A stretch of DNA of 64,000 bases from NCBI GenBank assembly GCA_945860165.1, contig CAMAPL010000012.1, forward strand, positions 679-64,678, given 5' to 3'. The notes below the pieces were generated by a model. The model worked only from the letters and a program-made list of their open reading frames with translations, searched no databases and was not told the DNA's origin. The position numbers and the translations under genes were made by a program. The first letter of the stretch is position 1. Each line of letters starts with the position of its first letter. This stretch comes from Rhizobium sp. Q54. GTDB lineage: Bacteria > Pseudomonadota > Alphaproteobacteria > Micropepsales > Micropepsaceae. Below, piece after piece: positions 1 to 64,000 of the stretch.

Positions 1-239
1 CATCGCTTCGGTACCGCCCACCAGCACCAGAAGCAATCTGCTGGCCACCGGGGCAGTCCACAGACGGCCAGCTAGCGCAAACGCCGCTCATAAACTAACA
101 TTGCAACTGGACCACTCAGTGGGGGCCGGTCAGTGGGGCCACTTCAAAGCGGGCAGGCCAGAGGATCTCGCCGTCTATTTCCCGGCCGGGCAAAATCCGG
201 TTAGGTTCGCCTTCAGAGTCCATAAAGGCGGACGAGGGG

Positions 240-1529
240 ATGGCGGAAGTTCTGAAGATCGGCAATCGACGCTGGGGCATCGGTGTGCTCCTGGCGGTCG
301 GCGTGCTGGTTAATTACTTAGACCGCATCTCCATTTCGGTGGCCGCGCCCCAGCTGCAAAAGGAATTAAACCTTTCCTCCGAACAGATCGGCGTGCTGCT
401 CAGTGCCTTCTTTTGGTCCTATTCCTTGGCGCAGCTGCCCAGCGGTATGCTGCTGGATCGTTTCGGCGTCACCCGGGTGGGACGGGTCAGCGTCTTTCTA
501 TGGGCCATCGCGTCCACCCTGACCGCGCTGTCCACCGGGTATCTTGGCATCTTCGTCGCCCGAATGCTGCTGGGCGTGGCCGAGGCACCGGGCATGATCA
601 GCTGCCAGAAAGCCACCGGCTACTGGTTTCCCCGCCATGAGCGCAGCCGCTCCACCGCGGTGTTCGACTCCGCCGCCAAGTTCTCCAATGTCATCGGTGT
701 GCCGCTGTTGGCTTTCTTTGTCGTCAGTTTTGGTTGGCGCTGGGGCTTCGGCATCACCGCTATAATGAGCTTCGCCTATTTCTTCGCTTATTGGATCCTA
801 TACCGCGATCCTAGCCAGGACAAAAAGCTCGGAACTGCCGAGCGCACCTACATCATGGCTGGCGGCGCGGTGAAGGAAGGCCCGTCCGGCATCGGCCAGA
901 TCAACATGCTGAGCTATGTGCTGCGCAACCGCAAAGTGTGGGCGCACACCATCGGCTTTTCGGCTTTTGGCTATTCCTTCTATCTGTTCCTGACCTGGCT
1001 GCCCGGCTACATGGTGCAGACCCTGCACATGACCATCCTAAAGTCCGCCGCTTTCACCATCATCCCCTGGGCGTGCGCCTCACTGGCGGACCTGTTGATC
1101 GGCGGTTTCGTAGTGGATTATTTTATCGCCCGCGGTTTTGACGACAGCAAGGTGCGCAAGATTTTTATCATCGGTGGCATGATCGCGGGGCTGGCGGTGT
1201 TTGGTATCTCCCTGACGTCGGACCCTTTCTGGGCGCTGGTGTGGATTTCCATCGCCTTGTCGGGCATTTCAGTCGCCGCGCCGGTGGCGTCCTCGGTCGT
1301 GTCGCTGATTAGCCCGCGCGGTGGCACCGCGACCGTCGGCGGCTTCGCCAATTTTGTGAACAACCTGATGGGTGTGATCGCGCCCATCACGACAGGCTTC
1401 ATTGTGGGCTGGACCAATTCTTTTTCCGGCGCGTTTTTGGTCGCCGGCATCGTTCTCCTGTGCGGCATCCTGGCCTATGGCTTCATGCTCGGCCGGATCG
1501 AGCCCATACCTGATCCCGATACGGTTTGA
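240..1529 (+). CDS. MFS transporter, ACS (anion:cation symporter)-like
   Basis: 429-aa ORF with many hydrophobic spans. The N-terminal block LDRISISVAAPQ...FFWSYSLAQLPSGMLLDRFG is typical of ACS-family MFS permeases. It stops 6 nt before the next gene, so the two are a likely operon. Confidence 0.85.
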   Translation: MAEVLKIGNRRWGIGVLLAVGVLVNYLDRISISVAAPQLQKELNLSSEQIGVLLSAFFWSYSLAQLPSGMLLDRFGVTRVGRVSVFLWAIASTLTALSTGYLGIFVARMLLGVAEAPGMISCQKATGYWFPRHERSRSTAVFDSAAKFSNVIGVPLLAFFVVSFGWRWGFGITAIMSFAYFFAYWILYRDPSQDKKLGTAERTYIMAGGAVKEGPSGIGQINMLSYVLRNRKVWAHTIGFSAFGYSFYLFLTWLPGYMVQTLHMTILKSAAFTIIPWACASLADLLIGGFVVDYFIARGFDDSKVRKIFIIGGMIAGLAVFGISLTSDPFWALVWISIALSGISVAAPVASSVVSLISPRGGTATVGGFANFVNNLMGVIAPITTGFIVGWTNSFSGAFLVAGIVLLCGILAYGFMLGRIEPIPDPDTV

Positions 1530-1535
1530 TACGTC

Positions 1536-3146
1536 ATGAGTAACTTTCTGATCCGCAACGCGCGTGTTGTTGACGGCACCGGCGCTCCCGCCTTTACCGC
1601 CGATGTTCGCATCGCGAATGGCCGCATCACAGCTATCGGCGATTCATTGACTGCTTACGGGAGCGTCGTCGATGCCGGCGGGCGTTACCTGGCGCCTGGA
1701 TTCATCGATGCCCATTGCCATGACGATCTGATCTGTCTGCGCGAGCCCGATCGGATCGAGAAAATCATGCAGGGCGTGACCTCTCTGGTGGTCGGCAATT
1801 GCAGCTTCTCGCTGTATCCCACCGTGCCGGGCTCGGCGGATTATCTGCGGCAGCATTTCGCGACCCTGCTGGGCGAGATCGGCGACGATGAAGTGTTCGA
1901 CAGCTTCGCGGCTTACCGCGATGCGATGCATACAAAGGGCATTTCGCTGAACGTCATTTCGCTGGTGGGTCACGCCGCCTTGCGGCTGGCGGTGCTGGGC
2001 TATGATGACCGCCCGGCCACCGCGGACGAACGCGCCAGGATGCAGCAGCTTCTGGACCGGCAACTGGCAGACGGCGCCTTTGGCCTGTCGCTGGGTCTAG
2101 TCTATCCGCCCAGCGCTTATGCCGATACCGATGAACTGCAGGCGCTGGCGCAGACCACGGGCGCGCGCGCCAAAATCCTGGCGGCGCATGTGCGCAGCTA
2201 TGAAAGCCAGTTGATCGAATCCATCGACGAATTCCTCGACCTGCTCGAAATATCCAAGGCGCCTGGTCTACTGTCGCATCTGCAGGCGGCGGGGCGACCG
2301 AACTGGGGTAAAATTCCAAAAGCCATCGCGCAGCTGGAAGCCGCTAATGCGCGCGGCGTCGATGTCAGCTTCGACATGTATCCCTACCTGGCGGGCAGCA
2401 GCTATATGCTGCAACTGGTCCCGCCGGGCATGCATGCCGGCGGCGTCCAGGTGCTGATAGCGGCCTTGCACACCAATGAAGGCCTGGCAGAACTGCGCCG
2501 GTCTATCGAAGATCCGAACGCGCCCTGGATTTCCAAAGTGGCGATAATCGGCTGGGGTAATGTGCGCATCTCGGGCACTTCCAATCCCGCCCTGAAGAAA
2601 TTTGAAGGTCTGGATATGCAACAGGCTGCTGATCAGGAAGGCGCCGAGCCCTTCGATTTTATGGTGCGGATGATCTTGGAAGATGAGGGCCAGACCACCA
2701 TCGTCATGTTCCAGCTCGACAAGGACGACTTGCGGGCCGCCTGTACCCATGATCTCCACATGGTGGGTTCGGACGGATTGCCGCGCCCGGGAACCAAGAC
2801 GCATCCCCGCGCTTTTGGCACGTTCCCGCGCGTGGCCGGGCGGCTGCGGCGCGACGAACACTGGTTTTCGCTGCCCGATGCGGTGCGCCGCATGACATCG
2901 GTGGCCGCCCGGCGTTTTGGCCTTAAGGATCGGGGGGGTATCGCTCCCGGCATGGTTGCCGATCTGGTGCTGTTTGACGAAACTATAGAAGATCGCGCTA
3001 CCTTTGATGACCCGAGCCAATTACCGGCCGGCATCGAAACGGTCTGGGTGGCGGGGCAGACCGTAGTGGACAAGGGCCAGCCGACGGGCGCGCGGCCTGG
3101 ACGTGTCCTGACTGGCCTGCCGGATATTTTGTACCAGCGTGAGTGA
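1536..3146 (+). CDS. N-acyl-D-amino-acid deacylase (D-aminoacylase) family amidohydrolase
   Basis: 536-aa ORF. The N-terminus IRNARVVDGTG...GRITAIGD...APGFIDAHCHDD matches the D-aminoacylase/amidohydrolase signature region. No signal peptide. The last ~10 codons and the stop lie inside the MITE at 3113-3205. Confidence 0.8.
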   Translation: MSNFLIRNARVVDGTGAPAFTADVRIANGRITAIGDSLTAYGSVVDAGGRYLAPGFIDAHCHDDLICLREPDRIEKIMQGVTSLVVGNCSFSLYPTVPGSADYLRQHFATLLGEIGDDEVFDSFAAYRDAMHTKGISLNVISLVGHAALRLAVLGYDDRPATADERARMQQLLDRQLADGAFGLSLGLVYPPSAYADTDELQALAQTTGARAKILAAHVRSYESQLIESIDEFLDLLEISKAPGLLSHLQAAGRPNWGKIPKAIAQLEAANARGVDVSFDMYPYLAGSSYMLQLVPPGMHAGGVQVLIAALHTNEGLAELRRSIEDPNAPWISKVAIIGWGNVRISGTSNPALKKFEGLDMQQAADQEGAEPFDFMVRMILEDEGQTTIVMFQLDKDDLRAACTHDLHMVGSDGLPRPGTKTHPRAFGTFPRVAGRLRRDEHWFSLPDAVRRMTSVAARRFGLKDRGGIAPGMVADLVLFDETIEDRATFDDPSQLPAGIETVWVAGQTVVDKGQPTGARPGRVLTGLPDILYQRE

Positions 3147-3205
3147 GACTACTGCTCAGAGCCAATTTCTATCAATTCGCTTGGTACAAAAATTCCGACA
3201 GGTCA
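3113..3205. mobile_element. ~93-bp MITE built from both termini of the IS3-family element at 23205-24446
   Basis: The left part TGGCCTGCCGGATATTTTGTACCAGCGTGAGTGAGACTACTGC aligns with the IS left end. The right part TTTCTATCAATTCGCTTGGTACAAAAATTCCGACAGGTCA aligns with the IS right end. No transposase lies between them. The left boundary is ambiguous (3109/3113/3118) and no clear target-site duplication is visible. Confidence 0.7.
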
Positions 3206-3360
3206 GCCGGAGCGTCTGATTTGAGCCTGCCAACGCTCTCCACGCCTCCTAAGTGACGCCATTGCTGATCTCCGCTGTGCCAAAACTGTGACAAGCGTCG
3301 ATTTGCTGAGGTTTTTTACTTAGCTAACCATCGATAACCGTATGAACCGGTTATGAAAAT

Positions 3361-3437
3361 TGGTCGGAGAGAGAGGATTCGAACCTCCGGCCCCTACGTC
3401 CCGAACGTAGTGCTCTACCAGGCTGAGCTACTCTCCG
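3361..3437 (-). tRNA. tRNA-Pro (anticodon CGG)
   Basis: The reverse complement folds as CGGAGAG-TA-GCTC-AGCCTGGTA-GAGC-A-CTACG-TTCGGGA-CGTAG-GGGCC-GGAGG-TTCGAAT-CCTCT-CTCTCCG-A-CCA. This is a 77-nt cloverleaf with an encoded CCA. Confidence 0.93.
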
Positions 3438-3618
3438 AACCAGTGCAAAGGGAACACCCCTTGCCTCGGGAGGCGCCCTTATAACGATGCCCCCCTGCCC
3501 CCGCAACCGGCCATAAAGGCAGCGCAAAGCCTTGGACCAGCGGCATTTTGGACGGTTTGCGGGCTGGGCCTGCTGGCTTTATACGGAACCGCGCCGGAGG
3601 CTTTGCCCCCGGCCCTGC

Positions 3619-3693
3619 TGGGGCGTCGCCAAGTGGTAAGGCACTGGATTTTGATTCCAGCATTCGAAGGTTCGATCCCTTCCGCCCCAGCCA
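3619..3693 (+). tRNA. tRNA-Gln (anticodon UUG)
   Basis: Acceptor TGGGGCG pairs with CGCCCCA (U1-A72). Anticodon arm is CTGGA-TTTTGAT-TCCAG. T arm is GAAGG-TTCGATC-CCTTC. Discriminator G plus an encoded CCA. 75 nt. Confidence 0.93.
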
Positions 3694-4173
3694 GTCAGTC
3701 CCTGCTCCGCAGGGAATATCCAAACGCCAGAAATTAGCGCCGCGTTTCTGGTGGTTAAGCGCCCCGCGATTCCGCAAGAGACTGAACTGGCCATTTTTGA
3801 CGCCGGATAAAGGCGCAATTCTCCGCCCAGTCTCTGGACCCCGGTTTTCAATTTCCTAAATTCGTGAGCCGCTTAGCTCGAGACCGGTTTGGCTTCAGCA
3901 GAGACTAGTTTTGATGCGCAATGAAACGGACACCCTGGCGCGATGGCAGTTTCAAGCATTAGCGTCGTGGGCAACAGCTTACGGATAAAGCGGCAGAGCG
4001 CAGGTGATATGCGACTGTCTAGATTGGGGTACGGGTGTATCAGTAAATTTCGCCCTGAGGTAACCTAGGGTTTTCAGCGCCAGCTATAACTTTTGGTCTG
4101 CGTAGTTGGCGCCTATGTCGCTATCACGCAATGCTGTTCTGCGGCGGTACCGAAAGGGGGCCGTCCAAACCTG

Positions 4174-5424
4174 CTATTCCTCGTCGCCGAGACCCCAGAC
4201 GCGGTGGGAGTCGATTAGAAGCTGCAGTACCGCGCCATGTGCGGCCGCGCGGGTGCGGGCTTCGTTGCGGCGCATGTCATAATCCTGCCGCCGCGCGATC
4301 AGCAGTTCGGTGATGCCCTGGTCGCCCAGTTCATGGGCCCGCTGCATCCGCGCCAGCATGGCAGTGCTGCTTTGGGCAGCCGCCTGGTTCTGGCGCCACG
4401 CCTCCAGACCTTGCTGCGCGCCGATCACATCGCGCTCGGCGATGATCTCCACGTCACGCTGCACGCGGTGCGCGGCGACGGAAGCCGCTATGGCCTCGGC
4501 GGCAGTCTGGTCGCTCGCCGCGCTGCGCAGCGCGCCGCCGATAGGCACGGAAAATCCAATGCCAAACCCTGTCTCGTGGCCGCCGCGCTCCTGGAAGGTG
4601 CGCAGGTCCAGCGTAGGATCGGCGAAACGGTCCATGCGGGCGCGTTTGGCCAGCCAGTCGCGGCGCTCGGCTTCGCTGCGCGCCATCTTGATCTCGTGAT
4701 TGTCGTCCAGCACCGCCTTGCGCCAGTCCTCCCAGCTGCCGGGCGGCTCTTTGGGTTCTGGCATGACGGGCGGCGAGACAGGGAGGGTGAGCGCCGGGAA
4801 GTTGCGTTGCAACGTCATCCTGGCATCCAGGCGCGCCTGCGTAGCCTGAGCCGCCTGTGCCCGCGCTTGGGCGAGGGCCGCCTGTACCTGCTCCACTTGC
4901 AAGGTAGCGGACTGGCCCAACTGGCGCGCCCGCGCCGTGACCGAAAGCTGGCGCTCATAGGCGGAGACTTCCGCCTCATTCTGGCGCGCATCGCTCTCCG
5001 CAACCAGCCAGGCGATCCAGAGATTTTTGAGAGACAGGGCCGCCACATGACGGGCATCGCCAAGCCCGTTTTCGGCCACATCCACGCCGGATGCGCCGAT
5101 CCTGCGGTCGGCTTCGGCCTTTCCCGGCAGGCGAATGCCGCGGCTGACACCGGCGGTCCACTCATTAAGCCTGCCTTCGAGTTTGGTGGACCGGGTGACA
5201 TATTCGCCATGCGCGGTGAATTCATGCGGCCCCACCGCCCGTGCGCGGGCCTCGGCCTGTGCGGCGGTCAGCAGCGCGCCGGCGTGGCGCACCCCCGGGT
5301 CCTGGTCCAGCAGGTCCACCACCTGTCCCTCGGGGGGAAGAAAATGCAGGCTGGGCGAAACCACCGGCGGATGCGCCCAGGCGGGTGTAATGGCCAGCAA
5401 CAGAAGCGGCAAAAGTTTTTTCAT
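4174..5424 (-). CDS. czcC: Outer-membrane efflux protein (TolC/CzcC family) of the RND system
   Basis: I take the start at MKKLLPLLLLAITPAWA (a signal peptide), because the longer track ORF overlaps the upstream gene. The sequence is coiled-coil-rich with Ala/Gln repeats typical of OEP family proteins. An ATGA overlap links it to the DUF3240 gene. Confidence 0.8.
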   Translation of the reverse strand: MKKLLPLLLLAITPAWAHPPVVSPSLHFLPPEGQVVDLLDQDPGVRHAGALLTAAQAEARARAVGPHEFTAHGEYVTRSTKLEGRLNEWTAGVSRGIRLPGKAEADRRIGASGVDVAENGLGDARHVAALSLKNLWIAWLVAESDARQNEAEVSAYERQLSVTARARQLGQSATLQVEQVQAALAQARAQAAQATQARLDARMTLQRNFPALTLPVSPPVMPEPKEPPGSWEDWRKAVLDDNHEIKMARSEAERRDWLAKRARMDRFADPTLDLRTFQERGGHETGFGIGFSVPIGGALRSAASDQTAAEAIAASVAAHRVQRDVEIIAERDVIGAQQGLEAWRQNQAAAQSSTAMLARMQRAHELGDQGITELLIARRQDYDMRRNEARTRAAAHGAVLQLLIDSHRVWGLGDEE

Positions 5425-5726
5425 GCGAAGTCTCCAAGCGCATGGACCGGTTCGGTCCAGTAGGTCATCTGCGGATTGCGGAAGCGGTCGCGCAGCGCGT
5501 CCAGAAGCGGCGCGACATTCACCGCGGGCAGGATCACGACAATACTCAGGACGTCGACCCGGCCCCGTACCTTTTCGCTCAGCGAGGCCTGAGAGAAGTC
5601 GCGGCCATGGCCCTGGGCTGCGAATGTCGTGAGCCCGGCCTCCAGCCATTCGCTGGCCAGCAGATGTTCGACGACCTGCTCGCCAAGAATGGCGGGACAG
5701 GACAGGGTCAGTTTTACGTGCGTCAT
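5421..5726 (-). CDS. DUF3240-like small PII-fold protein associated with czc/cus operons
   Basis: 101-aa ORF (MTHVKLTLSCPAILGEQVVEHLLASEWLEAGLTTFAAQGHGRDF...) resembling DUF3240 as I recall it. It has ATGA start/stop overlaps with the genes on both sides. Confidence 0.6.
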   Translation of the reverse strand: MTHVKLTLSCPAILGEQVVEHLLASEWLEAGLTTFAAQGHGRDFSQASLSEKVRGRVDVLSIVVILPAVNVAPLLDALRDRFRNPQMTYWTEPVHALGDFA

Positions 5727-8700
5727 GTGCGTTTCTCCTTCGCAACGCCGAACCGCTCGAACAGGAAGGGCAGCAGGAAGAGCGTCAAGACGGTGGAGCT
5801 GACCAGGCCGCCGATCACCACGATCGCCAGCGGCTTCTGGATCTCTGATCCAGGACCGGTGGCAAAGAGCAGTGGCACTAAGCCCAATGCGGCGATACTG
5901 GCGGTCATGAGCACCGGCCGCAGGCGCCGGCGCGAGCCCTCATAGACCACTTCGCGCAGCGGCAGGCCTTCGCCGCGCAGCTGGTTGAAATAGACGATCA
6001 GCACCAGCCCGTTCAGCACGGCGATGCCCAGCAGCGCAATGAATCCCACGGAGGCGGGAACGGACAGATATTCCCCTGACAGGAACAGCAGCGCGATGCC
6101 CCCGATCAGCGCCAGGGGAATGTTCGCCAGGATCAGCAGCGACTGCCGCACTGAACCGAGGGTGGCGAACAGCACCAGGAAGATCAGGCCCAGCGCCAGC
6201 GGCACCACGATCATCAGGCGGGCGGCGGCCCGGCGCTGGTTCTGAAATTCGCCGCTCCAGTCCAGCCGGTAGCCGGTCGGCAGCTTTACCTTTTCGCTCA
6301 CCGCTTGCTGCGCCGCTTCGACGAAGCTCACCAGGTCGCGACCCGAGACATTGGCCTGGATGGTGGCGAAGCGGGAGGCGTTTTCGCGCTGGATGCGGAC
6401 CGGGCCTTCCGGAAAGGAAATCTTGGTGACGTCCGCGACATGGACCGTGCTGCCGTTTTCCGTCGCCAGGGCGATGTCGCCAAGAAGTTCGGGGCGGCTG
6501 CGCAGGTCTTCGGCGGCTTTGATCACGATCGGAATGCGGCGCTCCGCGCTGGCCACCACGCCGGCGCTGAGCCCTTCCAGCCGGGCGCGCATTTCTTCCT
6601 GCAGCACCTGCGCGGAAATGCCCGCCGTCCCGACCGCCATGCGGTCGATATCCGTCTGCAGATAGCGCGCGGAGTCGTCAGCCACTGTGAAGACTTCGGA
6701 CGCACCCTCCACCCCCTGCACGGCGGCGCGGATGCCTTCGGAGATATGGCCCAGTGTCGCGAGGTCGGGCCCGAACACTTTCACCACCAAGTCACCGCGG
6801 CTGCCGGTCAGCATCTCGGAGGTACGCATCTCGATGGGCTGTGTGAAGACATATCCCACGCCGGGAAAGTCCTTCATCACGGTGCGCAATTTGTCTACGA
6901 CGGCTTCCTTGTTTGAAGCGTCCCATTCGCTGCGCGGCTTGAGGATCAAAAACAGGTCGGTCTCGTTCAGTCCCATCGGGTCCAGGCCGATTTCATCGCT
7001 TCCGGTACGGGCGATTGCTTCCTGGATTTCGGGCACCCTGTCGAGAACGGCGCGCTGCACCATGCTGTCCACTTGCGCCGAATGCTCCAGCGTGATGGAG
7101 GGGAGCTTGGCGAGCTGCACAATGATGGAACCTTCATCCATGGTCGGCATGAAGGTCTTGCCAACCATCATGTAGGTCATGGCAGCAACCGCGAAAGCAC
7201 AGCCGACGCCGATGAACAGGCGCCTTGGCGCCTTGAGCACCTTGCCGAGCGCGGTGGAATAAAGCGGCATCAGCTTTCGCATCAGCCACGCCTCGCCATG
7301 CTGGCCCGGCTTCAGCACCAGCGACGCAATCACCGGAATAAGGGTCAGGGACAGCAACAGCGAACTCGACAAGGCGAAAATGATGGTCAACGCCACTGGC
7401 GCGAACAGCTTGCCCTCCAGTCCCTGCAACGACAGCAGCGGCAGAAACACCAAGCAGATGATGACGATGCCCGATGCAATCGGAACCGCGACCTCGCAAA
7501 CGGAACGATAGATCAGATGCAGGATGGGGATTTTGCTGTCGCCACGGTGATGGGACAATTTCTCCACCGTATTCTCGACCACCACCACGGCGGCATCCAC
7601 CAGCATACCGACGGCGATGGCGAGCCCGCCCAGGCTCATCAAGTTGGCAGTCAGCCCGAAGACCGACATCAACAGGAAGGTCGAGATGGCGGCGAAGGGC
7701 AAGGTAAGGGAGACCACGATGGCGGCGCGCAGGTTTCCCAGGAACAGCAGCAGGAGAAGCATGATCAGGACTGTGGCTTCGAGCAGCGCGTGCGTGACGG
7801 TGGTCACGGCGCGGTCGATCAGATCGGCGCGGTCGTAGAAAACATGGACCCGAACGCCGGCCGGCAGGTTGGACTTCATCGCGTCCAGCCTGGCGCGCAC
7901 GTCCGCAACCACGGCGCCGGTGTCGGCGCCGCGCAGGCCCAGCACCAGGCCCTGGACTGCTTCGCCCTTGCCGTCTTTTGTGACGGCGCCATAGCGAGTG
8001 AGCGATCCAGTGCGGATGATCGCGACATCGCCCAGGCGGACCGTATTGCCGACACTGCTTTTCACCATAACTTCGCGCAGGTCGTCCAGAGTGCGGATGG
8101 CGCCCACGGCGCGCACAATCAGCGCCTCCTCGCCATCACTGACCCGGCCGGCGCCGTCGTTGCGGTTGGCCTGCTCGATGGCCGATTTGAGGTCGGAAAT
8201 GCGCAGCCCCGCGGACAACAGCGCCGCATCGTCCGGGACAACTTCAAAGCTGCTGACGAACCCGCCCAGCGCATTGACGTCGGCCACGCCGGGGATGGTG
8301 CGCAGCGCCGGACGGATCGTCCAGTCCAGCAGGCTGCGCCGTTCCGCCAAGCTTAGATTGCCGCCCTCCACTGTGAACATGAAGATTTCCGACAAGGGGG
8401 TCGCAATGGGCGCCAGCCCGCCGGTGACGATGTCGGGAAGCGCGTCCATCCCCTCGGACAGGCGCTCGCTGACCTGCTGGCGCGCCCAATAAACGTCGGT
8501 GCTGTCGGTGAAGTCGATGGTTATGTCGGCAAGGGCGAATTTGGCCATTGAGCGCAGGACGACCTGGTTGGGAATTCCCAGCAGTTCCAGCTCCAGCGGG
8601 GCGATAACTCGCTGTTCGACTTCCTCCGGCGTCATGCCGGGCGCCTTCAGGATCAGCTTGACCTGGGTGGTCGAGATATCGGGATAGGCGTCGATGGGCA

Positions 8701-8800
8701 GCCGCGAAAAGGCGTACCCGCCAGCGCCTGCCAGAAGCGCCGCCAGCACCAGCACAAGTATGCGCTGGCTGAGGGAAAACTCGATCAATCTGCGCAGCAT
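5723..8800 (-). CDS. czcA: Heavy-metal efflux RND transporter, CzcA/CusA family
   Basis: 1025-aa ORF. The N-terminus MLRRLIEFSLSQRILVLVLAALL...PIDAYPDISTTQVKLILKAPGMTPEEVEQ is characteristic of HME-RND pumps. It has 12 TM-type hydrophobic blocks. Confidence 0.93.
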   Translation of the reverse strand: MLRRLIEFSLSQRILVLVLAALLAGAGGYAFSRLPIDAYPDISTTQVKLILKAPGMTPEEVEQRVIAPLELELLGIPNQVVLRSMAKFALADITIDFTDSTDVYWARQQVSERLSEGMDALPDIVTGGLAPIATPLSEIFMFTVEGGNLSLAERRSLLDWTIRPALRTIPGVADVNALGGFVSSFEVVPDDAALLSAGLRISDLKSAIEQANRNDGAGRVSDGEEALIVRAVGAIRTLDDLREVMVKSSVGNTVRLGDVAIIRTGSLTRYGAVTKDGKGEAVQGLVLGLRGADTGAVVADVRARLDAMKSNLPAGVRVHVFYDRADLIDRAVTTVTHALLEATVLIMLLLLLFLGNLRAAIVVSLTLPFAAISTFLLMSVFGLTANLMSLGGLAIAVGMLVDAAVVVVENTVEKLSHHRGDSKIPILHLIYRSVCEVAVPIASGIVIICLVFLPLLSLQGLEGKLFAPVALTIIFALSSSLLLSLTLIPVIASLVLKPGQHGEAWLMRKLMPLYSTALGKVLKAPRRLFIGVGCAFAVAAMTYMMVGKTFMPTMDEGSIIVQLAKLPSITLEHSAQVDSMVQRAVLDRVPEIQEAIARTGSDEIGLDPMGLNETDLFLILKPRSEWDASNKEAVVDKLRTVMKDFPGVGYVFTQPIEMRTSEMLTGSRGDLVVKVFGPDLATLGHISEGIRAAVQGVEGASEVFTVADDSARYLQTDIDRMAVGTAGISAQVLQEEMRARLEGLSAGVVASAERRIPIVIKAAEDLRSRPELLGDIALATENGSTVHVADVTKISFPEGPVRIQRENASRFATIQANVSGRDLVSFVEAAQQAVSEKVKLPTGYRLDWSGEFQNQRRAAARLMIVVPLALGLIFLVLFATLGSVRQSLLILANIPLALIGGIALLFLSGEYLSVPASVGFIALLGIAVLNGLVLIVYFNQLRGEGLPLREVVYEGSRRRLRPVLMTASIAALGLVPLLFATGPGSEIQKPLAIVVIGGLVSSTVLTLFLLPFLFERFGVAKEKRT

Positions 8801-8802
8801 GA

Positions 8803-9870
8803 CTATTTCCGCGCCCCGATGGCCTTGAGCTCACTGACCCCGGTCACCGCGACACGGTCTCCTTCGCGCAAGGACCCGGCGATGGTGGCGGCGTCCTGGC
8901 CGCGCGCCAGGACGCGCACGGGAACCGGTTCAAATCCGCCGTTGCGGGTCACGAACACCGCCGGACCGCGGCCGCGCTGCACCACGGCATTGCGCGGCAC
9001 GGTGTAGCTTCCGGCATCGGCCTTGCGGGTGATGGAAAGGCGCACCGTCTGGCCGCTGACCAGCGTTCCCGGATTGGCCAGGCGCGCCCGGATCATGGCG
9101 CTACGCGTCCTGGGATCGATGCTGGTGCCCGCGGCCATGACCTGGCCGGTGACGCCGCTGCCCTCAACCTGAACGCCGTCACCCGCGGCCACGCGGCCCA
9201 CCATGGCGGCGGGCAATGCGCCTTCCACCCAAACCGCGTTGCCGGTCTGGATCGCCAGCACGGGCTGCATCGCAGTCAACTGATCGCCGGGCGAAACGGC
9301 AATGGACGCCACACGTCCCGCCGCAGGCGCCAGCAGGCGGTATTCGCCGCCTTCCGCGCCGCTGGCCCGGGCGGTCGCACTGCGCAGCGAGGCAAGTTCG
9401 GCCGCCGCCGCCACGGTTTGGGCGCCCGCTTCCTCGGCCCGGCTGGCGGGGGCAATGCCCTCGGTGACCAAGGTCCTGGCCCGATCGGACGCCGCCTTGG
9501 CGCTGCGATAATGTGCTTCCTGTCCGCGCAGCTTGGCCAGCGCGGCGTGCATGTCGGCGCTGGTGATAATGGCGAGCACGTCACCCTTCCTGACGATGTC
9601 TCCTTCCAGCCGCACCAGCGCTTTCACGGTTCCCGCAAAAGGCGCCGATACAGGCGCGCGCGCGCCCGGACCGGGCGTGACGTGGCCCAGCACCGAGACC
9701 AGGGACCTGGTCGAGGCCGGCCGCACCAAGGCCGTTTTGATACCGAGATGATGTGCCTGCTGCGGCGTGACCGGCAGGATTTTGGCGCTGGCTGGGCAGC
9801 ACAGAGCTGTCAGCAGAAGGAACGCAGGAAAGAAACGCGTGTGTGCGCGCGCGGGTGCGTGGAAATGCAT
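8803..9870 (-). CDS. czcB: RND efflux periplasmic adaptor (membrane fusion protein, CzcB/CusB-like)
   Basis: I take the start at MHFHAPARAHTRFFPAFLLLTALCCPASA (a signal peptide). The body has biotinyl-lipoyl and beta-barrel type MFP sequence (VKALVRLEGDIVRKGDVLAII...). It ends 2 nt before czcA. Confidence 0.85.
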   Translation of the reverse strand: MHFHAPARAHTRFFPAFLLLTALCCPASAKILPVTPQQAHHLGIKTALVRPASTRSLVSVLGHVTPGPGARAPVSAPFAGTVKALVRLEGDIVRKGDVLAIITSADMHAALAKLRGQEAHYRSAKAASDRARTLVTEGIAPASRAEEAGAQTVAAAAELASLRSATARASGAEGGEYRLLAPAAGRVASIAVSPGDQLTAMQPVLAIQTGNAVWVEGALPAAMVGRVAAGDGVQVEGSGVTGQVMAAGTSIDPRTRSAMIRARLANPGTLVSGQTVRLSITRKADAGSYTVPRNAVVQRGRGPAVFVTRNGGFEPVPVRVLARGQDAATIAGSLREGDRVAVTGVSELKAIGARK

Positions 9871-9944
9871 GATGTCCTCGAAAGAGCATGGGGCCAGGCA
9901 TGATGATGCCGGCGCGGGTCGGCGCACGGCGTGGACGCTGGGGG

Positions 9945-10325
9945 CTAGGCTCTGGGGGGGCGTTCTGGCTGCGGCAGCCGGATGCTGTTGCGCAGATGGT
10001 CGCGCATCAGGGGATTGCGGTCGCCGGTTGCGATGGGCGCGGCAATGTCGGTTGGCAGCAACAGCGGCATGCCGGCGGCAATGTCACCGTGATGATGGTG
10101 ACCGCCGGGATGGCCGGGATGGCCGGAATGCCTTTCGGAATCCTGGCCAAGATTATCCAGCGATATATTGCTGAACGGCACATGCTCATGATCACCGGAC
10201 GCCCTGGTCATGTGCTGGACATCGATGATCACGGTGGCGGCGCCTGCGCCGGTGAAGACAAGCGACAACACAACGCAAAGCAGCGCGCAGAGCTTCCGGA
10301 ACGGCAATTGGTCAGATGTCTTCAC
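9945..10325 (-). CDS. Small exported His-rich protein (possible metal-binding accessory protein)
   Basis: 126-aa ORF that is first in the operon. It has a hydrophobic leader (LCALLCVVLSLVFTGAGAA) and a His cluster (DHEH...ERHSGHPGHPGGHHHHGD). The start is GTG with no clear SD, so the start is uncertain. I recognise no family. Confidence 0.5.
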   Translation of the reverse strand: MKTSDQLPFRKLCALLCVVLSLVFTGAGAATVIIDVQHMTRASGDHEHVPFSNISLDNLGQDSERHSGHPGHPGGHHHHGDIAAGMPLLLPTDIAAPIATGDRNPLMRDHLRNSIRLPQPERPPRA

Positions 10326-10713
10326 CGCGGGAAACTAGCCGGTCGACACGGGCGGGGCAACGCCAAGGTCAGGTGCTTGGCCGATGCACATTGGTTCCAC
10401 CTGTTCATGACTGTGTCTATATCAGACGTGGGCGCCTATCCCGCTACCACTCGGAGCAAAAAGCCAAACCTGTCTGCATGTCCGCTTTGGCAGCGCATAG
10501 CGGAAAATTTTCCGATAAGGCCCAGTAAGACGATCTGCAGACCGGCCGGCCTAGCCCGAGCCGGGCGTGGCACGGCCTCCCGGGGCTACCTAGGGCCTCA
10601 TTTCCAAGCTGGCAGGCCGATATCCAGCTTATCCCCACATAAACCGCCGTAGACTGGTTCGAAAAATGCACAGCACGGTTCGATATACATCTTCGCTGAG
10701 TCTGATAAATTTT

Positions 10714-10846
10714 TTCCCGGCGGGTCGCCCGGCGGATATCCTTCACAACCTGCTCCGCAGGCTTCTTCGCGCTTAGGTGTTTTGGTCTCATCTTCGTTCC
10801 TTCGTCACTACGACGAGACCAAAACCCTCCTTAAATCACAACCTCA
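10714..10846 (-). mobile_element. Stub of an IS3-family element (left end plus the first ~26 codons of orfA)
   Basis: MRPKHLSAKKPAEQVVKDIRRATRR matches the N-terminus of a common IS3-family OrfA type, and similarity then stops. The 5' leader starts TGAGGTTGTGATTTAAGGAGG, which is a TG terminus. The extent is approximate. Confidence 0.5.
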
Positions 10847-11449
10847 ATTCTGGGCCATAGGCGCTGACGGCGGACACTCGGCCAACCCGATCTGAAATAT
10901 AGGAACGGGGTCGAGGACGCTCGCAAGAATTTGGTTCAAATCCGCGGGGTCGATCTGAGAAAACGCTTTGTGATCAGTCAAGCCGTTCGCCCGAAGTGAT
11001 TTGTCTGACAGTTCTTCGACCCCAAAAAACAAGAAGCCGCCTTTGTTATTAGCCAGCCCCGCGATTGCACGAATGGCGGCAGATGACCGGTCCGCTGGCT
11101 TCAACCCAGGGAAGGCGGCTTTGCATTCGGCCTCATCCGTTTCGTGGGTCCTGAGAAACCAACTCGCCCCTTTTTTCTCGAAGTGGTCCTTTGCTTTATC
11201 CCCGACACTTCGTTTGGCAGATGCAACGGGTTTCGAAGCGGTAGATGTAAGGAAGGCATCAAGCACTGGACCGGTTGCGGCGGGCACTTTTGGTCCGTAT
11301 GTGCCCTTCCTTATTTGTGTTATGCGGCCAGAATTAACAGGACGATCCGGACGATTGAACAAGAACTGGATATGCTGGTTCTTCATATCGCGAGACAGCA
11401 TTGCCTTGACCAGGGCTATCTCATCGTCGCTGATCGTTCTTTTCGGCAT
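10844..11449 (-). pseudogene. AlbA_2 (Schlafen-type, divergent AAA) domain protein, apparently 3'-truncated by the IS stub
   Basis: 201-aa ORF in a visibly lower-GC patch. AIRAIAGLANNKGGFLFFGVEE is the AlbA_2 core motif. Its TGA stop is the first 3 nt of the IS stub terminus, and family members are usually more than twice as long. Confidence 0.5.
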
Positions 11450-11938
11450 CTACGCCTAATGCCATATCCCCTCCTAACAATACAGCAATGCAGGTATTCA
11501 TCGTGAAAGAACCTAACAAGATAGAGCTTCAGAAGCTGACGTGCGACCTTCGAAATGCTCATTGGCCTAATGCATTAGCTGTGTCAGTCCAAGCCTATGC
11601 CGATTACTGTCACTGGTCGGGGATATTCCGAGGCTGGTTTGATCGGTAGTTAGACCACGCTAGGCACGTTTCTCGCCTCACATGCGGTCATGAGATGACA
11701 ACCTGTCAGCGAGGGTCAGCCGATCGACCCGTTGCCATCGGCGCCCCACTACCTCACGACACCTGAGGTCTCCAACGAGTGAGGTAGTTCAGGTCCGATG
11801 CCCGCTGGCTCGCATCGTTCCACGAATGGCAGATCAGCCGATCCTTGCTGGACAGCCCACTCAGTGTTGGAGAAAGGCCGGTGCCGGAATCAAGCAGCTA
11901 CCATGAGCCTAACTATGGAGAATCGAACAGAATTTCAG

Positions 11939-11975
11939 TTGGGAAGCTGCCGTTCTACCATTGAACTACACCCGC
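11939..11975 (-). pseudogene. tRNA-Gly(CCC) 5' half relic
   Basis: The reverse complement GCGGGTG-TA-GTTC-AATGGTA-GAAC-G-GCAGC-TTCCCAA gives a perfect acceptor 5' strand, D arm and anticodon loop. The 3' anticodon-stem strand, a pairing T stem and the acceptor 3' strand are all missing. Confidence 0.5.
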
Positions 11976-12112
11976 GCCCGATGAGGCTTATATCGTGCTG
12001 CCATCCGGTTTGGGAAGCCGCCGCTCGCCCAGCGCCTCGCCCACCCATCTGCCAATTTGCCCGCCAGCGCGTCTTGTGTCTCACTAGCCAAAACAACGCC
12101 GGGGAGGCCAAT

Positions 12113-12481
12113 ATGCCCGATCAGAAACTCCAAGTTTTCGACACCAATTCCATGCCGTGGAAGGAAAGTTTCATGCCCGCGCTGGGCAAGGCAGTTTTCG
12201 TCAAGCCCTTTGTCGAAGACCCCGAGACCGGCGTCACGGTGCGGATGGCCAAGTATCCCGCCGGCTTCATGAACACCTGGCACACCCATCCCTGCGCCCA
12301 TGGCATCTATGTGCTGGAAGGCACCCTGGTCACCCATGAGGGCTCGTTCGGGCCGGGCAATTTCGTCTGGTTTTCCGAAGGTATGCGGATGCAGCACGGC
12401 GCCACGCAAATCGAAGACGTGACCGTGCTGTTCATCACCAACAAGAAATTCGAGATCTGGCACGAGAATCCGGTCGGCTAA
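12113..12481 (+). CDS. Cupin-domain protein (ChrR-like cupin)
   Basis: I take the start at ATG 12113, preceded by GGGGAGG. The 122-aa product contains VRMAKYPAGFMNTWHTHPCAHGIYVLEG...FVWFSEG, a cupin metal-site pattern. The longer track ORF runs over the tRNA relic. Confidence 0.75.
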   Translation: MPDQKLQVFDTNSMPWKESFMPALGKAVFVKPFVEDPETGVTVRMAKYPAGFMNTWHTHPCAHGIYVLEGTLVTHEGSFGPGNFVWFSEGMRMQHGATQIEDVTVLFITNKKFEIWHENPVG

Positions 12482-12517
12482 AGCAAAGTGCTTTCAGGCT
12501 GAACCAGATCGAGCCAA

Positions 12518-12605
12518 CTTGTCATTCCCGCGCAAGCGGGAATCTAGCTTCAAGCAATCACCGCTGAATGGAAATTTGGATTCCCACTTGCGCGGGAATG
12601 ACAAG
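12518..12605. repeat. Composite palindromic intergenic repeat, copy A (type 1 unit, spacer, inverted type 1 unit)
   Basis: TTGTCATTCCCGCGCAAGCGGGAATC (12519-12544) and GGATTCCCACTTGCGCGGGAATGACAAG (12578-12605) are inverted copies, and each is itself a hairpin. The element lies between two convergent stop codons. Confidence 0.85.
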
Positions 12606-12607
12606 GA

Positions 12608-14122
12608 TTAGTTCGCCCCGCCCACCTTCGCCGTCATCGCCGCGTGGATGATGTGGAAGATGCTGTGCTGCTCGATGGTGCCCTTGAACAGATGCGCCAT
12701 CGGACCCGAGGCGCGCACCGCGACATCCTCGCCGCCGTGGGTCTCGCCCGCCAACGGCACCAGCGCCTGCTGGCGGTAATCCAAAGCTATGGTGTCGGTG
12801 GCGGCGGGATCGCTGCGCGGCGCATCAACGGTGGCGCCCGGACCATTGGCATAGCCCAGCGTGGTGTAGGCCTTGCCGTCCTTCGCCTTGACCACCTGGC
12901 CATCCAAGCCCCGTATGATGCCCAGGATGGGATTGCCGCGGATGGGATAGCCGCTCATCACCAGCGTGTGACTGTGATCGGCGGTGACCAGCACCAGCGT
13001 ATCTTTCAGGTTCACCATGTCCAGCGCCGCGCGCACCGCGCCGTCAAGCGCGACGGCGTCTTCCAGCGCCCGCCTGGCATTGCCGGCATGATGGCCATGA
13101 TCGACGCGGCCGCCTTCGACCAGCAGGATATATCCGGTCTTGCGGTTGCCCAGCCGGGTGATGGCGGTGCGGGTCATGTCGGCCAGCGACGGCTCGCCGC
13201 CCTTGTCGCCCGCGCGGTCGGCTTCATAGCGCATATGGTCGGGCTCGAAGAGGCCGAGCAGCTTGCCGTCGCCCGCCATCTTGAGCGCGGCAAAGTCGCG
13301 CTCATTCCAGACATACGTGCCTGTCGGATTGGCCTTGCGCCAGGCGGCGACAAGATCGCGCCCGTCGGTGCGCCGGCCGGTCTTATCCGTATACTCCGGG
13401 TCGGGTGTGGTGGCGGGCAGGAAATTGCTGCGCCCACCGCCCAGGATGACGTCGAGCTTGCTGCCGACCGGCTGTTCGATCATCTGGCGCGCGATATCGA
13501 GGCAGCCGGCGCTTTTCGCCGCGACCGGCATGTCACTGTCCGCCTCCCAGTCGCGCTGCGGCGTGTGGGCATAGGCGGCAGCCGGCGTGGCATGGGTGAT
13601 GCGTGCGGTGGAGATGACGCCGGTGGCGCGGCCGGTGCCTTGCGCGAAGGCGAAGATCGACGGGATCGCCTTGTCCTTCGATCCCGCACAATCATCTTCC
13701 AGAGCTTCCGGCCCCAGGCCGATAATGCCGTTGCGCAGCTTGACCCCGGCCAAGATGGCGCTGGCGGTGGGCGCGGAATCCGACACCTGGGCGTCATGGG
13801 AATAGGTTTTCACCAGCGCGGCATGGGACAGGCTGTCCATGGCGGTGGTGAAGGATTCCCCGTCCCTCCCCAGCTTCTGGCCCTGATAAATGCGCGCCGC
13901 CGTCAGGGTGCTCATCCCCATACCGTCGCCGATGAAGATGATGACGTTGCGCGCCCGCCCGTTGATCGGCACGCTGGCCTTGAGCCGCGCCAGTTCGGCT
14001 TGCGCCTGGCGGCGATAATCCCCGGTCGTGACCTGCGCGCCCTGCGTAATCGTTTGTGCCATGGCGGGGGACGAAAAAAACAACGCCGCGAAAAGTGTGG
14101 CAAGAGGCCTGGAGCTATTCAT
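12608..14122 (-). CDS. Alkaline phosphatase (PhoA family), exported
   Basis: I take the start at MNSSRPLATLFAALFFSSPAMA (a Sec leader). VIIFIGDGMGMSTLTAARIY and the DSAPTASA active-site Ser region are PhoA-family signatures. Confidence 0.9.
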   Translation of the reverse strand: MNSSRPLATLFAALFFSSPAMAQTITQGAQVTTGDYRRQAQAELARLKASVPINGRARNVIIFIGDGMGMSTLTAARIYQGQKLGRDGESFTTAMDSLSHAALVKTYSHDAQVSDSAPTASAILAGVKLRNGIIGLGPEALEDDCAGSKDKAIPSIFAFAQGTGRATGVISTARITHATPAAAYAHTPQRDWEADSDMPVAAKSAGCLDIARQMIEQPVGSKLDVILGGGRSNFLPATTPDPEYTDKTGRRTDGRDLVAAWRKANPTGTYVWNERDFAALKMAGDGKLLGLFEPDHMRYEADRAGDKGGEPSLADMTRTAITRLGNRKTGYILLVEGGRVDHGHHAGNARRALEDAVALDGAVRAALDMVNLKDTLVLVTADHSHTLVMSGYPIRGNPILGIIRGLDGQVVKAKDGKAYTTLGYANGPGATVDAPRSDPAATDTIALDYRQQALVPLAGETHGGEDVAVRASGPMAHLFKGTIEQHSIFHIIHAAMTAKVGGAN

Positions 14123-14304
14123 GGTTGTTCTTTCTTGAGGGCGGGACGGTGCGCAACGCCACAACACACAGTGTTTCCTAACATGATGACACATTCGTCT
14201 CAAACTGGAATCAAACGGTAAAATTGCGCACCTTTAGGCATTGCCGTAACGCCCCGGAAAAGTCTGCCCGCTAGGGTACGCGTATTGAAACAAGGGGCTT
14301 GATC

Positions 14305-14463
14305 ATGATTTTGAAGAATTTCTGGAAGAACGAAGATGGGGCGACTGCCATTGAGTATGGGCTGATCGCCGCATTGATCGCGGTGGTGATCATCACCGGC
14401 GTCACCGCCGTGGGCACCAGCCTCAGCACCACCTTCACCAACATCTCCTCCAACCTGAAATAG
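14305..14463 (+). CDS. flp: Flp/Fap family type IVb pilin (52 aa)
   Basis: MILKNFWKNEDGATAIEYGLIAALIAVVIITGVTAVGTSLSTTFTNISSNLK. The G/ATAIEYGLIA prepilin-processing motif plus a hydrophobic helix are diagnostic. An SD-like CAAGGGG sits 8 nt upstream. It is below the ORF-track size cutoff. Confidence 0.8.
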   Translation: MILKNFWKNEDGATAIEYGLIAALIAVVIITGVTAVGTSLSTTFTNISSNLK

Positions 14464-14514
14464 GCTGGCGCCCAGTCCCCTGCCCCGCTAGCCTTGCGCA
14501 AAACGGGGTGGGGC

Positions 14515-15348
14515 ATGGCGCAGACATTGCTGGTCTATCAATCATTATGGGCGATGGAGCGGCGCCGTCCCGACGGGGCGGAATGGGAGCTGGACGAAAA
14601 GCTGGCGATGATCCGCGATGCGGGCTTTGACGGCTGCGGCGTTCGCTTCATCGATGCCGATTATGCGCGGAAAGTCACAAGCTTCCTGCGCCAGCACGCC
14701 ATGACCTGGCAGGCGCAATGCTATCCCCAGACCGTCGATGACCTGAAGCCGGTGCTGGCGCTGGTCCATGAGCTGGGCGCAGATCATCTCAACCTGCAGC
14801 CGGACGTGCGGCCCTATACGCTGGAGGAATGCGTTCCCTATATCGAAGGCTGGCGCAAACTGGCGGTGGAGGCGGAGATCGAGCTGCATATCGAGACCCA
14901 TCGCGACCGCATGACCACCGACCTGTTCCACACCCTGCACCTGCTCGACCGTTTCCCCGACCTGCGCTTCACCGCCGACCTGTCGCATTATGTGGTGGGA
15001 CGCGAATTCGCCTGGCCGATCGCCCCCGAGAACCACGCTATGATGAAGCGCATCCTGGACAATAGCTGGGGCATCCATGGCAGGATCGCCAGCCGCGAAC
15101 AGATCCAGGTGCAGTTCAATTTCCCGCAACACCAGGACTGGCTGGAGCTGTTCATGGGCTGGTGGGAATACGGCATCCGTTCCTGGAAGAACCGCGCCGG
15201 GCCGGACGAGACCCTGACCTTCCTGTGCGAGTTCGGGCCGCCGCCCTATGCCATCACCGGCGCCGACGGATATGAACTGTCCGACCGCTGGCAGGAATCT
15301 TTGCAGATGAAGGAGATGATCCGCGAGTTGTGGAAGCGGATCGACTAG
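14515..15348 (+). CDS. Sugar phosphate isomerase/epimerase (xylose isomerase-like TIM barrel)
   Basis: I take the start at MAQTLLVYQSLWAM. The pattern ...IRDAGFDGCGVRF...ELGADHLNLQPD...IELHIETHRDRMT...FTADLSHY is typical of AP_endonuc_2/TIM-barrel family proteins. Confidence 0.75.
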   Translation: MAQTLLVYQSLWAMERRRPDGAEWELDEKLAMIRDAGFDGCGVRFIDADYARKVTSFLRQHAMTWQAQCYPQTVDDLKPVLALVHELGADHLNLQPDVRPYTLEECVPYIEGWRKLAVEAEIELHIETHRDRMTTDLFHTLHLLDRFPDLRFTADLSHYVVGREFAWPIAPENHAMMKRILDNSWGIHGRIASREQIQVQFNFPQHQDWLELFMGWWEYGIRSWKNRAGPDETLTFLCEFGPPPYAITGADGYELSDRWQESLQMKEMIRELWKRID

Positions 15349-16682
15349 GTCTGATCCTGTACATCGTCTTTACGGATGTCGTTCTTGTAGGTCTCCGGGC
15401 CGCACCACACCGCAAAGGCGGTGACAAATGAGATCGCCACGACATAAATGCACACGCCCCAGGGCGCGCCCGCCATCCAGGCGACCAACGTGGCGGCGAT
15501 CAACGGCGCCGGCCCGCCGGCGATGATCGAGCCCAACTCGCGGGCGAAGGCGAAACCCGAATAGCGCAGTCGCGGCCCGAACAGTTCGGCGAAATAGACC
15601 GCCTGCGGCCCAAACATGGCGCCGCTGCCGATGCCCATCTCGATGATGAAGGCCAGCGCGATCAACGTCGGGTCCTTGGTGCCCACCATCAGGAAGAAGG
15701 GCACGGCACAGGCCGCCGAGAACAGCGCCCCGAAGATATAGACCGGGCGGCGGCCAATGCGGTCCGACAGCCAGGCGAAGAAGAACAAGCCGCAGGCCAG
15801 AGCGATGTTGCCGCAGATGACGCCGAACACCGCGACATTGCGCGGTACGTCCAGCGTGGTGATCAGGTAGGACAGGCCGAAAACCGGATAGAGATAACCG
15901 AGCGCATTCTCGGCAAGTCGTGCGCCGACCACGACCAAGAAATTGCGTGGGCTGCGCCGGATCGCCTCCAGCGCCGGAATCTTCAGCGGCGGGCGCTTGG
16001 CGGCGGCTTCCAGGAATACCGGCGTCTCCGTCACCTTGGCGCGGATATAGACACCCAGTCCCAGCAGCAATACCGAACCCAGGAACGGCACACGCCAGCC
16101 CCAACTCATCAGGTCGTCGGCAGCCAGCATCCCGGTCGCCCAGAAGGTCGCACCGGCCAGCGCGTTGCCAACCGTGACGCCGAAGGGCGCAAAGGCGCCG
16201 TACACGCCGCGCTTGCCTTCAGGCGCGAACTCCACCGCCATCACCACCGCGCCACCATACTCCGCCCCGGCGCCGAAGCCCTGGCACAGGCGCAGGGTCA
16301 AAAGCAGGATCGGCGCCCAGATGCCGATCTGGGCATAGGTCGGCAGCAATCCGATCAAAAAGGTGCTGCCGCCCACCAGCAGCAGGGTCGCCACCAGCAT
16401 GGGCTTGCGGCCCCACTTGTCGCCGAAATGGCCGAAGAACAGCCCGCCGAAGGGCCGCGCCAGAAAGCCCATCGCGAAGGTGGTGAAGGAGGCCATCACG
16501 CCGATGGCGGGATCATAGGCGGGAAAGAAAAGCGGCCCGAACACCAGCGCCGAGGCCATGCCGTAGATGAAATAGTCGTACCATTCCAGCGCCGAACCGA
16601 TGCCCGCGGCGAGCATCACATGGCGCAAGCGCGTGGGAGAAGTCGGCGATGGGGCACTGGCATCCGTCACACTGTTCCCCAT
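15345..16682 (-). CDS. MFS transporter, metabolite:H+ symporter (MHS) family
   Basis: 445 aa. SALEWYDYFIYGMASALVFGPLFFP and GHFGDKWGRKP motifs are typical of the KgtP/ProP/ShiA-type MHS family. Confidence 0.85.
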   Translation of the reverse strand: MGNSVTDASAPSPTSPTRLRHVMLAAGIGSALEWYDYFIYGMASALVFGPLFFPAYDPAIGVMASFTTFAMGFLARPFGGLFFGHFGDKWGRKPMLVATLLLVGGSTFLIGLLPTYAQIGIWAPILLLTLRLCQGFGAGAEYGGAVVMAVEFAPEGKRGVYGAFAPFGVTVGNALAGATFWATGMLAADDLMSWGWRVPFLGSVLLLGLGVYIRAKVTETPVFLEAAAKRPPLKIPALEAIRRSPRNFLVVVGARLAENALGYLYPVFGLSYLITTLDVPRNVAVFGVICGNIALACGLFFFAWLSDRIGRRPVYIFGALFSAACAVPFFLMVGTKDPTLIALAFIIEMGIGSGAMFGPQAVYFAELFGPRLRYSGFAFARELGSIIAGGPAPLIAATLVAWMAGAPWGVCIYVVAISFVTAFAVWCGPETYKNDIRKDDVQDQT

Positions 16683-16715
16683 TTCTTATTAAACGCGGCG
16701 TCTTGAATGCGCCGC

Positions 16716-17597
16716 TTAGACTTTTACAGGCTCGCGATGCGAGAAATACTTGTTCTGCGCCGTGCTCTGGTTTTCGTAGATCGAGCCCTGGCGCGGTGAC
16801 GGCGGCAGCGGCATCCGCACGGGAGCAGGTACGATACGCGGCGTGTTGGTCGGCGTGCCCGACACCAGATGGCGATTATACTGTTCCCAATCCTTGATGC
16901 CCATCAGCGGAAAGGCGTCGCCGGCGGAGAATTCATAGAGCAGCAGCCGGCGCGGCTTGTCCGAGACATTCTGCGCCGAGCCATGCACCAGGCGGACATG
17001 ATGAAAGCTCATCGAACCGGCCTTACCGATCAGCGGCACGGCGCTTTCAAAATCCACGTCCTTGCGGGTCGGGTCCATGGCGCCGCAGAAGTACCCGTCC
17101 GAATGATGGTCCCAGGCGGGTCCCTTGTGCGAACCGGGCACCACCATCAGCGGGCCGTTTTCCATGAAGGCGTCATCCAGCATCACGCCGACCGCCAGCA
17201 TGTCGTCATTGGTATGGGGGTAGAAGGCCCAGTCCTGGTGCCATTCCACTGGCGAGCCGTAATGCGGCGACTTCAGGTTGATCTTGGAGCTTTGCAGCCG
17301 CACGCCCGACGGGCCCAGCAGCTTTTCCAATATGCCGACCATGCGCGGATACTGCGCCAACTCCCAGAACACCGGTGTATGGCTGTGGGGCAGCTTGATG
17401 CGGCGAACCTTGGGATTTTGCGGTGTGTGGCCCGGCTCCAGGTCATAGACATCGGTGTGTTCGGACACACAAGCCGCATCGGCCACCAACGCGCCCAGCG
17501 CATCACGCAGCCGCGCCAGCAGGTCCGGCGCGATCACGTCTGGAACGACCAGGTACCCGGTTTCATGATAGCGCGCGATGTCGCTGTCAGTGATCAT
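16716..17597 (-). CDS. Phytanoyl-CoA dioxygenase (PhyH) family Fe(II)/2-oxoglutarate oxygenase
   Basis: 293 aa. The N-terminus is YHETGYLVVPDVI. The WHQDW (HxD) plus HHVRLVHGS facial triad pattern fits the family. Confidence 0.85.
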   Translation of the reverse strand: MITDSDIARYHETGYLVVPDVIAPDLLARLRDALGALVADAACVSEHTDVYDLEPGHTPQNPKVRRIKLPHSHTPVFWELAQYPRMVGILEKLLGPSGVRLQSSKINLKSPHYGSPVEWHQDWAFYPHTNDDMLAVGVMLDDAFMENGPLMVVPGSHKGPAWDHHSDGYFCGAMDPTRKDVDFESAVPLIGKAGSMSFHHVRLVHGSAQNVSDKPRRLLLYEFSAGDAFPLMGIKDWEQYNRHLVSGTPTNTPRIVPAPVRMPLPPSPRQGSIYENQSTAQNKYFSHREPVKV

Positions 17598-17652
17598 GCG
17601 CGCGATGCTAGGGCCAGGGTGCGCCAGACGTCAATTATGCAGCTGCGAAGCG

Positions 17653-18747
17653 TCAGGGACGGATGGCGTGCGCCAGCAAGGCTTCCCATTGCGCGGCACG
17701 AGCCGTCCAGGTGCTGATGCGGTTGACGGCCTGCATCTGTGCGAAGCGCGCCTGCGCCCATTGCGCGGGGTCGCGCAGGAAATCGGCTTCGTTTCTGTCC
17801 AGCAGCGCGGTGATGCCCCCGACATGGGTTTGCCGCGTGAAATTGCCCGCCACAGGCAGCAGGTCGGCAAAGCCCATGGTGGTTTCCGGCAGGGCGCCGA
17901 ACGTATTGCTGATGACCTTGAGGCCGGCGGCCAGGGCTTCCTGCGCCACGATGCAATAGGTCTCGACGAAGGTGGAGGGATAGACGAGGAACGCGGCCTG
18001 GCGGAATTGCCGCGCCAGCTCCGCCTGCCCCACCCCACCATGATGACGGATGCGCGGATTTCGCCCCATCGCGGTAAACAGCGCTGCGAAGCGGTCGTCC
18101 GATGTCTGATAGGCCCGCATGGACGAAAATACATCCAGTTCGGTCTGCGCTCTGGTGCGGGCCATCACCTCCACCAGCTCGTCCAGCCCTCGAAACGGCA
18201 TGCTGGCATAGACGGCGCGGTTCTGCTTGGCGGCCAGCAGGTCCTCGGCGCTGGAAAACATGTTCTCGAAGCAGGGGCTTATGGCATTGCCAATCACCAC
18301 GCCTTTAGTAGCGAGACGGAAGTCCGCACGCTGGCTCTCGCTGACATAAACGATACAATCGAGTTGATTTTGGACCTGCGGCAGCAGCGCCAGCGCCGGC
18401 TGGTTGGCATAGACATGCGGCCAGGCGATGTTGAGGGTGCGAGGGCTGCCGCTCCTTATATAGGGGGCGATGTCGGGATAATTGACCGCAATGGCGGCGT
18501 CATAGTTCTGCTTGCGGAAAAACCCCGCTGGATCGCCCAGAACCGGCTGGATGGGCAGATGGTGCACGCCCATCAGGGTCGACGGCGTTCCTGCCGGCAG
18601 CAGCGACACTAGGGTGACATCATGGCCGCGCGCTGCCAGATGCCGCGACAGGTAACACAGGCACGAGGCGATGCCGCCCAGCGGCTCGGCTTCCGGCGTG
18701 GCGACATTGAACGCCATGGTGCTGGGATTGAAGAAAATAATTCTCAT
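17653..18747 (-). CDS. Glycosyltransferase family 4 (GT-B)
   Basis: 364 aa. MRIIFFNP...GGIASCLCYLSRHLAARGHDVTLV is an N-terminal GT4 pattern. FVETYCIVAQEALAAG is the E-x7-E motif. Confidence 0.8.
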   Translation of the reverse strand: MRIIFFNPSTMAFNVATPEAEPLGGIASCLCYLSRHLAARGHDVTLVSLLPAGTPSTLMGVHHLPIQPVLGDPAGFFRKQNYDAAIAVNYPDIAPYIRSGSPRTLNIAWPHVYANQPALALLPQVQNQLDCIVYVSESQRADFRLATKGVVIGNAISPCFENMFSSAEDLLAAKQNRAVYASMPFRGLDELVEVMARTRAQTELDVFSSMRAYQTSDDRFAALFTAMGRNPRIRHHGGVGQAELARQFRQAAFLVYPSTFVETYCIVAQEALAAGLKVISNTFGALPETTMGFADLLPVAGNFTRQTHVGGITALLDRNEADFLRDPAQWAQARFAQMQAVNRISTWTARAAQWEALLAHAIRP

Positions 18748-18774
18748 GCCGTTGAAGATTGCATGGCAGGGCGC

Positions 18775-18808
18775 AAAGAAAAAGGCGCTCCGCTTGGGGA
18801 GCGCCTTT
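18775..18808 (-). terminator. Rho-independent terminator after the GMC flavoprotein gene
   Basis: The minus strand reads AAAGGCGCTCCCCAAGCGGAGCGCCTTTTTCTTTG. This is a GC stem followed by a T tract, 17 nt after the stop. Confidence 0.7.
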
Positions 18809-18824
18809 CGCCAGATGACGGATT

Positions 18825-20495
18825 CTAGATGGTGACGTTACCCGCTTTCGCGGCTTTTACGAGGTGTTCGGCACAGCGATAGGCCAGCGCCGAGATGGTC
18901 ATGGTGGGATGGTTGCGCCCGCCGGTGACCATGCTGGAGCCGTCCACCACGAACAGGTTGGGCACGTCATGGGCGCGGTGATACTTGTTGACCACCGAAC
19001 TCTTGGCATCGTTGCCCATGCGGCAGGTGCCGCGGGCATGCGAACCGCCACGGCTGTCGGACAGTGTATCAGCCCATACCTCGGTGGCGCCCGCCGCCTT
19101 CAATATCTCCACCGACTTGTCGATGAAGAAGCGCATCCCTTTGAAGTCATTCTCATGGCTGGTGGTGGTGATGCGCAGCGCCGGCAGGCCCCAGGCATCC
19201 TTGGCGTCAGGGTCCAGGTCCACCATGTTGGTTTCCAGCGGCAGCTGGGAGATGAAGTTGACCAGGGTGAGCCTGCGGTTGGACTGCTCGATCAGCGCCT
19301 TCTTGTAGCCGGCACCCCAGCTCGGCGCGCCCAGCGGGCCCGACAGGCCATACTGGATCGGCGACATCTGGCCACGCGCCGTCATGCGGCCACCGCCATA
19401 CCAGCCGCGCCCCTTCACGTCGTTGGGGACATAGGACAGCACGGCCGCGCCGGTGACGCAGCCTTTATACTCATTGAGCGGCTCGGCGAAGAGGGCGGAC
19501 GCGCCGCCGCCATTGCCCACCATCAGGTATTTGCCGACGATGCCGCTGGAATTGGCGAGGCCGTTCTGGAAACGGTTGGATTTTGACATCAGCAGCAGGC
19601 GCGGCGATTCCGTGCCATTGGCCGCCAGCACCACGCATTTTGCCTTCTGGAAGACCTCCCGGTTGTCCTTCTTCTTATCGAGATAGATCACGCCGGTGGC
19701 GCGGCCCGCAGCATTGACCGAAATATCGCGGACATAGGAATTAGGACGAATCTCGCAATTGCCGGTCGCGACCGCGATGGGCAGCAGCGACACCGCCGAA
19801 GACGAACGCGCCTTCACCTGACAGCCATAACCCGAGCACATGCCGCAATGAATGCACCCCGAGCGCCCATTATAGGGCTGGGTGATGATGGCGGCGACAT
19901 TGGGCGTCACCACCAGGCCGAGCTTGTCGGCGGCTTTCTGCACCAGCGCGCCCGAGCTTTTCAGCGGCAGCGGCGGCACCGGATAGGGCTTGGACATGGG
20001 CGCGATCAGCGGGGACTGGATGTTGGGGCCGGAAATGCCGATCTCCCATTCCGCCTGGACGTAATAGGGTTCCAGCTCCTTGTAGCTGATGGGCCAGTCG
20101 GCGATGCCGGTGCCCTTCATCGTGCCGAAGCGGCTGGCTTCGTCGAACTCCCAGGGCAGATGCCGCCAGGACGAGGCGCCGTAAGTCACGGTGCCGCCGC
20201 CGACCACGCAGCCGAAATTGTGATTGCCGGGCGTGGCCTTTTCACTGGCGTTGCGGCGGAAGGTGTTGACGTGCTTTTTCGGATCGCTGATCAGCAACTC
20301 GTCTTCTGTTGGAAAGCGGTTGGATAGCTCGTCCTTGCTGTAATCCTGCTCATGGCCATAGGCGCCCCAGCCGCCCTGCTCCATGATCACCACCGAGAAA
20401 CCGGCCATGGCAAGCTGCTTGGCCATCACCGAACCGCCGGCGCCGGTGCCAATCACCACGAAATCCACTTCCTCGTTCGGGCTGTATTTTTTCAT
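18825..20495 (-). CDS. GMC-family FAD oxidoreductase (gluconate 2-dehydrogenase flavoprotein-subunit-like)
   Basis: I take the start at MKKYSPNEEVDFVVIGTGAGGSVMAKQLA (a Rossmann GxGxxG). No signal peptide. It begins 4 nt after the Tat-signal small subunit gene. The longer track ORF overlaps that gene. Confidence 0.85.
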   Translation of the reverse strand: MKKYSPNEEVDFVVIGTGAGGSVMAKQLAMAGFSVVIMEQGGWGAYGHEQDYSKDELSNRFPTEDELLISDPKKHVNTFRRNASEKATPGNHNFGCVVGGGTVTYGASSWRHLPWEFDEASRFGTMKGTGIADWPISYKELEPYYVQAEWEIGISGPNIQSPLIAPMSKPYPVPPLPLKSSGALVQKAADKLGLVVTPNVAAIITQPYNGRSGCIHCGMCSGYGCQVKARSSSAVSLLPIAVATGNCEIRPNSYVRDISVNAAGRATGVIYLDKKKDNREVFQKAKCVVLAANGTESPRLLLMSKSNRFQNGLANSSGIVGKYLMVGNGGGASALFAEPLNEYKGCVTGAAVLSYVPNDVKGRGWYGGGRMTARGQMSPIQYGLSGPLGAPSWGAGYKKALIEQSNRRLTLVNFISQLPLETNMVDLDPDAKDAWGLPALRITTTSHENDFKGMRFFIDKSVEILKAAGATEVWADTLSDSRGGSHARGTCRMGNDAKSSVVNKYHRAHDVPNLFVVDGSSMVTGGRNHPTMTISALAYRCAEHLVKAAKAGNVTI

Positions 20496-20499
20496 CGCA

Positions 20500-21030
20500 T
20501 CACGCCTTGTCATAGGCGCCGAAGGGCGCGCGGAAGTTGAGGCTGTCGTCGAAGCCGATCTGCTTCCAGCCGACCTTCTGGAAATTTCCGCCATGCTGGG
20601 GCGCGGAGAACATGCCCATGATGGTGTGGTCGCGCACGGTGCGGAAGAAGGGCGCGGTTTCGATGGACGTGAGCAGCGCGATCTGGTCGGCCGCCGCCAT
20701 GGCGCCCAGCGGTTTGCCGCCGGTCCTGGCCAACAGCTCGCCGAAGCCCGTCTTGTAGATCGCCTGCTTGTCATGGGCGAAGGTCACCAGCGCCAGGTCG
20801 ATGAAATAGATCACCTGCGCTTCTTTGGCGCCGGGCGTGGAGTCGCTGGGATAGATCTGCTGCGCCATGGCGTCGATATCCATCGCCTGGGGGCGCGTGA
20901 AGAAAGTGAAGTGGCCCATCTGCTGGGCCGCTTCCGCCGCCGCCACCTGGGTGGGCCAGTTAGCCGCCAGCCAGGCGGTGGTGCCGGCACTGAAGCCCCG
21001 CAGCAGGAATGTCCGTCGGGTAGCGCTCAT
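20500..21030 (-). CDS. Gluconate 2-dehydrogenase subunit 3 (gamma)-family small subunit with Tat signal
   Basis: I take the start at MSATRRTFLLRGFSAGTTAWLA (a twin-arginine motif), preceded by GGAGCAG. The 176-aa product contains ...PSDSTPGAKEAQVIYFIDLAL..., typical of this family. Confidence 0.8.
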   Translation of the reverse strand: MSATRRTFLLRGFSAGTTAWLAANWPTQVAAAEAAQQMGHFTFFTRPQAMDIDAMAQQIYPSDSTPGAKEAQVIYFIDLALVTFAHDKQAIYKTGFGELLARTGGKPLGAMAAADQIALLTSIETAPFFRTVRDHTIMGMFSAPQHGGNFQKVGWKQIGFDDSLNFRAPFGAYDKA

Positions 21031-21040
21031 GAGCTGCTCC

Positions 21041-22060
21041 TTACTTTTTCTGATATCGGGTGATGCCGCGCGGCACGACATTGACTGCGCCATACATATG
21101 GCCGTTGGGGGCGACGACCACGCCCTCGCCCGCCGTATCGTCCGGCACGAAGGCTTCGGCCTTGCCCTCGCGAATGGAACCGATCCACACACCCTTCTTC
21201 CAGCCGCCGGGATGGTTGGCTTCGCTGGAGTCGGCGTCGATGGCATAGAGCCGGTCGCCGGTGATGTAGAAGCCGCTGGGGCGTCCGAACTGCATCCACT
21301 CGTCGATGAACTTGCCGTCCTGGTCAAAGATCATGGTGCGGTTGTTGACGCGGTCGGCCACGTACAGGCGGCCACGCGCGTCCAGCGCCAAAGCGTGGGG
21401 ATTGTTGAAATCGCCACGGCCCGCGCCCGCCTTGCCCCATTGCTTGATGAACTTGCCGCTCCTGTCGAACTTCATCACACGCATGTTCAGGTCGGGTGGA
21501 ACGATATTGGCGATCGGCGCATGGCCGTCGGTGACGAAAATGTCGCCATTATGGGCGGTGATCACATCGCTGGGCGACTGGAAATGACTTTCGTCATTAC
21601 CGCGCTGGCCGGCGGTGCCCAGGCGCAGCAGCACCTTGCCGTCCGGCGACAGCTTGATGACCTGAAGGCCCTTGGTGCCATCCTTGCTAACACCGCCATC
21701 GGTCACCCAGACATTGCCGGAACGGTCGACATGCAGCCCGTGCGGAAACACGAACAGGCCGGCGCCGAGGCTCTTGATCGCCTTGCCGGTGTTCATGTCC
21801 AGCTGAATGACGGCGCCGCGGTCGGAGCCGTCGCAGCTGTTGGCGCCGCAGCGGTCTATCGCCCAGATCTCGCCGCGCGGACCGCGCTCGATACCGGCGG
21901 TGGAGCCCCACTTGGCGTCGACGCCCTCAGGAGACGCCCACTGGTTTTCGGGCTTGCCGTAGGGGCTGGGAATATCCTGCGCCAAGGCCGTCACCGGCAG
22001 GCTGACGACCACGGCCAGTACAAAAGAAAATTTCACGCGCCCCACCCTTCGCTGTGCCAA
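21041..22060 (-). CDS. Exported NHL-repeat beta-propeller protein (peptidyl-alpha-hydroxyglycine lyase-like)
   Basis: The Sec leader ends ...SLPVTALAQD. Repeated ...GNVWVTD / ...GDIFVTD / ...GRLYVAD blades are present. The start is uncertain: TTG at 22060, or GTG at 22036 with a better SD. Confidence 0.72.
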   Translation of the reverse strand: MAQRRVGRVKFSFVLAVVVSLPVTALAQDIPSPYGKPENQWASPEGVDAKWGSTAGIERGPRGEIWAIDRCGANSCDGSDRGAVIQLDMNTGKAIKSLGAGLFVFPHGLHVDRSGNVWVTDGGVSKDGTKGLQVIKLSPDGKVLLRLGTAGQRGNDESHFQSPSDVITAHNGDIFVTDGHAPIANIVPPDLNMRVMKFDRSGKFIKQWGKAGAGRGDFNNPHALALDARGRLYVADRVNNRTMIFDQDGKFIDEWMQFGRPSGFYITGDRLYAIDADSSEANHPGGWKKGVWIGSIREGKAEAFVPDDTAGEGVVVAPNGHMYGAVNVVPRGITRYQKK

Positions 22061-22223
22061 TTCCGGCTTGTCCAGCCACGCTATTCCTGCCCCGGCGGCG
22101 CGTCAAAAGCCGTAAAATCTGAGAGAAAGTCTTATCTGCCGCTGCGGCGCAGCATCCGCCTTGCCGGACTGCCCTGTTCGGTTATGGTCGCGGCCGGAAA
22201 AACTGCATCAGGGAAGAACCGAC

Positions 22224-23201
22224 ATGAAGATTCTGATCACCGGCTCGGGCGGCATGATCGGGCGCAAGCTGGTCGAACGGCTGGCGCGCGACAAGACGCT
22301 GGGCGGCAAAGCCATCACCGGCCTCACCCTGGTGGATGTGGTGGACAGTCCCATCCCCGAAGGTTGCCCCAATAACAGCAAGGGCATTGTCACGGATTTT
22401 TCCGAACGCGGCGTCGCCACCACCCTGATATCCGAGCGCCCCGATGTGATCTTCCACCTCGCCGCCATCGTGTCGGGCGATGCCGAAGCCAATTTCGAGA
22501 AGGGCTACAAGATCAACTTCAACGGCAGCAGGGCTTTTTTCGAAGCTGTCCGGCTGGAAAGCGACAAGTCGCCCTACAAGCCGCGCTTTGTCTTCGCCTC
22601 GACCCTGGCGGTGTTCGGCCCGCCCTTCCCCGATCCCATTCCCGACGATTTCGCGCTGACCCCCACCACCAGCTACGGCACCCAGAAGGCGATGACCGAG
22701 TTGATGCTGGCCGATTACAGCCGCAAGGGATTCCTGGACGGCGTCGGCGTGCGCCTGCCCACCATCTGCATCCGCCCGGGCAAGCCCAACAAGGCGGCCT
22801 CCAGCTTCTTCTCAGGGATTTTGCGCGAACCTCTGGCGGGCCAGGAAGCACCGCTGCCGGTGGGCGATGAGGTGCGGCACTGGTTCGCCAGCCCGCGCGC
22901 CGCGGTCAACTTCTTCATCAACGCCGCAACCATCGACACATCGTCGCTGGGGCCGCGCCGCTCCATGACCATGCCGGGCGTCTCCGCCACGGTGGGCGAG
23001 CAGATCGAGGCGCTGCGCAAAGCGGCGGGCAACAAGGCCGTGGCGCTGATCAAGCGCATCGACGATCCGTTCGTCGCCAAGATCGTGCAGGGCTGGGCGG
23101 GACGCTACAAGCCGGACCTCGCCACCAGGATGGGTTTCAAGGCGGAAAAGAATTTCGACGAGATCATCGCCATCTATCAGGAAGACGAGATGGGCAAGTA
23201 A
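22224..23201 (+). CDS. NAD-dependent epimerase/dehydratase family SDR (D-erythronate dehydrogenase-like)
   Basis: I take the start at MKILITGSGGMIGRKLVERL (a GxxGxxG Rossmann). 325 aa. The specific substrate assignment is only a recollection-level guess. Confidence 0.78.
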   Translation: MKILITGSGGMIGRKLVERLARDKTLGGKAITGLTLVDVVDSPIPEGCPNNSKGIVTDFSERGVATTLISERPDVIFHLAAIVSGDAEANFEKGYKINFNGSRAFFEAVRLESDKSPYKPRFVFASTLAVFGPPFPDPIPDDFALTPTTSYGTQKAMTELMLADYSRKGFLDGVGVRLPTICIRPGKPNKAASSFFSGILREPLAGQEAPLPVGDEVRHWFASPRAAVNFFINAATIDTSSLGPRRSMTMPGVSATVGEQIEALRKAAGNKAVALIKRIDDPFVAKIVQGWAGRYKPDLATRMGFKAEKNFDEIIAIYQEDEMGK

Positions 23202-23242
23202 TCCTGACCTGACGGATATTTTGTACCAGCGGCATAGTGAGA

Positions 23243-24111
23243 CTATTGCATCGCGGCCGCCTGATCCAGAGGTGGTGGGACTGGGCTAAATGCCTGTGGT
23301 GCGGGTGGCCGATATCCCAGGGATGAATGGGGTCTGGCAGTGTTGTAGTGACTACGCCATTGCCCAATCACAGCCTTGGCCTCCTTCAGGCTGTAGAAGA
23401 TCTCCCCATTGAGAATCTCGTCACACAGCTTGCCGTTGAAGCTCTCGCAATAACCATTTTCCCACGGGCTTCCAGGCTCAATGTACAGCGTCCTAGCCCC
23501 AACACTCGCAAGCCAGCTGCGTACTATCTTGGACGTCATCTCCGGCCTATTGTCTGACCGGATATGCTCCGGAACACCGCGGGTCAACATCACGTCGGCC
23601 ATAGCCTCAATCACACACAGACTATTGATCCGTCTGGCAACACGGATCGCTAGGCATTCCCGCGTGAACTCGTCAATCAGCGTCATAAGCCGCACCTTGC
23701 GGCCGTCATGCGTCTAGGCTTCGACAAAGTCGTAAGACCAGACGTGGTTACGCCGTTCCGGTCTCAGCCGGATGCAAGACCCATCATTGAGCCATAAACG
23801 GCTCCTAGCCCTCTGCTTACTGGGAACTTTAAGCCCCTCGCGGCGCCAGATGCGTTGCACGCGGTCAGTGCCAACGGCCCATCCAGAATCCCTGAGCAGC
23901 CACGTGATCCGACGATAGCCATAGCGGCCATACTCTGACGCCAGACCAATAATGGCCTGGGTCAGAGCATCTTCGTCCAAACGAGCAATCACTGTGTAAC
24001 GCTGCGTACCACGTGGCTGACCAACGAGCCGGCAGGCATGACGTTCCGAGAGACAGTACTTCTCACGAGCCCCCGCAACCGCCTGCCGGCGCCGTTCGGG
24101 GCTTACAAGTT
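23243..24111 (-). pseudogene. IS3-family transposase OrfB (DDE) with an in-frame TAG
   Basis: The -1 frame relative to orfA is open from about 24111 (GKLVSPERRRQAV...). ...HVWSYDFVEA-TAG(23714-23716)-THDGRKVRLMTLIDEFTRECLAI... is continuous homology interrupted by a stop. The C-terminus ...SDNRPEMTS...YIEPGSPWENGYCESFNGKL is the DDE region. Confidence 0.8.
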
Positions 24112-24381
24112 TCCCGAGGCGATATCCTTGAGGACCTGCTTATCCAGTGAAAGATCCGCCACCAGCCGTTTCAGCCGGGCATTCTCTTTCTCCAGGTCCT
24201 TCATACGCCTAGCCTGATCAAGCTCTAAACCGCCATATTCCTTGCGCCAGCGGTAGTAGCTCTGCTGCGATATCCCAGCTTCTCGGCACGCCATCGGGGC
24301 ACCCTTGCCCTGCGATATCAAAACCTCAATCTGGCGCAGCAAAATCACAATCTGCTCCGCGCTAAAACGCTTCTTCGGCAT
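24103..24381 (-). CDS. IS3-family transposase OrfA (HTH)
   Basis: MPKKRFSAEQIVILLRQIEVLISQGKGAPMACREAGISQQSYYRWRKEYGGLELDQARRMKDLEKENARLKRLVADLSLDKQVLK is a classical IS3 OrfA with a leucine zipper. Confidence 0.85.
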   Translation of the reverse strand: MPKKRFSAEQIVILLRQIEVLISQGKGAPMACREAGISQQSYYRWRKEYGGLELDQARRMKDLEKENARLKRLVADLSLDKQVLKDIASGNL

Positions 24382-24445
24382 AGCCAGGTTCCTTTCCAAG
24401 TCAGTTTCTATCAAACCGCTTGGTACAAAAAGACCCGGTCAGGTC

Positions 24446-24685
24446 ATGACCGCCAGCGGCCTCACCTTCATTGCCGGCACCGACGACGCGCGCCTGCGCG
24501 CCTTTGACAGCCGGACGGGCAAGGAATTGTGGACATACAAGCTGGACCATTCGGCCCATGCCACGCCCATCACCTATCGCGGCAAGGACGGACGGCAGTT
24601 TGTGGCCATCGTCGCAACGGGCGGCTCGTACCTGAACAGCCCGGGCGGCGGCGACAGTCTGCTGGTGTTCGCGCTGCCGAAATGA
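24446..24685 (+). pseudogene. C-terminal relic (~79 aa) of a PQQ-dependent dehydrogenase
   Basis: TASGLTFIAGTDDARLRAFDSRTGKELWTYKLDHSAHATPITYRGKDGRQFVAIVATGG...LLVFALPK is the last propeller blade of quinoprotein dehydrogenases. It begins exactly at the IS right end, and the rest of the gene is absent. Confidence 0.7.
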
Positions 24686-24891
24686 CTTGTCATTCCCGGC
24701 CGAGCGCCGCATTGCGGCGCGAGGGGTGAGGAGTGGTTCGCGCTAGCGAACGAATGGCCGACCGGCCACTCGAGCGACCAACGCCGTGAGCGGCAGTATG
24801 GGAATCCAGGTCGAAGACTGAGCAACGGTGCCACCTGGATCCCCTGCCCTCACGCCGCGCGATTGCGCGGCGTTCGCCGGGGGTGACAGTT
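24686..24891. repeat. Composite palindromic repeat, copy B (~205 bp, type 2 units as terminal inverted repeats)
   Basis: The left unit is CTTGTCATTCCCGGCCGAGCGCCGCATTGCGGCGCGAGGGGTGAGG. The reverse complement of the right unit is CTGTCACCCCCGGCGAACGCCGCGCAATCGCGCGGCGTGAGGGCAGGGGATCCAGG. It shares GTCAyyCCCGG...GGGGATCCAGG with copy C. Confidence 0.75.
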
Positions 24892-24905
24892 GGGTTGACT
24901 GAAAC

Positions 24906-24942
24906 AAAACGCCGGGGCGGTTTTCACCACCCCGGCGTTTTC
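24906..24942 (-). terminator. Rho-independent (potentially bidirectional) terminator
   Basis: AAAACGCCGGGG-CGGTTTTCACCA-CCCCGGCGTTTT. A 10-bp GC stem is flanked by an A tract and a T tract, 16 nt downstream of the 49-aa gene. Confidence 0.7.
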
Positions 24943-24957
24943 ATGTCTGAAATTGGT

Positions 24958-25107
24958 TCAGGAGAAGAGCTGGATCACGCCATAGACGATCCCGATCAGG
25001 ACCACGAGCAGGCCAGCCACCACGGTCACCGAAAACCAGAAGGGGAAAGCGCCGCCGCCATTGGCCAGCTTGGTTTCGTCCTTGCCTTCTACGTCTGCCG
25101 TCGCCAT
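24958..25107 (-). CDS. Small membrane protein (49 aa)
   Basis: MATADVEGKDETKLANGGGAFPFWFSVTVVAGLLVVLIGIVYGVIQLFS. The SD GGAGA sits 6 nt upstream, there is one TM helix, and the terminator follows. It is below the ORF-track cutoff and its function is unknown. Confidence 0.6.
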   Translation of the reverse strand: MATADVEGKDETKLANGGGAFPFWFSVTVVAGLLVVLIGIVYGVIQLFS

Positions 25108-25253
25108 GGAAATCTCCTTGTTGGCGGTGTTTTCCTTCTCCGCCGGAAATTTGTCAATCTTGGCCCTGCCGCTCGCACAAACTCGCGGCGTTCGGCGCTC
25201 AAATTGGTCCGCAGGACCAATTTGCCCCCACGGGGTCGCGCCTCACCTGTCAA

Positions 25254-26048
25254 TCAGACAGCAATAGGCGCCTTGATGCCGGGATGGGCCTGGTAATTCT
25301 CCAGGGTGAAATCGTCATAGTGGAAGGCAAAAATATCCGTCACGTCCGAGTTCAGCCGCATGGTCGGCGAGGGATAGGGTGCACGGGCCAGCTGGGCGTC
25401 GGCCTGTTCCAGATGGTTCAGATACAGATGCGCGTCTCCGAAACTGTGCACGAAGGTTCCCGGCTTCAGACCCGTCACCTGCGCCACCATCATGGTGAGC
25501 AGCGCATAGGAGGCGATGTTGAACGGCACGCCAAGGAAGATGTCGGCGGAACGCTGGTAGAGCTGGCAGGACAGCTTTCCGTCCGCGACGTAGAACTGGA
25601 ACAGGCAGTGACAGGGCGGCAGCGCCATGCGCGGCACATCGGCGGGATTCCAAGCGGTGACGATCAGGCGGCGGGAATCCGGGTTGGCCTTGATGTCACC
25701 GATCAGGTTGGAGATCTGGTCGATGGTGCCATCCATCTGCGACGGCCAGCTGCGCCACTGATAGCCATAGACCGGCCCCAGTTCGCCATTTGAATCGGCC
25801 CATTCGTCCCAGATGGTGACGCCATGTTCCTGCAGCCAATGGACGTTGGTTTCGCCGCGCAGGAACCAGAGCAGCTCATAGATGATGGATTTAAGATGCG
25901 CCTTCTTGGTGGTGACCAGCGGAAAGCCCTCGGCCAGGTCGAAGCGCATCTGGTGACCGAAAATGGAGCGCGTGCCGGTGCCGGTGCGGTCGCATTTTTC
26001 CACGCCGGTGTCGCGCACGAGTTTCAGAAGGTCGAGATATTGCTGCAT
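25254..26048 (-). CDS. thyA: Thymidylate synthase
   Basis: 264 aa. [38 protein letters not shown]...[12 protein letters not shown]... is a near-canonical ThyA sequence. Confidence 0.95.
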
Positions 26049-26085
26049 GGAGAAATCCTACCGGATTCGGATGCTGGATTCACCC

Positions 26086-26523
26086 TTAGAATGGCAGTGG
26101 TTTCAGGTCGGGATCCCGCCATTCCCGCCGCGCTTCCACCGACATCAGCCGGGCCACCGACCAGTATTCCAGCAGCCAGTTGGGGTCGCCCATGCTGGAG
26201 GCCATCAGGCTATTGACGATGCGGTAGAGCGGCATATCGGTAGGATTGGCATCCAGCACGCCCTTTAATGCCCGCAGCGAGGCCAGAGTGATGGTTTCGT
26301 GGTAGCCGCCCGTATCGTCATTCACCCGGCCAACGGATCCATTATAGGCGCGGATCAGCCCAGGCAGGACGCGCGGCGCGTCCAGGTCGGGGCGAGTGCG
26401 CAGCAGCCACAAGGCGGCGGCGAAATGGGCGGCATGGGTCCACTCGGGGCGCGGCAGGGTGCAGGCGAAAAGCCCCTCGCCGAGGCGGATGATCTCGGTT
26501 TCGCTGGCGTAAACCGTCTTCAT
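26086..26523 (-). CDS. Hypothetical protein
   Basis: I take the start at MKTVYASETEII (ATG 26523). 145 aa with coding-like composition. I recognise no family. It lies directly upstream of thyA. Confidence 0.55.
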   Translation of the reverse strand: MKTVYASETEIIRLGEGLFACTLPRPEWTHAAHFAAALWLLRTRPDLDAPRVLPGLIRAYNGSVGRVNDDTGGYHETITLASLRALKGVLDANPTDMPLYRIVNSLMASSMGDPNWLLEYWSVARLMSVEARREWRDPDLKPLPF

Positions 26524-26572
26524 TTTCCAGGCCGTGCCTCGCGCGGGCTGATGAGTCAAGCAAGTTCCGCCC

Positions 26573-26601
26573 TTCAATTCTTAATCCCCAGCGCCTATAT
26601 T
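26573..26601 (+). promoter_or_regulatory. Candidate sigma70-type promoter of ssrA
   Basis: TTCAAT (26573-26578), a 17-nt spacer, then TATATT (26596-26601). The predicted start is about 26608. This rests on the sequence pattern only. Confidence 0.4.
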
Positions 26602-26607
26602 GCGCAG

Positions 26608-26990
26608 GTCATCCGGGTTCGCCCGGGCGACTATGGCGATAAACGACTGTGTAATAAGCAGCCCGGACCCGGGGGCAGTACCCGGCGCCTCCACCATAAG
26701 TCCTCCAAAGCCTTGGCGATGGAGGGTTTTTGTGGGGGGCGAAACAGGATCGACGGATGTGTAAAGGCAGTTCTTTTGCCCGGTATGGTTCCGCCGTCAT
26801 CGGACTATTGTTTAGGTGCCAACGATAATGAAATGGCCCTCGCTGCCTAACTTCGGTTAGCCAAGCGCGGTTCGGAGGGTACCGGGCAACAGAAACCCTC
26901 CACTTGATTTCCGCTGTCGAAGCCCCGGCACCCGCGGGGTGCCGGGCAATAGGTCGGTAGCGGAAGCGTCAGCGTACCGACCCCCACTTT
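26608..26990 (+). ncRNA. ssrA: Two-piece (circularly permuted) tmRNA gene
   Basis: The acceptor piece ends GGAC-CCGGG-GGCAGTA-CCCGG-CGCCTCC-A-CCA at 26696. An intervening hairpin spans 26697-26734. The coding piece starts GGGGGCGAAACAGGATCGACGG at 26735. GGGGGCG pairs with CGCCTCC with a G3:U70 wobble, the Ala identity element. The tag ORF GCC AAC GAT AAT GAA ATG GCC CTC GCT GCC TAA (26818-26850) encodes ANDNEMALAA. A terminal hairpin at 26952-26982 is followed by CCCACTTTATTCTT. The outer ends are approximate. Confidence 0.85.
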
Positions 26991-27124
26991 ATTCTTAAAC
27001 GCATCGTGCGCGGGCCTACGGTCCCGATTTTTCTTCACAATTGGTTGAAATTGGCCCTTCGGCGCACAGACCGGGCGGCCGCCGCGATTGACTTGGGCAA
27101 CGCGGCGCTTAGTCTCCGACCCAT

Positions 27125-27631
27125 ATGGCAAAAGACTTTATTGGCTATCAGGCACTGACCGATGCGGCGCTTCGCGGCGTTGTGCGCGACTCATTGCGGC
27201 GCATCGAGAAGTCCGGCCTGATCGGCGCGCATCATTTCTATCTGACCTTCCGAACCCATGCCGACGGTGTGGATATTCCGGAGTTCCTCAAGGAACAATA
27301 TCCTGAGGAAATGACCATCATCATCCAGCACCAGTATTGGGCGCTGAAGGTGAAGGAGGATTATTTCGAGGTGACGCTGACCTTCAAGAAGCTGCCGGCG
27401 CCCCTGCATATTCCCTTCAATGCCCTGACCGCCTTTTTCGACCCCGGCGTGCAGTTCGGCCTGCAGTTCCGCGCTGATGGCGACGTCGCCAAGGCCGCCA
27501 CCGGGCCGGTGATGGTGCCGAACAATCCGCCCGAAAAAACGGAAGAGGATGCCGCCGAACCGGAAGCCAAGCCGGCCGAAAAGCCCGCACCCGGTGAAGT
27601 GGTCAGTCTGGATTCCTTTCGTAAAAAATAA
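27125..27631 (+). CDS. sspB: Alpha-proteobacterial SspB (ClpXP adaptor for ssrA-tagged proteins)
   Basis: 168 aa. ...YQALTDAALRGVVRDSLRRIEKSGLIGAHHFYLTFRTHADGVDIPEFLKEQYPEEMTIIIQHQYWALKV... closely parallels Caulobacter SspB-alpha as I recall it. There is an acidic/Pro linker and a C-terminal VVSLDSFRKK tail. Confidence 0.8.
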   Translation: MAKDFIGYQALTDAALRGVVRDSLRRIEKSGLIGAHHFYLTFRTHADGVDIPEFLKEQYPEEMTIIIQHQYWALKVKEDYFEVTLTFKKLPAPLHIPFNALTAFFDPGVQFGLQFRADGDVAKAATGPVMVPNNPPEKTEEDAAEPEAKPAEKPAPGEVVSLDSFRKK

Positions 27632-27649
27632 CCTTTGAAGTCTCTCAAT

Positions 27650-29041
<1,392 letters not shown>

Positions 29042-29049
29042 CCCCGAAG

Positions 29050-29155
29050 GGGTCATCCCCGGCAAGCATCGCGGAAGCGATGCGAGGGAAGGGGATCCAG
29101 GTTATGGACAAAGCTCGTTTTAAAGGTGGATTCCCGCTTGCGCGGGAATGACAGG
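29050..29155. repeat. Composite palindromic repeat, copy C (type 2 unit, spacer, inverted type 1 unit)
   Basis: GGTCATCCCCGGCAAGCATCGCGGAAGCGATGCGAGGGAAGGGGATCCAGG (29051-29101) and GGATTCCCGCTTGCGCGGGAATGACAGG (29128-29155), directly after the fumC stop. Confidence 0.8.
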
Positions 29156-29893
29156 ATGGTTGGATTGCGCTGCTCGCCCGCCCCCGGCCATGTCATCGTG
29201 CAGGACAACCGCACCGGCAAGGTTAGCTACTGGCAAAAGGAATATCACCAGAGCGCGGGCGACGCCGATGGCGTCAGCACCGCCGATTATATCCATGCCA
29301 TGTTCGCCTTCCTGCGCCAGGCGGGCAGCAAAAACGTCCTGATAATCGGCTGCGGCGGCGGCACCCTGGCCACCATGCTGCGCAAGTCCGGCGTGGCGGT
29401 AACCATGGTGGACATCCACAAATTGTCCTTCGATATCGCGCGGGATTATTTCAGCCTGCCCGCCGATGTCCCCTGCCATGTCGCGGACGGCATCGATTAC
29501 CTGAAGAAGCACCACCAGCGCCATGACGCGCTGGTGGTGGATGCCTTCGGCGAAGACGGCATGCCGGCCAAGTTCAAGACCGCCGCCTTTTTCAAGCTGG
29601 CCAAGTCGCGGATGAAGCCGCGCGGCGCGCTGTTCCTGATGAATGTCATTGTCGACGATGACGACGACCAGACGCCTGACAGGATGGTTCGGCTGCTGCG
29701 CCGGCAATGGAGCAAGGTGCGGCTGCTGGATACCGATGGCTGGGTGGACCGCAATGCCGTGATCGCGGCAGGTTCGGTTGCAAAGCTGCGAAAGCCCAAA
29801 CTGATGATGCCGCCGCGCACCGGCGCAAAAAAGCTGAAACGGGAACTGGCCGTGCTGGACTGGCGGACTCTTCGTAATAAAGTGGGCCGATGA
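29156..29893 (+). CDS. Spermidine synthase-like class I SAM-dependent methyltransferase-fold protein
   Basis: I take the start at MVGLRC, because the earlier part of the track ORF is repeat sequence. VLIIGCGGGTLATMLRKSG...VDIHKLSFDIARDYF...DALVVDAF fits the PABS/MTase fold. Confidence 0.68.
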   Translation: MVGLRCSPAPGHVIVQDNRTGKVSYWQKEYHQSAGDADGVSTADYIHAMFAFLRQAGSKNVLIIGCGGGTLATMLRKSGVAVTMVDIHKLSFDIARDYFSLPADVPCHVADGIDYLKKHHQRHDALVVDAFGEDGMPAKFKTAAFFKLAKSRMKPRGALFLMNVIVDDDDDQTPDRMVRLLRRQWSKVRLLDTDGWVDRNAVIAAGSVAKLRKPKLMMPPRTGAKKLKRELAVLDWRTLRNKVGR

Positions 29894-30096
29894 GCCTGAA
29901 AAAACGCTCCTTCTCGCTGTCGGGTCATCGCACCAGCGTGGCGCTGGAAGCGGAATTCTGGGCGGTGATTGACCAAAGTGCCCAAAGCGACGGCATCGCC
30001 CTGGCGGCGCTGGTAGGAAAGATCGACGCGGGCCGGGGCGAACACCCGCTGGCCAGCGCGCTGCGCCTCTTTGCACTGGCGCAAAAAGGCGGCTAA
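29890..30096 (+). CDS. Ribbon-helix-helix domain protein (RHH_4-like)
   Basis: 68 aa. SLSGHRTSVALEAEFWAVIDQSA...ALVGKIDAGR...LASALRLFAL matches the alphaproteobacterial RHH_4 pattern. An ATGA overlap links it to the upstream gene. Confidence 0.7.
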   Translation: MSLKKRSFSLSGHRTSVALEAEFWAVIDQSAQSDGIALAALVGKIDAGRGEHPLASALRLFALAQKGG

Positions 30097-30106
30097 CTTT
30101 TGCCTT

Positions 30107-30664
30107 ATGATCACACTTTATCACGCTCCGCGTTCGCGCGCCTCCCGCTTCATTTTCCTGCTGGAGGAACTGGGCGCACCTTATGAACTGGCTGAAGTCA
30201 CCATCCGGCGCGGCGACGGCAGCGGCGCCCTCGACACGCACAATCCGCATCCGCACGGCAAGGTGCCCGCCATCCGCGACGGCGAGACCATCGTCTATGA
30301 AAGCGCCGCCATCGCGCTGTATGTCACCGACAAGTTTCCGCAAGCCAGCATCGGCCCCCTGATCGGCGACCCCAAGCGCGGAGCTTACCTGACCTGGCTG
30401 GCTTATTATGCCGGGGTGATGAAGCCGGCCTGGATGAGCGCCTTCATGAAGACCGACGAAGTGATGGAACTGGTCAATGCCACCCTGAGCAAGGGCTCTT
30501 ACATACTGGGCGAAAAGTTCAGCGCCGCCAACGTGCTGATCGCGACGACGTTCAAGCTGTTCATGGGCTCGCCGCTGCTGCCCAAGACCGATCTTTTGGA
30601 AGCCTATGTGAACCGGGTAACCGAACGCCCCGCCTATGCCCGGGGCATGGCGAAAGATGGCTGA
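30107..30664 (+). CDS. Glutathione S-transferase
   Basis: I take the start at MITLYHAPRSRASRFIFLLEELG. ...GKVPAIRDGETIVYESAAIALYV is the GST N-domain signature. Confidence 0.85.
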   Translation: MITLYHAPRSRASRFIFLLEELGAPYELAEVTIRRGDGSGALDTHNPHPHGKVPAIRDGETIVYESAAIALYVTDKFPQASIGPLIGDPKRGAYLTWLAYYAGVMKPAWMSAFMKTDEVMELVNATLSKGSYILGEKFSAANVLIATTFKLFMGSPLLPKTDLLEAYVNRVTERPAYARGMAKDG

Positions 30665-30848
30665 GATCGTCAACCTGAACCGCGCCCGCAAGGCCAGGGG
30701 CCGGGCGGAAAAGGACAAGGTTGCCGACGCCAACCGCATCGCCTTTGGTACGCCCAAGGCGCTGCGCAAGCTGGGCGAGGCGAAGAAAGACAAGGCGGAA
30801 CAACGCCTGTCAGGCCACAGGCTGAAAGACAAAGACGATCATAATTAG
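30657..30848 (+). CDS. DUF4169-like small basic protein
   Basis: MAEIVNLNRARKARGRAEKDKVADANRIAFGTPKALRKL... fits the DUF4169 pattern as I recall it. It overlaps the GST stop by 8 nt. Confidence 0.62.
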   Translation: MAEIVNLNRARKARGRAEKDKVADANRIAFGTPKALRKLGEAKKDKAEQRLSGHRLKDKDDHN

Positions 30849-30911
30849 ATGGGAATCGCCTCCCCCGCATTCTAAAATAGTTCTCATGTCCCCAGATTCC
30901 CAGATTTCGCC

Positions 30912-33236
30912 ATGAGTGGCTATGGCGACCGCTATTCCGACCCCTTGGATTCCGCCTACAGCGAAGAACCCTCATCCGCGCCCGTGCCGCGCGATCCGGT
31001 CTATCTGAACGGGTTGAACGCCGAGCAGCGCGCCGCGGTGGAAGCGGTGGACGGCGCGGTGCTGGTGCTGGCCGGCGCGGGCACCGGCAAGACCCGCGTG
31101 CTGACCACCCGCCTCGCCCACATTCTTGCCACCCGCCGCGCATGGCCGGGGCAGATCCTCTGCGTCACTTTCACCAACAAGGCGGCGCGCGAAATGAAGG
31201 AGCGCATCGGCGCACTCATTGGGCGTGCCGTTGAGGGTATGCAATGGCTGGGAACCTTCCATTCCATCGGCGCCAGGATGCTGCGCCGCCATGCCGAGCT
31301 GGCGGGTCTGAAAAGCAATTTCACCATCCTCGACACCGACGACCAGCTGCGGCTGATGAAGCAGCTGATCGAGGCCGAAGGCGTGGACGAGAAGCGCTGG
31401 CCAGCCCGCGCATTGGCCAGCATGATCGACAGCTGGAAAAATCGCGGATTGCGGCCCGGCGATGTCTCGGAAGGCGAAGCCCAAGGTTACGCCTTCGGCA
31501 AGGGCAAGACACTCTATCACATGTATCAGGAGCGGCTGAAGGCGCTGAACGCGGCTGACTTCGGCGACCTGCTGCTGGAAACCCTGCACATCCTCAAAAC
31601 CCATCCCGACATTCTGGCCGATTACCGCGACCGCTTCCGCTACATGCTGGTGGACGAATACCAGGACACCAATATCGTCCAGTATCTGTGGCTGAACCTG
31701 CTGGCCAAGGGGGCGGGCAATGTCTGCGTCGTGGGCGATGACGACCAGTCGATCTATGGCTGGCGCGGCGCGGAAGTGGAAAACATCCTGCGCTTCGAGC
31801 GCGACTTTCCCGGTGCCACGGTGATCCGGCTGGAGCGCAATTACCGCTCCACCTCCGCCATCCTGGGTGCAGCCTCAGGCCTGATCGCCGCCAACAAGGG
31901 GCGGCTGGGCAAGACGTTGTGGACGGAAGGCGACGAAGGCGAAAAGATTCGCGTCGCTGGCGTATGGGATGCCGAGGAAGAAGCCCGCAATGTGGCGTCG
32001 GAAGCCGAAGACCAGCACCGCCAGGGCCAGGCCTTTGCCCAGATGGCGATATTGGTGCGCGCCTCGTTCCAGATGCGCGAATTCGAAGACCGCTTTATCT
32101 CGCTGGGCCTGCCCTATCGGGTGATCGGCGGCCCGCGTTTCTATGAGCGCCAGGAAGTGCGCGACGCCATGGCGTATCTGCGGCTGATCGCGCAGGGCGA
32201 TGACGACCTGGCCTTTGAACGCATCGTCAACAAGCCCAAGCGCGGCATCGGCGATGCCAGCGTGGCGCTGCTGCACGCGTTCGCCCGCGCCCGCCAACTG
32301 CCGCTGCTGGCGGCGTCGCGCGAAATCTCCGAAACCGATGAGCTGCCGCCCAAGGCGCGCAAGGCGCTGAGCGAGTTGGCGGCGAATTTTTCGCGCTGGA
32401 CCGACACCGCAAAGATTTTACCGCACACCGAACTGGCCGAAATGGTGCTGGACGAATGCGGCTATACCGACATGCTGAAGGCCGACAAGTCGGCGGAAGC
32501 ACCGGGGCGGCTGGATAACCTGAAGGAATTCGTCCGCTCGATGGAGCAGTTCGAATCCTTGCCCGCCTTTCTGGAACATGTGTCGCTGGTGATGGAAATC
32601 GCCCAGGATGAATCCGGCGATCGCATCAACCTGATGACGCTTCATGCCGCCAAGGGGCTGGAATTCAACACGGTGTTTTTGCCGGGCTGGGAGGAAGGAT
32701 TGTTTCCGTCCCAGCGCACCATGGATGAAAATGGGTTGGCCGGTCTGGAAGAAGAACGGCGTCTTGCCTATGTCGGGCTGACGCGGGCGCGCCAGCGCAT
32801 CCGCATTTCCTTTGCCGCCAACCGACGGGTGCATGGCAGCTGGCAGAGCGCGCTGCCGTCGCGCTTCATCAAGGAAATTCCCGAGAATCTTGTCGACGCC
32901 ACGGTCGATGAAGGTTTCTACGGCGGCTATACCGGCTTCCGCGATAATGAGAATGCCGCCAATTTCGGCAGCACCTATGATTCACCGGGCTGGAAGCGTG
33001 CCCAGGCGCATCGTGCGGCCGGTGCCGCAAGAACACGCGCGCCGCTCATTGAAGCTCAGTCCTGGAGCGCCCAGACCAGCGATCCCGGCGCTTCGCTGTA
33101 TGCCCGCGACGACCGCGTCTTCCACCAGAAGTTCGGCTATGGCCGAGTGCGCTATGTCGAAGGCAACAAGCTGACAGTGGAATTCGACAAGGCGGGCGAA
33201 AAGCGCGTCATTGACCAGTTCGTGTCGCGGGCTTAA
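30912..33236 (+). CDS. uvrD: ATP-dependent DNA helicase, UvrD/PcrA/Rep family
   Basis: 774 aa. LNAEQRAAVEAVDGAVLVLAGAGTGKTRVLTTRLAHIL (motifs Q/I), VDEYQDTN and LMTLHAAKGLEF are present. Confidence 0.92.
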   Translation: MSGYGDRYSDPLDSAYSEEPSSAPVPRDPVYLNGLNAEQRAAVEAVDGAVLVLAGAGTGKTRVLTTRLAHILATRRAWPGQILCVTFTNKAAREMKERIGALIGRAVEGMQWLGTFHSIGARMLRRHAELAGLKSNFTILDTDDQLRLMKQLIEAEGVDEKRWPARALASMIDSWKNRGLRPGDVSEGEAQGYAFGKGKTLYHMYQERLKALNAADFGDLLLETLHILKTHPDILADYRDRFRYMLVDEYQDTNIVQYLWLNLLAKGAGNVCVVGDDDQSIYGWRGAEVENILRFERDFPGATVIRLERNYRSTSAILGAASGLIAANKGRLGKTLWTEGDEGEKIRVAGVWDAEEEARNVASEAEDQHRQGQAFAQMAILVRASFQMREFEDRFISLGLPYRVIGGPRFYERQEVRDAMAYLRLIAQGDDDLAFERIVNKPKRGIGDASVALLHAFARARQLPLLAASREISETDELPPKARKALSELAANFSRWTDTAKILPHTELAEMVLDECGYTDMLKADKSAEAPGRLDNLKEFVRSMEQFESLPAFLEHVSLVMEIAQDESGDRINLMTLHAAKGLEFNTVFLPGWEEGLFPSQRTMDENGLAGLEEERRLAYVGLTRARQRIRISFAANRRVHGSWQSALPSRFIKEIPENLVDATVDEGFYGGYTGFRDNENAANFGSTYDSPGWKRAQAHRAAGAARTRAPLIEAQSWSAQTSDPGASLYARDDRVFHQKFGYGRVRYVEGNKLTVEFDKAGEKRVIDQFVSRA

Positions 33237-33246
33237 GCAGCCGCGC

Positions 33247-34101
33247 ATGACCAATCCCCCTCTCTGGAAAGCCAGCATTGCGCTGACCAAGTTCGAAGCC
33301 GGTGACGCCGCCGCCGCGCTGGAGCTGGACGGCAGCGCGCAGGCGGTGCTGATCGTGGAAGAACCCTTTGCCGAGGGCGCGGTGGTCGAGGCGCTCTATA
33401 CCGAAGAGCCGGACGCCGCCTATCTGTCACGCATCAGCGGCCGCACGGTGATCGTCGCGCCCCTGCCCGACCAGGACTGGATTCGCCTGAGCCAGGAAGG
33501 ACTGCCGCCGGTGCGGGCCGGGCGCTTTTTCGTCTATGGCGCGCATGATGCCGGCACCGTGCCGCATGGCGTAATCGCGATGAAGATCGAGGCGGGGCTG
33601 GCCTTTGGCACCGGCCATCACGAAACCACCGCGCTGTGCCTGGCGGCGCTGAGCGAGCTGGCGCGCCGGCGCCGCTTTACCAATGTGCTGGACCTGGGCT
33701 GCGGCACCGGCTTGCTGGCCATTGGGGCGGCGAAATTGTGGAAGCGCCGGGTGCTGGCCTCCGACATCGATCCTGTCGCCGTCGAAGTCACCCGCGACAA
33801 TGCGCGGGCCAATGGCGTGGCACCGCTGGTCACCGCCGTCACCGCGGAAGGCCTGACCAATCCCCTGCTGGCCAATGCCGCGCCTTACGACCTGCTGATC
33901 GCCAACATATTAGCGGGACCGCTGACCCAATTGGCGCCATCCATCCTGCGCGCCCTGGCGCCGGGCGCGGTGCTACTGCTGTCGGGCCTGCTGACCAACC
34001 AGGAAAAGCTGGTGACCAGCTTCTATCAGGGCCTGCGTTTTGTCGGCGTGCGCCGCTCAGGCCCGTGGAGCGCGCTGGTGCTGGAAAAGCCCGCGCGATA
34101 G
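33247..34101 (+). CDS. prmA: Ribosomal protein L11 methyltransferase
   Basis: I take the start at MTNPPLWKAS. FGTGHHETTALCL...VLDLGCGTGLLAI...ASDIDPVAV...ANILAGPL are PrmA signatures. Confidence 0.85.
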   Translation: MTNPPLWKASIALTKFEAGDAAAALELDGSAQAVLIVEEPFAEGAVVEALYTEEPDAAYLSRISGRTVIVAPLPDQDWIRLSQEGLPPVRAGRFFVYGAHDAGTVPHGVIAMKIEAGLAFGTGHHETTALCLAALSELARRRRFTNVLDLGCGTGLLAIGAAKLWKRRVLASDIDPVAVEVTRDNARANGVAPLVTAVTAEGLTNPLLANAAPYDLLIANILAGPLTQLAPSILRALAPGAVLLLSGLLTNQEKLVTSFYQGLRFVGVRRSGPWSALVLEKPAR

Positions 34102-34111
34102 ACTTTCGGGC

Positions 34112-35929
34112 ATGGACAAGCCCTTCCAGAGTTATGACGACACCTCCGATGCCGCCACCTGCGCCCCGCGCCTGGCGGCGCTGCGGGCCGAACTTGCCAA
34201 ACGCGGGCTGGACGGTTTTGTCGTGCCGCACAGTGATCAGCATATGGGTGAGTACCTGCCCGCCTATGCCGAGCGGCTGGCCTGGCTGACCGCCTTCACC
34301 GGATCGGCGGGCGCGGCGGTGGTGCTGGCGGACAAGGCGGCGGTGTTCGTGGACGGGCGCTACACGCTGCAGGTGCGCGGCCAGACCGATACCAAATTGT
34401 TCGAGCCCCGCGATCTGGTCGCCGAAGGCCTACAGGGCTGGATTCCCGGCAATCTCTCCAAAGGCGCCAAGCTGGGTTACGACCCCTGGCTGCATACCGC
34501 CCATAGCGTGGCGCATCTAAAGGCGGCAGCCGAAAAAGCGGGCGGCACATTGGTGGCGGTGGACAGAAATCCCATCGACGCAGTGTGGGAGGAGCAGCCC
34601 GCCCCGACCGTGACGCCCGCCAAGCCGCATGCCTTGAACCTAGCGGGCGAGCAAAGCGAAGCCAAGCGGATCAAGCTGGGCGAAGGCTTGAAGCAGGCGG
34701 GGGCGGAAGCCGCCGTCATCACCCTGGCGGATTCGGTCTGCTGGCTGCTGAATATTCGCGGCCATGACGTGCCGCACACGCCTTTCACCTTGGCTTTTGC
34801 CATCCTGCATGACGATGGCGGCGCTGACCTGTTTCTCGATCCCGCCAAGCGCAATCCCGAGCTGATGGCGCATCTGGGAAATTCGGTGCAGGTGCATAAC
34901 CCCGCGCAATTTGTCGTCGCACTGGACGCGATGAAGGGCAAGAGCGTGCTGGTGGACCCGTCCACCGCCGCTGCCGCCATCTTCGACCGGCTGAACAAGG
35001 CCGGTGCCAGGATCAGACAGGGCGCCGACCCCTGCCAGCTGCCCAAGGCCTGCAAGAACCCGCTGGAAGTCGAAGGGATGCGCAAGGCGCATATCCGCGA
35101 CGGCGCAGCGTTGGCGCGTTTCCTGTCCTGGTTCGAAAGCCATACTGCGGGCGGCGAGCTGACCGAGATCGACGCCGCCGAAAATCTGGAAGGCTTCCGC
35201 CGCGCCACCGGCGTGCTCAGCGATGTCTCCTTCGACACGATTTCGGGCGCAGGCAGCAACGGCGCCATCGTGCATTACCGCGTGACGCGTTCGACCAACC
35301 GCACCATCCGGCCCGGCGAGATGTTCCTGCTGGATTCCGGGGCGCAATATCCCGATGGCACCACCGACGTCACCCGTACCATCATGGTGGGCGAAGCGAC
35401 GCCGGAAATGCGCGACCGTTTCACCCGTGTCTTGAAGGGCCATATCGCGCTGGCGACGGCGCGCTTCCCTGACGGCACTATCGGGATGCAGCTGGACAGT
35501 TTCGCGCGGCGGCCGTTATGGGAAGCGGGGCTGGATTACGATCATGGCACCGGCCATGGCGTGGGGTCGTACCTGTCGGTGCATGAAGGGCCGCAGAACA
35601 TCTCCAAGAAACCGGTGATGCAGAAGCTGATGCCGGGCATGGTTTGTTCCAACGAGCCGGGCTTCTACAAGACCGGCGCATTCGGCATCCGCATCGAGAA
35701 TCTTGTGGTGGTGACACAGCCAGAAGACCTGGGCGGGGAACGCCCGATGATGGGGTTCGAGACCATCACATTGGCGCCCATCGACCTGAACCTGGTGGAG
35801 CCGGAACTGCTGACGGTGGAAGAAAAAGGCTGGCTGAACCTGTATCATGCGCGGGTGCGCGATACGCTTTCACATCTGCTGGATGAAGAAACCCGCAAGT
35901 GGCTGGACCGGGCGACGCGCAGTATTTAA
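34112..35929 (+). CDS. M24-family Xaa-Pro aminopeptidase (aminopeptidase P type)
   Basis: I take the start at MDKPFQSY. It has a creatinase-type N-domain and a C-terminal pita-bread motif (HGTGHGVGSYLSVHEGP...SNEPGFY). Confidence 0.88.
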   Translation: MDKPFQSYDDTSDAATCAPRLAALRAELAKRGLDGFVVPHSDQHMGEYLPAYAERLAWLTAFTGSAGAAVVLADKAAVFVDGRYTLQVRGQTDTKLFEPRDLVAEGLQGWIPGNLSKGAKLGYDPWLHTAHSVAHLKAAAEKAGGTLVAVDRNPIDAVWEEQPAPTVTPAKPHALNLAGEQSEAKRIKLGEGLKQAGAEAAVITLADSVCWLLNIRGHDVPHTPFTLAFAILHDDGGADLFLDPAKRNPELMAHLGNSVQVHNPAQFVVALDAMKGKSVLVDPSTAAAAIFDRLNKAGARIRQGADPCQLPKACKNPLEVEGMRKAHIRDGAALARFLSWFESHTAGGELTEIDAAENLEGFRRATGVLSDVSFDTISGAGSNGAIVHYRVTRSTNRTIRPGEMFLLDSGAQYPDGTTDVTRTIMVGEATPEMRDRFTRVLKGHIALATARFPDGTIGMQLDSFARRPLWEAGLDYDHGTGHGVGSYLSVHEGPQNISKKPVMQKLMPGMVCSNEPGFYKTGAFGIRIENLVVVTQPEDLGGERPMMGFETITLAPIDLNLVEPELLTVEEKGWLNLYHARVRDTLSHLLDEETRKWLDRATRSI

Positions 35930-35934
35930 TTTTC

Positions 35935-36021
35935 TTTTCATGCCCGCGAAAGCGGGCATCCAAGGACTTTTCCGGCTTGCGGACGCTCGCCTGCTGGATT
36001 CCCGCTTTCGCGGGAATGGCA

Positions 36022-36024
<3 letters not shown>
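35935..36024. repeat. Composite palindromic repeat, copy D
   Basis: TTCATGCCCGCGAAAGCGGGCATCC (35937-35961) and GGATTCCCGCTTTCGCGGGAATGGCATT (35996-36023). They lie between convergent stops, and the right end overlaps the ligA stop. Confidence 0.8.
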
Positions 36025-39845
<3,821 letters not shown>

Positions 39846-39863
39846 GAATGCCCCTTTCGGGAA

Positions 39864-40721
39864 TCAGAGAACCTTCCGGAAAGCCTGACTGATCCAGGAG
39901 CCTCTGTCTTCCATCGGCTTAAGGTTGCGCCCCCGAAGGATGTTGAAGGCCGACTGATACCAGCCTGAACCGGGATAATTGCGGCCCAGCACGGCGGCGG
40001 CGGTCTGGGCCTCGCTGTTCAGGCCCAGGCTGTAATAGGCCTCGGTCAGGCGCTGCAGCGCCTCGGCGATCTGGGGGGTGGTCTGGTACTGGTCGACCAC
40101 GGTGCGGAAGCGGTTGATGGCGCCGATATAGTCGCCGCGCGCCAAGTAATAGCGGCCCACTGCCATTTCCTTGCCCGCCAGATGGTCGTTGGTCAGGTCG
40201 ATCTTGAGGGTGGCGTCGCGGGCATATTCTGTGTCGGGGAAGCGCTGCACCACGTCCTGCAGCGCCACCAGCGCGCCTTCGGTGTTGGACTGGTCGCGGC
40301 CAACGTCCACGATCTGCTCATAGAGCGAAATCGCCTTGATATAGAAGGCATAGGCCACTTCCCGGCTGCCGGGATGCAGCGAGATATAATTGTCGGCGGT
40401 GGAGATGGCGGCCGGATAGGCGTTGGCCTGGTAGGAGCAGAAGGCGCTGATCAGCATGGCGCGGCGGGCCCACACCGAATAGGGATGCTGGCGATCGACT
40501 TCGTTGAACTGTCCGGCGCAGCCTTCCCAGTTGCCCATGTTGATCATGCGCCAGCCATCGGCGTAGATCGCCTCGACGCTGCGCTCCTGGTAATTGGCGG
40601 CGTCCTTGTTGGCGTTGTTGGTCTCGTTGTCGGTATCGAACAGGGAACAGCCGGCCAGCACGATCACGGCCAGGCCCAAAAGGGCGGCGCGCCGCGGAGC
40701 ACGGACAGAGTCAGTCAGCAT
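39864..40721 (-). CDS. bamD: Outer membrane protein assembly factor BamD (lipoprotein)
   Basis: There is a lipobox in LLGLAVIVLAGC, and the TPR-like YfiO/BamD sequence follows. I prefer the start at ATG 40721 (SD GAAGGA). An alternative ATG lies at 40751. Confidence 0.83.
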   Translation of the reverse strand: MLTDSVRAPRRAALLGLAVIVLAGCSLFDTDNETNNANKDAANYQERSVEAIYADGWRMINMGNWEGCAGQFNEVDRQHPYSVWARRAMLISAFCSYQANAYPAAISTADNYISLHPGSREVAYAFYIKAISLYEQIVDVGRDQSNTEGALVALQDVVQRFPDTEYARDATLKIDLTNDHLAGKEMAVGRYYLARGDYIGAINRFRTVVDQYQTTPQIAEALQRLTEAYYSLGLNSEAQTAAAVLGRNYPGSGWYQSAFNILRGRNLKPMEDRGSWISQAFRKVL

Positions 40722-40844
40722 CACAACGGTCCTTCGCGCGAAATACCACATTGAAACAATGGGTTAACATGAGATTGGGCCGGCTTCGCGCCTTGCCCGC
40801 TCTATATACCGCGACCAGGCGGCCTCAGGAAAGTGTCCTGTTTT

Positions 40845-41687
40845 TTACAGTTCCACCCGCTGGTAATTGCCGGGGTCGGCGAACAGCGCCCGCAGCAGGG
40901 CATTGTTGGTGGCATGGCCGGATTTGCGGCCCTCGAAACGGGCGATCAGCGGGGCGCCGGCCAGCGCCATGTCGCCGATGGCGTCCAGGATCTTGTGGCG
41001 CACAAACTCATCCGCAAAACGCTGGGTTTCAGAGTTGACCACCCCGGTCGCGTCCAGCGCCAGGGTATTGGCCAGCGAGGCGCCCTTGGCCAGGTTCATC
41101 CTGTTCAGCGCTTCCAGCTCGCTGAGAAAACCGAAGGTGCGGGCGGGGGCGATCTGCGCCTTGAAGCCGGCGCGGGTGAAGGCGAATTCATAATACTGCT
41201 CGCCGATCACCGGAAAGCTGAGGTCATAAGCATAGGACAGACGTTCGGCCGTTAGCAGCGAGGCTTTGGCGTCGCCGCTTTCCACCGTCACGGGTTTGAG
41301 AACCCGGATCGCCGTCCGGGCCCGGTCCTGGTCTGCCATCCCGGCGCTTTCCAGCAGGGTGAGGTAGGACAAGGCATCGCCGTCCAGGATCGGCGGTTCC
41401 GGCCCGTCCAGGGTCACCAGCAGGTCGTCAATCTCCAGCCCCGCAGCAGCCGCCATCAGATGCTCGACCACGCCGACCTTGACGCCGCCCTGCTCCAGCA
41501 CCGTGCCGAGCCGGGTCTCCCCGACATGGAGATAGAGTGCCGGAATGTCGGCGCCCAGGTCGGCGCGGCGAAAGACAATGCCGCTGCCGGACGCGGCGGG
41601 CGCCAGGATCATGGTCACGGACACGCCGGCATGCAGGGCGGTGCCGGTGACGGTGACGGCTTTGGCGATGGTGTGACGGGGCGGCAT
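40845..41687 (-). CDS. lpxC: UDP-3-O-acyl-N-acetylglucosamine deacetylase
   Basis: I take the start at MPPRHTIAKAVTVTGTALHAG, with SD GGAG upstream. ...VEHLMAAAAGLEIDD... and ...HATNNALLRALF... are LpxC signatures. Confidence 0.9.
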   Translation of the reverse strand: MPPRHTIAKAVTVTGTALHAGVSVTMILAPAASGSGIVFRRADLGADIPALYLHVGETRLGTVLEQGGVKVGVVEHLMAAAAGLEIDDLLVTLDGPEPPILDGDALSYLTLLESAGMADQDRARTAIRVLKPVTVESGDAKASLLTAERLSYAYDLSFPVIGEQYYEFAFTRAGFKAQIAPARTFGFLSELEALNRMNLAKGASLANTLALDATGVVNSETQRFADEFVRHKILDAIGDMALAGAPLIARFEGRKSGHATNNALLRALFADPGNYQRVEL

Positions 41688-41781
41688 GGCTCCACTGTAA
41701 CCCGGACGGCCCCGGCACCAAAACGCCAGCACTTTCCCGCGCCCCCTGTTTCCACGCTAGTTTTCGGCTGGGGATTCGATC

Positions 41782-43212
41782 ATGCGCATCACATACGGGC
41801 TGGGACTGACGGGAAGCGCGATTGCGGCGCTGGTCTTGCCCGCCCAGGCACAGGCCGGCACCTGGCGCTTTCATGCCGACCATGTGCTGGGGACCTCGCT
41901 CGACCTCGCCGTGGTGGCGAAGAAGCCGCTGGCGGCGGCGCTGGCGATTGACGCGGCGCGCACCGAGATTGCCCGCCTCGACCGCATCCTCAGCGGCTGG
42001 CGCGGCGACAGCGAGTTGATGACGCTGAATGCGTCCGCCTCCCTGCCGGTGTCGCAGGATCTGTTCGCCGTGATCGCGGCCTGCGAGAAAATGCGCGACA
42101 TCACCGGCGGCGCCTACAGCGCGCGCATCGGCCGGTTGCTGGAAGCCTGCAAGGACACTCCGCGGCTTGCGGTGCGGATTGAAGCCGCAAGCCTGCGCCT
42201 GGACGCCGCCAGCCGCACCATCACCCGCCCTGACGAAGTCGTCTTCGCGGTGGACGGACTGGCCAAAGGCACCATCATCGACCGCGCGCTGGCGGCGGCG
42301 CGCTGCGTGCCGGGCGTGGACGGCGTGATGGTGGACATCGGCGGCGACCTCGCCTGCTGGGGCGCGGCCCCGGACGGCGCGCACTGGCGCATCGGCGTCG
42401 TCGATGCCGCCAATCCCGCCGACAACGCCCCGTCCCTGTCGCATCTTCTGGTCTCAGACCAGGCGGTCGCCACCAGCGGCCGTTCGGCCCGGGGCCAGCT
42501 GACCATATCGCCGCTGACCGGCGCACGGCTGAATCACATCGCCTACGCCACGGCGATAGCCGACAGCGCCGCCGACGCCGATGCGCTGGCCACCGCATTT
42601 TCGGTACTGCCGCCGCGCGAAAGCCTGGCGCTGGCCGACAGCCTGCCCAATGTCGCGGCGCGCATTGTCACCAAGGACGGCGAAACATTCACCTCGGAAC
42701 GCTGGCCGTGCGCCGGTGTGGTGGCGCAGGCGCCCCGCGCGATAGCGCAAGGACCAGCCGGCTGGCCGGCGGGCTTTGGCCTGAACGTCGAATATGAAGT
42801 GCCCAGGTTCAGCGCCGGCACCTATCACAACCCCTATGTCGCGATGTGGATCACCGATGAGAACCGCACCCTGATCCGCACCCTGCTGGTGCTGGGCACG
42901 GAGACGCGCTGGCGCGAGGAAAATTACATCTATTGGCGCCGCTTCGGGCGCAACGACGCCAAGCTGGTGGATTCGGTCAGCCGCCCGACCCGCGCGCCGG
43001 GCCAGTACAGCATCATATGGAACGGGCTGGACGATGCGGGCAAGAAAGTGCCGCAGGGCAAGTATATACTCAGCATCGAGGCATCGCGGGAAAAGGGCGG
43101 CCACACCGTCCAGGGCCTGGAACTGACCCTGGGCGCGGACGGCGCGGTGGTGGAATCCAAACCCGATGGCGAGATCGGGCGCGTGCGCGCCAGTTATGGG
43201 AGAAGCCTGTGA
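41782..43212 (+). CDS. Exported fusion protein: ApbE-like FAD:protein FMN transferase domain plus DUF2271-like domain
   Basis: The Sec leader is ...ALVLPAQAQA. ApbE-type blocks are present (SGWRGDSELMTLN, AVDGLAKG, MVDIGGDL, VATSG). The C-terminal ~150 aa (YHNPYVAMWITDENRTLIRTL...YWRRFG...GKYILSIEASREKGGH) resemble DUF2271. Confidence 0.68.
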   Translation: MRITYGLGLTGSAIAALVLPAQAQAGTWRFHADHVLGTSLDLAVVAKKPLAAALAIDAARTEIARLDRILSGWRGDSELMTLNASASLPVSQDLFAVIAACEKMRDITGGAYSARIGRLLEACKDTPRLAVRIEAASLRLDAASRTITRPDEVVFAVDGLAKGTIIDRALAAARCVPGVDGVMVDIGGDLACWGAAPDGAHWRIGVVDAANPADNAPSLSHLLVSDQAVATSGRSARGQLTISPLTGARLNHIAYATAIADSAADADALATAFSVLPPRESLALADSLPNVAARIVTKDGETFTSERWPCAGVVAQAPRAIAQGPAGWPAGFGLNVEYEVPRFSAGTYHNPYVAMWITDENRTLIRTLLVLGTETRWREENYIYWRRFGRNDAKLVDSVSRPTRAPGQYSIIWNGLDDAGKKVPQGKYILSIEASREKGGHTVQGLELTLGADGAVVESKPDGEIGRVRASYGRSL

Positions 43213-43865
43213 GTGATGTGCTGCGTGACATGGTTTCGGATGCGCTGCCGCGCCGGCCGCGCCCGATACCGCGATGGAAAATCGAATTCACCCGCCAGTC
43301 GCGCCTGTGGCATGGGTATCTGTCGGCCTTTGCCTTTATCGCTTTGATGTTCTTTTCCATCACCGGCCTTCTGCTCAACCATCCCGAATGGCTGAAGCAG
43401 GAAGACGCCGCGCCGCAGGAAACGCGTTTCACGGTGCCCCCGGGCGACGTCGCCGCCGCTCTCAAGACCGCCGATCCGGCTCGCGCGCTGGGCGCGATGA
43501 TGGCCCGGCAGGACGGTGTGGGCGGGGTCTATGCCAGCGGCGAGATCGACGGCGAGGAAGCCTTCCTGCGCTTTGAAGGCGTCAGCGGCAATGCCAGCGT
43601 CATGGTGGATTTGAAAAGCGGTGCGGCCGAAGCGACTCGGCAGAAGGCCGATGCCGTCACCATCCTGAACGACCTGCATCGCGGCAAGAGTGTCGGCGAT
43701 GTCTGGAAGCTGCTGATCGATGTATCGGCCGCGATCTTCCTGATCCTATCGCTGGTCGGCTACATCCTGTTTTTCAGCCTGCGTTACCGCCTAGCGCAAA
43801 GCCTGGGTCTGACGGTGGCAAGCCTTGCCGCCATGGCCGCCATCTTTGTCTGGCTGGTGCCTTAA
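43209..43865 (+). CDS. PepSY-associated TM-helix membrane protein
   Basis: The GTG start overlaps the upstream stop (GTGA). An alternative ATG lies at 43230. ...QSRLWHGYLSAFAFIALMFFSITGLLLNHPEW... and ...LNDLHRGKSVGDVWKLLIDVSAAIFLILSLVG are PepSY_TM patterns. Confidence 0.68.
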   Translation: MSDVLRDMVSDALPRRPRPIPRWKIEFTRQSRLWHGYLSAFAFIALMFFSITGLLLNHPEWLKQEDAAPQETRFTVPPGDVAAALKTADPARALGAMMARQDGVGGVYASGEIDGEEAFLRFEGVSGNASVMVDLKSGAAEATRQKADAVTILNDLHRGKSVGDVWKLLIDVSAAIFLILSLVGYILFFSLRYRLAQSLGLTVASLAAMAAIFVWLVP

Positions 43866-43928
43866 ACTTTAGTGCGCGTGTCCGCTTTGGGTGGTGGTCT
43901 CAAGGGGTGGACGCAACATTTTATCTAA

Positions 43929-44859
43929 GTATCTGAGCGGGAACATACTGAATCCGATGAAATATTTATGATTCAAGAGAGGCGGCCCTGATTCGAGGGT
44001 GGTCACCGATGTGGACGGCGCAAAATCGTGGATGTTATGACCGCAGCCGATTACGATACCCCAGCGACTTGACCGACGAAGAATGGGCCTATGTGGCGCC
44101 ACAGATCCCCGCGGCCAAGCGCGGCGGCAACAAGCGCCATGTCGATGTGCGCGAAGTGATGAACGGCATTCTGTATGCTCTGAGTACCTGCTGCCAATGG
44201 CGGGCGATTCCGAAAGACTTGCCACCACGCAGCACGGTTTACGATCACTTCGAGCTGTGGAGTTGGGACGGCACTCTGGAGCGCATCCATCACGCTCTCT
44301 ATGTGACGTGCAGAGACCGCGAAGAACGAGAAGGCAGCCCCAGTGCCGCGACCATCGACAGCCAGAGCGTCAAGAGGGCGGAAAAAGTGGGCGCGCATCG
44401 ATCCGTGTGGCTTCGATGCGGGGAAAAAGATCAGAGGCAAGAAGCGCCACATTCTCGAAGATACACTCGGCCTTCTGTTGAACGCCGTTGTTCATCCTGC
44501 CGATGTCCAGGACCGCGATGGGGCGGCGTTCGTTCTCGACGCACGTACGCGCGCACTGTTTCCGTTCATCCTGGGCATCTTCGCCGATGCAGGCTACCAG
44601 GGGCCACGCGCCGCATTGGAAGCAACGCAAAGCGGCGATTGGGCCATCGAAATCGTCAAGCGCAATGAGTTGCACAAGTTTGTCATCCTGTCGAAACGGT
44701 GGATTGTCGAGCGCACAATTGCATGGCTGAACCGCTGCCGCAGACTCGCAAAAGCCTGAGAGAACCTCAATCGCAAGGCGCTCGCATTCCTGCGCCTCGC
44801 ATCAATCCGCCTCATGCTCCAAAACTATGCAATCCATTGTGATGTTCCCGGTCAGACAC
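43929..44859 (+). mobile_element. IS5-family insertion sequence (931 bp, IS1031/IS427-like), decayed
   Basis: The ends are GTATCTGAGCGGGAACAT (left) and, as the reverse complement of the right end, GTGTCTGACCGGGAACAT. They match at 16/18 positions. A direct TAA flanks both ends (43926-43928 and 44860-44862). Confidence 0.75.
44009..44859 (+). pseudogene. IS5-family DDE transposase, frameshifted and nonsense-interrupted
   Basis: Frame a reads MWTAQNRGCYDRSRLRYPSDLTDEEWAYVAP...ATIDSQSVKRAEK. Frame b, shifted +1, reads ...RIDPCGFDAGKKIRGKKRHILEDTLGLLLNAVVHPADVQDRDG...WIVERTIAWLNRCRRLAKA-TGA-ENLNRKALAFLRLASIRLML. The TGA sits where related proteins have Trp. Confidence 0.75.
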
Positions 44860-44883
44860 TAAAGCCCTGACTGATTGATCGCA

Positions 44884-46359
44884 TTACTGATCCTGCACCG
44901 CGACAACGGGCTCTTCGTTGCGCACCTGTTGCTTGGGCTGTTGCGGCACGGCAGGCTCCCGCTCCGGCATGTCGTTGGCGTCTTCATCGGCGTAATGCGG
45001 GCGGTCCAGCGTCTTCAGGAAATACTCCCTGCTGGGCATGCCAATCATTTCATGCTCCAGCGCAGGGTAGGATGCTTCGGTGGTGCCAGGCGGCACCGAT
45101 TGGGGCACGCGGGTGTCAGCCCCCTTGACCAAGGCCTGCTTGATGCCCTCGAAAGCCGCCTTGCGTTCCTCCTCCGGGGCCAGCTTGGGAATATCCATCG
45201 GCTTGTCCGGATCGACCACGAAGGCCGCCGACATCTTGATGCGGTAGACGGACGAGATACCGTCATACCTGCGGGTCCTGGGGTTCCACATCCCGTCAGC
45301 ATTGCGCTTGAGCGCATAATATAAGGCAACGGCATCCTCATGCTCGCGGGTGCCCTGCTGCCCGCCGTCCTGGGCAAAGGTATTCTCGGAATACAAGTCA
45401 CTCCAGTTGCGGTAACCGCCGATCAGACCGGTCGCGCTGAGGCCATCAGGCGCGATGTTCAGGCGGATCTTACCGTTGATGAAATTCGTGTCGCCGGTCT
45501 GATCGTAGAACCAGGCGATGCGCGGACTGTGCAGATGCTCGACCTGCTCCGTCTCCACTACGCCGTTATGTATCCTGGCTTTCAGCCTGGTGTATTGGGC
45601 GGGCTGCAGGATGCGATAGGAATAGCCAGTGGAGATGTCACCGCGCGCATCCTTGACGGTAGCATCGGGCGAATAGCCAATCTCCATAATGGCATCGCTG
45701 TCGTTCCTCGGGTCCCGGTTGCCGGAAACCCGGATCACCATTGTGTAGAGACCTTCCTGCATTTTGTCGTTGGCGCGCAGGTCAAGCGTGGCGTTGCCAC
45801 CGCCCCGCCAGGGCGCATCGCAGCCCCAAGCCCGGTACAAAGCATTATCAATGCCCTTCTCGCCATCCGGGCTGATGAAGTCATTGGGCTTGATTTTTCC
45901 GTCCAGGTTGAAGCCGTCGCCGATCCGGCTGGTCACTTCCGGTTGGCCGGGATCGTCGGCCGCCCAGGGATTCACATAGGTTTCGATGCCGCGCTTGTAG
46001 CCGCGATAGGACATGGCCCGGGCCCAGATATGGCGGCGGGCGAGGCCCGGGGTTTTGCTCTGGTCCACCCCGGGTGGCGCGGTGACCCAGTCGATCTCCT
46101 GCTGCGAGCGCCATTTCTGGAGCGCTATTGCGGCTTTGGTATAGTCAGGACTGGCGAGATGAACCGTGCTGCCGTGTGGGCAGTCCACCCCCGGCTCGAC
46201 CTCCGCGCCGCGGCTGTAATCGGGCCGCCCGCCATAGCGAAAGGCGTATTCGTAAGCACTCACCACAAAGCCGCGGCTCCAGGGCGCGGCCAGAGCCGGC
46301 ATCGCTGTGCCACTGGCCATGCTGAACGCCATAGCGGTAACCAGAAGACGCCTGTGCAT
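44884..46359 (-). CDS. Exported protein of unknown function (491 aa)
   Basis: The Sec leader is MHRRLLVTAMAFSMASGTAMPALAAP. The composition is normal for a coding region, whereas the antisense ORF looks Arg/Gly/Ala-rich. There is an acidic/Pro-rich C-terminal tail. I recognise no family. Confidence 0.6.
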   Translation of the reverse strand: MHRRLLVTAMAFSMASGTAMPALAAPWSRGFVVSAYEYAFRYGGRPDYSRGAEVEPGVDCPHGSTVHLASPDYTKAAIALQKWRSQQEIDWVTAPPGVDQSKTPGLARRHIWARAMSYRGYKRGIETYVNPWAADDPGQPEVTSRIGDGFNLDGKIKPNDFISPDGEKGIDNALYRAWGCDAPWRGGGNATLDLRANDKMQEGLYTMVIRVSGNRDPRNDSDAIMEIGYSPDATVKDARGDISTGYSYRILQPAQYTRLKARIHNGVVETEQVEHLHSPRIAWFYDQTGDTNFINGKIRLNIAPDGLSATGLIGGYRNWSDLYSENTFAQDGGQQGTREHEDAVALYYALKRNADGMWNPRTRRYDGISSVYRIKMSAAFVVDPDKPMDIPKLAPEEERKAAFEGIKQALVKGADTRVPQSVPPGTTEASYPALEHEMIGMPSREYFLKTLDRPHYADEDANDMPEREPAVPQQPKQQVRNEEPVVAVQDQ

Positions 46360-46541
46360 GATCCCGCTCCCGTCTCGGGGACTACCCCCACGGCTTTATA
46401 TTTAAGGCCATTGAGACAGACGTGAACCCCATAGGCAACGGGGGGCAATATGGGACCGAAAGCCCTGCAATAACAGTGCGGCAGGTAGCGGCACAGACCC
46501 GGTTCCGGGTCCCAATTTCACCGGACATGCCCTCACCAGCT

Positions 46542-47789
46542 TCATAGCATCTTGAATTCGGGTTCCAGCCGCTCCCTCACCGCCGCCTCGTTCAGCTCGA
46601 CGCCGATACCGGGCGCATTGGAAACGGCGAGACAGCCTTCCGCGTCCAGTTTCACCGGCTCACACAATTCGGTGAACAGCTTGTTCTCGTAATGGGTAAA
46701 TTCCTGGATCAGGAAATTGGGGATCACTGCGCAGACATGGTTGATGCCCATGGTCCCTAGCGGTGTGCAGACGCCATGGGGCGCCACCGGCACATTATAC
46801 GTCTCGGCCATAGCCGCGATCTTCAACCCCTCCATCAATCCGCCCGCTTTGGTGAAGTCCGGCTGGATGATAGACAGCGCCTGCTTCTCGAGGAAGGGCC
46901 GGAAGCCGGCGCGGGTATAGATATTCTCGCCCGCCGCGATGGGCACGCGGGAATTGTTGCGGATGCGGACCATAGATTCGACATTGTCGCTGGTAGTCGG
47001 CTCTTCCACGAATAGCGGGCGATACTGTTCGACCTGCTGGCAGACCTTCAGTCCGGCTTCCAGGTCGTAATGGGCATGCAGCTCGAGCCCCAGCTCGGTA
47101 TCCAGCCCCAGTTCCTTGCGAAAGCCGGCGAAGAAATTCACTGTGTCGTCAATCTGGTTATTAGTCATGTGCAGGCCGAAGCGCTTGCCCTTTTCAAAGC
47201 CCTTGTTAATGGACCAGTCGTCGCTGGAATAATCCAGGCCGACCTTCAGCGCCCGCAGCTTGAGCCGGTTGACCAGCTCGCGCCCTTCCTTGGGACTGGC
47301 GGCATGGACATAGACCGGTACGCGGTCGCGGATCTTGCCGCCCAACAACTGGTGGATCGGTAGGCCCAGCGCCTTGCCAGCCAGGTCCCACAACGCCATC
47401 TCGACCCCGGATGCGGCGGTGAGATAGGGACCGCCATTTCCCTTGATGAATACCACCGATGGCGGGCCACCTAGGTTGATGCGGCGATAGCCATTGAAGT
47501 CGGCCACGATGCTCTGGATCTCCAGAGGATCCCGGCCCTTTAGCATCACATTGAAGTTGTTGTTGATGATGTATTCGGCACCCATCGTGTCGACGAACTC
47601 GCCGGTGCCGGTCAGGCCTTCCTCGGTATAGACGCGCACAAAGCGGGGATTGAATCCGTTCTTTAAACGGATGGCGCGCACTTCGCGAATGCGCAGTTTG
47701 GGCGCGCGCGAGGTGCCCGCGGCTTTCGCGTCGCCGAGCAGCGCGCCATAGAAAGCAGCGGCGCCACCGATGAAAGAACGACGATCCAT
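46542..47789 (-). CDS. Enolase-superfamily (mandelate racemase/galactonate dehydratase-like) enzyme with Tat signal
   Basis: I take the start at MDRRSFIGGAAAFYGALLGDAKAAG, preceded by SD GGGAGGG. The catalytic-domain homology starts at ~residue 30 (LRIREVRAIRL...). The C-terminal ...YNVPVAPHGVCTPLG...IPNFLIQEF is the enolase-superfamily barrel. Confidence 0.8.
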   Translation of the reverse strand: MDRRSFIGGAAAFYGALLGDAKAAGTSRAPKLRIREVRAIRLKNGFNPRFVRVYTEEGLTGTGEFVDTMGAEYIINNNFNVMLKGRDPLEIQSIVADFNGYRRINLGGPPSVVFIKGNGGPYLTAASGVEMALWDLAGKALGLPIHQLLGGKIRDRVPVYVHAASPKEGRELVNRLKLRALKVGLDYSSDDWSINKGFEKGKRFGLHMTNNQIDDTVNFFAGFRKELGLDTELGLELHAHYDLEAGLKVCQQVEQYRPLFVEEPTTSDNVESMVRIRNNSRVPIAAGENIYTRAGFRPFLEKQALSIIQPDFTKAGGLMEGLKIAAMAETYNVPVAPHGVCTPLGTMGINHVCAVIPNFLIQEFTHYENKLFTELCEPVKLDAEGCLAVSNAPGIGVELNEAAVRERLEPEFKML

Positions 47790-47856
47790 GAGACCCTCCC
47801 GATTTTTGCCGCAGACTAGCGCGTCCAACGGGAAAAGAGAAAAATTTCACACTGAT

Positions 47857-47876
47857 GGAATGTCAGTATACATTCC
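47857..47876. promoter_or_regulatory. Candidate operator: 7-6-7 inverted repeat in a divergent promoter region
   Basis: GGAATGT-CAGTAT-ACATTCC in the AT-rich gap between the divergent enolase-like gene (start 47789) and the RraA-like gene (start 47926). Confidence 0.3.
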
Positions 47877-47925
47877 CGCGAACAACCGGTCGTGATAAAA
47901 ACTGCCGAGATTGAAGGGGTAAAAT

Positions 47926-48894
47926 ATGAAACACTTTTCGCTGGCGCTGGCCGTCCTGCTTACCACATCCGCAGCCGCATCGGCGCATCAGAGTTTCTAC
48001 ACGCCGGACGAAGTCATCCATAACAGCCCCGAATGGAAGGGGGAGCGCCTCCCCGACGGCCGACCCAAGGTGCCCGATACCATCCTGGACCGGATGAAGA
48101 ATGTCACTCTGGAAGAGGCGTGGTCGATCCTGCGCGGCGCCGGTTTCGACAATCAGTATGAAGACGGCTGGGCGGCCGATCTGTTCGCCGGCAAGATCAT
48201 GGTGGGCCGCGCCCTCACCTCAAGCTGGATTCCCGGACGGCTGGACCTGCAGAAGGTGATCGAGGCCGATGGCCTGGCCGACAAGCGCAAGGGCGCGCCC
48301 AATGCCTGGCCGGTGGACATGCTGCAGCCGCGCGACGTCTATGTCAGCGATCACTTCGGGCTGAAGAAAGACGGCCCCTCGATCGGCGACAATGTCGCCA
48401 ACGCCATCTATGCGCGTTCCGGCAATGGCATCGTCTATGATGGCGCCGTCCGCGACATCAACGGTATCCGTGAATTGCCCAATTTCGTTACCGTGGCGCG
48501 CGCTTATGATCCATCGCACCATTTCGGCCGCATCGAAGAACCCCGCCCGCTAAATTCCACCATGATCTCAATAAACGCCCCCACCCGCATCGGCAAGGCG
48601 GCGGTGATGCCTGGCGATGTGGTGCTGGTGCGTGACGGCGGCGTGATCTTCATTCCGCCCCAGCTGGCCGAACAGGTGGCGCGTCAGTCCGAACGCATTC
48701 GCTTGCGCGACATCTTCGGCCATCTGCGGCTGAAAGAGGGCACCTACACCGCCGGTCAGATCGACCGCCCATGGACGCCGGAGATCGATGCAGATTTTGC
48801 GGGCTGGCTAAGCCAGAACATCGGCAAGCTGCCGGTGGCGCGGCCGCAGATCCAGGAATATCTGGACGAGATGGCCAAGCGCGCCGGCCGTTAG
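47926..48894 (+). CDS. RraA-family (HMG/CHA aldolase-like) protein with Sec signal and N-terminal extension
   Basis: The leader is MKHFSLALAVLLTTSAAASA. GDNVANAIYARSGNGIVYDGAVRDINGI is the RraA-family GDN...DG..RD core. At 322 aa it is much longer than the ~160-230 aa typical of the family. Confidence 0.75.
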   Translation: MKHFSLALAVLLTTSAAASAHQSFYTPDEVIHNSPEWKGERLPDGRPKVPDTILDRMKNVTLEEAWSILRGAGFDNQYEDGWAADLFAGKIMVGRALTSSWIPGRLDLQKVIEADGLADKRKGAPNAWPVDMLQPRDVYVSDHFGLKKDGPSIGDNVANAIYARSGNGIVYDGAVRDINGIRELPNFVTVARAYDPSHHFGRIEEPRPLNSTMISINAPTRIGKAAVMPGDVVLVRDGGVIFIPPQLAEQVARQSERIRLRDIFGHLRLKEGTYTAGQIDRPWTPEIDADFAGWLSQNIGKLPVARPQIQEYLDEMAKRAGR

Positions 48895-50009
48895 ACCTTC
48901 ACCGCCTGCGCCACCAGATCCGACACCAGCCGGATGGGGTGCGGGCGCACTGACGCTTCGTAAAGCGTGGTCAGCACCACGCAGATGGTGCCGGTGTCGG
49001 GATCGGCCCAGGACAGGGTGCCGGTCGAGCCGTTATGGCCGAAAGTGCGGGGTCCGCAGGCGGGCGACCCTATTCTTGGCACCAGACAGAAGCCCAGCCC
49101 CTGAGGCGTGATTCCCGGCGGCGACTGGTTGGTGATCATCAGCGCTTCGGTCTCGGGCTTCAGAATGCGGCCGCGCCTGAAAAGAAATTCATCGTAGAAG
49201 CGCGCAATGTCCGACGCCGGGCCCAGCGCCCCGCCCCATGGGGCGCTCAGGTTGCGCCAGTAATCGCTGTTCCAGTTCCAGTCCTTCCAGCTCAGCTTGC
49301 CCGCTTCGGTCATGGCGGGGGCGCCCTGGCTGGCGACGGCGGTCGCCTTGGCGCGTCCGCGCAGACCGAGACCGGTCTTGCTCATGCCTAGCGGTTTATA
49401 GATTTTCTCTTCCATATATTGCGGGAAGGGCGTGCCGCTGAGTTGTTCGGCAATATACGACGCCAACAGGATGCCCATGCTGGAATAGGAATAGCTGGAA
49501 CTGGGCGCGAATTTCAGCGGCGCTTTCAGCGCACCGTCGCGGTAGCTGGTGAGCGGCGCATGCTTTTCACGCAGTATTTCATCGTCGGCCAGCATGTCGG
49601 GCAGGCCGCTGCTGTGGGTGAGACAGTGGCGAATGGTGATGGCGTCGCGTCCCTCGCCGGTAAAGGCGGGTAAGAATTTCGTCACCTTGTCATCCAGGCT
49701 TAGCTTGCCGGCATCCACCAATGTCATCACCGCCGCCGCCGTCATTGGCTTGGTGATCGAGGCCAGCAGGAATACCGGGGCCACCCCCGTGGCGGTGCCA
49801 AAGTTGCGGGCGAAGGAGCGGCCCTGTCCCTGCGTCACCAGAATGGACGCGCCCTGAACCCGGCCATCGGCGATCCAGCTCTCCATCAGTTTGGCGGCTT
49901 GATCCAGCTTGGCGCGATCCCAGTTTGCGGTCGCAGCATTGGCGGCTTGCGGCATCTGGCTGGCGATCATGGTGGCCCCCGCTGTCTTGAGTATGTCCCT
50001 GCGATTCAT
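48891..50009 (-). CDS. Serine hydrolase (class C beta-lactamase/esterase family) with Tat signal
   Basis: MNRRDILKTAGATMIASQMPQAANA is a twin-arginine leader. The SxxK motif is LASITKPMTAAAV. Confidence 0.85.
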   Translation of the reverse strand: MNRRDILKTAGATMIASQMPQAANAATANWDRAKLDQAAKLMESWIADGRVQGASILVTQGQGRSFARNFGTATGVAPVFLLASITKPMTAAAVMTLVDAGKLSLDDKVTKFLPAFTGEGRDAITIRHCLTHSSGLPDMLADDEILREKHAPLTSYRDGALKAPLKFAPSSSYSYSSMGILLASYIAEQLSGTPFPQYMEEKIYKPLGMSKTGLGLRGRAKATAVASQGAPAMTEAGKLSWKDWNWNSDYWRNLSAPWGGALGPASDIARFYDEFLFRRGRILKPETEALMITNQSPPGITPQGLGFCLVPRIGSPACGPRTFGHNGSTGTLSWADPDTGTICVVLTTLYEASVRPHPIRLVSDLVAQAVKV

Positions 50010-50144
50010 CGCGTTCCCCTGTTTTGATGGAGTTTAACACGTCCATCCAAAAACCGCATCGGTTGATAGCGATTTTGGGTTGGACCCGGTGAAAACCGCG
50101 CCCTAGAAAGGCGCCCAGAACGCAGCCGGACCAGGAGAAGCAGA

Positions 50145-51068
50145 ATGAGCAAGATGTCGCCCCAGGAAATGGCGCAGATCCTCGCCAAGGGCCTGTTGTC
50201 CTTTCCGGTCACCCATTTCGGCAAGGGCTTCCAGTTCCAGGAAGGCCCTTATCGCGAACATTGTGCCTGGCTTCTGGGTTTCAAGCGCCTGACCGGCCTG
50301 TTCGCCGCGGGCGGCACCGGAGAATTCTTTTCCCTCACCCCCGCCGAAGTCGCCACCGTGGTCACCGCGGCGGTGAAGGAAACCGCCGGCCAGACCCCGG
50401 TGATCGCCGGCTGCGGCTATGGCACCGCGATTGCGGTGGAACTCGCCATGTCCGCCGAACAGGCAGGCGCCGATGGCCTGCTGCTGCTGCCGCCTTACCT
50501 CATGACGCCCAATCAGGAAGGCCTGATGGCTCATGTCGAAACGGTGTGCAAAGCCACCAAAATCGGCGTCATCGTCTACAACCGCGACAATGCCGTCTTG
50601 ACCGCCGACAGCCTGGCAAAATTGTGCGAGCGCAATCCCAACCTGGTCGGCTTCAAGGATGGCGTCGGTGATATCGAATTGATGATGCAGGTCTATGCCA
50701 AGATGGGCGATCGCCTCACCTATGTCGGCGGCCTGCCGACGGCGGAAACCTTCGCGCTGCCCTATCTGGAGATGGGCGTCACCACTTATTCCTCGGCGAT
50801 CTACAATTTCATGCCGGAATGGGCGCTGTCTTTCTATGACGCGGTGCGCGCCAAGGACCATGCCAAAGTGATGGCGGGTCTGAAGGACTTCGTGCTGCCC
50901 TATATCGCCATCCGCAATGAGAGCAAGGGTTATGCTGTTTCCATCGTCAAGGCCGGCATGACCGCCATCGGCCGCACCGCCGGGCCGGTGCGCGCGCCCC
51001 TGACTGACTTCAATGCGGACCAGTTCGCCCGCCTGAAAAAGCTGATCGAAGCCACCAAGCCGGTTTAA
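50145..51068 (+). CDS. kdgD: 5-dehydro-4-deoxyglucarate dehydratase
   Basis: 307 aa, DapA-family. ...[10 protein letters not shown]...[14 protein letters not shown]...[12 protein letters not shown]... matches KdgD. The gene context is glucarate/galactarate utilisation. Confidence 0.86.
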
Positions 51069-51115
51069 ACCCCCTAAGCTCTAAAAAAGTGGGCTTTGTC
51101 GGCTAGTGTGCGGCC

Positions 51116-52054
51116 ATGACTGGCGCATCCTTCTGGGCCCAATTCGAGCTGCATCAGGTTCGCTGCTTTGTCGCAGCTGCTGAGGAACTGCATTTCGGCC
51201 GTGCCGCAGCGCGCATGAACATGACCCAGCCGCCGCTATCGCGGCAGATCCAGCTGCTGGAGCATGTCTTGGGCATCAAGCGGCTGGACCGCACCAGCCG
51301 CGGGGTAAAGCTGACCCCGGCGGGGCATGTGTTCCTGCTGGAAGCCCGGCGCATCCTGCGCCTGACCGAAAGCGCCGCCCTGGCGACCCGGCGCATCGCA
51401 TCGGGCGAAACGGGCACAATCACCTTGGGTTTCACCGCCGCCAGCGGCTACAGCTTCCTGCCGCGCCTGCTGCTGCAACGCGCCAGCCACGCGCCCAATA
51501 TCGATATGGCGCTGAAGGAAATGGTGTCGAGTGAACAGGTGGAGAGTTTGCTCACCGGGCGCATTGACGTCGGGCTGCTGCGCCCGCCCATCGAGCGGAC
51601 CAAATTCACCACCCTGAAAGTGGCCGGCGAGCAACTGGTAGCGGCGCTGCCGTTCGGCGATCCGCGGCTGGCCGAAGCCTCGCTCAGCCTGAAGGATTTC
51701 GACGGCCGGCCGCTGGTGATGTATGCGCCGGAAGGCGCGCGCTATTTTCACGATATGCTGATTGGCCTGTTCAAGGCCTCAGGCGTCGCGCCTGTCACCA
51801 TCCAGTCGCTCAGCCAGATTCATTCCATGCTGGCGCTGGTGCGCGCCGGGATGGGCGCCGGCCTGGTGCCGGAAGCCGCCATATCGCTGCATTTCGACGA
51901 TGTGCATTTCCGCCCGGTGCGGACCACACCGCAAGCCCCGGTCGAACTGTTCGCCGCCTGGCGCAGCGAAAATGACAATCCGGCGCTGACCGCCTTCCTA
52001 GACCTGCTGCGCGGCAGCCAGCCGGACGGCGGAATGGGTGCGTTTGCAGCATAG
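51116..52054 (+). CDS. LysR-family transcriptional regulator
   Basis: The N-terminal wHTH is LHQVRCFVAAAEELHFGRAAARMNMTQPPLSRQIQLLE. A LysR substrate-binding domain follows. Confidence 0.88.
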   Translation: MTGASFWAQFELHQVRCFVAAAEELHFGRAAARMNMTQPPLSRQIQLLEHVLGIKRLDRTSRGVKLTPAGHVFLLEARRILRLTESAALATRRIASGETGTITLGFTAASGYSFLPRLLLQRASHAPNIDMALKEMVSSEQVESLLTGRIDVGLLRPPIERTKFTTLKVAGEQLVAALPFGDPRLAEASLSLKDFDGRPLVMYAPEGARYFHDMLIGLFKASGVAPVTIQSLSQIHSMLALVRAGMGAGLVPEAAISLHFDDVHFRPVRTTPQAPVELFAAWRSENDNPALTAFLDLLRGSQPDGGMGAFAA

Positions 52055-52170
52055 GATTGGTGCGAATTGGGTATTGATCGCTTGAACCTTTGGCTTGGAC
52101 CCGCCAAGCTGATTCGGCCTATTTTGGCCAATAACGCCCCCATAAGGGTGGCAAACTCAGGGATACGATC

Positions 52171-53496
52171 ATGACGAGTGCTGACGCCGACGCGCGCAAC
52201 AGTCATGTCCGCTTCTGGATCATCGCGGTGCTGTTCATCGTCTCCTCGATCAACTACGCGGAGCGCGCCACCCTGTCCTATACCGCCACGCAGATGGCGG
52301 AAGAGTTCAGCATCAGCACCGTCCAACTGGGCTGGATGTTCTCCGCCTTCGCCTGGAGCTATGCCTTGGCGCAGATTCCCGGCGGCGCGCTGCTGGACCG
52401 TTTCGGTTCTCGCACGGTTTACCTGTGGGCCATCTTCCTGTGGTCCATCTTCACCTTCCTGCAGGCCTTTGCGGGGTTCCTGGCTTTCATACCAGTCTGG
52501 ATCAGCATCGTGATGCTGCGCGTCATGGTCGGCTTCGCCGAAGCGCCTTCCTTCCCCGCCAATGCTCGCATCGTCGCAAACTGGTTTCCCAGTTCCGAGC
52601 GCGGCACCGCCAGCGCCATCTTCAATTCCTCGCAATATTTCTCGCTGGTCGCCTTCGCGCCCCTGATGGGTTACGTCACCGGCTCCTTCGGCTGGCGCTA
52701 CACCTATTTCGTGATGGGTGTCGTCGGGCTGCTGGGCTGGGCGCTGTTCCTGGCTGTGGTGCACTCGCCCTCGCGCCACAAGCACATCAGCAAGTGCGAA
52801 TATGCCCATATCGAGGAAGGCGGCGCGCTGGTGAATCTCGACCGCCCCGCCGCGACGGCACAGCCGATCCGCTGGAGCGCGGTGGGCCAGCTTCTCGCCA
52901 ACCGCATGCTGCTGGGCATCTATCTGGCGCAGTACTGCATCACCGCCATGACCTATTTCTTCGCCACTTGGTTTCCCGTCTACCTGATCAAGGCGCGCGG
53001 CCTGTCCATCATGGAAGCCGGTTTTGCCGCCGCCCTGCCGGCCCTGGCCGGTTTTGCCGGCGGGGTGCTGGGCGGCGTGATATCGGACCTGCTACTGCGC
53101 AAGGGTTTGCCGCTGTCCACCTCACGCAAGATCCCCATCCTGATCGGCCTGGCGATTTCCTGCGCCATCCTGCTGTGCAACTTCACCGACTCCCGCGTCC
53201 TGGTCCTTTCTTTCATGGCCATCGCCTTCTTCGGCAAGGGTGTGGCGTCGCTGGGCTGGGCGGTGATGTCGGATGCCGCCCCGCGCGAAGCCACCGGCCT
53301 GTCGGGCAGCATCTTCAACCTGTTCGGCAATACGGCGGGCATCGTCACGCCCCTGGTCATCGCCTATATACTGGCGGCAACCGACAACAATTGGGAACTG
53401 GCGCTGATCTTTGTCTTCGCCCACTCGGTCGTCGCCATGCTCAGCTATGCGTTCATCGCCGGCGAGATCAAGCGCGTGGTTCTGAGACCCATCTAA
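52171..53496 (+). CDS. MFS transporter, ACS family (glucarate/galactarate permease-like)
   Basis: 441 aa. INYAERATLSYTATQMAEEFSISTVQLGWMFSAFAWSYALAQIPGGALLDRFGSR is an ACS-family pattern. It lies directly upstream of gudD. Confidence 0.84.
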   Translation: MTSADADARNSHVRFWIIAVLFIVSSINYAERATLSYTATQMAEEFSISTVQLGWMFSAFAWSYALAQIPGGALLDRFGSRTVYLWAIFLWSIFTFLQAFAGFLAFIPVWISIVMLRVMVGFAEAPSFPANARIVANWFPSSERGTASAIFNSSQYFSLVAFAPLMGYVTGSFGWRYTYFVMGVVGLLGWALFLAVVHSPSRHKHISKCEYAHIEEGGALVNLDRPAATAQPIRWSAVGQLLANRMLLGIYLAQYCITAMTYFFATWFPVYLIKARGLSIMEAGFAAALPALAGFAGGVLGGVISDLLLRKGLPLSTSRKIPILIGLAISCAILLCNFTDSRVLVLSFMAIAFFGKGVASLGWAVMSDAAPREATGLSGSIFNLFGNTAGIVTPLVIAYILAATDNNWELALIFVFAHSVVAMLSYAFIAGEIKRVVLRPI

Positions 53497-53508
53497 CACC
53501 TGAGATAA

Positions 53509-54867
53509 ATGCTCATGCCTGAGAAAATCAGCGGCGCCCCACGCGTCACGGACATGAAAGTCATTCCCGTCGCCGGACAGGACAGCATGTTGCTGAACCT
53601 GTCGGGGGCGCACGCGCCCTTCTTCACCCGCAATCTGGTGATCCTGACCGACAGCGCCGGCAATACCGGCGTGGGCGAAGTGCCGGGCGGCGAGAAAATC
53701 CGCCAAACGCTGGAGGACGCCCGCGACCTGGTGGTAGGCAAGAGCCTAGGCGAGTGGAACAGTGTTTTGCTGGAAGTCGGCAGCCGTTTCGGCGACCGCG
53801 ACGCCGGCGGCCGCGGACTTCAGACCTTCGACCTGCGTATCACGGTGCATTGCCAAACAGCGCTGGAATGCGCCCTGCTCGACCTGCTGGGCCAGCATCT
53901 GGAAGTGCCGGTCTGCGCCCTGTTGGGTGAAGGCCAGCAGCGCGGCGCGGTGGAGATGCTGGGCTATCTTTTCTTTATCGGCGACCGCAAGAAGACCACC
54001 CTGCCCTACCGTAACAATCACTCTTCCAATCGAAGTGGGGGCGACGACTGGATTCGCCTGCGCGACGAAGAAGCCCTGACGCCCCAGAGCGTGGTACGGC
54101 TGGCGGAAGCCGCCTACGAGCGCTATGGCTTCAATGACTTCAAGCTCAAGGGCGGCGTGTTGCCGGGCGAGCAGGAAATGGAAGCCGCCGCCGCACTGGC
54201 CCAACGTTTTCCCCAGGCACGCATCACCCTGGACCCCAACGGCGCCTGGTCGCTGAAGGAGGCGGTGGCGCTGTGCAAGGGCAAGGGCCATATCCTGGCC
54301 TATGCCGAGGACCCGTGCGGCGCGGAAGACGGTTTTTCGGGCCGCGAGATCATGGCGGAATTCCGCCGCGCCACAGGGCTTCCCACCGCCACCAACATGA
54401 TCGCCACCGACTGGCGGCAGATGGTGCACGCCCTGGAGCTGGGATCGGTGGACATCCCGCTTGCCGATCCGCATTTCTGGACCATGCGCGGATCGGTGCG
54501 GGTGGCGCAGGTCTGCGCCGATCGCGGCCTGCGCTGGGGCAGCCATTCCAACAATCACTTCGACGTCTCGCTGGCGATGTTCACCCATGTCGCCGCCGCA
54601 GCGCCGGGCAACATCACCGCCATCGACACCCACTGGATCTGGCAGGACGGCCAGCGCCTGACCAAGGAACCCTTCCCCATCGTCAAAGGCCTGGTGCCGG
54701 TGCCCAAGCAGGGCGGGTTGGGCGTCGAGATCGATATGGTGGAAGTCGAGAAGGCGCACAATGTCTACAAATCACTGGGCGACGGGGCGCGCGACGACGC
54801 CATCGGCATGCAGTTCCTGATCCCGGGCTGGAAATTCGATCCCAAAAAGCCGTGTCTGGTGCGCTGA
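53509..54867 (+). CDS. gudD: Glucarate dehydratase
   Basis: [59 protein letters not shown] is almost collinear with E. coli GudD as I recall it. Confidence 0.92.
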
Positions 54868-54886
54868 CGGGCGCTATAGTCCAGTT

Positions 54887-56434
54887 ATGAACGTCCAGTC
54901 CAAGGCCCCGCACGAGCCGCCGCGCCGCATCCAGGTGGCACCGGGCGATAACGTCGCGATTATCGTCAACAGTCTGGGCCTGCCCGCCGGAACTGAATTT
55001 TCCGACGGCCTGGTGCTGAACCATTTCGTGCCGCAGGGCCACAAGGTGGCGCTGGCCGACATCGCTGATGGCCGCGACATCATCCGCTATAATGAAGTGA
55101 TCGGTACCGCCAAAGGCGATATCCGGCGCGGCGACTGGATCAATGAAGACAATGTGGTGATGGGCACCGCCCCGCCGCTGGACCAGCTGGAAATGGCGAC
55201 CCGTCCGCCGCCCAAGCCCGAGCCGCTGACCGGTTATACCTTCGAAGGCTATCGCAATGCAGACGGCACGGTGGGGACCAAGAATATCCTGGCCGTGTCC
55301 ACCAGCGTGCAGTGCGTCTCCGGCACCATGGAATTCGCGCTTCAGCGCATCAAAGCGGAGCTGCTGCCGAAATATCTCAATGTGGATGATGTGGTGGTGC
55401 TGACCCATGCCTATGGCTGCGGCGTGGCGATCAATGCGCCGCAGGCCATCGTGCCGATCCGCACTTTGCAGAACCTGGCGCAGAATCCCAATTTCGGCGG
55501 CGAAGTGCTGGTGGTGGGCCTGGGCTGCGAAAAGCTGGTGCCCGAACGGCTGCTGCCGGCGGGCCAGGAAAACAACAACACACTGCGGATGCAGGATGAA
55601 GCCTTTGTCGGCTTTGGGGCGATGATCGATGGCATTATGTCGATGGTTGAAGACCGGCTGAAGATCCTCAACAAGCGCCAGCGCGAGACGGTGCCGGCGG
55701 CGGAACTGATCGTGGGCATGCAGTGCGGCGGCAGCGATGCCTTTTCCGGCCTGACCGCCAATCCGGCGCTGGGCTTCTGCGCTGATCTTCTGGTGCGGGC
55801 CGGCGCCACCGTGATGTTCTCGGAAGTGACTGAGGTGCGCGATGCCATCCACCTTCTGACTCCCCGCGCCGCCACCAAAGAGGTGGCCGACGCCTTGGTC
55901 CGCGAAATGAAATGGTACGATTCCTATCTCGAGCAGGGCGGCGTGGATCGCGGCGCCAACACCACCCCCGGCAACAAGAAGGGTGGCCTGTCAAACGTCA
56001 TCGAAAAATCCCTGGGCTCGGTCGCCAAATCCGGCACCAGCGCCATCAATGCCGTGCTGGCGCCAGGTGAGAAGGTACGCCAGCGCGGACTGGTGTTTGC
56101 CGCCACCCCGGCCAGCGATTTCGTCTGTGGCACCTTGCAGATGGCGTCGGGCATGAACCTGCACGTCTTCACCACCGGGCGCGGCACACCCTATGGCCTC
56201 GCCGCCGTGCCGGTGATCAAGGTCGCCACCCGCACCGAGCTGGCCAAGCGCTGGAACGACCTGATCGACCTAGACGCCGGGCCCATCGCCACAGGCGAAA
56301 AAACCATCGAACAGGTGGGCTGGGAATTGTTTCAGCTGATGCTGGACGTGGCCAGTGGCCGCAAGAAAGTGTGGGCCGACCATTGGGGCCTGCACAACGA
56401 TTTGACGCTGTTCAACCCCGCGCCGGTTACCTGA
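54887..56434 (+). CDS. garD: Galactarate dehydratase (UxaA/GarD family)
   Basis: 515 aa. It has an SAF-like N-domain ([13 protein letters not shown]...HKVALADI) and a UxaA-type C-terminal domain (...GCEKL...GGSDAFSG...TGRGTPYG). Confidence 0.88.
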
Positions 56435-56436
56435 TG

Positions 56437-56524
56437 TTTGTCATACCCACAAAAGCGGGTATCCAACTTCTTTAAGCGGACCGTTTGTTGAAAATTGGAT
56501 TCCCGCATGCGCGAGAATGACAAG
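56437..56524. repeat. Composite palindromic repeat, copy E
   Basis: TTTGTCATACCCACAAAAGCGGGTATCC (56437-56464) and GGATTCCCGCATGCGCGAGAATGACAAG (56497-56524), between convergent stops. Confidence 0.8.
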
Positions 56525-56529
56525 AAATC

Positions 56530-58143
56530 TTAGCGTCCGTCCTCCAACACCATCGCCGCCCCCTTGTCAGCGATCATGATGGTGGGCGTGTTGGTATTGC
56601 CAGAGGTGATGGTCGGCATCACCGAAGCGTCGATTACCCGCAAATTCTGAAGTCCGTGCACCCGCAACCGTTCATCCACCACGGCACGTGGATCGCTGGC
56701 CAGTCCCATTTTCGCGGTGCCGACCGGATGGAAAATAGTGGTTCCGATATCGCCCGCCGCATAGATCAACGCGTTGTCGCTATCATCCACATCGGGACCA
56801 GGGCGGAATTCCTCGGGCCGATACTGCGCCAGTGCGGGCTGGCGCATCAGCCGCCGCGTCAGGCGAATGCAGTCGGCGGCGATCCGGCGATCCTCGTCGG
56901 TGGACAGATAATTGGGCGCGATTTCGGGGCGCGCATCCATCGCGGCGGAGTTGATCCGCACCGTGCCGCGCGAGGTGGGGCGCAGGTTGCAGGGGCTGAC
57001 GGTGATGGCCGGGAAGCGGTGCAGCGGCGTGCCGAAACGGTCCAGCGACAAGGGCTGGATGTGGTATTGGACGTTGGCGCGTTCTTGTGACGGATCGGAG
57101 CGGGTGATCATGCACAGTTGTGATGCCGCCATAGTCATCGGTCCGCGCCGCGCAAGCGCATATTGAAGCCCCATCCACGGACGGCCCAGCAATGAGTAAT
57201 AGATTTCGTTGAGGGTTTTTACGCCCTTCACATGATACATGGCGCGCAGTTGTAGATGGTCCTGCAGGTTCTGACCTACGCCTTCCAGCGCGCGCAGCAC
57301 CGGGATGCCCGCTTGGCTCAGCCATGCGCCCGGACCGACACCGGAGCGCTGCAAGATTTGCACAGAACCGATGGCGCCCGACGACAACAGGACTTCACCG
57401 CTGGTCCGCGCCTCGAACAGCTGATTGCCCTGGCGGTAGCGCACGCCAGTAGCGCGCTTGCCGTCAAAGAGAACCCTCTCCACCTGCACGTCGGTCACCA
57501 GCCGCAGGTTGGGACGGTACAACACCGGCTTCAGGAAACCGCGCGCCGCCGACCAGCGCCGCCCGCGCTTCTGGTTGACGTGGAAATAATAGCTGCCTTC
57601 ATTGTCGCCCGTATTTGGGTCCGCGCTTTTCGGGATACCAATCTCTTCGCCGGCATCCACTATGCGGTCCAGTATCTCCCAACGCACCCGCGGTTCTTCC
57701 ACCGAAAGTTCGCCGTCGGCGCGATGGTGCTCGGTGTCACCCAGGAAATGCCGGTCCAGTTTCTTGAACAACGGCGCCACGTCATTCCAGCCCCAACCGG
57801 TCAGGCCAAGCTGGCGCCAATGGTCATAGTCGCCCGCTTGCCCTCGCATGGAGAGCATGGCATTGATGCTGGAGGAGCCGCCTATGGCCTTGCCACGCGG
57901 ATAGTTGAGCTTGCGGCCGTTCAGGCCGGGTTCTGCCACCGTCTCGAACATCCAGTCACTGCGCGGATTTCCGATCAGATAGAGATAGCCGATCGGGATG
58001 TGAAACCAGATCCAGTCGTCATGCCCGCCCGCCTCCAGCAGCAAAACGCGCTTGCTGGGATCAGCGGACAGGCGGTTGGCCAGCACGCAGCCCGCCGAGC
58101 CCGCACCCACCACGATGTAATCGTAATCGCCCTCAAGCATCAT
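56530..58143 (-). CDS. GMC-family FAD oxidoreductase (choline/alcohol dehydrogenase-like), no signal peptide
   Basis: MMLEGDYDYIVVGAGSAGCVLANRLSADPSKRVLLLEAGG is a GMC signature. The C-terminal ...FHPVGTAKMG...VIDASVMP... is also present. Confidence 0.88.
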   Translation of the reverse strand: MMLEGDYDYIVVGAGSAGCVLANRLSADPSKRVLLLEAGGHDDWIWFHIPIGYLYLIGNPRSDWMFETVAEPGLNGRKLNYPRGKAIGGSSSINAMLSMRGQAGDYDHWRQLGLTGWGWNDVAPLFKKLDRHFLGDTEHHRADGELSVEEPRVRWEILDRIVDAGEEIGIPKSADPNTGDNEGSYYFHVNQKRGRRWSAARGFLKPVLYRPNLRLVTDVQVERVLFDGKRATGVRYRQGNQLFEARTSGEVLLSSGAIGSVQILQRSGVGPGAWLSQAGIPVLRALEGVGQNLQDHLQLRAMYHVKGVKTLNEIYYSLLGRPWMGLQYALARRGPMTMAASQLCMITRSDPSQERANVQYHIQPLSLDRFGTPLHRFPAITVSPCNLRPTSRGTVRINSAAMDARPEIAPNYLSTDEDRRIAADCIRLTRRLMRQPALAQYRPEEFRPGPDVDDSDNALIYAAGDIGTTIFHPVGTAKMGLASDPRAVVDERLRVHGLQNLRVIDASVMPTITSGNTNTPTIMIADKGAAMVLEDGR

Positions 58144-58379
58144 CAGTCCAGATAGAATACTTCCTGCCTCATGGGGAAGCGCTCGCCGGGTTTGCGCTCA
58201 GCCATGGGCGCGAAAAACGGCGCCATCGCCTCCTGCCAGCGGGCATTGACCGGGCTTTTCTCGATTTCGCCCCACGTCTTTTCGAAATCGACGCAGGTGA
58301 AAGATTGGGCCTGTGCAATTTCGGGCAAAGCCGCGCCGATCAGGGCAGCGGCTTTCAGCAGGTCGCGCTTGGAGAGCAT
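58143..58379 (-). CDS. 78-aa protein: Tat-like (KR) leader plus a segment resembling the C-terminal half of the rhamnose mutarotase (DUF718) fold
   Basis: MLSKRDLLKAAALIGAALPEIAQAQS is a leader-like N-terminus. ...ARWQEAMAPFF...RQEVFYLD resembles the RhaM C-terminus. Its stop overlaps the GMC start (TGATG). The SD is weak, so coding status is uncertain. Confidence 0.45.
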   Translation of the reverse strand: MLSKRDLLKAAALIGAALPEIAQAQSFTCVDFEKTWGEIEKSPVNARWQEAMAPFFAPMAERKPGERFPMRQEVFYLD

Positions 58380-58387
58380 GACCGCCC

Positions 58388-59707
58388 CTAGCGCGCCGTC
58401 ACGCCCAGAGCGGGATCGGGACGCGGGAAGATGGTCCAGCGCGAATCCTGCCGGACGTCGCCCGGCGGCGCGGTCCATGCCAGCGCCGAAAGTCCGTTCA
58501 GATCATAGACGATCTTGCCGTCCTTCAAGGTCAGTTCCGCCACCAGCTTTTGCGATCCGTCCACTCTTGTATTGCCCATGTCGGTATAGCCGAACTTGCC
58601 CTTCTGCACGCTGATGACCGCGATATCGGCCACCGAGCCGGGCGACAGGTTGCCCAGGTCCTCGCGCTTGATCTGGCGCGCGGGATGGGCGGTCATGTCG
58701 GCAATCACTTCGGGCAGCGGCAGGCCCAGCGCCATCATCTTGCTGGCGACATTCAGAATGTCCTTGGTGGCGCTGTTCATGCTGCCGGTATGCAGATCGG
58801 TGGACAGCGAATCCGGCTTGAAGCCCTGCTTGATAATCGGCGCCGCCAGCATGAATTTGAAACTGCCGCCGCCGGTGCCGGTGTCGAAATAGATGCCGCG
58901 AGCGCGCCCTTCGACAAAGGCCTTGCTGGGCCCCTGGGTCGCCGGGTCCTGCTCCTGGCGTAGGCCGGAGAACATGTGGGTGTAGATGTCGCCAGGACGC
59001 AGCTTCTTGGTCAGCAGATCATAGAGCGGACGGGCGGGCTGGTCGGTGCCGAAATCCACCATCACGGGAAGCTTGGCGCGATTGCCGGCGATCACCGCCT
59101 CGTCGATCGGCTTCCATTCGGGCCCACCAAAGTGGGCGGACTTCACGCCGACAATCACGTTCGGATAGCGCTGCGCCATTTTTGCGGTCGCCTCGCCGTC
59201 CATATCGGCCATGTCCTGTTCCCATTTGCCGCCGCGCATGCCGTGACCCACGATATTGAGCATGGCCAGAACGCGGGTCCTGGAACGGTCGATGATGCGG
59301 TCCTTGAAATCCTCGAAATTGCGCCAGCCGGCGCACCCGGCATCGATCACCGTGGTAACGCCGCTGCGGAAGGTGAAGCCATCCGGCGGCACGCTGAGAT
59401 CGCCGGCATAGGAGCCCTTCTCGCCGGTGCCGTTATAGACATGGACATGCAAATCAATCAGCCCGGGCGAAACCACCATGCCGCGCACATCGATGGTCTT
59501 GATCGCATCGCCGGCGAACAGGCCCGGCGCCACGCGGGCGATCTTGCCGTCCTTGATGGCGACGTCCATCACCCCGTCGATGCTGTTCCTAGCGTCGATG
59601 ACGCGCCCGCCGCGCAGCAGCAGGTCGTAGCTGGGAAGCGGCCGGGCGGCCGAGGCTCCCGCGATCAGCAGCGCCACCGCGGCGCAAGCAAGAAACTTGT
59701 TCTTCAT
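58388..59707 (-). CDS. Exported amidohydrolase/deacetylase-family metallohydrolase (dihydroorotase-like)
   Basis: I take the start at MKNKFLACAAVALLIAGASAA (a Sec leader). LLLRGGRVIDA...DVAIKDGKIARV...SPGLIDLHVHVY is the amidohydrolase HxH region. An ATGA overlap links it to the upstream gene. Confidence 0.8.
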   Translation of the reverse strand: MKNKFLACAAVALLIAGASAARPLPSYDLLLRGGRVIDARNSIDGVMDVAIKDGKIARVAPGLFAGDAIKTIDVRGMVVSPGLIDLHVHVYNGTGEKGSYAGDLSVPPDGFTFRSGVTTVIDAGCAGWRNFEDFKDRIIDRSRTRVLAMLNIVGHGMRGGKWEQDMADMDGEATAKMAQRYPNVIVGVKSAHFGGPEWKPIDEAVIAGNRAKLPVMVDFGTDQPARPLYDLLTKKLRPGDIYTHMFSGLRQEQDPATQGPSKAFVEGRARGIYFDTGTGGGSFKFMLAAPIIKQGFKPDSLSTDLHTGSMNSATKDILNVASKMMALGLPLPEVIADMTAHPARQIKREDLGNLSPGSVADIAVISVQKGKFGYTDMGNTRVDGSQKLVAELTLKDGKIVYDLNGLSALAWTAPPGDVRQDSRWTIFPRPDPALGVTAR

Positions 59708-61302
59708 ATGCGCACTGCCGTCCATGGAACCACCCCGTATTCGCCCAGATCCACCGTGCCCACCATAGTGTTACCATTAGCGGTCCCCTTGAAGCGCCAG
59801 TCGATACCGCTCAATCCGCCGGTCGCCCGGCCGCTGCTGCCTGACACCGGCATGTAGCTGCGCATTTCGATCGTGTTGGCGCGTACCATGCCCGTCAACG
59901 TACCCTGGTAGATTTCGCCCTTTTGCATACCAGTCAATTCACCGCCCGACTGCTGCAGGGTGAACTGATGCTCGCCCTGGCCGCGCACATATTTGATCGT
60001 CACGGCCCAGTTGCCGGCCAGCGAAGCCAGCAGTCCTTTGGAGACTGGCGGATTAGAGTAAGTGCCTGGATTGCTGAGTGCCGCATGAAGCTCATCCGCC
60101 ACGATCCGCTCCTCGCCTGGGTCCATCATATAGGGCATGATAGTGATATAACTAGCCATCGGATTCGGACGGGTACCGGTGCCGCCTTGTACCATAATGC
60201 GCGGCGTTCCCGCATCCAGCTTCGCCACCAGTTCGGTACCGGTGATGCCCAGCGCCTCAGCATCCCAGTGAATGCGCAAGCGCGTGGACTTGTTGGAAAG
60301 ATCCTCGGGCTGAAGATATTCAAACCGGGTTGATTCCAGCGACTTCAGCCGCGCCTCGATATGCTCCAGCCACTGGCGCCACATACGCTGCTCGCCGTCA
60401 TGATCGCGCTGATACCATTGGCGAACCGCCGCCAGCAGGCCCATGGATTCTTCTTTGGAGCATTTCAGCGGCCGGCCATAATTATGGTGCGGCGAGGCGT
60501 TGAAATAGGCTGCCTTGCACAGATCCTTCGGCCCCAGCAGCATGCCGGAAGATTGCGGACCCCGCATGCACTTGCCGCCGGAATAACCCACCATAGTCGC
60601 GCCCGCAGCCAGGTGGATGTTGGGCTTGACCGGCTCTTCCGCTGCCGCGTCTACGAAGGTCGGAATATTTTTCTCTTTGGCGATTTCGCAGATGGCCTTT
60701 ATTGGTAGCACGCTCTTAGCCTCTTCCGGCGAAGACAAGATGTAGATCATCGCGGTGCGTGGGTTGATAGCGCGGTGTAGGTCTTCGGCTGTCTGGACCT
60801 CGACCACCTCAGCGCCCACCATGCGCACCCCGATGTCATACTGGTTGCGCGAGTGCCATGGGATGATCACCTGGTCCTTGGCCTTGATGTGCGGCAAGGC
60901 TTGGGCCTTTTCGACATCAGTGCCGACCATGCAGGCCACAGTCGCCTGCACGATTGCCGCCGCACAGCCATTGGTGGTGATACCCCAGGGCGCGTTGGTC
61001 AGCTTCGCAAGCTCAGCGCCGATGCCGTCCATAAGCTCATCGAGATGGACGTGATAGTGAGAGGCTTCGAACATCGCCTGCTTGACCTCAGGCAGCGAGC
61101 GCGAGCCGGAGATGATGGTATAGGTGCCGCGCGCGTTCAAAATCGGGCGCACACCGATACGGGTATAAAGATTGTCACGTTCGTTTACGGCATGGGCAGG
61201 CAGCCCTTGCGCCGCTGCCGGTGCCGGTGCCGCTACCAGCACCACGGGCGCAACCGCGCCGGAACTTTTGAGAATGTCACGCCGCGACCACTTGCCAAAC
61301 AT
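59704..61302 (-). CDS. Tat-signal PLP-dependent enzyme of the SelA/DgaE-like fold-type I family with an extra C-terminal domain
   Basis: I take the start at MFGKWSRRDILKSSGAVAPVVLVAAPAPAAAQG, preceded by SD AAGGAG. ...GVRPILNARGTYTIISGS...WGITTNGCAAAI...SGGKCMRGPQSSG... (a candidate PLP-lysine region) fits SelA-like enzymes as I recall them. About 110 aa of extra beta-rich sequence sits at the C-terminus. Confidence 0.72.
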   Translation of the reverse strand: MFGKWSRRDILKSSGAVAPVVLVAAPAPAAAQGLPAHAVNERDNLYTRIGVRPILNARGTYTIISGSRSLPEVKQAMFEASHYHVHLDELMDGIGAELAKLTNAPWGITTNGCAAAIVQATVACMVGTDVEKAQALPHIKAKDQVIIPWHSRNQYDIGVRMVGAEVVEVQTAEDLHRAINPRTAMIYILSSPEEAKSVLPIKAICEIAKEKNIPTFVDAAAEEPVKPNIHLAAGATMVGYSGGKCMRGPQSSGMLLGPKDLCKAAYFNASPHHNYGRPLKCSKEESMGLLAAVRQWYQRDHDGEQRMWRQWLEHIEARLKSLESTRFEYLQPEDLSNKSTRLRIHWDAEALGITGTELVAKLDAGTPRIMVQGGTGTRPNPMASYITIMPYMMDPGEERIVADELHAALSNPGTYSNPPVSKGLLASLAGNWAVTIKYVRGQGEHQFTLQQSGGELTGMQKGEIYQGTLTGMVRANTIEMRSYMPVSGSSGRATGGLSGIDWRFKGTANGNTMVGTVDLGEYGVVPWTAVRI

Positions 61303-61315
61303 GCTTTTGCTCCTT

Positions 61316-61795
61316 TTAGATGTAGGCGATGACGTCAATTTCAACCAGGGAATTGCCGGGGATGCCGCTGGCTGGCGCCACCGTGCTGCGTACCGGCGGG
61401 ACTGGACCCCAGTCATAAGAGCGGTAGACCGCATTCATCGCATTATAATCGCCTAGGTCGTTCAAAAAGACGCTGACCTTGAGGCACTTCTGCAGCGAGG
61501 AGCCAGCGTCAATGAGATTCTTGGAAATCTCGTCCAGCACCGTCTTGGTATGTTCTTCGATGGTGCCGAAATAATGCGCCCCAACGCCCGACAGGAAGAG
61601 CATGTTGCCGTAGGCGACGGCGCGCGAATACATCGGCCGGGCGACCGGCGGATTGGGCGCCGGATAGGGCGAGCGCTTTTCCAGTTTCGGCTGCGCCTGG
61701 GCCTCGTTGCCCTTGCCCAGCATCGCCGCGCCCGTGGCGGCAACCGCGGCGACCGCGCCTTTGGTTAAGAGGCCGCGCCTTGATTTTTTTTCCAT
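61316..61795 (-). CDS. RidA/YjgF-family protein with Tat signal
   Basis: MEKKSRRGLLTKGAVAAVAATGAAMLG... is a 35-aa twin-arginine extension. The RidA core follows (YSRAVAYGNMLFLSGV...KVSVFLNDLGDYNAMNAVY...PVRSTV...LVEIDVIAY). Confidence 0.84.
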   Translation of the reverse strand: MEKKSRRGLLTKGAVAAVAATGAAMLGKGNEAQAQPKLEKRSPYPAPNPPVARPMYSRAVAYGNMLFLSGVGAHYFGTIEEHTKTVLDEISKNLIDAGSSLQKCLKVSVFLNDLGDYNAMNAVYRSYDWGPVPPVRSTVAPASGIPGNSLVEIDVIAYI

Positions 61796-61924
61796 GTAAC
61801 ATGCCCGACTATGCTTTAGGCCAATGTCCCCCGGCCATAGCGGCAGGCTATCACAAAATCCGGGACCTCCAAGGCCGCCGGTCTTGCTGCGGGGCGTTCA
61901 AATCCGTCGGTGCAACCGTGGCGC

Positions 61925-63073
61925 CTAGTCCGCGGGCGCAACATCGTCGGTCATGGTCGACATCGCAATGCCGCGTTTGCGCTTCTTCAGCCACATGATG
62001 GTGCCGGTGATGACGAACAGCAGCGGCACCAGGCCCGACAGGAAGACCAGGAATTCCCAGATCGGGCCCAGATTGCCCTGGCCGTCATGCATCGGACGCT
62101 GCAGCGCCATGAAGCTGTCGCCGCCGCCATTGTTGGCCACGTCGCGCACAGCGATTACCGCGCCGGTGTTGGGATGGATAGAGACTGTGGCGGTGGTGCC
62201 GAAGCGCGAGGCGACCGCGGCGGTCAGCGGCTCGTCGGCCTTGGCCGGCATGGTGACGCTGCGCAACGCCCTGCCCGGCATCGCCTTTTTTGCGATCAGC
62301 ACCGCATGATCGGGGCCCAGGCGCCTGGCCCCCGCCACCAGTTGGACCACGGGCACGGGCGCGGGCGTACTGGCCGAGACGATGGCACGCATTGTCTGGG
62401 GGAAGGTGATGGCGACGCCCGAAAAGCTCACCGCCATGAAACCCACGAACATCCAGATGCCGGCGGCGGCGTGCAACTCGCGGTGGAAGCGCAGGCCGGT
62501 GGCAGTGCGGCGCACCAGGAAGGCATACTTCCATTGGCCGCGCTTGGGCCACCACAACACGATGCCCGTCAGGCCGAGCAACACCATGCCGACGCCCAGC
62601 CAGCCCACCACGGGGTGGCCGAACTCGCGGCCCAGCTGCAAGCTGCCGTGAAACTGATGCAGCCAGTGAAAGACCGGCAACCGGCCGTCACGGCGCACGT
62701 CCAGCGTCACGCCAGAAGCCGGATCGACATAGAGCTGAAGGTTCACCGGCGCTTCCAGTGAAGCAGGAACCTTGCGATGCTTGCCGCTCAGACGCACCAA
62801 AACCGTCTCGCCAGGTTCAGCTGGTGGCAGGAACTGGATCTGGCCGCCCTCTTCGGCTTGCACCACGCGGCGCGCATACTCCCCGATGATGGTCAGTGGC
62901 ACGGGTGGCCCCGCCGTGACCGCCTTGGGGGGCGGCGCGATCCAATCGGTTAGCTTGTCGTCATAAACCAGGATACTGCCCGACAGGCTGACCGCGACGA
63001 ACAGCACGCCCAAGACAAGCCCGACCCACAAATGAATCTGAAACAGGGCACTGCGGAAGGTAGCGAACTTCAT
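61925..63073 (-). CDS. PepSY-domain/PepSY-associated TM-helix membrane protein (PiuB-like)
   Basis: MKFATFRSALFQIHLWVGLVLGVLFVAVSLSGSILVYDD... and the C-terminal ...HDGQGNLGPIWEFLVFLSGLVPLLFVITGTIMW are typical of the family. Confidence 0.8.
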   Translation of the reverse strand: MKFATFRSALFQIHLWVGLVLGVLFVAVSLSGSILVYDDKLTDWIAPPPKAVTAGPPVPLTIIGEYARRVVQAEEGGQIQFLPPAEPGETVLVRLSGKHRKVPASLEAPVNLQLYVDPASGVTLDVRRDGRLPVFHWLHQFHGSLQLGREFGHPVVGWLGVGMVLLGLTGIVLWWPKRGQWKYAFLVRRTATGLRFHRELHAAAGIWMFVGFMAVSFSGVAITFPQTMRAIVSASTPAPVPVVQLVAGARRLGPDHAVLIAKKAMPGRALRSVTMPAKADEPLTAAVASRFGTTATVSIHPNTGAVIAVRDVANNGGGDSFMALQRPMHDGQGNLGPIWEFLVFLSGLVPLLFVITGTIMWLKKRKRGIAMSTMTDDVAPAD

Positions 63074-63206
63074 GGCGTCATCCTCATGCGTCCACCTGTG
63101 CGGCGGAGAAAGTTATGGTTGGGGCCACCGATCCGGTCGCTGACTTCCACGCGATGTCGCGGGGCCCTGAATGGGTGCGGAATATCAAGCATACCGCCAA
63201 CGCGGT

Positions 63207-63223
63207 TTGCAAGTGACTTGCAA
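63207..63223. promoter_or_regulatory. Perfect 17-bp palindrome, candidate operator upstream of the PepSY gene
   Basis: TTGCAAGT-G-ACTTGCAA lies 134 nt upstream of the PepSY start and 26 nt downstream of the PQQ-dehydrogenase stop. Confidence 0.3.
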
Positions 63224-63248
63224 CCTCACCTTGCGATGGCTGGCCTGA

Positions 63249-64000
63249 TTACAGCCGAAAGCTCACCAGCTGGCCTGGCATGCCGCCGGACACCGCGACG
63301 GCGATATATTGCGTGCCGTTGACGGCATAGGTCATGGGCGAGCCGGTGACCCTGGTGGGAAGCGGCACCGCACCCACTTCCTTGCCGGTCGCCTTGTCAT
63401 AGGCGCGCAGCCACCCACTCAGTTTTCCATCCGGTCCGGTGGTGGCGGTGCCGTCGCCGGCAATAATCAGGTTTTTTGTCACCAGCACGCCGACTTTTCC
63501 CTTCGAGCCGGTGCGAGGAATGGTCATGCCTTTCAGCGCGGGATTGTTGCGCACTTCATCCGGGGTTTCGCCATGCGGCACCTGCCAGATGATCTCGCCC
63601 TTGTTGAGGTCGATTGCCGTGATCTGGCCGTAAGGCGGCTTCATCAGTGGCATGCCCTGCACCGTCGTCCGGACGATGCCCGGGCGGGGCGTCTCGCCCG
63701 CGACTGCAGGCGGCGAGGCCACGCCCAGCATCCAGCCGACATCGGTGACGGCGGGATTGGCCGGGATGTGGCCGGTGGGACTGTAGGAAAGGTTCGAGAA
63801 TATGTAGAAAATGTTGGTGTCGGGATCGAAGGCGCCGCCCGGCCACTGCGCCGCGCCATCGCCATTGGGATTCATGATGGTGGCCAGCGGACGCGGCCAT
63901 TTGCTGGCGGATGGTGGCGTGAACAGGGGCCCGATGCGGTAATTGAAAACCAGCTGCTCGGCCTCGGCGCGCAAGGCGGGCGTGAAATCAATCAGATCTT
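63249..64000 (-). CDS. PQQ-dependent dehydrogenase (quinoprotein), C-terminal part; 5' end lies beyond the window
   Basis: The frame stays open to the window edge (..DLIDFTPALRAEAEQLV...). ...AQWPGGAFDP..., ...ITAIDLNKGEIIWQVPHG... and ...GWLRAYDKATGKEVGAVPLP...SPMTYAVNGTQYIAVAVSG are beta-propeller W-motif blades. Confidence 0.8.
   Translation of the reverse strand, partial: DLIDFTPALRAEAEQLVFNYRIGPLFTPPSASKWPRPLATIMNPNGDGAAQWPGGAFDPDTNIFYIFSNLSYSPTGHIPANPAVTDVGWMLGVASPPAVAGETPRPGIVRTTVQGMPLMKPPYGQITAIDLNKGEIIWQVPHGETPDEVRNNPALKGMTIPRTGSKGKVGVLVTKNLIIAGDGTATTGPDGKLSGWLRAYDKATGKEVGAVPLPTRVTGSPMTYAVNGTQYIAVAVSGGMPGQLVSFRL

Follow-up and report, generated by a model that had tools for sequence, protein, structure and literature searches.

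A conserved trio of RidA, PLP-enzyme and amidohydrolase genes with predicted export signals, and an adjoining deletion scar with an orphaned GMC oxidoreductase, in Rhizobium sp. Q54

Five open reading frames (ORFs) lie side by side on the minus strand of the window—the whole 64,000-nt stretch of Rhizobium sp. Q54 DNA analysed here—and all five, with their junctions and leaders, fall where an earlier note on this DNA had placed them. The features of the region, in the direction of transcription, are as follows:

61796-61924, minus strand: 129-nt intergenic region 5' of RidA, from the PepSY_TM stop (TAG, 61925-61927) to the RidA start
61316-61795, minus strand: RidA, 159 aa, beginning MEKKSRRGLLTKGAV; predicted N-terminal Tat-type signal peptide MEKKSRRGLLTKGAVAAVAATGAAMLGKGNEAQA, cut before QP
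61303-61315, minus strand: 13-nt RidA/PLP spacer, AAGGAGCAAAAGC, holding the PLP gene's Shine-Dalgarno sequence
59704-61302, minus strand: PLP enzyme, 532 aa, beginning MFGKWSRRDILK; predicted Tat leader at residues 1 to ~33 (WSRRDILK); catalytic part at residues ~44-412, with the PLP lysine K244 in YSGGKC
59704-60051, minus strand: extra C-terminal domain of the PLP enzyme, residues ~418-532, an 8-stranded up-and-down β-barrel
58388-59707, minus strand: amidohydrolase, 439 aa; predicted N-terminal Sec-type signal peptide MKNKFLACAAVALLIAGASA, cut before ARP
58143-58379, minus strand: 78-aa ORF
58296-58379, minus strand: residues 1-28 of the 78-aa ORF, a GH29 α-L-fucosidase signal peptide
58296-58301, minus strand: crossover within the 78-aa ORF, TTCACC microhomology
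58146-58295, minus strand: residues 29-78 of the 78-aa ORF, the C-terminal half of L-rhamnose mutarotase (rhaM)
56530-58143, minus strand: GMC oxidoreductase, 537 aa
56437-56524, no strand assigned: palindromic REP/MITE-like repeat, flanked by the GMC and galactarate dehydratase genes, which converge on it

The PLP stop overlaps the amidohydrolase start (ATGA), an 8-nt gap (GGGCGGTC) parts the amidohydrolase from the 78-aa ORF, and the latter overlaps the GMC gene in TGATG. The first three genes, RidA, PLP enzyme and amidohydrolase (hereafter the trio), are translationally coupled. The 129-nt region is presumed to be their promoter/5'UTR; a consensus scan of it found no sigma-70 site. At the other end, the element at 56437-56524 proved to be the repeat it had been taken for, an inverted repeat with 32-nt arms that occur in seven copies at four sites in the window (0.06 expected) and that folds into an RNA hairpin of -36 kcal/mol (z=-3.85). 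The unit probably ends here, with the element as its 3' boundary or terminator.

How widely is this arrangement conserved? Our survey sample comprised 80 species-level genomes from Micropepsales/Rhizomicrobium and Acidobacteriaceae. The gene immediately 5' of the PLP gene is RidA in 70 of 76 loci, and the one immediately 3' is the amidohydrolase in 57 of 75, with 10 more carrying the latter elsewhere in the locus. RidA, PLP enzyme and amidohydrolase are a tightly linked, conserved core of three genes. Conservation of the whole block and its leaders, which the earlier note proposed to survey, holds for the trio and the trio's leaders but not for the 78-aa ORF and GMC, and the proposal that the five genes form one unit fails, as that arrangement was found in 0 of the 80 species-level loci and solely in the window's own lineage.

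The RidA domain matches PF01042 at residues 50-159 (65.4 bits, cut-off 27.3) and has counterparts of E. coli RidA Arg105, Tyr17 and Glu120, the catalytic Arg being kept; its score against TIGR00004 is under the cut-off, which counts against the function proposed below. The mature domain begins at about residue 49, and the family models begin at residue 49-50, after the leader. That leader carries the motif SRRGLLK, which is kept in orthologues of both Alphaproteobacteria and Acidobacteria, bearing out the idea of a RidA with a Tat-type N-terminal export signal.

The PLP enzyme is a DgaE/SelA-related protein of fold-type I. Its start, MFGKW, sits after AAGGAG and is the same in all homologues, although the longest ORF extends 44 codons farther upstream. 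Family models begin at residue 44-46, again after the leader, and residues 1-40 are disordered in the AF2 model. The closest solved and characterised relative is DgaE, D-glucosaminate-6-phosphate ammonia-lyase (PDB 7LC0, E=9e-28, PLP lysine aligned). The scores against TIGR01437 (150.7 bits over residues 46-371, cut-off 385.3) and a second DgaE-family model (127.4 against a cut-off of 600) are both far below those thresholds, so the reaction type is extrapolated from ~30% identity. Among more than 2500 homologues, leader and length are retained in the best 120, the leader recurs as a sequence motif in over 100 homologues, and WSRRxLLK is kept across two phyla, which agrees with the Tat-type export signal first read from the sequence. 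The extra C-terminal domain is likewise real: residues ~418-532 form a confident β-barrel in AF2 models (pLDDT 88 as a separate domain, with the same strands in the full-length model). This barrel has no Pfam family match, and Foldseek gave only weak matches, to calycin-like folds and to an α-subunit domain of quinohemoprotein amine dehydrogenase, at E=6.6e-4 for the best. It carries a lineage-specific 9-aa insertion, GRATGGLSG (59806-59832), that the homologues are without.

The third member of the trio is a COG3964-type amidohydrolase/deacetylase, scoring 404.7 bits against NF006689 (cut-off 371) and aligning with PDB 2OGJ (E=6e-43) through its DLHVHxY, GVTTxxDAG, TH and STDLH motifs. Family models begin at residue 26, after the leader, and an alternative ATG at 59725 gives a signal peptide as well. 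The Sec-type leader ascribed to this protein is upheld by its orthologues, which keep an export signal: Sec leaders, or RR leaders in their place in loci L016, L028 and L071. Ornelas et al. 2013 reportedly describe hydrolysis of acetyl-(R)-mandelate-type esters as the one activity measured in COG3964 enzymes, which would count against the substrate proposed below.

What, then, are the two remaining ORFs? The 78-aa ORF had been read as a Tat-like mini-protein belonging to the pathway. It is instead an in-frame chimera, the scar of a deletion of ~4.9 kb. Its two parts were identified by protein comparison with locus L001, the breakpoints come from DNA alignment against loci L010, L001, L007 and L013 with agreeing junction sequences, and only profile positions 57-105 of 105 of the Pfam rhaM model are matched. 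Membership in a Tat mini-protein family was considered and rejected, as the leader is a fucosidase leader with KR, not RR, joined to half of rhaM; no similarity to PF13618 was found. Lost in the deletion were the GH29 fucosidase, L-rhamnose dehydrogenase (Lra1), L-rhamnonate dehydratase, RhaT and the 5' half of rhaM; NCBIfam equivalogs name three of these (scores/cut-offs: Lra1 447.8/400, L-rhamnonate dehydratase 764/393, RhaT 530.6/468). The loss occurred between TTCACC repeats; it made one reading frame of the fucosidase leader and the end of rhaM, and put a cytoplasmic GMC oxidoreductase behind the trio. In the assembly collection, 122 indexed blocks contain the exact 78-aa ORF. The six loci listed, from separate samples and metagenome assemblies, share this arrangement, and the scar is fixed in the window's lineage.

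The GMC gene, for an FAD oxidoreductase, was originally the last in a rhamnonate dehydratase-RhaT-RhaM-GMC operon for L-rhamnose catabolism. It already overlapped rhaM in TGATG before the deletion: in L001 the rhaM end and GMC start meet at 16045. Family-model matches begin at residue 5-8 (PF00732 and PF05199 from residue 7), and the score against the BetA equivalog is below cut-off. The protein is indeed leaderless, as claimed, and so are all 22 of the 22 orthologues checked; this and its former place at the end of an L-rhamnose operon remove it from the proposed pathway. A hairpin-plus-T-run follows directly 3' of the amidohydrolase in some relatives, and in loci L027, L041 and L051 this hairpin and a non-coding gap separate amidohydrolase and GMC. 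Trio-bearing Acidobacterial loci are without GMC. Overall, the region is of two parts that differ in origin: the trio, and a deletion scar with an orphaned GMC.

In Acidobacteria, a Y_Y_Y-type sensor kinase and a LuxR-type regulator accompany the trio, as do a TonB-type outer-membrane barrel, a second Tat-bearing DgaE paralogue and a signal-bearing RraA-like protein whose family has 4-hydroxy-2-oxoacid aldolases among its members; often nearby are a BBE-type FAD oxidase and a Tat-bearing 7-bladed lactonase. These partners are compatible with a route from sugar to lactone, aldonate, keto-deoxy acid and finally pyruvate plus aldehyde, but the BBE oxidase adjoining the trio is without a leader, a poor match to a fully periplasmic oxidative route. 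The Micropepsales surroundings, with fucosidase and rhamnose genes, suggest 6-deoxy-sugar glycans rather than chitin, a point against the reading favoured below. The same neighbours were not seen beside more distant Tat-bearing paralogues, which were available on short contigs only.

Judged by its leaders and family relationships, the trio probably works in the periplasm, as deacylase, PLP ammonia-lyase and RidA. The substrate would be an N-acylated β-hydroxy-α-amino acid, most plausibly an N-acetyl-2-amino-2-deoxy-aldonate from amino-sugar C1 oxidation, which the exported amidohydrolase would deacylate; the PLP enzyme would next catalyse α,β-elimination to an enamine/imine, from which RidA would release a 2-keto-3-deoxy acid and ammonium by hydrolysis. 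The earlier statement that no characterised system has such a composition stands for the exported trio, for which literature and database searches returned no characterisation, but not for its logic. The same three steps are experimentally established for the cytoplasmic ong cluster acting on N-acetyl-glucosaminate (GlcNAc1A), with deacetylase OngB, PLP deaminase OngC and an essential RidA, OngD (PMC9537276). The trio would be an exported counterpart of both this cluster and the cytoplasmic DgaE route, orthologous to neither. For the periplasmic L-amino-acid oxidase of Chlamydomonas, which scavenges ammonium from amino acids, a RidA-like subunit outside the cytoplasm has been reported (PMC5053998).

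Could all five genes be one evolved periplasmic pathway, the 78-aa protein carrying GMC out by hitchhiking and GMC oxidising last? The ORFs are closely packed and overlapping, known GMC dehydrogenases pair with a small Tat-bearing subunit, and a Gluconate_2-dh3 and GMC pair lies near the Edaphobacter aggregans trio (L039, 18335-20644). Yet this reading, very improbable in our view, is contradicted by the comparative data: the chimeric make-up and KR leader of an ORF unlike PF13618, an arrangement confined to one lineage, a GMC gene ancestrally placed after cytoplasmic rhaM and RhaT genes, and its separation from the trio in some relatives or absence from Acidobacterial trio loci. We give equally little credence to N-terminal extensions that are membrane anchors or mis-called starts, with enzymes that stay in the cytoplasm like DgaE. 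At E<=0.01 the Pfam TAT_signal model does match neither RidA nor the PLP enzyme, but that all three proteins bear genuine export signals is supported by leaders whose amino-acid sequence is conserved across phyla, with an RR motif, a mildly hydrophobic Ala/Gly-rich stretch and AxA sites. Furthermore, the exchange of Sec-type for RR-type leaders among amidohydrolase orthologues would not be expected unless selection acts on export as such, and the annotated neighbours in example loci include no PTS/kinase genes for a cytoplasmic phospho-sugar route.

Two other alternatives concern chemistry. The exported trio might act on non-sugar substrates, for instance N-acyl-D-amino acids such as N-acyl-D-serine or D-threonine, with peptidoglycan, lipopeptides or humic material as their source, yielding periplasmic pyruvate or 2-oxobutyrate and ammonium. 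D-aminoacylases and dihydroorotases are relatives of the amidohydrolase family, the PLP chemistry is that of serine/threonine dehydratases, and RidA is the known partner of those dehydratases; the Chlamydomonas oxidase uses amino acids (PMC5053998), and OngB is phylogenetically nearer N-acetyl-D-glutamate deacetylases (PMC9537276). We nonetheless regard this substrate class as unlikely, given a closest characterised PLP relative that is sugar-acid-specific and neighbours of carbohydrate type (GH29, lactonase, BBE oxidase, RraA-like aldolase-family protein, TonB-type barrel, Y_Y_Y sensor). Quite improbable, too, is a PLP enzyme that is an aminotransferase, epimerase or C-S lyase, with RidA quenching, for example, imines from neighbouring flavin oxidases. 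Such a role would accommodate the missed DgaE cut-offs, weak matches to Cys/Met-metabolism and class-V aminotransferase models, the two divergent paralogues adjacent in Acidobacteria and the frequent nearby FAD oxidases (BBE, GMC). However, the DgaE-family models are the best by far (1e-44 against 1e-6 to 1e-8), and it is RidA that keeps its place 5' of the PLP gene while the oxidases vary.

We consider it fairly likely that the region combines an exported trio performing periplasmic deacylation, elimination and imine hydrolysis with a deletion scar and its leftover GMC. Together these steps would release acetate or a different acid, as well as NH4+ and a keto acid, outside the cytoplasm, and may serve nitrogen and carbon scavenging.

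How is the locus organized, and which of its genes belong together? Five ORFs occupy the minus strand at the positions claimed in the earlier note:

61316-61795, minus strand, RidA
59704-61302, minus strand, PLP enzyme
58388-59707, minus strand, amidohydrolase
58143-58379, minus strand, 78-aa ORF
56530-58143, minus strand, GMC oxidoreductase

The junctions were also correctly described: a 13-nt spacer (AAGGAGCAAAAGC) separates the RidA and PLP genes, the PLP and amidohydrolase genes share an ATGA overlap, an 8-nt gap (GGGCGGTC) precedes the 78-aa ORF, and a TGATG overlap joins that ORF to the GMC gene, with a 129-nt region lying upstream of RidA. A sigma-70 scan of 56300-62100 found no promoter, and the only terminator-like sites in that interval were two weak ones on the opposite strand. 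Glucarate and galactarate dehydratase genes (53509-56434, plus strand) converge on the GMC gene; both exceed their NCBIfam equivalog cut-offs, and their synteny with GMC is conserved across Micropepsales. Between these convergent genes lies a palindromic REP/MITE-like element (56437-56524; -36 kcal/mol hairpin), with further elements at 12520-12603, 29128-29153, and 35936-36021; their arms (TGTCATTCCCGCGCAAGCGGGAATCC) occur in seven copies in the window versus 0.06 expected by chance. A PQQ-dependent dehydrogenase gene (63249-64000, minus strand) runs past the window end (the protein is 650 aa in the related locus L087); in the window's lineage it precedes PepSY_TM in the same orientation, but the relatives L001 and L003 do not have it at that position.

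Is the five-gene unit conserved in other genomes? Eighty species-level genome loci were fetched and their neighboring genes checked. The window's arrangement occurred in 0 of 80; the five genes are not a conserved block, and only the trio of RidA, PLP enzyme, and amidohydrolase is conserved. In 70 of the 76 loci where the contig permits, the gene immediately upstream of the PLP gene encodes RidA; the gene immediately downstream encodes the amidohydrolase in 57 of 75, and 10 more loci have the amidohydrolase at another position. The carriers, from 80 or more species, are Micropepsales/Rhizomicrobium-type Alphaproteobacteria and Acidobacteriaceae—the latter including cultured Granulicella, Edaphobacter, Terriglobus, Bryocella, Tunturibacter, and Acidicapsa strains. 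The trio is common among Acidobacteriaceae of soil and peat and among Micropepsales of fresh water and soil.

The trio sits in loci resembling polysaccharide-utilization loci. In Acidobacteria, it is accompanied by a Y_Y_Y/Reg_prop sensor kinase with a LuxR-type regulator, a TonB-type CarboxypepD_reg outer-membrane barrel, a signal-bearing RraA-like protein whose family includes 4-hydroxy-2-oxoacid aldolases, a second Tat-bearing DgaE paralogue, and often a BBE-type FAD oxidase with a Tat-bearing 7-bladed lactonase. The RraA-like gene and the shorter DgaE-like paralogue (~435 aa, without β-barrel, with its own Tat leader TRRxFLxWSQ) lie directly upstream of RidA in most Acidobacterial loci (e.g., L005 5227-7438 and L039 7172-9403). 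The BBE-type oxidase is leaderless and almost always adjoins the lactonase, whose leader is NRRxFL (L005 11085-13868, L039 13174-17019, and many other Acidobacterial loci); this adjacency may reflect co-export by hitchhiking or a route split between cytoplasm and periplasm. We considered an acyl-homoserine-lactone degradation module and rejected it, because the lactonase next door is a β-propeller of the 6-phosphogluconolactonase type. The Micropepsales trio is coupled to a GH29 fucosidase and has L-rhamnose genes beside it. A link to the TonB receptor, PKHD hydroxylase, and PepSY_TM genes upstream in Micropepsales was likewise rejected, as these form an iron-uptake-type set that is absent in Acidobacteria.

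What, then, is the 78-aa ORF? The earlier note had read it as a Tat-like mini-protein, but protein and DNA alignments reveal a chimera of a fucosidase leader and a rhaM tail—that is, a deletion scar. In the related loci L001 and L010, the gene order is RidA, PLP enzyme, amidohydrolase, GH29 α-L-fucosidase, an opposite-strand SDR, an enolase-superfamily dehydratase, RhaT, RhaM, and GMC, followed, as in the window, by convergent galactarate and glucarate dehydratase genes. The L001 fucosidase begins with MLSKRDLLKATALIGAGLPEIAQAQSFT followed by DITPG, and the L001 RhaM ends with ...LTFT followed by CDDFEKTWSEIEKSPVNARWQQAMAPFFAPMEGRKPGERFPMWQEVFYLD; the window ORF reads MLSKRDLLKAAALIGAALPEIAQAQSFT followed by CVDFEKTW...FYLD. 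At the DNA level, window 58700-58296 matches the amidohydrolase gene's 3' end and the 5' end of the fucosidase gene, while 58301-57900 matches the rhaM tail and the first part of GMC, placing the crossover inside a TTCACC at 58296-58301 that is common to both parents. Relative to L010, ~4.87 kb is absent; the lost genes include L-rhamnose 1-dehydrogenase Lra1, L-rhamnonate dehydratase, and RhaT, each above its NCBIfam cut-off. Of the complete ~104-aa RhaM domain (PF05336/TIGR02625), the C-terminal 49 profile positions remain (57-105 of the 105-position Pfam profile), and the conserved W of FPMWQEVF has become R. In a public assembly collection, 122 indexed blocks contain the exact 78-aa sequence, and the same arrangement occurs in six loci from separate samples (GCA_947505975.1 among them), which indicates that the deletion is real and fixed in the lineage rather than an assembly artifact. 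Non-synonymous to synonymous counts of 6-8 to 9 in the rhaM remnant, against 23-36 to 85-114 in GMC, are suggestive of relaxed constraint on the remnant but too small for a claim.

The scar also accounts for the operon-like appearance of the locus. The TGATG overlap goes back to the ancestral junction of rhaM and GMC, and the 8-nt gap falls where the amidohydrolase and fucosidase genes met ancestrally; both were thus inherited rather than evolved for the present arrangement, and their product resembles a neatly coupled operon. Content between the amidohydrolase and GMC genes varies in Micropepsales (L007, L013, L027, L028, L031, L041, and L051), the interval holding the full fucosidase and rhamnose set, rhamnose genes only, a dehydratase only, or nothing, which points to repeated independent losses. 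A small ORF with a Tat-like leader that directly precedes and overlaps a GMC gene lacking a leader is superficially identical to the layout of gluconate 2-dehydrogenase-type dehydrogenases, in which a small Tat subunit (PF13618) accompanies a GMC subunit (PF00732/PF05199). The window ORF, by contrast, is the chimera; in a Pfam search, it had no similarity to PF13618 (Gluconate_2-dh3) and matched only rhaM and a sub-threshold TAT_signal, so the likeness is coincidental. A true Gluconate_2-dh3/GMC pair occurs in Edaphobacter aggregans (L039 18335-20644), a few kb from the trio.

The GMC protein itself matches PF00732 (164 bits) and PF05199 (128 bits) from residue 7, carries the FAD-binding GxGxxG motif (DYIVVGAGSAGC) from residue 8, and falls short of the choline dehydrogenase equivalog (455.8 vs. 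732.1). As had been proposed, it has no N-terminal extension, and a leader is absent in 22 of 22 orthologues. Within the 80-locus set, only alphaproteobacterial loci have GMC close to the trio; it was originally the last gene of an operon of rhamnonate dehydratase, RhaT, RhaM, and GMC, and in L027, L041, and L051 a hairpin-plus-T-run and 100-280 nt of noncoding DNA separate it from the amidohydrolase. Nothing supports its export or its membership in the trio pathway. The five-gene pathway envisaged in the earlier note finds no support: of its last two members, one is a deletion scar and the other an orphaned cytoplasmic gene. There is also a warning here for annotation: an in-frame deletion can leave behind what looks like a neat "operon" with translational coupling, and its scar can pass for a small signal-peptide "gene."

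We next turn to the three conserved proteins, whose family assignments, like that of GMC, held in profile searches. RidA matches PF01042 (65.4 bits, cut-off 27.3) over residues 50-159 and scores 65.9 bits against TIGR00004, under the cut-off of 106.25 for the archetypal RidA subfamily, which makes it a divergent Rid subfamily. In an alignment with the Escherichia coli sequence, the catalytic Arg is kept (PVRSTV aligned to PARSCV, E. coli Arg105), and equivalents of Tyr17 and Glu120 are present. The amidohydrolase exceeds the cut-off of NF006689 (COG3964; 404.7 vs. 371 bits), with the match starting at residue 26, and aligns with Protein Data Bank (PDB) 2OGJ over ~360 residues, including DLHVHxY, GVTTxxDAG, TH, and STDLH; the metal-site motifs HxH, TH, and STDLH are therefore present.

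The PLP enzyme is best matched by DgaE-family models (residues 44-371), but its scores are below their cut-offs (TIGR01437, 150.7 vs. 385.3; NF047797, 127.4 vs. 600); it is related to the DgaE family yet no member by NCBI criteria. Its closest solved relative is DgaE 7LC0, D-glucosaminate-6-phosphate ammonia-lyase (E=9e-28; residues 44-367). The Schiff-base lysine K244 (YSGGKC), invariant in 42 homologues, aligns with the lysine of YSGAK in 7LC0, and VDAAAEE is conserved. The extra C-terminal domain that had been noticed is predicted with high confidence by AlphaFold2 to be an 8-stranded up-and-down β-barrel of ~115 aa (residues ~418-532). It matched no Pfam family, and Foldseek returned only generic calycin, FABP, avidin, and Cap15-like matches along with a weak match to a domain of the quinohemoprotein amine dehydrogenase α subunit. 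A 9-aa insertion in a barrel loop (GRATGGLSG, window 59806-59832), modeled with low confidence, is missing in all aligned homologues.

All three proteins carry the claimed N-terminal extensions. The family models start after these leaders, which are thus additional to the known cytoplasmic domains, and the leader motifs are conserved in homologues. The leaders of RidA (SRRGLLT...AQA) and the PLP enzyme (SRRDILK...AAAQG) combine the Tat pattern S/T-R-R-x-F/L-L-K, a mildly hydrophobic region, and AxA, all before the folded domain; residues 1-40 of the PLP enzyme are disordered in the AlphaFold model. The Pfam TAT_signal model gave no match at E<=0.01 for either protein. More than 2500 PLP-enzyme homologues were found; the top 120 share >57% identity and the same length (about 525 aa), and nearly all of them start with a W-S-R-R-x-L-L-K leader. 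Almost all RidA orthologues in the 80 loci start M-E-x-Q-S-R-R-G-L-L-K, and amidohydrolase orthologues in the same set have a classical Sec-type leader with an AxA end. In L016, L028, and L071, the amidohydrolase leader is instead Tat-type (RR-F-F-L-G), an apparent export-pathway switch inside one orthologue group that would be expected if export itself is the selected property. From these leaders, we strongly infer export of the trio proteins.

How widespread are exported DgaE-like enzymes? An exhaustive search of 1.84 billion protein representatives with the PLP enzyme returned 574 clusters at E<=1e-30 in four forms—Tat leader with barrel, Tat leader without barrel, leaderless with barrel, and plain DgaE-like—which suggests that the exported enzymes are a broad, unstudied group. 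The C-terminal barrel also occurs in many DgaE-like proteins of ~480-510 aa (P0138-P0193) that lack a leader and are presumably cytoplasmic, arguing that it is no export-specific addition. Two Tat-bearing paralogues (P0123 and P0129) lie on contigs of 3-4.5 kb; one adjoins an amidohydrolase and the other neither partner.

How does the trio compare with characterized systems? DgaE of Salmonella (PDB 7LC0/7LCE; NF047797, TIGR01437) is the best solved-structure and family match of the PLP enzyme; unlike DgaE, the window enzyme has a Tat leader and the extra barrel and is linked to RidA and an amidohydrolase. In the dga operon, DgaE is linked to a PTS and the DgaF aldolase, and the enzyme acts in the cytoplasm on a PTS-derived phosphorylated substrate. 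The window enzyme, with its conserved Tat leader, has no PTS or kinase genes among the annotated neighbors in example loci, and a phosphorylated substrate outside the cytoplasm would be unlikely. Solved COG3964 amidohydrolases (NF006689/PRK09237; 2OGJ, and 2ICS for EF_0837) are without signal peptide, whereas the window protein and its orthologues carry leaders. In Firmicutes and Gammaproteobacteria, the same amidohydrolase family is reportedly paired with a SelA-related PLP enzyme, according to TIGRFAM notes on EF_0837. Literature searches on COG3964, Atu3266, and 8JE0 found nothing relevant, and those on DgaE and glucosaminate yielded incidental mentions only.

The trio has a functional parallel in the ong cluster of Pseudoalteromonas prydzensis, which encodes a deacetylase (OngB), a PLP deaminase with KDG as its product (OngC), and a RidA without which the pathway fails in vivo (OngD) (Jiang et al. 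2022, PMC9537276). This demonstrated cytoplasmic pathway consumes N-acetyl-D-glucosaminate (GlcNAc1A) from LPMO-oxidized chitin and shares with the trio an amidohydrolase-superfamily deacetylase, a PLP deaminating enzyme leading to a 2-keto-3-deoxy acid, and a RidA-family protein; it is also tied to TonB-dependent outer-membrane uptake and a periplasmic glycosidase (PMC9537276). However, a cytoplasmic location is predicted for OngB, OngC, and OngD, which lack leaders, and no kinase or SSS transporter is present in the window. OngB belongs to the D-aminoacylase family rather than COG3964, and OngC to the D-amino-acid deaminase family rather than the DgaE/SelA-like fold type I; by these family names (PMC9537276), the two sets are probably analogous, not orthologous. 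The earlier note's statement that no system of such composition had been characterized thus stands for the exported trio, of which we found no description in the searchable literature, but not for its three-part logic, which is known from ong (PMC9537276). Nor did we find a paper on Tat-exported PLP enzymes in the literature searched. Outside bacteria, the periplasmic L-amino-acid oxidase of Chlamydomonas reinhardtii has a RidA-like Mβ subunit and, like the trio, places a Rid-family protein outside the cytoplasm beside an imine-generating enzyme, releasing ammonium from extracellular amino compounds (PMC5053998). The system differs in being eukaryotic, in making the imine with a flavin oxidase rather than a PLP lyase, and in having neither Tat leader nor deacylase.

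What might the trio do? In the proposed pathway, the amidohydrolase would remove the acyl group from an N-acyl amino acid, the PLP enzyme would, like DgaE, act on a β-hydroxy-α-amino acid by α,β-elimination, and RidA, with its catalytic Arg, would hydrolyze the imine to a 2-keto-3-deoxy acid and ammonium. The Acidobacterial partners would fit a longer route from amino sugar via lactone, N-acyl-amino-aldonate, amino-aldonate, and keto-deoxy acid to pyruvate and an aldehyde. An N-acetyl-2-amino-2-deoxy-aldonate is accordingly our favored substrate class, a tentative choice held with modest confidence: the DgaE match is sub-threshold, the BBE oxidase is leaderless, and N-acyl-D-amino acids are the main alternative substrate. 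The GH29 and L-rhamnose surroundings in Micropepsales hint at 6-deoxy-sugar-containing glycans. For the trio as a whole, the resemblance of its loci to polysaccharide-utilization loci makes an abundant, overlooked nitrogen-containing carbohydrate derivative the likely substrate.

The protein superfamilies of the trio are already known, as is the reaction logic, from the ong and dga systems. What appears new is where the three would act and how they are packaged, as a conserved trio with Tat, Tat, and Sec export whose PLP enzyme bears a novel barrel domain. We consider it possible, though somewhat short of probable, that at least two phyla (Acidobacteriota and Micropepsales-type Alphaproteobacteria) carry out a PLP-dependent elimination of the amino-acid type outside the cytoplasm with a Tat-exported DgaE-like ammonia-lyase, a Tat-exported RidA, and an exported deacylase; the Acidobacterial locus contains, in addition, a second PLP paralogue, a TonB-type importer, and an RraA-like protein of the aldolase family with a signal peptide. 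Such a RidA system would be the first in a bacterial periplasm, and it would open a new route there from N-acyl amino-aldonates (oxidized amino sugars) to ammonium, acetate, and keto acids. PLP enzymes would then join the cargo that Tat exports with cofactor bound. In the current understanding, RidA protects the cytoplasm from damage by enamines/imines that PLP enzymes generate; if the proposal is true, the Tat-exported RidA and PLP lyase pair would place the same problem, and the same solution, in the bacterial periplasm.
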